A stretch of 63,735 nt of DNA, filler included, from Basidiobolus meristosporus CBS 931.73 (GCA_002104905.1; 3 parts of 3 records of this genome joined end to end with filler, not necessarily neighbours in it); one strand, 5' to 3'. Numbered from the whole stretch's first letter, positions 1 to 63,735 are shown. The notes: generated from the letters alone by a model not told the origin. Program-made: numbers and translations.

Positions 1-19
1 ATTACTTCTACAAGTAGAG

Positions 20-260
20 GTATTTCAGCTATATCTTTCATATTTGGTATTTAAGGCAAAGCTAGGCAAGGCTGGATTCCAGGCAAGTCTATTTTTTCAA
101 GACCTGTGGTTATTAGACTGAGGAACTTATAAGGGGTAATAGGACTATTCAGACTTTTGGCAGTCCCATTGCTAGAAGGTAATGTAAAGTTCAACTGTTG
201 CTGCAATGTGGTGCAAGAATCTAGAGGCTATTGGGTGTGAATTGGAGAGCCAGCAGAGCT
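20..260 (-). pseudogene. Degenerate retrotransposon integrase remnant (gypsy-like)
   Basis: Minus-strand fragments PSSNGTAKSLN (cf. HPQSNGxxERxN) and WNPALPSFALNT (cf. WDxxLPxxxFAxNT), with stops and frameshifts; CpG-poor. Confidence 0.3.
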
Positions 261-999
261 GCATGATATTCATTTGCTGCTTCATCAAGGTTGAGTAAGG
301 TACTTATACTTTTGGGAGAACTTTGTAGAGCTAATAGTAAGAATTCTGCGCATATGGTCTCTGTAAGCTACATGCAAAGTGTGGGAGCTTCTTGACAAGT
401 TGTGTATTATTGATTACTTCAACACCTTTGCAAACTCTATGAATCAGCTAATAGGTTGTGCACCCAGTCATCAAATCAAGTATAGTAGAGTCTTTTGCCA
501 TATACATGGTTTAGGTGTAGACTAAGCATTTACAATATGGAAATGAGGCAGAGTAAGTGTTCCAAGGCAAAGATGTCAATGGCAGGGTACCCCAACAATG
601 TTATAGTAATGGACCAGGCAGCACAAATACACAAGCAGGTTATGAGTTAGTGGCTATGGCTTATAATATCAAGCTACAGTATATGCAATATAGGCTGTCA
701 TATTGTACTCCTTTGTATTTAGCAATGATACAGAGTGTTATATAATCTGTCAACAGGTGATCTAAGTCTTGGAAGGAAGTTATTTAAGCTTTTGGCTTGG
801 AGGATGATACTTGCACAAAACTAAGGACCAAGATGTGGCATGAATATGCTTTCATCACTGAAATTCTCTATCCATACACTTTCCTGTGGGTTGACACCCT
901 ACAGAAGGAGCCAAGCAGTGGCCAGCAGAACACCAAGTTTCCATAGACTTACAACACTAAATATTCTGGGTTCTAGCAATTTGCAGACAAAAAATATCT

Positions 1000-1640
1000 A
1001 TGTTCCGTAAGTTTTGGAGATGTGCAGAAGACTCTGAAACTGTGATTGAGCCTGAATTAGTGCCCTGGAATATCCCAGAAGTGATCACATCAGTATTTCA
1101 AGGCAAGAAACCCAACCAGACCAGATATAGACCAAATTACTATATAAATGAGGGTAAAAACTTAGCCTCTACTTATTCAGTCCATATCAATGAGCCCCAG
1201 ACTATAAAAGAGGCCCAAAATAGCACCCAGACAAGGATTTGGAGATCTGCAATGACTGGGCAGTATCAGATCCTGATGGAAACTCATACTTGGCACTTTG
1301 TCAAATTTCCAATCAACCAAAATTTGTTGATGCAGTTGAGTCTTTGAGACCAAATTCAGTACTATGGTACTATTGAGAGATACAAAGCAAGACTTGGGGC
1401 CAAATGATACTCTCAAATAAATGGACTAGACTATACTGAGACTTTTACACTTGTAGCCAAGTTTAATCCCATCAGACTAATAGTGACTATTGTGGCCAAA
1501 TAGAAGTTTGTTACCCATTGTATGGGTATAAAAACTACATTCTTGAATGAGGAACTTAATGTGAGCATATACATGCACCAGCCTGATGGGTTTGCTGACT
1601 AAGAAATCCCCTGTTTGGTCTACAAGCCTGAAAAACTTGG
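1000..1640 (+). pseudogene. Ty1/copia reverse transcriptase remnant
   Basis: EPQTIKEA...WRSAM...THTW (copia pre-RT motif) followed by KARL, GLDYTETF and FLNEELNVSIYMHQPDGF, broken by stops and frameshifts. Confidence 0.8.
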
Positions 1641-3483
1641 GCCAAGTCAAGGTATTGTCATTTACACCTGATCCAGATTATTTATATTTCCTGGCACTGG
1701 GGCCCATACAACATGGCCAAAAAAAGCTTTTGGTCAACTCAGAGCTGTAGTGGCCTGCTCCCACTTGACCCACATTTGCCTAGTGATTCAGATCCACAAA
1801 AATGATCTAGAATAATCATTTTTGACTTCCTTAAGTTGCAACAGCTTTCTTGGGATGGATTACTTTAAATATAGTAGACTCAAAGTTCAATTGCTTCTAG
1901 ATTTACCCAGTGTGGTATCAGACAATACCATAGGTCTTTTGATAGCAATTCTTAGAGTGCTACTATTGCTCTGGACTAATAGAAATGTTTTTACCTTATC
2001 AGAATACACTTGAAGAACAGAGATTGGCACTTTTCCACCTGTTAGACTCACCTCAAAAAGGGCTTTGATTATCCATATTCTAAGCTTTGAGTGCTCAAGC
2101 ATCAAGGTGTTTCTTTCATGCATGGTGTTTTCAAGCTGTTGAGTCAGTTCTTCCTGATTTCTTTAGGCCTTTTCCAGCATGGAAAGATATGGATTGCCTA
2201 TTACTGAGGACATCTTTTAAAGCAGTTGAACATAATGGAATTCAATAAAAAAACATGCTGTATTCAAGAGAAAAGTGTAATAAAGCTCTTGAATGAGTTA
2301 ACTGTGTTGTAAGAGTCTTGGAGATATTGGAAGTGATTGGGAGAACAAGTAGATTATGTAGTTTTCACTTAATGATTTATTGAATGTAAAAGTAGTATTT
2401 ATACTTTTACCTAGTCTTGGCATTACAAGCAAGTAGAGTAGGTTAAGGAAGGTCCCAAGAGCATGTGTGCAAAGTTTGGGGCTGTTTGGACAACTTTGAG
2501 AATTTTCATGTTCTGGGTACCTGGTATTTTGGTGAAAATATTCTAAGTAAATCCCAACAAGGAATTTGGTCAGTATTCTCTAGGATTTGAGGGTAATGAT
2601 CTAAGTGACTAAGTTAGGTGAATATTTAGGTGGAATTACAAATTTTTACAACACTCCCACTCAGCTAAATGTTCATACTGACTAGTCCTAATTTTGACCT
2701 CAGACATTCAAACTTGTCTCTAGCTAATGGTTTGGTAAATATGTCTGCAATCATTTCATCTGTAAGAAAGTAAACTAAGCTAACTAAGCTATTCTCTATA
2801 GCTTCATGTGTGAAATTATGTCTAATATCTATGTGCTTGGTTCTAGCATAAAAAGTTGGATTTCTACCTAATTGTATACATCCTTGATTATCTTGAAATA
2901 AAGTGATAGGCGTTTTTTGACATAGGCCTAAATCTGTAAACAGCTTTCTTAACCACATTGCTTCATTTGTAGCTTCACAGGCTGCCATATACTCTGCCTC
3001 TGTGGTGGAAAGTGCTATGGTTGGTTGCTTTCTTGAATACCATGAAATTGCTCCTTTACAGCAAGCATAGATGTATCCCGTGGTGGATCTTCTCTCTTGC
3101 AAATCTTGTCCCCAATCAGCATCAGAGTACCCCACAACATCCCAAATATTCTTAGATGTTCTGCACTTGGTCTGTAGCCATACAGTGCTTCAAATGGAGT
3201 AGAATCACAAAGTATTCTGTTATAACTCCTATTTTTAAGGTATACAGCAGTGGCAACTGATTCCGCCCAAAAATCATAGGATAATTTTTGATCATGGATC
3301 ATAGATCTTGCCATATCAATTATTGATCTGTTAGCTTGTTCTGCTACTCCATTTTGCTGTGGGGAGTATGGTACAGTAGTCTCTTGCCTTATCCCATGAA
3401 TTTTGCAGAAGTGGATGAAGAGTTTTGAGGTATATTCTCCACCATTGTCAGAGCGTATTTTCTTGATTTTTTCACCAGTTTCT

Positions 3484-4654
3484 GTTGTGTTGCATTATGA
3501 TTAGTTTGGGGCTTGTTCTACAATGTAGAGGCTAATCAACAATATACAACAACTTCCAGTATGCTAATACTGAAATAGTTTATTGGGAGTTTAATATACC
3601 AATAGAAGATATAACTTTCACTAATTTCCTCAATCTTAGGCTCAAAATATACTGTAGGCAGTGTTTATCACTTCTACAGCAGTGTTCTGACCTTCTGTCA
3701 ACTAATGGGCTTATTCACTTTTATAGTAACTTTTCCTTATTTGGAAGTAATTTTCCTTTCTGAGCAAATATTTCCTAATATGGAAATTAGGAACTCCCCT
3801 TTAACCTAAAGGGGTGTGTTGTAGAAGTCTCTAAAGGGGTGTCTTTAGAGTAAAGGGGCTTCTTGTAGTGGTCTCTGAAGTGGACTTTACACTAAAGGGG
3901 TGCCTAAGGGGGCTTCTTTAGAGTAAAGGGGTTTCTTAAAGGGGTCTCTAAAGGGGTCTTTAGACTAAAGGGGTGTCTAAAGGGGTGTCTTTAGAGTAAA
4001 GGGGTTTCTTAGAGGGGACTTTTCCGACAGAAAAGTGGTAGTTTCTTGTAGAACTTAGATTGGATTCTTGTGAGCTTTGCAGTCTCTTTACTGATGTAGT
4101 ACCAATCAAAGTCAGAATACTCAACAGTGCAAGTGATGCAGGGGAAGTCTTATAACCTTTAAACTTGTAATTGTAGTGTGGAGATTCTGGAAAGAGAGGC
4201 TCTCTCTTTATTTTTCAGCTGGGGAAGTCATATATATGAAAATTTTGAAGGATCAAAGTTTTTGGGCAATTGCGCAAGCAATACACATGATACAAAGCTA
4301 AAATTTTGCAGTGGCACAGATCGGACATAGGCGCAGCACCTGTGAAAATTTCACATGATGTGATTGGCTGGTTCAAAAGTTAAACACAATAAGGTATAGT
4401 ATATATAATACTTGGACTCTTTTGGTCATAACTCCTTAAGTACTGCTTTAAATGAGCTGTAATTTGAAACATGTGTTGGCTACTATGTGTTCTGTATGAC
4501 ATAATATTCTTGAGTGAATTGCTTGTCAGGGTCTGGAGCATTTGTTCATCAAAGTTGGAAATTCTTGATCTTTCACTTGTGTGTTAAAATAGCAAAAAGC
4601 AAAATAAAGAAATGAGTGCAATATTGGTTTAGAGATATTGTAGTAATGGAATAC
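3484..4654. mobile_element. 1.17-kb unclassified insertion inside the copia integrase
   Basis: Flanked by the 14-bp direct repeat TTTCACCAGTTTCT (3470-3483, 4655-4668); removing it rejoins MVERETGE to KIKKIRSDNGGEY. Confidence 0.75.
3807..4017 (+). repeat. Degenerate tandem repeat of TAAAGGGG-containing units
   Basis: About 12 GGGG tracts, mostly TAAAGGGG, at roughly 12-20 nt spacing with one longer gap. Confidence 0.9.
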
Positions 4655-7297
4655 TTTCACCAGTTTCTCTCTCCACCATGGCTTTAAACTCCCTGAGCTT
4701 AGACAGAGCTTCTTCCTTTCTCTCCATGAAGTAGACCCATGTGTATCTTGTATAATCATCAATAAAAGTGATTGAATACTTCATCCCGCCTAAGGATAAA
4801 TTTTGCATAGGTCCACACAGATCTGAGTGAATTAGATCTAATTTTTTCGTAGTTTTGATTAACCCAGAGCTCTTGAACCGTTGTCTGGCTTGTTTCCCAT
4901 ATATGCAGGCTTCACAGTGCTCCAAATTAGCTGGGGTATCAATTTTCACTCCAGAAATTAGCTGATCTTTGATCATTTTGCGCAAATAATCAAAATTGAT
5001 GTGTCCATATCTCCTATGCCAAAGCATTGGTGTTTCTTCATTTAAGTTACTTATATTAGCTTCCAAATATGATGGAATATAAGTCAACTTGTATAGATTC
5101 TGATCTCTGATGCCCAAAGCAATATGGGCACCATTTTGATCAGTGATTCTGCATCCAGAATTATCCAAACTGAACCTGAGTCCTTCTGCTGTGGCCTTGC
5201 TTACAGAGAGTAGGTTCTTGGCTATTTCTGGTACATAGGGTACTTCTTTAAAGGTCCGTGAATAGCTTCCTTCACTGCTTCTTAGGTTTACTTGGATAGT
5301 TCCTTCTCCCACTGCATCAAGTGTTCTATTGTCACCCATGAAAACCTTCTTAATTGGAATTTCTTGATAGTGGGTAAAAAGTTCTTTTTGGTGTGTAAAG
5401 TGTTGAGAAGCTCCAGAGTCAATATACCACGTCTGAGAATCCTTGTTTGTGGTCATATTTAGTGCAGATATGAATAGTCTATCTTCAGTTGTTGCAGCAT
5501 TTCCATATTCAGGCTTCATTTGCTGATAATCTCTCTTTTTGAGACACCGGTCTGATGTGTGTCCTTTCCTTTTGCAGTAGTTGCAAAATAGATTGCTGTT
5601 GCCTTTTTAGGGGCTTGGGTACCTCCTTTGTTGGTTATCATTGCTTATTAAAGCATTTTCTTCTTCATTCTTATTAGTGCTTGATTTTCTTAATTCTTCA
5701 TCCAGGAGCCTTCCATATACATAATTTAAGGTCAAATCTTCAGTTCTGGACTCTAGGGCTGATACAAGGTCCTGCAACTTGTCTGTCAGGCTTTTCAGCA
5801 TGGTAACTATCACATCCTCATCAGTAGTTGGTATGCCACAGATTCCATCTCATCTACCAGCAGGGTAATTCTGTTAATTAGATTTTCATTTCTTCTCCTG
5901 GCAGCATCTTTGTAGTAAAGAATTTTTGTCTCAGATACATTCTCTTGGCAGCTGAACATGACTGGTAGGTGTCTTCTAATGCCTTCCAGGCATTCTTTGC
6001 TGTTTTTGCTCTTGAGCATTGAATTAGCAATTTGTCCTTGACATTAAGGCAAATGCAGTTAAAGGCACTTTGTTCTTTCTTCTGGTACTTTAAGGCTTCC
6101 TCTCCCACATTTTTAGGAGGGCATTCTTCTCCCATGACAATATCCCAAAGCCCTCTTTCTTGTAGCAGCATCTTCATCTTCACCTTCCACACTTGGTAGT
6201 TAGATCCATCCAACTTTTCAGCAGAGGGAAAAATTCCAGTAATAGCAGTAGTAGACATTGCAGAGAGTGACAGCTTGGGGCTCATAACCTGTTGTAAGAG
6301 TCTTGGAGATATTGGAAGTGATTGGGAGTACAAGTAGATTATGTGGTTTTCACTTAATGATTTATTGAATGTAAAAGTAGTATTTATACTTTTACCTGGT
6401 CTTGGCATTACAAACACGTAGAATAGGTTAAGAAAGGTCCCAAGAACATGTGTGCAAGTTTGGGGCTGTTTGGACAACTTTGAGAATTTTCATGTTCTGG
6501 GTAACTGGTATTTTGGTGAAAATATTCTAAGTAAATCCCAACAAGGAATTTGGTCAGTATTCTCTAGGATTTGAGGGTAATGATCTAAGTGACTAAGTTA
6601 GGTGAATATTTAGGTGGAATTACAAATTTTTACAACAAACTGAACCTAAGTGACAACTAAGTGCAGAATCTTAGAATTGTCAAGAGTGACAAGAATATTT
6701 GCAGAGATTCTGGTCTAATATTGGCTTTGTATATGGCTGGGTTTGGTTATACAGGTAACAGAGTTGGTTTGCCATGCAGACTAGGCTTGGTGCTCTAGGG
6801 AGTTTTAGATATGCTAGGGTTGGGTAGAACTAGAACAGAATTGTCAAATTCTTAATTTTGTTGAGACACCCACTAAGCCAAAAGGCTCAGTAAACTTCAT
6901 TTATATTTTTCCTATCAAGTTGAACTAGTAAGCACCAAGAGACTGGATTAATTGAAATCAGTTTTGGGGTTGATAGGTGCATAAGATATGTGAAAATTGC
7001 ATCATCAATCAGCTGATGTCTGGGCAACTGCTAAGTGGTTATATAGATCTCAGATGACTCATCACCTGGAAAGGCCTAGCAGATTGGTTGAGGTTGTAAT
7101 GACCACATGAAAACTGATCCAGTACAATGGCTAAATTAGACTCTGAGAAGTGATAAAATGAACTATAACTGGGATCAGCTATTTATGGGCTGGGGAAAGT
7201 TAGTTAGGATCCTAGATTTCCTAATGGAGTAAAATTGGCTAAGCTTGAGTGTTGAAGCATAACAGTATGTGTAAGATTTACCACAATATGCATGAGG

Positions 7298-7647
7298 TGT
7301 TGTAATAATTTGCAATTCCACCTAGATATTCACCTAGCTTAGTCACTAAGATCATTACCTTCAAGTTCAAGAGTGTACTGACCAAATTCCTTGTTTGGAT
7401 TAACTTTCAATATTATCACCAAAATATCAGGCACCCAGAACATTGAAATTCTCAAGGTTGTCCAAATAGCCCCAAACTTTGGACACATGTTCTTGAGCCC
7501 TTCCTAAACCTATTATTCATGTTTTTTTATGTCAAGACCATGTAAATGTATAAATACTACTTTTACATTCAATAAATCATTTAGTGACAACCACACAAAA
7601 TACTGGTTCTCCCAATCACTTCCAATATCTCCAAGACTCTTAAAACA
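7298..7647 (+). mobile_element. Copia-family solo LTR
   Basis: Homologous to 2305-2653 in opposite orientation; flanks TGAGG/AGAGG (4 of 5 TSD match). Confidence 0.9.
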
Positions 7648-7922
7648 AGAGGATACTGGGCTGAACAGTCATCATATCAGATTTAGTGATAAACTACACA
7701 TTACTTCCACAATTACTCATGGCCAAAGTATGAAAGCAAAAAACTACTGGAATACAAGCAGAGCACTATAGATTACTAACCGCAAATCATTTGAGCTTTG
7801 AGTTTCATTTATCTGAGGGCTAATAATAAGTATACCTTTATGTATTATACTTTGCATGTATTGCTCAAACTGATCAGTTTTCACTGAAGCCACTTTTATA
7901 TTGAATGATTTTACTTACCTTA

Positions 7923-8267
7923 TGCTGTAAGAGTCATGGAGATACTGAAAGTGATTGGGAGAGCAAGTATTCTATGTGGCTTTCACAAATGACTTATTGA
8001 ATGTAAAAGTAGTATTTATCCTTTATGTAGTCTTGGCAGAACAAACAAATGAATATGTTTAAGAAGACCCCAAGAACATGTATGCAAAGTTTGGGGTTGC
8101 TTGGACAACTTATCAAATCTTTGCACTCTGAGTACCCAATGTTTTAGTGAAAATATTCTAAGTAAACCCTAAAAAGGAATTGATCAGTGTTCTCTATGAT
8201 TTTCAGGTAGTGATATAAGTGACTAAGTTAGGTAAGTATTTAGCTGGAAATACAAACTCTTACATCA
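7923..8267 (-). mobile_element. Copia-family solo LTR, older
   Basis: Diverged homologue of the same LTR; flanks CCTTA/GCTTA. Confidence 0.85.
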
Positions 8268-9652
8268 GCTTATTGCTGAAATATGTGTTATCTGTTAAAG
8301 GTTACTGTGTGAAGTAGCAAACAGCTAAATTTGTGATGACCCGCATCTTATTATGATATACTTATCTGTCCAAAGCCCTTAAGTTTGCACACCACCTCAT
8401 AGGCTATTTCTTGGGCTATTCTGTTCCGTAATCCTACAAAGCACCACCAATACCATAGATTCTCTACCAAGCTCAATTAAATAATAAATGGATATCATTA
8501 GGTGCTTCCAGTTTTCTGGGTCAGGCTTGGCTCTCCCAAGCATCTTCAGTCTATGTTTTGCTCACCAGGTCTCTATTGCCTCAACCTTGCCTAAAAGACT
8601 GATTGACTCAACCTGTTGATGTTGTGCCCAGTCAACTAATACCTAAGCCACCTATATAATATAACATTCTACCTGACCAATTGCTGAGTTACGTGTTACT
8701 TAGCTAAAATTCAGTGTATAAGATATTAGCTAATTGTCAAAATAGTAAATGTCTGAAAGTTGTCAGTATTTTCAAGCTTGTCCATAAGCCCCTAAACATT
8801 GCACACAGCTTCCTGGTACCTTCTTTAAGACACAAATATTGATAGTCATGCAACATTCCCTCCAAAATATAAGTACTTTACTTGAACTCAAGAGAATAGC
8901 AAGTGAATATCAAGCAATCTTCCAATTCTCCAGATCACTTCCAATACTCCGTAGAACCTGTTGACATTGTTATTAATGCTTATATATGATACAAGTAATT
9001 CACTACGTACTTTGATATTTGTCTGCAAATCAAGAATCATTTTATGGTGATAGGTTGGGATTACTTGCAATGATGGAGATACCCAAAATACAAGAGTTTT
9101 TGTGATTTACAAAAAAAATTAATTACATTTTACTACTCAATATCACCGCTTCATAATTTCTGGTATCCAATATAACTATATAACGCTTACATCATTACAA
9201 GCATTCATCAGTACCCAGTCCTGCAAATAAGCATGAAGCTGACAAAATGACAGGAACTTATCTGAGATTATGATCAGGCTCAGCCCTCTCAGCATTTATA
9301 ATACTCAACACACAGATTAATGACCAAAGTGTTGGAGGTTAACCTGATCAATGCACAAAATCTTTGGAAGACGCTCAATGTGGAAACAGCTTGGCCAATA
9401 CACTTGAGAAGTGAGCAAAACCTATGAAAGATCATCATTTTGTGAATAGCTTTTATATAGTAGACCCCCGCATGATTTCGGGATACAATTGAGATAAACA
9501 TACACAATTAGCGGGCAGCCTGTTGACATACATGAAAGAGCTTCCTTGTCGCTATTTTGGCCAAAAATCAGCAGAATTTGATACTCCAAACAATTTACAA
9601 GAGGAAGGCGGTATTTTATTTAACAAACAATTAATACAGTATCCAAAGCAGC

Positions 9653-10447
9653 CTAGTATTCGATATTACACTGATCATAGGGGAAACGGGCATGTTCCTT
9701 GATATTGTTGTTGTAAGGGTTATCAAGAGGCCCGTTGATGGACATCCAAACGCCATTGTGTTCCTTGTTGTAACCAGCACCCCAGCTGAGGAAACCAACC
9801 TCATGTCTATAACGAGGCTTTGTGTAGTTAATAGTGGTTCCAAGGCAGGGGTAGCAGAAGTCATCCCCTTCAACACGATAGCATTGTGAGCTGTAGAGTC
9901 CAGTGCGGGGTTGAGATTTATCGCCTAACCAGTTCTCAAGGAATTGGTAAAAGTAACCAAGGCCGTTGTCTTTTGGGCTGGAGACTCGTAGCACACCAAG
10001 CTTTTCCCACTGGTCAGTGATCTTTACCGAACCGGTGTATACGTTATAATCGCCATCACGGTGATAATCAACCTTGAAACGATACTTGTGGCCATCAACC
10101 CAAGGATAGACCAACCAAATATGGCGGCCGGTGCCTTCATGTGCGAATCCGCTACTCTCACACTTCTCACAGATCTCGACGACTTCAGCGTCCTGCTCGC
10201 CATCCCACAAGGAAAACAAAAAGCGTCTGTCTTTGTTGCCTACTTGCATACCAAGGTAGCCGTTATCCCATCCGGTAGCCATGTAGAAGGTGATATCGGG
10301 TGAATATCCTGGCACCGCTGCGACATCGGTCTCAAAGCTGGTATACTTATGGCCGTGCTCCAAGTAGGGGAGGCTATGAATGGCCACTAGAAGAGCCTGA
10401 AGAGGGAAGAGCGCTATAATTGAAAAAGCGTAGTATACGGCCTTCAT
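9653..10447 (-). CDS. Secreted DUF3472-like protein, intronless, 264 aa
   Basis: ATG 10447 gives signal peptide MKAVYYAFSIIALFPLQALLVA; motifs YMATGWDNGYLGMQV, RRFLFSLWD, GFAHEGTG, YPWVDGHKYRF and FYQFLENW match my recollection of DUF3472. Confidence 0.75.
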   Translation of the reverse strand: MKAVYYAFSIIALFPLQALLVAIHSLPYLEHGHKYTSFETDVAAVPGYSPDITFYMATGWDNGYLGMQVGNKDRRFLFSLWDGEQDAEVVEICEKCESSGFAHEGTGRHIWLVYPWVDGHKYRFKVDYHRDGDYNVYTGSVKITDQWEKLGVLRVSSPKDNGLGYFYQFLENWLGDKSQPRTGLYSSQCYRVEGDDFCYPCLGTTINYTKPRYRHEVGFLSWGAGYNKEHNGVWMSINGPLDNPYNNNIKEHARFPYDQCNIEY

Positions 10448-11449
10448 TTTGCCAGCGAAGTATTCTCCGAGTAGACCAAGAGTAAGATTGCTGTCGAAAT
10501 GCAAGACACCACAGGCCTTTTAATATCACTCAAGCCAACTGTGGCAACCGGCAAGGGTGGTCCAACTGCCAATCTCGAAGCTCAATTTGGCTTATCTCGC
10601 ATTGATATCCCAGTCCCATTGAGACAGATATCTACAGAAGATTGAACCAGCATGAAGCAGAAATTTCCTGAAATAATGCTAAGCAAGATCACGTTTCCAT
10701 TGCCCTAACTGGTGGAAAAATACTGAAAACAGTCAGTAAACAGGCGAAGTTATAGGGCATGTACGCATTTGTTGATATACCATTCTTTGCCTGACTGGTT
10801 GACAATTATCACCTATTCTGGATGCTATTCCCATTCTTTACCGTTCATCTCATTATGGCGATTGCGATGGATTTACTGGTCCGCTACGCTGACTGATTTA
10901 GGACAATTACCTAGTATGTACCTGCACCAATCCCAGACTTAGCATTGCGAACATCAATTAGATTGACTATTCGGTGCTACTGCTTCGGCTGATTACATTG
11001 CCATACGCTCAGCATTATCGTATCAAGATAGCCGGAACTCATCGCATCTAGATGGCATCGTAAAAATCTAGCCTCACCTCCTCTCCATTTATCCAGAAAA
11101 ACATTCAGTCAATACGCATATGGATCAACTACAGTCGGCTCCCTGCTCCAAGTCTCTACCCGTTCCAAAACATCGCAGGTTACTTCATGGCAAATACTTG
11201 TTTCTGGCTTAATACTCTTTAATCACTTCGTTTTCATAAGCCTTGGAACGGCCAGTAGTCGAATGTTGTACTTGTTGCAGTATCAAAAATCACTGGACAT
11301 TTGTAGTAGTTTTATTTAGGAAATGACATGTCGGAGATTTACATTTGATATTCATTACTATTTGGACTACCGGGTGTAACCTTCGATCAATGAATCACAC
11401 GCTGTAGAAGGCTTGCACCTCTCTAGAACCAAGAGCAGGAAACAAGCAA

Positions 11450-11953
11450 CTAGGCCCTCTGATGCTTACGGGTGGGCTTTTTTGGTACGGGAACTTTGCA
11501 TGTTTTGGGCTTCGACAAAGAAGCTGCGGTTTTACAGGTAATGTAACCATCACTTTCCTTCACACATAGTAAGCCAGATGGACATTTGAATGTATATAGT
11601 TGGTCGGCCATACAGTACTTGTATTCTGCAGACTTTCCAGAGTCAACACAAGCTGGCGCGGTATTATCACAGGGTCCCTCAGATAGATTTCCGGATGCTT
11701 GTTGGGCTGCGGATGCTACTATGGTTCCAGCAATGGAGCATGAGATTTCGCCACCGGGCTGATCATAGCAGAAGGTTGCGGAGGGGCACTTTTGGGTGAC
11801 CAGTTGACCATTGAGGCAATAGGCGTATTCGGGGGATTTCCCGGAGTCTTTACAGCCTGATAGGTCATTTTCGCAGGATGCCGCTTCTTGCGGGTACGCT
11901 GCTACTACAGCAGTGCAAGCAATGAGAGTCAATACCTTGGAGATATGCAGCAT
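11450..11953 (-). CDS. Secreted protein with two CBM19-like (chitin-binding type) modules
   Basis: Signal peptide MLHISKVLTLIACTAVVAA; two 6-Cys modules (CENDLSGC...YC.NG....QKCPSATFC...C and CDNTAPAC...YC...FKCPSGLLC...C); basic tail; intronless. Confidence 0.75.
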   Translation of the reverse strand: MLHISKVLTLIACTAVVAAYPQEAASCENDLSGCKDSGKSPEYAYCLNGQLVTQKCPSATFCYDQPGGEISCSIAGTIVASAAQQASGNLSEGPCDNTAPACVDSGKSAEYKYCMADQLYTFKCPSGLLCVKESDGYITCKTAASLSKPKTCKVPVPKKPTRKHQRA

Positions 11954-13317
11954 GCTGAGTGAAAAAGTGTGAAGCGTGAAGTTAGTGCTCTTTGTGACGC
12001 TGTTTATTTATATCTCCAGTGAAATCCTTTGAGATATGAGTAACGAAGGATTACCTATTTGGGGCATTGAGCGATCTTCAGGCCAAAGGCAACCACTTGA
12101 CTTTTCTGAGCGATCCCTCAATAGTGTTAGATAATGCTCTGACTATTGATTGGTTTTGGGATTGGCAAGGATCGAGAGTGGCGTACAAACGTTAGCTAGG
12201 CTGCATGGAAGGCTTCGGATTAGGTTTCTTTCACAGCCCTTACCGAGATAAAATGACCGAATTGGGATGTGCCACTTCTGGCCCGATGGAGTTTATTAAC
12301 CACTGATAGGGCTGGACAAACGAAATGGGGATTCAGCTTGTGAGTTGTTCCACTACTCGATATGGAAGTGCGAAAATCCAGGCGAGCTCAATGCTCTTTA
12401 TGACAACTTTTTTATCTTTCAGGCCTTACACTCGGTATCATCCCGTGGGAAATCCGGTTCACTTTTTCTTCATAAAAGGCAGGGGACTGTAGAAAATTCC
12501 AAGCATGCATGTGACGGCTTTGCAATATTTCTGTCAAGCTATGCAATGAAGCTGCCCGCTCCAAAATACACCCATAATCGGCCAAGACTAGCCCACCTCT
12601 ACAACAACTAGAGCATTGTTACTTTATTAGGCTTGTAAGGAGCATCCATACAACTCCATGTTCCCACCACTGTTATGCAGTAAGCATGGGGCTGAAGAAT
12701 TATTATTAGATATATATCACTCTTGAACATTTCATCAGCAAATCCATTAATTCTGGGCATCCAATCGCCTTCTTATTTGGTACCCAACGAGTGCTCACCA
12801 CTCGTGTTCCATTGCCAAGTAAGCCTTTTTAGCTCTTTCTTTTAACCAGACTGCTATATTTCTTCTCAGAATTATCTTCTACTTCATTACCTCAATATGC
12901 CATGGTCAAACCTTTGTCAAGATTTTGAAATTATTGAAAGTGGTTGATAGTTTGCACACCATCTGGGTCTTGCTCTGTGCCCTATGCTTGCTACTCATAC
13001 CTTTACAAGATATTGGTAAGATAAATGTGTGGACTACAATTAGCATTGTCCCAGGAACAAGTTCTGTGGCCATTTTTACTGTTAGAGTCATGGAACTATT
13101 GGAAATAATTGGGAGAGAAAGTGAATTATGTGCTTTCACTCAATGAAATACTGAATTTAAGAGTGGAACTTTGCCATTATAAATTCTTAAATCCAGATGT
13201 GATTGAGCATATACATATCTCAGGATGGCCCTAGAAGTATCTTTGCAAACTGCAGGAATCCTAAAAAGCATTGGGATCTTCTATGCTTTAAGCACCTGGT
13301 ATCTTGATGGAAATACT

Positions 13318-13667
13318 TGTTGTAAGAGTCTTGGAGATATTGGAAGTGCCTTGGGAGAACAAGTAGATTATGTGGTTTTCACTTAATGATTTATTGAATG
13401 TAAAAGTAGTATTTATACTTTTATATGGTCTTGGCATAGCAAGCACGTAGAATAGGTTAAGAAAGGTCCCAAGAACATGTGTGCAAAGTGTGAGGCTGTT
13501 TGGACAACTTTGAGAATTTTCATGTTCTAGGTACCTGGTGTTTTGGTGAAAATATTCTAAGTAAATCCCAACAAGGAGTTTGGTCAGTATTCTCTAGGAT
13601 TTGAGGGTAATGATCTAAGTGACGAAGTTAGGTGAATATTTAGGTGGAATTGCAAATTTTTACAACA
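13318..13667 (-). mobile_element. Copia-family solo LTR
   Basis: TGTTG...CAACA; perfect TSD ATACT on both sides. Confidence 0.95.
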
Positions 13668-13730
13668 ATACTGACTGTTAATCATGGCAAAGAACTTGGT
13701 CAGGAGATAATAGATTGAAGTACTTAGATC

Positions 13731-14489
13731 TGTTGTAAAATTCTATATTTAAACCCAAATATTCCCCTAAATTTGTCACTTAAATCATTTCCTTCAAATT
13801 GTGGAGAATACTGAGCAAGTTCCATGTTGCAATTTATCTAGAATATTTTCACCAGAATATCAGGTACCCAAAACATAAGATTTTATAAAGCTGACCAAGC
13901 AGCCCCAAACTTTGCACACATGCTCTTGGGACCTTCCTAGGCCTACTTTATAAAAATACTACTTTTTCATTCAATAAGTCATTAAGTAAAAACTGCACAA
14001 TCTACTTGTTCTCACAATCCCTTCTAATATCTCCAAGACTCTTACAGCACTTAGGACCTTCCTAGGCACATTTTATACTGTTGCTTTGCCAAGACCATGT
14101 AAAGGTATCAATACTACTTTAATATTCAATAAATCATTAAGTGAAGGCCACATAATCTGTTGTAAAAATTTGTAATTCCACCTAAATATTCACCTACCTT
14201 AGTCACTTAGATCATTACCTTCAAATCCTAGAGAATACTGACCAAATTCCTTGTTGGGATTTACCTAGAATATTTACCCAGAACATGAAAATTCTCAAAG
14301 TTGTCCAAACAGCCCCAAACTTTGCACACATGTTCTTGGGACCTTCCTTAACCTATTCTACGTGTTTGCTATGCCAAGACCATGTAAAAGTATAAATACT
14401 ACTTTTACATTCAATAAATCATTAAGTGAAAACCGCATAATCTACTTGTTCTCCCAATTACATCCAATATCTCCAAAACACTTACAACA
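13731..14489 (+). mobile_element. Cluster of copia-family LTRs (13731-14049, fragment 14050-14157, 14158-14489)
   Basis: Direct homology to the 2305-2653 LTR; no clean TSDs. More degenerate relics at about 13080-13310 and 14810-15150. Confidence 0.85.
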
Positions 14490-15793
14490 CACAGATAATG
14501 CTTTCAGCTTATACATCCCACTTTTACTTTGTAGTAGTCAAGCTATTTGCTGTAGATACTTTCCCTACAATTACCAAGTCTATGAACCTCAACAATTACA
14601 GGAACCTGTGTGAAATAGCTTTACTAAGTACCTAGACTCTGGTAGTTTTCACAGTAAACCAATAGGAATTAATGTGTCATATCTGCTTATGAGACCATCA
14701 TAGCTACACTTGGTGTAAATTGTAGTTTCAGAATCCTCAAGTGAGGCTAGTCTAATAGCTGGTTGTGGTTATTCTTAACTTATGCAAAATCTAAACATAA
14801 CATCTTCAAAGCTTTTGCACAAGAAGTGAAGAAATAGTACAAAGTGATTGGAAAACAAGTAGATTTTGTAGCTCTCACCTGATAATTTGTTGAATATAAA
14901 GTAATACTTATTCTTTACATGGTTTGGGTGTAAAGCTCATGAGACTTGTTTAGGCAATTCTAAGTTTATATGTGCAAAACCTGGGATTTTGGATAACTAT
15001 GAGAATTTCAATGTCTAGGGCAACTAAGATTTTGGTCAAATACTTCAGGCAGTTTGCAACAAAGAACTTGGGCAAAATGCTCCAAGGCTCCTACACTTTG
15101 ATCTAAGTGACTAGGCTGGTAGGGTATCTAAGTACAATTACAAAACTTGTAACTTTTCTGGGGATAAGCTGAACTGAAACTTTGGGGCAAATTTATGGAT
15201 TGGAATGCAACATTGATATAAGTGGTGGAATCTCTAAGGGCTAAATTGATGAGAATATAGCAAAAGACCATAAGAAGACAAGCTCAAGACTAAGAGAGCA
15301 TATAGTCTCTGAAGTAGTTGCATTATTTCAAGGTATTGATAAACAGATCATATGTGCAGTATTCAAGCTGTTATCACATGAAGCTAGAAGTGATGAGTAA
15401 TAAGGCATGAGCTGCGGGACTTGGGTTCAAATCCCACTCTATACAATATGGCCTAAAAAGCTTGTATCCTTCATTTTCCAAATGGTACATAGAAGCCTCT
15501 TTTAGAGTATTTTAAATGAGTTATTTATAGGTTTGGCTTGTATTAGTGTTGAGAATTCACAATCACCGAGGTCAAACCAATATTTCTTCTATATTTTAAC
15601 TATGTGGTATTTGTGGCCAATACTGGAATACCAAGTTGTCATGTCAAAATGCTTCAAGTCAAGAATGAAGTGTTACTCTAGTCCATGATTGTTCAAGGCG
15701 CAAAAATCTGGACCTGGATTTGGAATCGCATCCCATAACTGCTGAGAATCAAACCTATTGTATATAGTAGTGCCTTCATGCAACCAGTAAGGC

Positions 15794-15955
15794 ATACTTA
15801 CCTGGCAGGGGCAGCTCGTGATCAAGAAGGCGAGTTGTTCGTTTTGGAACTTGAGCATTGCACAGCGTCTCAGGGTCTTTAACGCGAACATCCTTCGGGG
15901 TGTCTCGACTGTTAAATTTTTGTTTGTGGGAAGTGAGCGCTATGCGCCGCCTCCT
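15794..15955 (+). ncRNA. U1: U1 spliceosomal snRNA
   Basis: 5' ATACTTACCTGG, U1-70K loop GATCAAGAAG, U1A loop ATTGCAC, Sm site AAATTTTTGT (15914-15923), GC-rich 3' stem; about 162 nt. Confidence 0.95.
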
Positions 15956-17623
15956 GCCATTCTCCTATACAAATATATCTATATTCCTCATCGGTAGTTA
16001 ATAACTTTCATACACACACACTGAATGAGCTATGATTTGTGGTCATAATGAGTGGCATCATACTGCTCTATTGGTGGTAGTCGGTATAAATATTCCTGGT
16101 CAACATTCATGTGATATTAAACAACTTCCAATTTTATCCATGTTAAGCATGTTTTGATCGCCAATCCTTATACCGTTTAATTGGGGCGCTCAACTATAAG
16201 ATGGGCATCTTTCTTGCTTCGTACAACAGTAACACTGAGCTAGCAAATGCCAATTATTTGAGCTACTATTTGGGTTCAATGAATCGGTGCATTATTGGAG
16301 ACACGCAGACATCCCCATATTGCTTTGAAAGTAGATGAAATTGAAAAGATGGAGCTAATCTGTCATAACCATGAAAAAAGGTATTCGGGGCATTTAGAAA
16401 TGTGGTACTTGGTGTATGCAGAGTTTGGGGCCTTTCGTATAGACAGGTTGGCGAATACATGATTGTGGACAGCCACTAGCCAATCAAATATACGATCAGC
16501 TAGCGATCAAATCAGATTAATCGATTAGACCACGAGGTGGAATTTCACAACAGCCAACAAGGTATTTAAGTGTGTGAAATTAGCCGAGAGTAGGAACCTA
16601 GAGTAGGAACCATCCTGTAACGTACGTGTCAATTACTGGTCGAAGTATATCGAGTAACCAAGTACTCGATAGTTCTCATGGGAAACACACAAACACCTCA
16701 TACGACAACAAACATACCTGTGGCTAATTCGCAATCACTGAGCAACCAGTGCGGACGTTGATTGGATCACAAACTCGGGCGATACCCATTCTAAGCTTAG
16801 TGCAGTGCAATAGAAATTTAAAGTATTAAAGCGACCTTCCCTCTGACCAAAATATTCTCCGGGAGATATTCCTGATTAGTCCGGATGGTGAATCTAGAGT
16901 GGTTGCTTCATTTGGAAGGAGAGAATTGGGCGAAAAGGAAATGTGCTACATCACTCATATGAATTAGCAGGATAAAGTTCGCCGATGATTTAGGAAAATG
17001 ATTATGTTGGATGGTGACCAGGGTGGCACAGAGGATGGGTGATTTGTCAACATTGGATATGTATTTGTGTTGTAGCACAATGCTTCTTGAAATGTCGAAG
17101 TATTAGCAGTGGCTCGGAAAGGAAATGGGCTTCCAAATCTGCTGGCGGGTTGTAGGCTGCGGGATGCGATATCTCCGTCTTGCGCTGGTGGAGCTCTCCA
17201 CTCACGGCTTGGTTGACTTTCCGCCTTGCTGTTGTATGAGTTCTGAATCAACGGTGCTGGTTCCTGAACGCCATTCCAAAATATTTGGCCAAGGTGAGTA
17301 CGGGACTGATCAAGATCAAGTGTGCTAGTCATATGGTTGAAAAAGGAAATCCGGTGGTGGAAAGGGAGAATAGTGATCCATTCACATTGAGTATACATAT
17401 ATATATTGAGGAGTGTATATATTCCATATACAAATCCGTATGAATGAAGTTGGGTAGATTTTCGGAGATTTTGACCCGTGTTCTAGGGAATGGCTATATA
17501 TAATGAATCATCCGCCGACTTTTACTCCATCTACATCGCTTACGTTTAGACTTTATACACCTCATTCACCGACTTGCCCTCATACTCGTAAATTGCCCAC
17601 AGACGGTATTCGCCCACTGCTGA

Positions 17624-18607
17624 ATGACTACCCTCGCGCCGCATTCACAACTCTTGAACCACCACCAGTTGCCATACACTACTACGTCGTCTCAACGGCC
17701 CTACAGTGGCTACGTAGCCGGCGGAAACTCCCTAATGAGCCCATATCAAACCTTTCAGCCCGATATGAATTCCCATGGCCCTCACAAGCTTATCGAGACC
17801 TTTGTCTCGGTATCCCCCGACTCGGCCAAAAAGTTGCCCAGAAAGCGCAGAAGACCCCCGTTCTCATACTCCTCCCTGATTGCTCAAGCTATATTATCAA
17901 CACCTGACCGACGCCTTACATTAAGAGAGATTTATCAGTGGATTATGGAGCGTTACCCAGCCATGTATAAGGCAGGTGACACTGGTTGGCAGGTAGCGTG
18001 CAGCCCCACCTGAAAATCAAATCTGCATGATTCACTAAATATTTGCGTTTAGAACACCATTCGTCATAACCTGTCCTTAAACAAGTGCTTCAAAAAGATC
18101 CCTAGAGCCGAAAACGACGTCCCTCATATCAGCAAGGGAAAGGGTGGCTATTGGACAGTGGATCCAGAGTTCATGTCTTCCTTCGAGAATGGCGAATTCC
18201 CCAAGGGGACCATGGTGAGACGCAAGCCTGTTGAGAGCAACAATTTCGACGGCTTCTCCGCAGCACCTCAGATGCATGGGGTGTTCCATTATACCAGCCC
18301 CAACCCTGTTGAGCACTCGCCTTTGAACGAAACCTATCAGTGCAACCACGAATCCACATATCGGAAGGGCTCTCTAGATCAGTATTTGCTTCATAGCAAG
18401 GAGCCTGTGGAGGACGAAAGGTACCGTCGTCGAAGCGAAGTCTCGCCATATTACTACGCAAACAGCACGCCCCAGCCCTATTCCCGCCCTTATTCGCAGA
18501 GCGAATATCTTCAACCCATGCTGCTCAGAGCTGGATCAGAGGCCTCAAGTTGCAAATCAAGCTCGGAAGACACTTCCGTACTACGTATTCATAATATTTT
18601 GAATTAA
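17624..18607 (+). CDS. Forkhead-box transcription factor (about 307 aa, one intron 17993-18052)
   Basis: [14 protein letters not shown]...[10 protein letters not shown]...GWQ|[18 protein letters not shown]...[10 protein letters not shown]; phase-0 GT-AG intron with CTAA branch site restores the frame. Confidence 0.95.
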
Positions 18608-19562
18608 TTTCAGTGGTTCGAGCTTCCCACTTCTGTACATTTAGTAATGTTGATTATGACGACCGTTCCCACCACCCACCACCCACCACCCGCAACCCAC
18701 AACGCACATTCCACACCCTTATGATGGGTGCTCTATTCACGTTCACCAGCTCTTTTAGTCGTGTAAAAACAAACAAATAAATCCACCAACCATGCACATA
18801 CGTAAACCATTCATCTACTCTGTGTGATTGGTGGCCTAGGTCCCCGGAGACTTAACGGATCATATGAGCGGTACAATTGATTAAGGATATATGGAGAAAG
18901 AGCACAGAGCTAACAGCAATTGGAGAGATTCCAATGGATTAGGTCTAAATTGATTTGTCATAGCTCAAGGAGCACGCTGCTCTGTACCCACATTAGGCCC
19001 ATACACAGTGGGATCTATTGGTTTGCATGAAGTTGGGGCAGCGTCGGATTGGTCACATTTAGGGAGATATATAAGCTTGATTTCCAATATAGAAATAAAT
19101 GGAGAACCGTGAAGTGGATGTAAGGGCCAAGGGGCAAGGGGCAAGGCTCCAAGAGTCGAAAGCACAGACATCACATACATTAGCTGTGGGTTCCCATTTT
19201 CGGCTCTACACCTTCCCCACTGCAATAAAGAAGAATACGGCTCAATTGATGAATACCGATCATGCCTCAGACCATCCCTCCTGCACTTCATAGAGTTGCT
19301 CTCATCTAACCACTTTTGGTCCCAAAGTTATCGCATCGGCTTGCGTAAATTGGCCAAATGAATAGATCAGTGTCTGCGCATGAGCACGTTCGTTACGTTA
19401 ATTACCCAATGCTTCCCTCACCCCACCGGTGATGATGGTGATTCACAACGTGGGAATCTTGAATGATTTATTCCGTTCCAGTACAAATCAAGCTCACCGA
19501 GATGGTTCTGAAATCACGACCAGTTCTATCCGGAATAAGAGCCGGTCTCTAAGTCGGTTTGG

Positions 19563-21493
19563 CTAGAACACTCTGGGTTGTTCGTTCTCAAACATCTCCA
19601 ACTCCAGCGGCGACCGCACCCAGTCTTGGAATCGTTGTCGCAACAGTTCGTCTTTAGCTTGGCTGTACCTCGCGCTGGACTGCTTCAGCTGCAGGTAAGT
19701 GAGCTTCGCGAGATCAACCGACCTGACCATGTTGTTTGTTAGTTGGGATCTTCCTGATTCAACGTTAATTCCGAAGTACCGAAGACTGTCAGGTGTAAGA
19801 GATGGCGGATACTGAGATACAATATCGACGAAATGCCCAAATAGGGAGGCCTTGGACAAGGCGGACCTGTAGCGATTCTACGTTAATGCCACCGGACACT
19901 GGTCTTAGCGCTTGCTTACTAACCGCGTTTTGATGGGGTACTTGCCATCTTTCCCCGGTCTGGCTCCCTGCTTTCTTCCATTGACGATGGCCTCAGATTT
20001 CGGCTGGTTCAGTACCCAGTTGATGGCTGTTGAGTGGCGTTAGGGTGGCTAGGTGAGGGTGAAGCCGCATTCATCGTACCAGATGGGGATGGCACTAGCG
20101 TGCTCTCGGGGTTGGTCAGCTTCAGGCTTCCCTTGGACCATCGAAACGGTTCTTTTGTATGGAATACGCCGATCTTTTGCGGGTGGAAGGATGGCGGCAA
20201 ATCTGGGTTCTGTGAGTGCGTTGGGCTATCGATGGTTGCAGACAAACATTGAAGTACCGGTGATTCCCTCTACACGAGTGCAGAGTGCTCTGATTACCGA
20301 TTCCTCGTCAAAAAGGTCACCGATGGTGATGGATGCGAGATAAATCGGGGGCATTAGCAAGGATAACATTGCGGATTGGAGCCCTAGCACATTCCATCGA
20401 GCGATCTTATCACTGAGCGTTATCAGCATCTCTCCATGCAAGCAATGGCTGTAGAACTAACCTGCAGGACATCGAGAGGGTCGGCTCGGCATCTCCTCTG
20501 CCTTGTTTTCGAATGAGTTTCCGACATGTATCATAGCTGAGGTCTGAGCCTTACCTGGTTTCGTTCGCAGCACATTGACGCGATCGTAGTCTACCCTGCC
20601 ACGCTTGAGATTGTTCCCAGATGGTGGGGCGGTCTCGCTCACTTCCTCTACATTCTTATCAACCACTTCCGAGCTTTTGGCAACCTTCTGTGCCTCGTCG
20701 AAAGTTTTTCTCTTCTTGAAACTCTCGTACGACTCTGCCGATTGCTCGTTAGCCAGGGGCGTAGTGGAGGCATCTCCGCCTGGATTGATCGGAGATTAGT
20801 GGGAACCAAGCCAAACCAGAGACCATAGAACCTACATGGGCAATGGCTCACATACATATGGAATGTGATGTCCGGGGAAACAAGCTCGAACGGCGTTCCT
20901 GACTTCTGGTCCGTATCACCTATCTTCAATATGTCCGATTTTCCTCCTTTCGCCACAATCAACGTCTGGTCCAACAGGTATCTAGGTGAGGCGAGATCAG
21001 GGGGCAGTTCATGTAGCTTGCTAACGGGCTATCTATGGAAACCTGATGAATCCTCTGCGAGCAATGATCTCGGCATGGCTGTCATGTAAAGCATCTCCGT
21101 TGGTTGGCAATTTACTTGAACTCAAACATTTCAGCCCCGTTCTTAGCAAACAGGTCAGCCTCGGAAGAAACACCAGTCGAAATGAGCGTGAAGTTACCCT
21201 ATGGAAAGACATTGCAGTTCGTAACCAGGACCATCTAGACAAAGGGTTAACTTTAGTCGATAGGGCAGTGAACAAGAAAGAAGAGCGAGATCGACGCGAG
21301 AACCCTCGACACTGTTCCAGAAAACGGACTCACCTTTAGGTTTAGCCATGAGTATCCCCGCCAAAACGGTCCACTCGACTTTGTTCCCGCGCACGATCGG
21401 TTTCCCTTGTTTTGGTAAGGCGTCGAAGGCCTCCTGGCATTTCCGTGCTAGCTGGTCCGGAAAGTCCGCTTCCTCACACCGAAAAGTGGACAT
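19563..21493 (-). CDS. TAD1: tRNA-specific adenosine deaminase (Tad1/ADAT1), multi-exon
   Basis: TGLKCL, DSHAEIIARRGF, YVSHCPC, RTKPGRGD...SMSCSDKIARWNVLGLQ (rebuilt through a 40-nt exon at 20462-20501); no dsRBDs seen. Confidence 0.9.
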
Positions 21494-23248
21494 GGTCGAT
21501 GGATTCGGGCTTTGGAAGGGATTTCGAAATCGCTCGAATTAATCATGTCAAGCTGCCGAAAATGATCAATACGGTGTTGGATTGGTAGATTCGTCCTCCA
21601 AATGATTGACTCCGCAGTGCAAGCCGAGTGTATTGCTGATAAAAATTGCTGTTCAGTCAATCTAGTGGCATGATGTTGATTCGTAGTAATACTTGCCTAG
21701 TTTTGCAGCTCTCTGACAAGAAAGCCATCAAGTGTGGTATAATGTTGGGCGTATATAACTGCTGCTGCCAGTTTGGTGTGGTGATTCACTAGTAACATTT
21801 GATGGTGTATGCCAACAAGATTGGAAACAATGCTGCAGATATTCCTGAAGACAATTTGCCACAATATTGTATTTGTTGTGAGGGTTTTGGGGCCATTTGG
21901 ACAACTTGAAAGATATATCAGGGCGCCTGACATTTAGTCAATCCAATCAAGTTGATGTAAATACTTGGGTGTAAACAAAATCTACAACGGCACGTAAGCC
22001 AAAATATTGCAAAAAAATATCAACACAATCCCAGAGTATGCAAAACCTTGATGTGGTAGTTGAAAGGGAACACTGCAGCACATAAGCCAAAGTAGGCATG
22101 ATTGAACTTGTCAAGCCCAGCAGAATTCATATTAATGGATGAAGGTTTGAGAGTTGGGAAGTGACTCAGTAACGATTTGTGGTTGGTTTATTGAGTCAGT
22201 ACTTTTTATAGAGCCATACATCCATGGCCTTCCACAACACACTCTGGTGATTTTTGCAAAGTGTGGTGGGAACTGAACAGTTTCAAAAATACGGCGGTCA
22301 GAAAGGTCCCTGACTAACTCCAAACCCAAATCGTTTTTAATAATACTTCTGATTAGGTCCTCGATTGATTACGAGAAAAGTATATTGTGGATGGCCATGG
22401 AGAGGTGGGTGCAAGATTGCTGTCAACTTTGTATTTACACTTGGATATACATTTTCTTGGTCATTTAGATTCGTAGCTTATGAACTTTACTCTTTGTCGG
22501 GACCTACTTGGTATATTTTCAACCAAGAGTCCGGGACATGAAAATCCTCAAAGTCGTCCAAAAGCCTCCAAACTTTGCGCCCATGTGCTTGGGAGCTTCC
22601 TTGTAAAAGTAAAAATACCACTTGAACATCCGATAAATCATCAAGCGAAACTCACGTGATCTACCACTAAAAGAAGGTGGCAATCTTTTCAATGTTTTAA
22701 CAATTTGGAGCAGTTGACAAGATCTTCCCCAAATGGTTAAAAAGGCATGGGCAATGATGAAAAGTTACTACATGAATACTTGGGTACTAAACCAATTGTT
22801 TGGAACAATACCCGTGTCTGAAAAATGTGTGTCCCACACCACTGCTGTTCCCCAAGTACCATTATGAAAATAGGTATCGATGGGAAGAGTGAGAACCAGA
22901 GCTAACAAACCATTCTGCTTAAAATTTATTGTGACCAGCAAAGAAATAGGGGTTGACCGGGATGATCAGGGTAGGGAAAAGAGAAACTGTTGAGAAAGAA
23001 ATGGTGACCTGTGTCAAGGTGGGTTCGAGAAATCTAGGGAATTTTATCTTTTTCACTGGTAGATTCAGTGAGCAATAGAGAAGGAAAACATACATTAAAG
23101 TGTACATTTCTACACAAACAATCGATGAGTACAATGAAGAATCCTGTTGTCGAAGGGCATGATGGAATGCTGCTTACTGAAGTTCTCGGGATTGACTTCG
23201 ACATGTGTGAATGAATATTCGGTGGAAGGACGCTCTAAAGTAGGTATA

Positions 23249-25978
23249 TTAAGAATCGGAGAGTTTGCGTCTTTTGGCGCTGTTCGAAGACTCCCCAGGG
23301 TTGGATTCCTCGTCACGAGAGGACGTTGCCTCCGAATTCTCATTCACTAACAACATCCGCTCCAATTCGGCCAAAAACCGGGTGGCCGACGAAGAAAGTA
23401 GATTACAAAGTGATTGCAAATGATGCTTGACGACCTAGAGGGATAATGGTTGGAGTTGGTCAGTGAACGCCGATGGACTCCCTCTTGACAGGACTAACTA
23501 CTTACCATGTGCACGATTTCTCGGGTGCGATCTGCCCCGTAGGCTGTGAACAAATCGTTTCGAACTTCTTGCACCACTTCTCTAATCCAAGTGGGGATAA
23601 AGTCGGCCGCTGCGAACGAGCTGGTTTCGTTCGCTCGACGCTTGGGACGCGCGTCCAACAAGAAGCGAAGTAAACGCTCGCATTGCTTAGTCAAGTACCG
23701 CACCAAACGGTCTTGCAGACTCGCTATGATAGTATCGTTGTTGGGGAGTGCCTCGTTGAGATGAAGCAGTTCGACGAAATATTCGCCCAAGGATTGTGAA
23801 AGGTTCACAATGTCCTCTTCTCTACGCTCCGTCGATATGTTTGCTTGGAAATACCCGGAAAGACGGGAGTGAAGCTGCTGCAAGCTGGTCGGATTGCCTC
23901 GAATGATCTCACGAGCCTCCGAGACGTGAATCGAATGGAGGAGTTGGTAGACAAAGTCCTGGGCTCTGTTAGTGCTGCTGGGCTCCAAGTTAAAGACATC
24001 CGCAACCGAGGTATTGCTTCGACCTTGGGATTCTTCCAGAAGGGTGAGATGGTTGGAAAGCATGCTGCCAAAGAGACCAAGATCGTATGAGTTCGAAGAA
24101 GCAACTCCAGGTGCATTCGAGTCGGTCTGTGGTGTAGAGCCGGTATCATTGTTGGAGGCGGCGGGATTAGAGTTTGTGGCGTTCTCAGAGTTAGACGAGC
24201 TTCTGGTTTGCCCGATTCTGGTGGCGGGAATGATGCTAACGATGGGAATGGTCGTGCTAGCGATGAATGCGCTTGAGCCGCCAGTGGATCTGGAGGGGTA
24301 GATTGTCGTGAATGGGGAGCCCAATGAGCCAGCTGGGGACCCACCAAATATCGACGATAGTAATGAGGATAATGCGTTGGGTGTTGAAGGAGTCGACTCT
24401 TCCGCGGCGTTGGATGGTTGTTGGGATGGCTGCGTCTCGGCGGTGGTATTAGAGGCTGGGTCTTGGTTTCTCTCCCGCGATGGCTGATTGCTGGTCGGTG
24501 TCATTGGCAACGAAATTGGGATGGTAGCCCCTGAGCTAGTTTCAAATTGAACAGATATATCAGGGTATATGGAGAATGTCATGTTGGGAGATGAGAAGAG
24601 CGAGCCCCGAGAACGGGGTTGGGGATTAGGCGTGCTAGATGATTGGGCCTGGTTGGGACTGGCAGCTGCCTCTGAGCCATCTTGGGATGGTTGTGGCGCG
24701 GCGGTACTGGAGCTATCGGGAGCACTATCGACTGGTGTGGGATTGAATCTGGTGCGGTGCAACAGAGTGGCCATCGTACTTTCAAGTTGAGTTAATCTGT
24801 ACATCCCGCGTGCCAGCCCGGCCGCTTCATTCTGGGCTCTGATGCGTTCCTCGGAGTCAGCCTCCAAAGTCTCATCGATAAACGTACGGGCCAAAGGCCT
24901 CAGTACGCCGGTAAGATGCTCCAGTGCGTTGGACAGCTCCAGCATAAGTCTACCGGTTTGCACTGTGTCATTCCCTTGGATCTCTAATGGAAAAATCAAT
25001 AAGCCGTAACTTGAAGATGGCATTTCTGTATATACCAACCATGTTCTGGGGTGATGTTCCAGAGATCTTGAAGGCGTCTTAGATGGGTAGAAGCACGGCT
25101 GAGCAGAGCGCTGTTGTCGGCCTTGAACAAGATTATTAGTAAGCCAGTGATTGCCAAAACGTGGTGCGTGTACTACCGTCTGTCGTTGAGATTGGGGTGT
25201 CGATCTGGATTCACCGTTTGCCCGCACGCTGCTACCCCGAGGGGTGCTCTAGTTAATCAAGAAAATCAAGGGTTAATGCCTGTCTGGATGATAGATACCG
25301 ATCAGAGATTAAATGCATACACTACGAACGGAGGAAGGTGTGGAAGCAGTCGCCTGAGCATTGGCTTGGGGAGTTCTTGGCGAATCTCCAAAAAGAGAAC
25401 CGAGAAACTGCGGAAATAGTTGGCACAGGTTGAGAATCTAGCAGCATATACAGATTGCATCTTGCTCGCATTACTTACACTGTTGATAGGTGAATTATCA
25501 AGTTCGAGGGAGATGAATCTTGTGGTGGATGCAATACTCCTAGGTCTAGTAGCACTAGTTTGAGGTGTTTGAGGTTCATCTAATAAGAAACAAGTAAGGT
25601 TCAGTATAAGGTTGGGAAAGGTAAGTCCAAAACAAAGCAATGACCATTGTTGCCTAGAGCCTCCAGTGGTCTAATTACAAGGTGTATCACATTTCCGGTT
25701 TGTAATCCTATCAGAGGCAAATCCTTTCCGATTAGCAACTCGACACCTTGCTGTATCGAGGAGTTCTGTTTACTGACCACATTCGTGCAAAGTTTTTTCA
25801 TCTTTCATCACTCTGCCTTGAAATATAAGTCTTTGTCTGTCGCGAGTTACCCTGCTACATCTTCCAACTGCTCTTTGAGTTTCAGCACCGTTTCTGAGTG
25901 GGCAATCACAACTGGATAAGAATCGGAATCGATGGTGCGAACGGTGATTTTGAGTGGACCATCGTAGGTGGCGGCCTT
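23249..25978 (-). CDS. BAG6-like protein with N-terminal ubiquitin-like domain; 5' end runs into the gap; 1-nt frameshift in the UBL
   Basis: UBL: ITVRTIDS...LKEQLE...RQRLIFQGRVMKDEKTLHECG LQTGNVIHLVIRP; long S/T/P/N-rich middle; helical C-terminal part; ends NSAKRRKLSDS* (stop 23249-23251). The BAG6 label rests on architecture only. Confidence 0.65.
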
Positions 25979-26078
25979 NNNNNNNNNNNNNNNNNNNNNN
26001 NNNNNNNNNNNNNNNNNNNNNNTTAATTAATTAANNNNNNNNNNNNNNNNNNNNNNNNNNNNNNNNNNNNNNNNNNNN
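25979..26078. other. Assembly gap with six-frame-stop linker
   Basis: 100 positions of N with TTAATTAATTAA at 26023-26034. Confidence 0.97.
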
Positions 26079-39345: not shown

Positions 39346-40179
39346 ATACAAACCTGTGAAACTTTTCAGTCAGGCCATTTCAGAGGATAACTAACACACC
39401 TTTCTCTGTAACTTGTAATCCTAGTGATTCAATTACATTAACAAAGAATATCATTCCATTAATTGGATCTTTCATTTCTTTACCTGTAACATTGTTATAG
39501 TGAGGCATTCCCATGAAAAGTATTATAGTTGGATTCATTGTAAGCCTAGCTGGTATTCTGATGGTAATTTGCTGGTATTCAGCTGGTGTTTCTGCCTCAA
39601 ATTTTCAGTTATAGGTGAAAGGAATGCACAGTTGATTACCAAATTTGGTATGAACACTGGTTGTCCTAGTCTCCACCCAAAGAGGGTGCATGCCTGACTG
39701 CTTTAAAGCTAGTATCTGAGATGTTGAGAGTTGTTACTTTTGGGAAAGTTGGAGCTGAGCTGATATTGCAAAGGTATTCTGATGGCCTTTTATTAATTTT
39801 TTTCTCAGGGTGTGTGTATTAACATTATATTTTCCTAGCAGTTAAACTCAAATATGCTATAAGTTTTGCAACAATACATAAATACTCACCAAACTTAGTC
39901 ACTTTGATCATAGTCAACAAATTTTAGAGAAATCTGACCAAATTTCTTATTGAAACTTAAAAAATTATCAACAAAATATCAGATGCACATAACATGAGAC
40001 TTCTCAGATTGTTCAAACAGACCCAGACTTTGCACACATATTATTGAGACCTCTCTAAACATATTCTATTTGTTTGCTTTGCTAAGATCTTATAAATGCA
40101 TTAATATTGTCTTACATTCAATCAATCAGTAAGTGGAAGCCACAATATCTCAAAGACCTCTTTGAAGTAACCTGATCTT

Positions 40180-40632
40180 CTTCACCTTGCAGACTTTGCA
40201 GTCTGATCCATCCAACTGTTTGGCAGAAGGGATATTTCCAGTAATACCATTTTTAGATATTCCAGGGAGTGACAGCCCAGGGCTTCAATCATGTTGCTGA
40301 ATTTTTAGAGATACTGGAAGTGATTGGACAAACAAGTAGATTATATAATTGTCACCAAGTGCCTAACTCAATATAGGGAGTCTTTTTATTTTTAAATCAA
40401 CTTGGCAAAACAAATATGTGGAATATACTTATGAAGACCCAGAACATGCCAGCAATGCTTGGAGCTGATTTTACTACTTTGCAGTTTCCCATCTTCTGGG
40501 TGCCATATGTTTTGGTGAAAGTATTTTAACAAATCCAGCAAAGAATTGAGGCCAAACTCACTAAGGTTTGTGGACGATGATCTAAGTGCCAATGCCGAGT
40601 GAATACTTATCTGTAATACACAATTTACAACA
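40180..40632 (-). mobile_element. Degenerate copia 5' LTR (40292-40632) with PBS/gag-start relic
   Basis: 40180-40291 aligns with 6200-6289; the LTR is homologous but diverged. Another LTR relic lies at about 39850-40150. Confidence 0.7.
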
Positions 40633-42404
40633 GCAACGACTCAATATTATGTGATTCCTGCGTTGCTCTATCAGGCTCCAAATACATCCAGGAGGTTTAT
40701 ATTATACCACGCTTGAAATACCATCAAACATAGAATAACTTATCAGAGTATTCAGTAATGATAATTAAGACTATTGAAATATGTCTAGTTATCATCAAGA
40801 ACTTCCGAGATTGAAGTTTTCACTTTGAAAAAACTGTGATTTCTAATGGTATACTGCTGGCCTTGTACCAGGTTTTTTTCATACCGTATGGGTCAATGGT
40901 TGAGGATCAGCTAAAGGTACTACGGGTATCTGAAAGACATGCGCAAGCGAGCTGTGAAGTGACTCCATATCACCATTGCGTGCTAGGCCAATGCACACCA
41001 GTTCCAAAAATCAAGATCAGAGAGCATCTAGGCGTAGAACGAACTATCTTATATGCGGAGTCATTTACCCATTCATGCAAAACCACAGAGCCTAGTCACT
41101 AAGTTCCCCCAGGTTACAAGCAATCCGAACGGCTTTGCCAAATGCGAGGTAGCATACCATTGTGATATCATGAGAAAACAGCAGCAACGCCAGCAAGAAA
41201 TCACCAAAAACCTCGTCTGAAAATTTTCCAGGGGCCATTGGCGATAGAGCAGGAGCAGTAACTTGAACCAGAAACATCACCAAGGCCTCTAGGTGGATCG
41301 GGAATGTTGCCGAAAACGATGCGGACTAAGTGCATTACCAAGTAGGTCGGAGAGGGGCTTCTCAAGATCGAAGAATTCACCACGGTGGACATTTAACTTG
41401 CAGGTTGAAGGCGGTGAATACGCAACTCATAAGTTTGGGTGGAGCCAATGCGCCGAATCTTCACCTGAGATATCTGAGGAGACCGCTGAGTATCAACCAG
41501 AATCATCTGGCGAAACTGGAAGGAGTAAATCAGGTATAGGCGCCCAGTCCGGCTGGTATACGAGACGAAATCAAAATCGTCGATGATACAGGATGAAGCC
41601 GTAACTAAGCCACAGGCCCGTTCCCACAACCACCTGATAGCAGGTGATGCATGTCCAGGTCAAACCGACTGGAAAGAGTAAATCCCGGATACGGACAGAC
41701 TAGCGACTGATCGCCTCAGCACCACTATACCTGGACACCCAGCTCCCGTACGGATCATTGTTCCTCGCCGAACTTAGCATGATTCATGGCCGCCCCTTGG
41801 GTTTGGATTGGACATCTCCCATCCGCTTGGGTTTTAAATAGGAATTGCACCAGGGAAACGATAGGAGCCGAATGGGTCACCCTTGGTCGGGGAAACTACG
41901 TCAACATCGAATCCTTGCAGAACATTAACTGAGCATTCCTGCAGGTTACAACATGGAGTAGTACTTGGGCCTGGGGGATCATGTGCGGGGGGTGGGGTGG
42001 GCCAGATATTCCACTTTGAAATGTGGTAACATTTCCCCTGGGGGCAATCCCTATCGTTTTTCCAGCTAAAGGGAACGGGAATGTTGGTTTTGAGGTTGGG
42101 TGGGGAACTAGGATGTAAATTGGCCGGATTGGATGGATGTGCAATATCCAAGGGGAGATCAAATTGTGTGAAAGATCGGGGCGGCACTGGTTATTTACGG
42201 TATCATCAGCATGGTTGGCATGAAAATCCTGGGAGGGAGGTGAACGCGCTTCACCATTCATGGATAGGCCAAGAGAATGCCACCTGATAGGACCCACCAA
42301 TAGGTTGGGATCAGCCATAATGGCCGATTGGGTGAAGGCGCGAAGGATTAAGCTAGTGCCTGGCCCAGAATCCCTACGGTGCCACCATATCTAACCTACT
42401 GCAG

Positions 42405-43150
42405 GCTGCTATGTGGATGCCGGAGTTCACAGCATCCTCCAGACCCCTCTTCGATGTCGAGGTGGAGTCAGTAGAACCAAGATGACCCCAGACGTTGCAT
42501 TCGACCGAAGTATCGCTCATAACTTGACCCTGTGTTCCATTCCACGAGGGCCGGGGGGAGCCTTTATGCATCACTGCATTTCGATGCATCAGCGATTTTG
42601 CCATGCAGAGTTCAGCCAGTCCCCCAATTGGTGGATCGATTCCCAACGGCGCAGACCACTTGATGTTGTTGCGTATGCCAGCATGCGGCAAATCCAGCAT
42701 CCCCAACGTGGGTGAGCTCCGCGCTCGGCCACCGATCACCACCATGGTTGTTGGACAGCCCAGATCAAGCTATCCAACAGTTCCGTTAACAATGACAACC
42801 AGAGGATGGCTGTGATTGGCCCCGGACTCCGCGTTTCACCCAGTGATTTATTTGACTTCAATGAACTAGGACATGAAGGAGATTTTGATGAATGTGATAT
42901 ATGGTATGATGCTACAATGTTCGGTATGGGCTTTTCACTCCTGTCTGATGGCAAACTCCATCCCCCGGTCGCTGGCAAAAGCTGCTTAGTCGCGAGAGCC
43001 TTCTCGGCTAACGGAATCTATGAGGGCTGGAGGGAAAGCCCCTCATTTCGCCCCTTTGCAGACCCTGTTGAATACTTCGCCCCTGCGCTGCAGCAGGCAA
43101 CCCCAACACCAGTTCCACCGCTTGAACCTCTCCCAATCACTAAATACTGA
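42405..43150 (+). CDS. Last two exons of an uncharacterised plus-strand gene (upstream exons probably 41.3-42.3 kb)
   Basis: Exons 42405-42711 and 42781-43150 joined in frame by a GTGAGC...CAG intron; CTAAC branch site before 42405; no family recognised. Confidence 0.4.
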
Positions 43151-44810
43151 TGGACTTTGCACCGGGAAAATGACTGCGATCACGAATTCAGATAGGCTGT
43201 CTTTCATTAGCAGGTCTACCAGATCCACAATACGCAGCATTAGTGCCCATCGCCAGGTGCTCAGTCGGAACATGCTTTGGATAAGACTCAGCGAGGCAGG
43301 GCTTGGGCTCCAGATGACTATTGGCAAAGATGGTGCGGTCAGAATTCTGGCAAATCGGCTCGGGGTTCACTGCGCCACTTACACTTCTTGTCTTCATTTG
43401 CCTCAGGTACAAGCTCGCTGAGCATGTCGACGAACTCTATCGGTATCAACGAGACCTTGGATTCGTTGATTTGGTGCTTCAGATAGGCCGCGATCAACCG
43501 GGGATCGATGCCGGAGCTTTTATACTGCTCTAGGAACCCTCGGATCCCAGTATCCTTTATTTTGGACATATCGTTCCTAGAGGGGCTTTCTCGAAACCAG
43601 GACTTTACAGGGACGCTGCCGAACACTGAAGGCTGGTGAGTGGAACTCTCGTGGTGGATGGTCAGTACGAGGGGGTGCATACCTGGGTCATTCGTCCCTC
43701 TAAGAAGCAGATAGTCTATGCACCCAAGTATCTCCAGCTGGGACTCAACATCAATCTCATCCTTGCTGATCTCCGGCAGTATTCTGATCGTTTGTGCAAA
43801 GACCTCAACCGGGAATGTGCGAGTTGTGATTCTGTACGGTTTAGAAATAGTCAACATCCGCTAGCAAGGCTTGCGTGAACGTGTGGGGGGGAAGTATCCA
43901 CTCTACCTGGTGATATGATCCATCAGCCTCATGAAGAATCTCTCCTCTCTGGGCTTCGCAGCAATGTGATACTCCTCGTTGAGGAAATTCAGTGTCTTGA
44001 AGAGCTCCGTATCTTCCGGCGTCCAATGGACACGCTCCAAGTCGCATTCCTCCTCTGTTCCCTCGTCCACTCCAGAGTCAGCAGTATGGGAATGTTGCTG
44101 GTGATGGTACTTTAAAAGCTCGGTAATGGTGTCCCGGTTCTTGGGCAGGATGCTCTTCAGCTCCTCAATTAACGACACTTGAAGTAGTTGCTCAAGCATT
44201 AGAATGTTCCGCTAAACTGGCGATTAGCATGGGCGTAAACAGGCTATCTTAGATGATGTAGACACCTACCAACTCCAACTGGATGCTAGAGAATCCATAG
44301 ATCACACAGAATTGCCTCAAGAACCATAGGCCCTGTTTGCGACTTGTCTTAGAATCCATCTGCCCAATCAAGAAAATGCTTTGCCAGCATTCGTCCACGA
44401 GTCTCTTGATGTATTCGCGCGGTGTAACTATCTGCTTGTTTAAGAACGACTTGTGGGGGGAGTGGTTAGTTGCATGTGAGTGGATCTTTGTGTGGTCCAC
44501 ACCCCCTGCTCACCTTGTATCTGGATCTGCGATGGTCGCAGTATTCCACCGCTTCTTGGTGCTGGGAACCCCAGCGCAACACCTGTGCCCTTTTCAATCT
44601 TATTTTGCTCTCCTCCGATGAGTAAAGATTATACAGCAGTTGTAGGGTATACACACAGCCTGTCAAGGGATGCTTGGGTCAACCGCTGGGAAATTGGGTG
44701 AGGGGACATACAACGGTATCACAGACTGACCATAGTTGGTGAGATGCTCCATGTTAGGATTCCACTGCATTCTGAGGCTTTGGCAAGGTTGATGTCGAGC
44801 AGTGTGCAGG
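43043..44810 (-). CDS. Uncharacterised multi-exon protein, probably alpha-helical; 5' end unresolved (possibly to about 45200)
   Basis: Chain of 80-500 nt open segments separated by 55-80 nt GT-AG introns; CpG-rich gene-like composition; no motif recognised. Confidence 0.55.
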
Positions 44811-46548
44811 CTAAATAGGCATCCACACCCCTAATGAATGGGATCGGGTTATGCTGGAAGGAAGGCTGGTCCTTGGAAATGGCTGGGAATGGTCACCTGC
44901 AAATCGATGGTTGCCAAGCTACAAGGAAGTGATGTATGGAATACAATGTAGATTGGTGATCAAACTGAAGGATCGCCCGGTTGGATGAAGTTTATGGACG
45001 GCATGCTGCTGCTGGTAGGCGGCTAGATAAATAAATGGCGAATGTCACATTTGAAGGGCAAACCATCCAACTGATGCAAGCGGATCCAAGTAAATCCCAA
45101 TTGAAACATGTGCAGAATGGGGATTTCGCGCAAGCGTACTGGTCTCCTATCAAACAATCCGCGTGGATGCTTCTTACAAAAAGACGAGTCTTATGAAGCA
45201 TTGCTAATCAAATAATAGCGGCGATTAACAGGTGTCTCGAAACTCCAGCGAGGGGTTCATTACGTGATCATGGTGACAATCTGAAGCATGCCGGGTTGAC
45301 ACTGAGCTCGACTGCCCTTCGTGCCCTGGAAGGACCCCGCTCATACGAAGGTTTCATCAGATGCCGTACGTGACTACATGGTCAACCACTGAGATTCAAA
45401 TTACTTGCAAGAGAGGTCTGTCGATGCTGTTAAGCAACACGCCTTCCCTGGTGGCCGCCGAGACTCCAACCCAAGTGGAACCGCACCAGCACCAAGTCTC
45501 AAACAACCAGGTAGGTGATGAGGATCAACTGATCTCCAGGAGGCAGCGATCGGTCGAATTGTTGTTGCGGCATATGCACAGCCCCAATACCTACCCTACA
45601 CACCTCGCCAACAATCGATCGACGCTGTCTTGATCACGGGGTGCTTTTCTGGCTCCATCCCTCACACGAAGCACCAGCATTGGTTGGATTCCCATTCTCT
45701 AATGATCAGCACCAAGGCGTCACTCCAAGTCATGATCCGACTCAGACGGCCTATTCGATTCAAGTGAATCATGACACACACAATGGGGTTATTGTAGGTT
45801 TCATTTTCTCACACATTAACCCATGCTTGCGGCAACGCCTGCAGTCACATGACCTCCAGATTCCAACCTCCTTCCGCCATACACCCCACTGATGGCCAGT
45901 GAATCGTGGGATCGCTTGGGCTGACATCGAAGCTGGCTGCGCCTGGATGCCCACAACCATGTTGATAATGTAATGTAGCCCCAAAGCACCAATCCCCCCT
46001 CACCTGGATGCACTCCATTGCTCCCGCTCGAAGATCCCATTAAAACCCATACCGTTGGCACGCAAGCAGGTATATCCATCGTTGATCGGAATGCTTGGCT
46101 GTTTCAATCTCACATTATCACACACGCCACAAGCAATGCCCATCCTGAGCTCCTATCTGATTCTGCTACAAGTGCACCCATTTATCAGCAGTCGAAGTAA
46201 CATCCGACGTATACGAGCAGACTTGGTCCTGGGCTCAAGAGGTAAGCTGCCGTCCGATCATAAGCTAGGTGCATCTTGTAGATATACCGCTAGTAACCCA
46301 TGCCCAAACAGCTCGGAAAGGTGATCGATAGTGCATGGAGATTTATCGACTGCGTGGTAACAAGCACCCAAGTTAGATAACGCAATGGCTCAAAATCGTT
46401 TATAAGTTCAATAGAATAGATAGATAGGTGTCCGAATGGCTTTGCAGAGGAATTTTGAAGAGGCAGTGGTAGTACATCGATGTATGATTAGTATGGACAT
46501 GTCCATGAGCATGGGAATGGTAGAAAAGCTGGATGGTCCGCATCCGCA

Positions 46549-47448
46549 TTAATTAACCTCGGTCTTGGGGAATATCGTGGGCATCTAATTAACAATGTAT
46601 CATGCTTAGCTTGAGTGGCGAGGACGCCATTTGACGCTAGACTGCCACTTACCTCGAAATCGTCAAAAAGGATAGACAACGTCTTGGGTATCTCCGGTAA
46701 TTGAAATTCACTGCTTTCCGAGTCATTCTTGGGTTTGGCAGAGCACCGGTATCCAACGGATGAATTATCAGGCTCGTCCCTAGAGTGCAGCTTCTGCTGC
46801 CCTGTGCATATGCTCATGAGCGACAGCATCACGCGAGGATTTTCTATGTAGTCTTCCCGCGTTAAAGAGTCAGTTTGGATGTTTTCGAATCCTTTTCCCG
46901 AGCATTCTATGGCTCCGGTTTCCGGATTGAATCCCAAGTGAGCATCATGTCTGAAGTTGGTGGGATTTGATATTCCTTTCATGACCGTTTTCTGAACAGT
47001 AAGTAAGTCGCACAGCGCCTTTATCCAAGGAGAGGAGTGACCATAACCCATACCTTGTATATATCGTCCATCCAAGAGCTCAATTCCTCTTCATTCCGGC
47101 AGGAAAAGTAGTAAGCTTTATCCGTGGTAAGCACCTTGAAGCTATGTGGACGAAGATCACAACGAACTACGTCTACAATGCTATTGATGTAGATAACCTC
47201 TGAGGCCTTGTACTCATTCTTGAAAAGACTCGGTCAATAAGTCTTCTGTCAACTGCTTTGAAAGCGCCACTTACCTCGTGCTTGTGAATGGTGATGGCGA
47301 TGTTTTTCAAAATGATAAGTCTCTTTGTCCACATCCAGTTTCTGATACCAGCTCCACGGACCGTAAGGTATGCCCTTTTCAGGGTGCGTGAAATGTGGAC
47401 TAAACTCTCTTGCGATACAGTTGTCGTGGAAGAACAAATGGAGCTCAT
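46549..47448 (-). CDS. Cla4/PAK-like PH plus CRIB protein lacking a kinase domain
   Basis: PH: GIRNWMWTKRLIILK...YYFSCRNEEELSSWMDDIY; CRIB: ISNPTNFRHDAHLGFNPETG; TREDYIENP; spliced end DDFE|MPTIFPKTEVN*. Confidence 0.75.
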
Positions 47449-49405
47449 CTCGAAAGTAATACTACGTTAGGGTAGCTCAAGTAAAGTTGGGGGCAGAGGC
47501 TATGGTGTGGGGGACGTATAAACCGAGCTGGGGCCTGCCAGGGACGATGTGCCGCTATAGGATGTACGAAAGAAGTAGGAAAGTGAACTATCGAACTTTA
47601 GGAGGGCAATATTAGAGTAAGAGCAAGTTAGGGATTATATTCTGCGCGCTCAACAAGTAAAGAGCAATCAATACTGTGGCCAAAAGCAAGGTGTAGGTTG
47701 TGTATCTCCAAGGTTACCAATGGTTGGCAGTATCTTCGCAACTTCGGGACAAGTACAAAACTAGGCTTAACCAAGAACAAAAATCACTAAGGGCTTCCAC
47801 AGCTCATTGGAAGATCAACAGTTATAAGTGGAATTTGCCCAGCGCAGCGGAGTGGTGATTGGGCGGAAGTGATACACACCAATGGATCACTTTCTATTAC
47901 AGTGATAGTGGGATTTCTGAATTCGGCGTAATGATTATCGGGTACCAGGTGGTACGGGTGGAGGAGTCCCGGGTAACTGCGGGTTGGATTCAATAGGTTT
48001 TGGCAGCATAGCAATATACTGCGAGTGCGTATAAGCCCGGAGGAGTCTCTCCTAACACTGGTGATTCGGGTGTGTCACCAATATAGTAGTTGCTGCTAAA
48101 AATATGGGGTGAGCGGCGGATGGATTCCTGCGACGAAGGTTGATTTGCCAGCGGTGATCATGTAGATCCAATCGTCAAAGACCTGCGTGACTAGTCCAAA
48201 GCTGCAGGTACCTCTCCTAATAATGGTGTCTTCTCATGGTGTAAAGCGCTAAATTGATTCCCCAGCGTCCACGGCTGCATAATAAACTTCACCATGTGAC
48301 ATATGGAATCAGCATTGTTGATAAAGGGGCTAGGAACAAATGGCGCAAGAGGGCAATCTAAGCCAGGCAGGTAGAGTGGATCAGTGTATTGGTTATCTGC
48401 GGAGTAAAGTAAAAACGCCTGGCCGACTTCATTGGCCAGGCATAGACAACACTTCGGTGCTGGGAATTTCCAGACTTAAATGGTGCTTACCGCTTTAGGT
48501 CCCAGCTGTAGGAGTCCAGGTTCAGGCTGCGCTAAGCTAGAGCATATTTCTATAGGCGAGTACTCTAGCAATGAATTTCATCGACTCTACCTGAAAGGGA
48601 AGCAAGATATGTGAGTTGTGGCTAGTCTATCTAGAATTCCGTCGACTCAGAAATTGGCTACTCTCCAACTGGATTACCAATGACCACCATGCCGGCATCT
48701 ATATTAATTTCCCATTTCCATCCGGTTATGTTCATGAGTGTTCCTTTGTGATGCTTCAAGGAGGCAAGGTTTGATCTTGAGGTTTTCTTTCGAACTCTTC
48801 TATCTATCTGCAATGATTCAACATATCAAAATATTTTGGATTTTTGACCAGGAATATGATGTTTGCTTGTACTGAAGTGATCCTATAGTATAATGGCTCT
48901 ACATGATAAGCAGTCAGTCCTAAAGCCAAGGAATGCGGTATGAGATAGCAGGGCTGGGTGAATAGCAGTTCCCAATATATGTCTTCTGCCTACACAGCAG
49001 ATAAAGTTTTCATATCCAGATTGGTTCAATGAAATAGTCGGATCAGCAATCTGAAAAGTTTGCCAAAGTAACCTTTAATTTGAGACCAAAATTGTTAGGC
49101 ACGGGATGTTCCAATGGACCCATTCAATTGAAAAGCCCATTATAAAAAACTCGATAGCAGTATATCAGCATGGGTCAGTTACTACCAGCTGCAACCGGTT
49201 CAAGATTTCAGAAAAGTTCAAGTTCCAAAAATATATTTCCATGCCCTTTTTCATATGCTGACACATGTTACTCACATCCGGACTCCCACTTTTTGATGTG
49301 TACTGTTGTAATTAATAAAATTGACTATTAAATCCTTCACACTTCTTGTGTTGCTACATTACTATACCATAGGTTGATGACTTAAGCCTTGATTTGCAAC
49401 ATGTA

Positions 49406-49597
49406 GGGGGGAGGACACAGTTACCAACAGGTGAAATCTTTATTTCAGTTGAAACAAAGAAGCCAGGGCTATGGTTGTAGCTTTGATACAAGGGTGTGTA
49501 GCTGAGGGGAATTTGTAGGTAAGTGAATAAGGAGAGATGATAGTTCTTCAGTGCTCAAGACACTGTTCAGTGGGAAGGGGGGTAGCAAGATGGGTAG
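49406..49597 (-). mobile_element. 3'-end fragment of the LINE family, abutting a chromovirus LTR
   Basis: Matches 52900-53085 including the tail motif. Confidence 0.85.
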
Positions 49598-50940
49598 TGT
49601 TGTATCCAAGAGAAAAGTGTAATAAAACTCTTGCATGAGTTAACTGAACCTAAGTGACAACTAAGTGCAGAATCTTAGAATTGTCAAGAGTGCCAGAAAT
49701 ATTAGCAGAGAGGTTCTGGTCTAATATTGGTCTTGTATATAGCTGAGTTGGGCTATAAAGGCAACAGAGTAGGTTTGCAATGCAGGCTAGGCTTGGTGTT
49801 CTTGAGAGTGCTAGATATACTAAGCTTGGGTAGAAACTAGAATGGATTTGTTGAATTTGTAATTTTGTTGAGACACATACTAAACCAAAAGGTTCAGTAA
49901 ACTTTATTAATACTTTTCTGATTGAGTTGCATTAGTAAGCACCAAGAAACTGGACTAATTGAAATCTGTTGGGGGGTTGATAGGTGCATAAGATAAATGA
50001 AAAATTGCATCATTAATCAGCTGATGTCTTGGCAACAGCTAAGTGGTTGCATAAATCTCAGATGACTAATCACTTGGAAAGGCTTAGCAGATCAGTTGAG
50101 GATGTAATGACCACATGAAAATTGATCAGGTGTGACAGCTAAAAATAGATTCTGAGAAGTGATAAAATAAACCATATCAGCTATTAGTTGTGTTTGGGTT
50201 AGGGAAAATCAGTTAGGGTAGTAGATTTTCTAATGGAGTGAAATTGGCCAAGTTTTAAATGTTGATGCACAACATCACTTCCTCCCAAGAGAGGAGTTTT
50301 CTGATACCTTCTGGGTTCCCCTGTGGCTCCAATACTGATCAATGATGGCAACATCATCAAAGTTGGTGTAAGGTTCCCAGGTGTTGTCTTTGGCATCATA
50401 ACCTTCCCACTTGACTAAATAAAGGCAATTTGGTTCTTCTCCATCATGGTCAACAATAGATTCAGCTTTATGGGATTCATAAGTAACTGGGTCTTGAGAT
50501 ATAAGTTTGAGTGAAGAAGGTGGAAAGTCTTTGGGTAGCAGTGCTCCAGTATTGTCCTGAAGTACATAAGATCCTCCAGTGGTACATCTAACAACTTCAA
50601 ATGGGCCTTCATATTTGGGGTCAAGTTTAGATTGTCAGATTGGATCTAGTGTCATGACATATGACCCATCTGGAAAGCTGCAGTTCCTGTGTCTTGAGGC
50701 GTATGTTGAAGTCATCTTTTGCTGTGTGGCCTTACTTCCAGCACTGATAGCAGGGTAGACAATGTCTTTAAGGTACTCAAGCTGGTTCTTTAGCTTGTCT
50801 GTATTCAAACTTGATAGCTCTGTATTCTGGTAGTCCCCAAAGTGGTTGTATCTTCTTCCAAACATCAAAGAACATGGTGTTGATCCATGTAGAGTGACAA
50901 TTTTGGTGTTGATAGCATACTGTACAGTGAGAATGTACTT
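49598..50940 (-). mobile_element. Ty3/gypsy chromovirus 3' part: integrase C-terminus, chromodomain, PPT and 3' LTR (49598-50274)
   Basis: AINTKI...STP..MFGR, KLDPKYEGPFEV, GGSYVLQD, YLVKWEGYDAKDNTWEP; PPT GGGAGGAAGTGA before TGTTG...CAACA. Confidence 0.9.
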
Positions 50941-52658
50941 GTTAGGGTATAGGAGTTGTGGTAAGGGCTACAAAGGGTAAGAAAGCTGGGGGTCTGGGGG
51001 ACACAGTCTCCCAGATAATAAAATAAGCAGGGGGTTTGGGGGATGCAATCCCCATACTGCTCTTTCTTTATTAAGATTCCTTTCAATTTCCTCTGTTTTC
51101 CTTACTTTAATCTTATCCTAACCTTCCTAACCTAAGCACTTTTTTTTTCATTTTTTATTCAAACTATCATAAATATTGAAACTTATTCTTTGCTCACTGA
51201 GCATTCTTACTATCTCACCATGGATTGTTATCCTTTTAGCCCTTTATCAATATTGAATTAAAAAAATTGAAAATCAATTATCCTATAAATTTTAGACCTA
51301 AGTATATAGATATGAAATATTATTTCTATATATCAATGCTAAAGTCTAGCTCTTTGCTAATGTATATTTATATATGCTATAACTTACTTAAGACATGTAG
51401 CATTATTTAGCAAGTTAAATTTTTTTTAATAAAGTTATATATATCATGATAAAATTTATTACAAAAATAAGGAACTCTCTGATATTCATAGCCTAATTAC
51501 CTTTTTTACACTCTTCAATATTATTTTTTCTTAATATTTATAATACAAGCAATTTGTAAACCTCTTAATATATCTACTAATAAAAGTATTTCATATATGA
51601 AAATTTGAAAATAAATATATTAACAAGAACAATGCTTATTTATTGAAAATACCTTAAAAAGTTATAATAAATAATACCAATAGTTATTCTGTTGAATAGT
51701 GGTCATTAATACTTTTGGGCAACCTATATTGTGCAAGACTAATGTTACTCATGGATTGATGAAGCAAGTTAAATCCCAGTAGCCCAATTTAAAAATATTT
51801 CCTATGATTTTATAGTGAAAAATGACCGCATAATATATAATAATTATGATATTTTTAATATCCAGAGTATGATAATATAAGTTGGTAGAATTACATACTT
51901 GTAACACATTTAGCCTGAGCATCATACACAGCGTGGAGAATATCATTTTATTTTTTATAGATATACCAGCTACACAAAACACATGTTGCAGAGTAACAAC
52001 TGTGTGGCATTCAAGTGTACAAGAAATCTTGCACTATGAACAAACGGAAAATTGAGAGCACATCTAATCTGCATTGCATATGTAGCTCCAGAATCAACCA
52101 ACAAATTAGTTTGGTGATTATACCTCTTTGACAGCTAAATCAAATGATTGGGTATTATGAGAGTTGAAAAAAAAACAAGTGTGCAGTGCTAAACTGCTTC
52201 AGAAAATCATAACCATGTTCAACATTTATGATTGGAGTGATTTATATATAACAGAGTGGTTGATAAAGTATTTATTATACTTCTGGGTAGCAGAGGGATA
52301 GCTAAAATAATAATTATTATATTGTAGATACATCAGATAGTTTGCAGATAGATGAATCAGCAATTGACATTGAAAAATTTACAAATGAATGTGGAGTAAT
52401 ATATTAAGAATAAAGTTGGTTTAAAGTAGCGGTGATTATGGCTCAGATTAAAGCAAATATTTGAAATTGTTAAAGTATCGGTCAGAGTTGACTAGAAAAT
52501 AAAGAAATATCTATAATAAGCAGGGTTAGCCAGTTTCATATGAAGTAAAGTAGACTTTGACATTATTCAGTGATTAAAAGCTTAATAAAGTAGTATAAAT
52601 AAGGCTCATATTGACATTCTGTAGATAGAAAACAATCAGCCAAGATAATACATATCAA

Positions 52659-52894
52659 GGGTTAGGGGGAGACAGTCACCAACAGGTGAAATCTTTATTT
52701 CAGTTGAAACAAAGAAGCCAGCGCTACTGTTGTAGCTTTGATACAAGAGTGTGTAGCTGAGGGGAATTTGTAGGTAAGTTAATAAGAAGTGATGATAGTA
52801 TCTTCAGTGCTCAAGACACTGTTCAGTGGGAAGGGTGGTAGCAAGAGAGGTAAGAATGACTTGTGAACAACATTAATGAGGGGAATGTGATAAG
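52659..52894 (-). repeat. Tandem second copy (236-bp period) of the LINE 3' end
   Basis: 52681-52893 duplicates 52917-53129; both copies carry the same tail. Confidence 0.9.
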
Positions 52895-55800
52895 GGTTAG
52901 GGGGGAGACAGTCACCAACAGGTGAAATCTTTATTTCAGTTGAAACAAAGAAGCCAGCGCTACTGTTGTAGCTTTGATACAAGTGTGTGTAGCTGAGGGG
53001 AATTTGTAGGTAAGTTAATAAGAAGTGATGATATTTCTTCAGTGCTCAAGACACTGTTCAGTGGGAAGGGGGGTAGCAAGAGAGGTAAGAATGACTTGTG
53101 AACAACATTAATGAGGGGAATGGGATAAGGATTGATATTCATCATAAAGGGAGTGTGCTGCTGCAGATATTGCTGCCAAAGGTCTGTCAAGTACTTCAGG
53201 TAGGCCAGCTTGGGTTTTTCTGACTGCAGAATAAATTCAGCAAACTTCTTGACTTCAGGATCTCCAAGTATAGTTCTCCAGCAGGAGTCAGGTGTAGTGT
53301 GGTGTGTTCTCTTCCAGGCCTTAATCAGTGGGTTGTTGCAGTTGTGAAGTCTGAGGTATAATCTGGTTCTAAGGTAGAGAAGTCTGATCTTATAGGGCAT
53401 AAACCCAAAAGCACCAAGAATAGCATGTCTGTAGGGGCATTCAGGCAAATGAGGCACCAAGGAGGTAATGCACCATACTGCAAACTTGTCAAGCTTAGTG
53501 CAGTCTCTAGAAGTAAGAGAGAGTAAGTGGTAAGCCAAATTCCAGGACAGGGAAGACAAACTGCTTGAGTAGAAGGAGGCAGCTGGGAGCTGAAGTTGTA
53601 GGAGGAGTAACAGCCAGTAGCTTGTGGAGTGCCTGTCTTGCCAGGATAATTCTCTTCTTCAGGTGTGCTCCAGAGTCTAGTCCAGTAGGAAGGAAAGGAA
53701 AGCCAAGATATGTAGCAGAAACCTGAGCAGGTAGAGTGGAGTTCTCCAAGTTGATGGGAGAGCCCAAAGGTACTGTCTTTGCAATGGAAAGCTGGAGATT
53801 ATTCTTCTGCAGATACTGGTGGATGGTCTGGGAGTCTTGTTGCACATTGGAGGAGGATATTCTGATGTCATCAGCAAAGAGAGTAACCAGGCAGTCAGCT
53901 GAGAGTCTTGGGAAATCATTCAGGAAGATGGCATAACAGTATAGGACCAAGCACAGAGCCTTGAACCACTCCATTAGGAACTGAGAACACAGCTGATTGC
54001 TCACTTGGGTGCAGAATTCTTGCTTGTGGATCCAGAAACAGAGATCCTGACAAGGAGGGTGAGAGAGGTACTGGAGAAGCATTGCAACTTGGACCAAAGC
54101 AGATTTCTGTCAACTGAATCAAAGGCCTTAGTAATATCAAACAGAACAGAGGGATACTTGCACTGGAGAGAGTGATCTTGGCTAAGTATGACTGCATATT
54201 CCAAGGAGAGGCCAGGAACAAAGCCAAACTGTGCAGGATGAAACTTGAGGGAGTCAGAGTAGAGCTCCTGAGCAAGCAGAAGCTCAAACACCTTTCTGCA
54301 GGTGGGCAGCAGAGATATTGGCCTGTAGGAGCTAGGATCCAGGTGCTTTCCTTTACCCTTGTACAGTGGCAGAACATTTGCAAAGGACCATTCCTCAGGA
54401 GTAGAAAGCTGGGCTGAGCATTGCTGAAACAGTGGAAGCAGAAGTGCAGACATGGCCTTGGTACTAGTCTTCAGAAGCTCATAGGAGATTGTGTCCACAC
54501 CTGGAGCAGTAGAGTTGGGAAGCCTCTTGAGCACATTATGGATTCTCCTTTGATCAAGTGCAAGTGGGATGGGCAGAGTCTTGAAGTCAGGATGAAAGCC
54601 AGGAGTTGAGTACTGCTTTGTAGAGAAGAAGATGTTAGCCAGCTGTTCTGTTGAAGGTAACTTCCTGGAAGAGGGCCTCATTGCCCTGTAGAGTCTTGAT
54701 ACTGTTCTTGTTATAGAGTTGGAAGATTGCAGAGGCAAAGAACTCATAATATGATCCCAGAGCTGAGTATGCAGAGTGTGGTGAATTGCCTTGGAGTGGT
54801 GTATTGCTGTCAGGAGGAGTTTCTCTGTTTTTGGGTTAGGGAAACTCAGGTAGCTTTGTTGCAGGGCTGAAACAATGGATTCCCATTTTCTTGAGGTAAC
54901 AGCAGTAGTCTTGCATGGCAGTGAGAGGGAGGCAGACACCAGAATCAGATGCTTCACAAAGAGCCAGGCATAGTTGAGATCATCTGGCAGAGAAAGTAGC
55001 AAACTGGCAAGCTTCAAGTAGTTCCCAAAGTCTTTCTTCTGATTCTTGGTAGCTTTGTGGGTGAGCACAGTAAGTTTTGGCAGCTTCTTCTTCACAACTG
55101 GTTGCATAGAAAGGGACCAGGCTGGGTGGTCAGAGGCTCTCAAGGATCCTAGCTCAGCTCCAGAGAATTGCTTAACTTCATTCACAAAGTAGAGGGCAGC
55201 AGCAGAAGGGCAGATCCAGTCAACACATCTTTTCTCAGATTGAGCACCTAGTGCTAGCAGGTGGCTTTCTCTCAGGAAGTTCAGTAGGAATGTAGACCTT
55301 GGCTTCATTCTTGCAGTCAGAGTAGTCTTGTTCTCAGGATGGGGAATGTTGAGATCTCCAAGCAAGATAACAGGTGTTGATATAGATTGTTGGTATTGCT
55401 GAACCTTCTGGCATATAACTTGCACTTCCTGAAGGGCAAGACTTGGAGGCAGATAGCAGAGCACCAGACTGATAGTTGGCAACTGGAGAGCAGCACAGTA
55501 AGGGGAGTAAAGAGGAACACAGAGCTGAGGAGTATTGATGGTAGAAGAGATGAAGCAGATAGAGGAGGTATTCTTTGTTCTAGGAGTAGAAAAGCAATAT
55601 AGATTAGTCAAAAGTATAGAGGGTAGCTGAACATCAATCAAACACAGGAGGGAAAATCTTGAAAGAAGTCTCTCTAGAGTTGTCTTGATGGCTGTATGCT
55701 GTTGCAGTTAAGCAACAGAACTTCAGGTAGTCAGGCAGAGGTTGTAGCTTCTTCAGAGGCAGCATTGATAATGTGACCTGCAGAGTCCCAGAGCTCTTCA

Positions 55801-56123
55801 AATGGTGCATCACTTAAGTCAGCAAGGAGGGAAATGGCATGATTCTTGAGGAAGTATGCCACATCATAGGAGGGGGCTTGTCTCTTGATGGCAGCAAAGA
55901 AAGACAGAATGGCAACATGGGCTGGAGGCTTGTTGAACAGTAGAGAGTCAGAGGATTCAGATTCTTCAGGCACTATCTTGAAGTCAGTTTTCAGCCAGTT
56001 AAGGTTCTTCTCCACAAAGGCAACAAATGGGTCAGCAATGTTTTGGTCTAGGATAACCTCCAGAATCTTCCCTTTTCTCCAGGCCAGGTTGACAATTCTT
56101 GAGAGCTGAATATTGCATGCTTG
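52895..56123 (-). mobile_element. Non-LTR retrotransposon (APE endonuclease plus RT), frameshifted; 5' end cut by the gap
   Basis: EN: CYLPPS, ILLGDLN, SDH. RT: APGVDTI, YRPISLL, QFGF, DITKAFDSV, GVVQGSVLGPIL, LFADDI (53867-53878). ORF1-like fragment at 55731-56015. Confidence 0.92.
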
Positions 56124-56223
56124 NNNNNNNNNNNNNNNNNNNNNNNNNNNNNNNNNNNNNNNNNNNNTTAATTAATTAANNNNNNNNNNNNNNNNNNNNN
56201 NNNNNNNNNNNNNNNNNNNNNNN
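56124..56223. other. Assembly gap with six-frame-stop linker
   Basis: 100 positions of N with TTAATTAATTAA at 56168-56179. Confidence 0.97.
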
Positions 56224-56554
56224 ATCCACCATGGGTGCCCCATTGCCACTCGATGCTATGGTGGATGTCCATACCGGACCCGCAAGCCCTTCCCCAGTCA
56301 ATCCGCCGTCGGGCGCAGTTACTGGAGGATGCGATGATATCCAAGCAAAGGTCAACGCACTTGGCCTTAACATCAAAGCAGTGGTGTGTCTGGGTGCCAA
56401 AGACTCATTGCCTGCTGAGGCGACTGCCCCACCAGCCAACCCACCCGCAGGTTGCCCAGATGTGGATGCCAAGATCAGGGCGCTAGGACTCAACATCCGA
56501 GCAGTTGTCTGCCTTCGAGATGGGATTCAGGTGTTTGCCGATGTAACGAACTAA
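56224..56554 (+). CDS. Tandem-array secreted protein, copy A (signal peptide lost in the gap)
   Basis: Core near-identical to copies B-E; sequence begins inside the signal peptide (LSTMGAPLP). Confidence 0.85.
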
Positions 56555-57147
56555 TACTTGGACCATTGATCATTCATACTCATCATTGCTCAATAATATG
56601 GAATACCATGACTGAAGGCAATACAATGCCAGAATAAACAACACATTGACATATCATCCAATAACCGCATAGTTTGATAGTGTTCGTAAAGCATAGCAAT
56701 ATTATACTGGACGATACTAGAATACTACAATAGTAAGTAGCATTATTATACGATTCGGCCATACTCTCTTAGTTAAGGGATTGGCTAATATTCAAGTCCA
56801 TATATACGACTTCACAATGTGAATACCATGACTAGAGGCAAATTAAATTCCAGAATAAATAGCACATTGACATATCATCCAAATACAATCTTGCTTGATT
56901 GCACTGTAAAGGTACCTCTCAAATATAGAATGGGGTAGTTCAACTCTTGCAAAATGATAATCAAATAATCATGGATGGACGAATCGCTAATCGTCTTGAG
57001 AATTAACCCTGTTATGATGTTATGGAAGCAAAAAGTCATCTCTTACGCAGCATGGTGAAATACGATCAGCCTTTTTGAAAAGGACATTTATGCGATTGCT
57101 CTCATCGTGACAGATGAATCAAATGATTCCTCAGTGAATCAGTCTTC

Positions 57148-57779
57148 TGTTACGTACTGAAAGACTAATGTCCTTTAAAGAGTACGGAAATAGATAACGT
57201 GTATGTTATCTCGTAGATTCGACGGGGTAGTGTAAGAATATCTCTTAAAAGGTTAGGATGGTGACTAGTAGAAATATATTCAAGGTAATACTCGTTTCTA
57301 CCGCTCTTCTTCTAACCAAACTTATTCTTTATTTGATTGCTTGATTGGTATTTATACCTTGTTATGAGTCTGGTGATTTGTCTCGTTTACTTTTTTTCCG
57401 AGGCTACTAAGCCGTCTTTGTATGCGATGATGTCACTTAACATCGAGTGATTCCTTACTCGTAAACTACTGTTATGAATCGAGGGCAAGCGGAGGAGGAC
57501 CGGAGGATGTCCAATACGAATCAGAGAGGTTATCTGAATAGTTGATGAACCGGTAAAAGGTTGATGCTTTATTGATAGTGTTCAAAGGAGTTTATATAGA
57601 GATAGCCTCGGAGGGAGAGCTTCCGATAACGTAGGGCAAGCTTCCAAAAGGAGGGTTCAAGATGTATTAAATAACGTGTGTATCCCTGAGTGCGATTGAT
57701 CGTCTGTGTGGAATTCCAGGTGTTCGATCAGTAGTGTTCAAGTGATCGGTAGTGACTAGTTAGGATTTAAATCATAACA
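57148..57779 (-). mobile_element. 632-bp solo-LTR-like insertion immediately upstream of tRNA-Pro
   Basis: TGTTA...TAACA termini; minus-strand TATATAAA (57598-57591) then AATAAA (57573-57568); absent from the paralogous spacer before tRNA 61867; TSD imperfect (CTTC/CTAC). Confidence 0.7.
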
Positions 57780-57790
57780 CTACCATCGGA

Positions 57791-57862
57791 GGCTCAATGG
57801 TCTAGTAGTATGATTCCTCGTTCGGGTCGAGGAGGTCCCGGGTTCAATTCCCGGTTGAGCCC
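57791..57862 (+). tRNA. tRNA-Pro(CGG), copy 1
   Basis: GGCTCAA/TTGAGCC acceptor stem, CCTCG/CGAGG anticodon stem with loop TTCGGGT, GGTTCAATTCC B box, C73, downstream T-run. Confidence 0.93.
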
Positions 57863-58280
57863 ATCATTTTACTTCACTTTATGCTCTTCAATATCTTTAT
57901 TCGCACCTATGCAGCACCAGTGTATTATTGGGACAACATACAGTACATTAGTAGTACAGCATATCATGTGCCCGACAGTCAGATCATTAAAATTTCGAAT
58001 GTCAACTTAGTAAAGCATTAAATAACAGATGATTCGCTTTTGTGGGTAAAATGGTTTAACCATACTGATCAGTGTCGGTTCGAACATCTATTCTATGATA
58101 TGGGTGTGCTGAGCTTCTACACATTTTAATATGATCCACGTATGGTAGACATTCATGAATGTCACTACATGCTCAAAATACACACGAGTACAGTTGATCC
58201 GTACTTGTTTACCACGATTTCATCTCAATAACACCTTTGAGAGGTGGAAATTGAAAAGAAGCAGGGGTAAATGGCTATGA

Positions 58281-58370
58281 GATGTAAGGGTATGAGCATA
58301 TTGATGAGTGGTAGAGAGACAAATCGATTTCAGGCAGGATGAGTGCAGGGTTGCCAATGCCAACTATAAG
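58281..58370 (+). promoter_or_regulatory. Conserved upstream block of the array genes
   Basis: GATGTAAGG...ATATTGATG...CAGGATGAGTGCAGG...TATAAG recurs upstream of copies B, C, D and E, and partially at 63657-63735. Confidence 0.55.
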
Positions 58371-58432
58371 TAGACTGACGCTTGCTACCAGATCTTCACT
58401 TACTATCATTTCAAGCTATTCCACTACTCATC

Positions 58433-58807
58433 ATGAAGTTCATTCTTTCCTTGTTGGCTGTGTCCTGTGCAATCCTATCCACCATGGGTGCCCCATTGCC
58501 ACTCGATGCTATGGTAGATGTCCATACCGGACCCGCAAGCCCTTCTTTAGCCAGTCCACCATCAGGTGCAGGTGCTGAAGGATGCGATGATATCCAAGCA
58601 AAGGTCAACGCACTTGGCCTTAACATCAAAGCAGTGGTGTGTCTGGGTGCCAAAGACTCATTGCCTGCTGAGGCGACTGCCCCACCAGCCAACCCACCCG
58701 CAGGTTGCCCAGATGTGGATGCCAAGATCAGGGCGCTAGGACTCAACATCCGAGCGGTTGTCTGCCTTCGAGATGGGATCCAGGTGTTTGCCGATGTAAC
58801 GAACTAA
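58433..58807 (+). CDS. Tandem-array secreted protein, copy B (124 aa)
   Basis: Signal MKFILSLLAVSCAILSTMG; P/S/G linker; two repeats C-x18-C-L. Confidence 0.9.
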   Translation: MKFILSLLAVSCAILSTMGAPLPLDAMVDVHTGPASPSLASPPSGAGAEGCDDIQAKVNALGLNIKAVVCLGAKDSLPAEATAPPANPPAGCPDVDAKIRALGLNIRAVVCLRDGIQVFADVTN

Positions 58808-59149
58808 TACTTGGACCATTGATCATTCATACTCATCATTGCTCAATAATATGGAATATCGTGACTGAAGGCAATACAATGCCAGAATAAACAACACATT
58901 GACATATCATTCAAATACAATCTTGCTTGATTATGCTGTAAAGGTACCTCTCATATGAGACGTGAGGCAATTCAGCTCTTACAAATTGACAATTGAACAA
59001 TCATCAATGGACGAGTAGCTCATTGTGACCGCACACCTTGGAGCAAGATGATCGACCAGTTTGAAGAGGACGCTTAAGCATTTACCAGGCTGTAAAGCAC
59101 ACTGTCAACTGTATGTAGTGACTCTTGATTGAAAAGTTCAAACATCCGA

Positions 59150-59221
59150 GGCTCAATGGTCTAGTAGTATGATTCCTCGTTCGGGTCGAGGAGGTCCCGG
59201 GTTCAATTCCCGGTTGAGCCC
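59150..59221 (+). tRNA. tRNA-Pro(CGG), copy 2
   Basis: Identical to 57791-57862; TTTTT downstream. Confidence 0.93.
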
Positions 59222-59672
59222 TTCTTTTTACCTCACAATACGCTTATTAATGGTACTAAAATTGCAAAAATTGGATATTTTAAGCCTGATTGTCAATTCA
59301 GTTATATTTGAAGTGCTAGCTTAGCTCATAGAAACCAGAGAGTAGTCGAGTATAGAATGAACAGATAATGCGTTCTCATATATGGCAACAGATCAGGAAT
59401 GTTGCTACATGCTCAAAATACACACGAGTACAGTTGATCCGTGCTTGTTTACCACGATTTCATCTCAATAACACCTTTGAGAGGTGGAAATTGAAAAGAA
59501 GCAGGGGTAAATGGCTATGAGATGTAAGGGTATGAGCATATTGATGAGCGGTAGAGAGACAAATCGATTTCAGGCAGGATGAGTGCAGGGTTGCCAATGC
59601 CAACTATAAGTAGACTGACGCTTGCTACCAGATCTTCACTTACTATCATTTCAAGCTATTCCACTACTCATC

Positions 59673-60047
59673 ATGAAGTTCATTCTTTCCTTGTTGGCTG
59701 TGTCCTGTGCAATCCTATCCACCATGGGTGCCCCATTGCCACTCGATGCTATGGTAGATGTCCATACCGGACCCACAAGCCCTTCCTCAGCCAATCCACC
59801 ATCAGGTGCAGGTGCTGGAGGATGTGATGATATCCAAGCAAAGGTCAACGCACTTGGCCTTAACATCAAAGCAGTGGTGTGTCTGGGTGCCAAAGACTCA
59901 TTGCCTGCTGAGGCGACTGCCCCACCAGCCAACCCACCCGCAGGTTGCCCAGATGTGGATGCCAAGATCAGGGCGCTAGGACTCAACATCCGAGCAGTTG
60001 TCTGCCTTCGAGATGGGATTCAGGTGTTTGCCGATGTAACGAACTAA
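59673..60047 (+). CDS. Tandem-array secreted protein, copy C (124 aa)
   Basis: As copy B, with a different linker. Confidence 0.9.
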   Translation: MKFILSLLAVSCAILSTMGAPLPLDAMVDVHTGPTSPSSANPPSGAGAGGCDDIQAKVNALGLNIKAVVCLGAKDSLPAEATAPPANPPAGCPDVDAKIRALGLNIRAVVCLRDGIQVFADVTN

Positions 60048-61111
60048 TACTTGGACCATTGATCATTCATACTCATCATTGCTCAATAATATGGAATATC
60101 GTGACTGAAGGCAATACAATGCCATAATAAATAATACATTGCCATATCGTCTAAATAATGCACTGCTTTATTGCGTTTGCGAAGAGCCATGCGTTGAGGA
60201 AGTGAATTCGTATTTTAAAATATTGCCAGATTAGTTGGTCGAATATCATGAATACAATCAATGATGTTTTGATATTACGGCAATAAGCCTATAGCAGTAT
60301 GATGGATTTTTAAATATGAGCTTTAGTGACACAAAAATAGGAGTATTTCTTGACGATTTTGCTCTTCAGTGAGAATATCAGATAAGGCCGCCGTAGTAAT
60401 CATGTAGATGCCATAACCACAAAGTCTGAATGCCTTATGTAGGATTCATAGCCAAATGACCAGGTAGATGAGGTGTATTCTTTGTTGGTCATCCGTGCTG
60501 ATGGCATTTTTTGGGTTTCACATACCGAGATAAATCAGCGGTGTACGTGTGACAACCTGATTCTTTGCACAACTTTGATGTAGGTCGGGGTAAGTGATAC
60601 TTCACGTATATGTATGTGGTAAGAGGGTCGAGCAAAATTGAATGTGATGGTTCCTTGTTTGGGTTAAGGAGGCCCTGTGTTGCTCATTTAAATTTCTAGC
60701 GTGACATATTGTACGTCCTGCATAATCTATCCAGTAAAATATAAAGTGCCAGCCTAACCCATGGAAGCAAGATAGTCCAGCTGATACGCTCTGTTGGAAA
60801 AAGTGACTAAACTCATTATGGGATACTGAATCAAGATCCTGGAGATCATATATGGCTGTGAAGCTAGAATATGCAGGTACACAATTCGATCGTGCCTATA
60901 CGAACCAATTGTAGCTCAATAATACCTTTGAAAGCCAGAAATTGAAGAGAGGCAGGGGGAGTGACATTAAGTTGTAAGGATACCAACATATTGATGGGTG
61001 GTAGCGACACATCGATTTCCGACAGGATGAGTTCAGGGTTGATACAACCAAATATAAGCGGATTGTAGAGGTGTTTAACCATCATTCCCTCAAACAACAT
61101 CTAGACTCATC

Positions 61112-61489
61112 ATGCAGTTCATTCTTTCTTTGTTGGCTGTGTCTTGTGCCATCTTGGCCACCATGGGTGCTCCCTTGCCACTTAACGCTATGGTGGATAT
61201 CCATACCGGGCCCGCTGGCGCCCTGACACCCAGCAGCCCGCAACCAGGTGCAGGTACTGTAGGATGTGATGATATCCAAGCAAAGGTCAACGCACTTGGC
61301 CTTGACATCAAAGCGGTGGTGTGCCTGGGTGCCAAAGACTCATTGCCTGCTGAGGCGACTGCCCCACCAGCCAACCCACCCGCAGGTTGCCCAGATGTGG
61401 ATGCCAAGATCAGGGCGCTAGGACTCAACATCCGAGCAGTTGTCTGCCTTCGAGATGGGATTCAGGTGTTTGCCGATGTAACGAACTAA
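61112..61489 (+). CDS. Tandem-array secreted protein, copy D (125 aa, most divergent)
   Basis: MQFILSLL...; linker one residue longer; core near-identical to the other copies. Confidence 0.9.
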   Translation: MQFILSLLAVSCAILATMGAPLPLNAMVDIHTGPAGALTPSSPQPGAGTVGCDDIQAKVNALGLDIKAVVCLGAKDSLPAEATAPPANPPAGCPDVDAKIRALGLNIRAVVCLRDGIQVFADVTN

Positions 61490-61866
61490 TACTCGGACCA
61501 TTAATCATACATACTCATCATTGCTTGATAATAAGAATACCATGACTAGAGGCAATACAATATCAGAATAAATAATATATTGCCATATAATTCAAATACA
61601 TAATTGTTTAATCATGCCGTAAAGGTACTTCTCGAATGTAAGTTGGGACAGTTCAGCTCTTGCAGAAGGACAATCCAATATTCATGAACGTGTGCGTAGC
61701 CCGTCATGTTTAAAATTAATCCTGCTATGATATTATAGCAGCAAGAAACCGTTTTATGCACTGCCTGGTGCAATATTATCGGTCTGATGTGAAAGAGTGA
61801 TTACTGTATTATACTACCTAATGATGGATGAAAAAAAATTCCTCACCGAAATCTTCATGCATCCAA

Positions 61867-61938
61867 GGCTCAATGGTCTAGTAGTATGATTCCTCGTTCG
61901 GGTCGAGGAGGTCCCGGGTTCAATTCCCGGTTGAGCCC
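61867..61938 (+). tRNA. tRNA-Pro(CGG), copy 3
   Basis: Identical to copies 1 and 2; TTTT downstream. Confidence 0.93.
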
Positions 61939-62508
61939 TTACTTTTACCTATCCATACACACTTCAATATCGTTATTCACACGCATATAGTGCCAGTATA
62001 CTATTGGGACAACACATAGTATATCACTAGCACAATATATTACCTGCTTGACGGTTGGGTCAGTAAAATTTCAAATGCCAGTTTAGCTCATAGAAGCCAT
62101 GTAGCATAGTTGAATATTAAAAATAAAAGGCTAATATGATTTCCAGGTAAGATAAACGACTTCGACCACATGCAGACTAATATCAGGTCAAACTTCTGTT
62201 TGATGATGAATTAGCACATACTGAAGTCGGATTCATGTACGGATCAAGACCGAAAATGCAGGTGTGCACATTATATCGTATTTAAAAAACGATATTTTTA
62301 TTTTAATGGTGCCTTTATAAGGTGGGGTTTGAAAGAAGCAGGGATGGATGGCTATGGGATGTAAGGATATGAGCATACTAATGGGCAGTAGTGAGATAAA
62401 GCGATCTCAGACAGGATGAGTGCAGGATTGCTACTGCCAACTATAAGTAGACTGACGCTTGCTACCAGATCTTCACTACTATCATTTCAAGCTATTTCAC
62501 TACTCATC

Positions 62509-62883
62509 ATGAAGTTCATTCTTTCCTTGTTGGCTGTGTTCTGTGCAATCCTATCCACCATGGGTGCCCCATTGCCACTCGATGCTATGGTAGATGTCCA
62601 TACCGGACCCGCAAGCCCTTCTTTAGCCAGTCCACCATCAGGCACAGGTACTGGAGGATGCGATGATATCCAAGCAAAGGTCAACGCACTTGGCCTTAAC
62701 ATCAAAGCAGTGGTGTGTCTGGGTGCCAAAGACTCATTGCCTGCTGAGGCGACTGCCCCACCAGCCAACCCACCCGCAGGTTGCCCAGATGTGGATGCCA
62801 AGATCAGGGCGCTAGGACTCAACATCCGAGCAGTTGTCTGCCTTCGAGATGGGATTCAGGTGTTTGCCGATGTAACGAACTAA
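62509..62883 (+). CDS. Tandem-array secreted protein, copy E (124 aa)
   Basis: As copy B, with signal MKFILSLLAVFCAILSTMG. Confidence 0.9.
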   Translation: MKFILSLLAVFCAILSTMGAPLPLDAMVDVHTGPASPSLASPPSGTGTGGCDDIQAKVNALGLNIKAVVCLGAKDSLPAEATAPPANPPAGCPDVDAKIRALGLNIRAVVCLRDGIQVFADVTN

Positions 62884-63735
62884 TACTTGGACCATTGATC
62901 ATTCATACTCATCATTGCTCGATAATTTGGAATACCGTGACTAGAGGCAATACAACACCAGAATAAACATTGACATATCATCCAATAACAGCATAGTATA
63001 AATATAATAGATTATATTAGAATACTACAGTAGCAAGTAGCGGTTTGATAGATAAGGATTTAGCGAATACTCAAGTACATACATTCGGCTCCTTCGCCGT
63101 GAATTGCCACGAAATATAAGCTATAATGGTCGCTTCTTTGCTCAATATAACGCAAGTCATATTTAAGCCTTCTTCCCCAAGATTCGTAGCTGAAATATAG
63201 TACAAGAAATCTTTTGTATGTATCGTACTACTGTGAACAAATTTCTAATAGACGGGCTTTAGCTAGAGTAAACCGATTCTTAGTGGGCTGCTTTATTATG
63301 GTAAATGATACTTTGTTAATGGCTCCTCATCCTGGTCCTAAATCCAATTCTCGGTTATTTTAGTTGGACTATGAAGAAAAAGATCAAAATCCCTGCATTC
63401 AATACATGAAATTTAGGAGGAAGAGAATAGAAGGTAAGATTACTATACTATTATCGGTATAAATCGAGGGTAAAAGGTATTTTATATATATAAGGAGCCT
63501 GAATTCACCATCATACATAGCACATTTACTGAAAATGATACATAGGTATACAAAGCTGGAAATATGCAGATAGCCAGTAGGATCATCAAGACGATTTGAT
63601 AGCAATAATACCCATAACCTTAAACAGTGAAAGGAGGCAGGAGTGAATACCTAAGAGATGTAAGGATCCGAATATATTGCTGGGTACTATAGAGAGGCTA
63701 AAATATTTCAAGCAGGATGCGTGCTGGGTAGGAAA

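Follow-up and report, generated by a model that had tools for sequence, protein, structure and literature searches.

Contig MCFE01001353.1 of Basidiobolus meristosporus CBS 931.73 carries five plus-strand genes for secreted Cys-repeat proteins of 124 or 125 aa (copies A to E) and three tRNA-Pro(CGG) genes (Table 1), and it corresponds to positions 56224-63735 of the window, by which we mean the whole 63,735-nucleotide stretch of DNA that was analysed, filler included. The five same-strand copies and the three identical plus-strand tRNA-Pro genes that had been read from the sequence in the initial annotation were borne out by ARAGORN and by the gene coordinates. The copies are head-to-tail paralogues on one strand that share homology in the promoter, the coding sequence and the 3'UTR and thus constitute a tandem array. 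The gene blocks of A, B, C, and E are 92-97% identical to one another and 81-88% identical to D, whereas the spacers can be aligned only in patches of 72-80% identity and are, as annotated, far more diverged than either the genes or the tRNAs. Copy A, which is gene 2 of the array as assembled on scaffold 67 (see below), matches B at 95.9% over 438 nt; copy C matches it at 97.4% over 765 nt, promoter included. A sixth copy, F, is represented by its promoter region, which shares 74.5% identity with the promoters of B and of C. Dead members and relics are also present, namely, a pseudogene, G, interrupted by five in-frame stops (L001 10761-11138), an orphan 3'UTR, and a tRNA relic. The orphan 3'UTR shares 80% identity with the 3' flank of B (58854-59026) and 72% with that of D, and it marks a gene copy that was lost from the A-B spacer.

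Table 1. Features of the array on contig MCFE01001353.1, in window positions
Feature	Position	Strand	Remarks
Copy A	56224..56554	+	5' end cut by contig start; stop codon 56552-56554
Orphan 3'UTR relic	56821..56994	+	Second post-stop block, no gene ahead
Solo-LTR-like insertion	57470..57779	+	310 bp; from alignment of filled and empty sites
tRNA-Pro(CGG) gene 1	57791..57862	+	ARAGORN, Rfam; 642 bp before ATG of B
Copy B	58433..58807	+	124 aa
tRNA-Pro(CGG) gene 2	59150..59221	+	ARAGORN, Rfam; 523 bp before ATG of C
Copy C	59673..60047	+	124 aa
Decayed tRNA-Pro relic core, C-D spacer	60647..60681	+	Matches tRNA positions 20-54
Copy D	61112..61489	+	125 aa; older 'MQFIL' type
tRNA-Pro(CGG) gene 3	61867..61938	+	ARAGORN, Rfam; 642 bp before ATG of E
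Copy E	62509..62883	+	124 aa
Possible second tRNA relic (T-arm region), E-F spacer	63334..63356	+	Weak match, 17/23 identical
Promoter region of copy F	63604..63735	+	F coding sequence past contig end

Two assemblies of the array

The array was found assembled a second time on scaffold MCFE01000067.1 (scaffold 67), at 98.7-98.9% identity to MCFE01001353.1 and MCFE01001178.1. The latter contig, into which MCFE01001353.1 continues at 99.7% identity, bears copy F (P0003). The version on scaffold 67 comprises seven genes, one pseudogene, and four tRNAs, and the sole large difference between the two assembled versions is a 310-bp insertion. A repeat structure of this kind could in principle be an assembly artefact that arises from the collapse or expansion of a repeat or from chimerism of the contig, and it is true that certain units are 96-98% identical to one another and that MCFE01001353.1 starts within copy A and stops within the promoter of F, so that both of its ends lie in repeats. 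Against this, the order of genes and tRNAs, their spacings, and the copy-specific differences are common to the two independently assembled versions, and every copy has diagnostic substitutions and a spacer of its own. An artefact is therefore scarcely conceivable in view of the second assembly, and the array is genuine. The spacings between tRNA start and ATG given in the initial annotation (642 bp for B and E, 523 bp for C) were likewise confirmed, and the same values recur on scaffold 67.

The coding regions bear marks of exchange between copies. Between B and D, synonymous divergence (pS) falls abruptly from 0.44 in the 5' part of the gene to 0.09 in its 3' part, a pattern that identifies a conversion tract by which the 3' two thirds of D have been converted to the A/B/C/E type; D itself is identical between the two haplotypes. 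Cassettes of the variable linker are spread differently among the copies in the two haplotypes. Judging from these patterns, gene conversion homogenises the coding regions among the array copies. The protein-coding parts are also under strong purifying selection: between B and C, pN is 0 and pS is 0.05 in the 3' part. Both gene types are probably expressed.

tRNA-Pro genes, relics, and an insertion

Each tRNA-Pro gene scored 56 bits with the Rfam model RF00005 over its full length (1-71), against a gathering score of 29, and both ARAGORN and Rfam gave a cloverleaf with the correct anticodon loop. The genes contain an internal promoter, with TGGTCTAGTAGT as an A-box-like and GGTTCAATTCC as a B-box-like element, and in all three a T-run terminator (TTTT or TTTTT) begins 3-5 nt past the 3' end. 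Thus, by these features, the tRNA-Pro(CGG) genes look functional. Across seven sequenced copies the tRNA body is identical at 72/72 positions, whereas identity drops to about 75% in the immediate flanks, and the conserved block consists of the tRNA and about 20 nt on either side only. The copies occupy homologous positions, and their flanks are homologous as well. A tRNA-derived SINE or a retroposed tRNA was ruled out because there is neither a tail nor a target-site duplication.

The C-D spacer had been described as having no tRNA, and this has to be corrected because it contains the decayed core of a tRNA-Pro. This relic is identical to the tRNA at 27 of 35 positions (77%, a spacer-like value), and all four CpG sites in the segment are gone through transitions. 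The order of the relic and the block downstream of it (repeat family D10) matches that seen at the intact tRNAs. Its significance rests on local alignment with dinucleotide shuffles, in which its score of 19 was reached by none of 2000 shuffles (maximum 15). A candidate relic in the E-F spacer is a weak match whose score was reached by 155 of 2000 shuffles (p ~0.08). Neither relic was found by blastn-short or by the Rfam tRNA model, even at E<=10. With tRNAs at homologous positions and the C-D relic in the expected order, the earlier proposal that the amplified unit is a cassette of a tRNA and a gene holds. The identical bodies, the flanks, and the relic together suggest that selection is limited to the tRNA body, and it is likely selection, not conversion, that keeps the tRNAs identical.

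The 310-bp insertion lies at tRNA gene 1 and is present in the MCFE01001353.1 haplotype only, the allelic site on scaffold 67 being empty. It begins with TG and ends with CA, has an 8-bp perfect terminal inverted repeat (its ends are TGTTATGA and TCATAACA), and is bordered by a target-site duplication, CTAC, of 4 bp (or 5 bp). In its termini, inverted repeats, duplication, and empty site it has the structure of a solo LTR. The element stops 11 nt upstream of the tRNA and its target site covers -15 to -8, in agreement with the position expected of a tRNA-targeting Ty3-like element, which is some 12-15 nt before the mature 5' end, in the Pol III start-site region (reference positions from PMC5911963 and PMC5006619). 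It resembles the Ty3 sigma solo LTRs and the Dictyostelium element DGLT-A (PMC5911963, PMC5006619) in its length of about 310 bp, its TG...CA termini, its short inverted repeats and target-site duplication, its position 11-15 nt upstream of a mature tRNA 5' end, and its polymorphism. It differs from them in that the duplication may be of 4 bp and not 5 bp, and in that a single copy was seen, with no further copies in the family loci examined and no internal coding element in the insertion. That tRNA genes act as retrotransposon targets, as stated in the initial annotation, is thus illustrated within the array itself, and this is the first sequence-level evidence of Ty3-like tRNA-targeted integration in the early-diverging lineage of Basidiobolus.

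A secreted protein family confined to Basidiobolus

The protein of copy B combines a signal-peptide-like N-terminus with a variable Pro/Ser/Gly linker and two C-x18-C modules. The family to which it belongs is confined to Basidiobolus and consists of secreted proteins with 2 to 10 or more such modules; it has not been described previously. UniRef names three members (P0003, P0004, and P0016) hydrophobin. Array proteins do resemble hydrophobins in being small, secreted, fungal, and Cys-containing, with hydrophobic stretches rich in Leu, Val, and Gly. Hydrophobins of class I and II, however, are defined by eight conserved Cys in a C-CC-C-C-CC-C pattern, whereas the mature array protein has four Cys, in its two modules, and no CC pair, and we therefore rejected this assignment. 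None of eight family members matched the Pfam hydrophobin models at E<=10, and nothing meaningful was found in a Pfam search of the family proteins. A PDB sequence profile search found no relative and an ESM Atlas feature search returned nothing. The first AlphaFold model had a pLDDT of 52; the second, built with 14 sequences, reached 65 overall and 71-78 in the core, and with it a PDB fold search gave no match at E<=0.001 and an Atlas structure comparison gave TM-scores of at most 0.37. The hydrophobin label that certain members carry in public databases is thus without support.

Why tRNA genes lie in the spacers

By the standard set in the initial annotation, its reading would fall if family members had no link to tRNAs other than a single passive co-duplication. 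At eight other family loci in B. meristosporus and B. ranarum, L003, L004, L006, L007, L008, L009, and L010 among them, there is no tRNA within about 10 kb, nor was one found within 10 kb to the left or right of the array. One of these loci, L008, is a tRNA-free cluster of the same superfamily with at least 11 copies. Since eight loci are free of tRNAs, there is no linkage other than a single juxtaposition that was co-duplicated, which is the outcome named as refuting that reading. In B. ranarum, the left flank of the array is conserved (Tsr1, a hypothetical gene, AspRS, and CTP_transf_1); the contig stops 167 nt past CTP_transf_1 and does not overlap with any family contig. To the right of the array lies an MFS gene with many paralogues, for which the best match in B. 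ranarum is not syntenic. The nearest B. ranarum homologue, P0005, lies on a 2.6-kb contig with a tRNA-Leu(CAG) 951 bp downstream, which is mildly surprising given that the ~150 kb of other sequence examined held one tRNA.

The most likely explanation is that the array is a lineage-specific tandem array in which the tRNA-Pro is a passenger of one ancestral juxtaposition that has been copied passively. An early unit would by chance have held one functional tRNA-Pro(CGG), between the polyadenylation region and the next promoter, and because it was included in that unit each later duplication would have copied it too. Growth would have occurred by repeated unequal crossing-over of a unit of 1.2-2 kb. 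Homology for misalignment and conversion would have come from the near-identical promoter-CDS-3'UTR blocks of about 700 bp, with the 72-bp tRNA as a passenger. Since a working tRNA is under purifying selection, the four tRNA copies, three of them on MCFE01001353.1, would have been kept intact and identical by selection on their own function, and at least one redundant copy would have decayed at the neutral rate of the spacers.

In yeast, tRNA genes pause replication forks and mark rearrangement breakpoints. It had been suggested that the tRNA may drive expansion, and as a fork-pause site, a recombination hot spot, or a source of homology for unequal exchange it could also drive contraction; the structural polymorphism between haplotypes lies directly at tRNA gene 1. 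This polymorphism, however, is a transposon insertion and not an exchange. The youngest duplication (L001 1435-3162 versus 4612-6341; 1730 bp, 96.4% identical) has one end 8 nt ahead of an ATG and the other about 105 nt past a stop, in the 3'UTR, so that the tRNA lies in its interior and its ends are away from it, in the 5' and 3' regions of genes. In addition, the tRNA offers 72 bp of identity, whereas the gene blocks provide about 700 bp that are 92-97% identical, and tRNA-free arrays and pairs of the family duplicate as well. We consider it quite improbable that the tRNA genes drive changes in the array.

The tRNA genes of yeasts are also known barrier elements. If those of the array were boundaries or insulators bound by TFIIIC and Pol III that keep the units active or prevent repeat silencing, they would have been retained for this reason; they are perfectly conserved within diverged spacers, and the intact ones are placed some 450-570 bp ahead of the TATA-like box in A, B, C, and E. 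However, the reading frames of D and F are intact behind decayed or absent tRNAs, D being the same in both haplotypes, and the superfamily cluster mentioned above manages without any tRNA. Conservation, moreover, ends precisely at the tRNA body, as expected if selection acts on the tRNA molecule itself. The array had been called CpG-rich, but the CpG o/e of MCFE01001353.1 is 0.65 overall and 0.48 in coding sequence, and CpG depletion is equal with and without tRNAs: in the array and in that tRNA-free cluster, respectively, o/e is 0.65-0.68 and 0.66 in spacers and 0.45 and 0.49 in coding sequence. The proposed shielding of the array by the tRNA is not upheld by these values or by the intact D and F, and an insulator is an unlikely reason for the retention of the tRNAs.

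The codon counts bear on a role of the tRNA in translation. The Pro codons in the array genes are CCA (37), CCC (12), CCT (9), and CCG (3). Since CCG makes up only 3 of 61 Pro codons, supply of the tRNA for the array genes, already thought unlikely in the initial annotation, was rejected. Selection could instead act on the dosage of tRNA-Pro(CGG), with the array multiplying an otherwise rare tRNA and the protein genes as passengers. Four identical and functional-looking copies have been kept, and no further tRNA-Pro(CGG) was seen in the ~190 kb examined of B. meristosporus and B. ranarum. On the other hand, the coding parts are themselves under strong purifying selection, at least one tRNA copy was left to decay, and CCG is a minor codon locally (5-18%; 5% in the array genes versus 11% in other local genes). 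Dosage selection is therefore very improbable. It is also unlikely that the tRNA-Pro genes are more than passengers in a wider sense, be it as elements bound by Pol III and TFIIIC, one to each unit, that would allow the young A, B, C, and E copies to be transcribed independently within a near-identical repeat, as Ty3-like landing pads that seed structural variation, or through coupling of copy number and dosage. The array may hold most of the tRNA-Pro(CGG) genes of the genome and, if this is true, the copy number of the secreted protein and tRNA dosage would be coupled.

As a passenger, the tRNA-Pro has parallels among known arrays. The 5S rRNA genes are linked to repeats of rDNA, of histone genes, or of spliced leaders; in humans, the tRNA cluster at 6p22 is interleaved with histone genes. 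In these, as in Basidiobolus, a small Pol III gene lies inside a Pol II (or Pol I) array unit and is co-amplified; unlike the 5S-linked repeats, the array described here has a tRNA in place of 5S, a genus-specific secreted protein as the partner, and a small size and recent origin. Tandem tDNA clusters, such as the Pro and Ser-Tyr-Tyr clusters of Arabidopsis, the Entamoeba arrays, and those of teleosts (PMC2888827, PMC13437025), share with it identical tRNAs placed periodically on one strand, tandem duplication, and the fate of redundant copies as pseudogenes. The Basidiobolus unit, by contrast, holds a whole Pol II gene, most of its repeat homology comes from this gene and not from the tRNA, and there are only four tRNA copies. 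Tandem clusters of small secreted proteins in fungi evolve by birth and death together with gene conversion, as in the smut effectors (PMC4824034). Like these (PMC4824034), the array consists of same-strand tandem paralogues with a pseudogene member, lineage restriction, and a variable region inside an otherwise conserved protein; unlike them, it has a tRNA in most spacers, a feature not described for such clusters, and it is known without a pathogenic context. The array reveals no new mechanism, but it offers a small and clean case of a tRNA gene family that gains and loses copies as a passenger when a neighbouring protein gene is duplicated, with intact tRNA copies, a relic, and a copy hit by a transposon adjoining in one array. 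Intact tRNAs stand upstream of A, B, C, and E, and these four make up precisely the young, expanding subtype, which fits common descent but would also fit a benefit from the tRNA.

Organization of the array and its second assembly

Basidiobolus meristosporus is a member of the Zoopagomycota and an early-diverging fungus. Window positions 56224-63735 are the entire contig MCFE01001353.1 (7,512 bp) of strain CBS 931.73 (assembly GCA_002104905.1). The initial annotation had described five gene copies on one strand together with three identical tRNA-Pro genes, and this was confirmed by ARAGORN, by Rfam, and by the reading frames. The tRNA-Pro(CGG) genes score 56 bits each in Rfam (gathering score 29), are mutually identical at 72 of 72 positions, and all have sequences resembling the A and B boxes; 4 or 5 consecutive T begin 3-5 nt past the 3' end of each. 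The spacings between each tRNA start and the following ATG, 642, 523, and 642 bp, were reproduced. The final ~130 bases of the window match the B and C promoters at 74.5% and are part of a sixth copy, F. The proline codons in the array genes of the window are CCA (37), CCC (12), CCT (9), and CCG (3), and the earlier statement that CCG is rare is correct.

Features of the tRNA and gene array in the window
Feature	Position	Strand	Remark
Copy A	56224-56554	+	truncated by contig start
tRNA-Pro(CGG) gene 1	57791-57862	+	ARAGORN
Copy B	58433-58807	+	
tRNA-Pro(CGG) gene 2	59150-59221	+	ARAGORN
Copy C	59673-60047	+	
Copy D	61112-61489	+	
tRNA-Pro(CGG) gene 3	61867-61938	+	ARAGORN
Copy E	62509-62883	+	

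A matching array with 98.7-98.9% identity is on scaffold MCFE01000067.1 (scaffold 67; L001 and L012) and its order there is g1 (the leftmost copy), tRNA, A, tRNA, B, tRNA, C, D, tRNA, E, F, and then the pseudogene G. On this scaffold the array is flanked by a CDP-diglyceride synthase gene on one side and an MFS transporter gene on the other. Pseudogene G, an uncalled eighth family copy with five in-frame stops (L001 10761-11138; also L002 2667-3041), lies ~400 bp past F, at the right edge of the array. At its right end the window shares a 99.7% overlap with contig MCFE01001178.1 (L002), which runs on through F and G. Since two assemblies agree in order and spacings, an assembly artefact is argued against and the array is genuine and longer than the part in the window; the two versions are either separate haplotypes or a very recent duplication. 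No further tRNA genes were found in the 10 kb flanking the array on each side. The left flank (Tsr1, a hypothetical gene, AspRS, and CTP_transf_1) is syntenic in B. ranarum JASJQH010007541.1 (L014), and this contig ends 167 nt past CTP_transf_1 (L014 1-167), exactly at the expected start of the array.

The duplicated unit and the part played by the tRNA gene

Self-comparison of the array gave three types of block, namely, the gene block, the tRNA island, and the remaining spacer. The gene block of ~700 bp, from promoter through CDS to 3'UTR, shows 92-97% identity in comparisons among A, B, C, and E; identity of these copies to D is 81-88%. The islands at the tRNAs are 91-93% identical over 102-111 bp, with all mismatches outside the 72-bp tRNA body and flanks that are ~75% identical, while the rest of the spacer is alignable only as patches of 72-80% identity. 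Two types of unit differ in the tRNA-to-ATG distance, which is 523 bp for the units g1-A and B-C and 642 bp for A-B and D-E. That two units share exactly 642 bp is due to cancelling indels, as the alignment offset goes from 4076 to 4078 and back.

The C-D spacer had been reported to be without a tRNA. This is contradicted by a decayed tRNA-Pro fragment at 60647-60681 which matches tRNA positions 20-54 at 27 of 35 positions, with a local score of 19 as against a maximum of 15 among 2000 dinucleotide-preserving shuffles. Its order relative to the block downstream of intact tRNAs is conserved, its identity of 77% is at the level of the spacer, and it has become undetectable to the Rfam tRNA model. 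Five of the eight differences are C-to-T or G-to-A and abolish all four CpG sites of the segment. Since this relic is in the C-D spacer, the ancestral unit included a tRNA and at least one redundant copy has been lost by neglect, which upholds the proposal that the amplified unit is a tRNA-plus-gene cassette. A candidate relic in the E-F spacer (63334-63356) was not significant because its score was reached by 155 of the 2000 shuffles.

It had also been proposed that the tRNA drives expansion of the array, and this was not borne out. The youngest duplication, on scaffold 67 (L001 1435-3162 and 4612-6341, 1730 bp, 96.4% identity), has its ends in gene blocks, 8 nt before the ATG and ~105 nt after the stop codon, and the tRNA is internal. 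An orphan 3'UTR block in the A-B spacer (56821-56994) is a remnant of a lost gene copy and therefore the exchange points were again within gene blocks. The homology available from the gene blocks is ~10 times that from the tRNA. The evidence from these sequence comparisons says that the tRNA would not be the driver of duplication.

The genes are much less diverged than the spacers because of gene conversion. Synonymous divergence between B and D drops from 0.44 over the 5' 51 codons to 0.09 over the other 74. Amino acid variation among A, B, C, and E is confined to a short Pro/Ser/Gly linker of 16 residues (58535-58582 in B, 59775-59822 in C, and 62611-62658 in E). This linker occurs as a few cassettes placed at differing array positions in the two putative haplotypes; for example, B in the window has the cassette of C on scaffold 67. 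Such reassignment indicates a continuing exchange between copies. As for the tRNAs, their identity ends precisely where the genes end, a pattern that agrees better with purifying selection on the tRNA molecule than with conversion tracts.

Pol III genes are known to ride within the repeat units of other gene families, as with 5S rRNA. Tandem tDNA clusters that arise by local duplication and turn over quickly to pseudogenes are well documented (PMC2888827, PMC13437025). No description of one-to-one interleaving of tRNA and secreted-protein genes in a fungal array was found in the literature searched. The evidence points to the interleaving being a by-product of ordinary tandem duplication, with no new mechanism.

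tRNA linkage in the family and the shielding proposal

Among 1.84 billion representative proteins, a profile search recovered only 14 relatives, all from B. meristosporus or B. ranarum, and the family proteins have from 2 to 10 or more C-x18-C modules. Eight further family loci (L003-L010) were examined for tRNA genes. L003, L007, and L010 each contain a divergent pair of genes, L009 has one gene, L008 is a cluster of 231-aa-type copies, and L004, L005, and L006 are from B. ranarum. Inspection of up to 20 kb per locus showed no tRNA gene at seven of the eight. Among these, L008 (MCFE01000036.1, 25969-46664) has at least 11 copies of the same superfamily on both strands, encoding proteins of 231-241 aa with Pro-rich 'PPxDPY' linkers, and no tRNA gene is present across its 20 kb. 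L005 differs from the others: this 2.6-kb contig of B. ranarum (JASJQH010010038.1) has a tRNA-Leu(CAG) at 2296-2379, 951 bp downstream of, and on the same strand as, the gene for P0005, one of the two nearest B. ranarum homologues of the array genes. This could be a coincidence or a remnant of an ancestral tRNA-rich neighborhood. Overall, the tRNA linkage at the loci examined does not extend beyond one co-duplication, the outcome that the initial annotation had itself named as refuting its proposal.

The array had been called CpG-rich and the tRNAs had been suggested to shield it from silencing. The CpG observed/expected ratio is 0.65 for the array piece in the window, inside the range of 0.61 to 0.92 at other loci, and 0.48 for its coding sequence. 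On scaffold 67 it is 0.65-0.68 in the array spacers and 0.45 in coding sequence, and in the tRNA-free L008 array it is 0.66 and 0.49, respectively. Because the ratios are alike in the array and in L008, the tRNAs seem to be without visible effect on them. Moreover, the reading frames of D and F are intact despite there being no intact tRNA upstream. Thus, the array cannot be called CpG-rich, and the shielding proposal is not supported.

The encoded proteins and an insertion at tRNA-Pro gene 1

Full reading frames encode 124 or 125 aa with a signal-peptide-like N-terminus, a conserved APLPL segment, and the variable linker, and the array proteins are predicted to have two helix-strand modules, with a Cys pair closing each. 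The deposited models of A, B, C, and E are 107 aa long and begin at an internal Met, leaving out the 17-residue signal-peptide-like N-terminus (58433-58483 in B and the equivalents), which is included in the models of D and F. The signal peptide, together with the Pro-rich linkers seen in longer relatives, suggests that the array protein may be secreted or located in the cell wall. The UniRef name for P0003 (copy F) and the family proteins P0004 and P0016 is "Hydrophobin"; this identity is not supported, as the defining eight-Cys pattern is absent and there is no Pfam hydrophobin match. No solved or predicted structure matches the array protein.

Copy E has an upstream in-frame ATG (region 62416-62508) that gives a 155-aa ORF. 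In comparison with B and C, in which that ATG is out of frame, a 1-nt deletion appears to have brought it into frame, and it is probably outside the mRNA because it is upstream of the TATA-like box.

The only large difference between the putative haplotypes is a 310-bp element at 57470-57779, for which scaffold 67 has the empty site. The element has the termini TG...CA and a terminal inverted repeat of 8 bp without mismatch, and its target CTAC is duplicated. It stops 11 nt upstream of the mature 5' end of tRNA-Pro gene 1. Pol III initiates ~10-12 nt upstream of the mature tRNA sequence. Ty3 and DGLT-A insert ~12-15 nt upstream of mature tRNAs (PMC5911963, PMC5006619), and the position of the element is in agreement with Ty3-like integration. 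In these features it resembles the solo LTR of a retrotransposon that targets tRNA genes.
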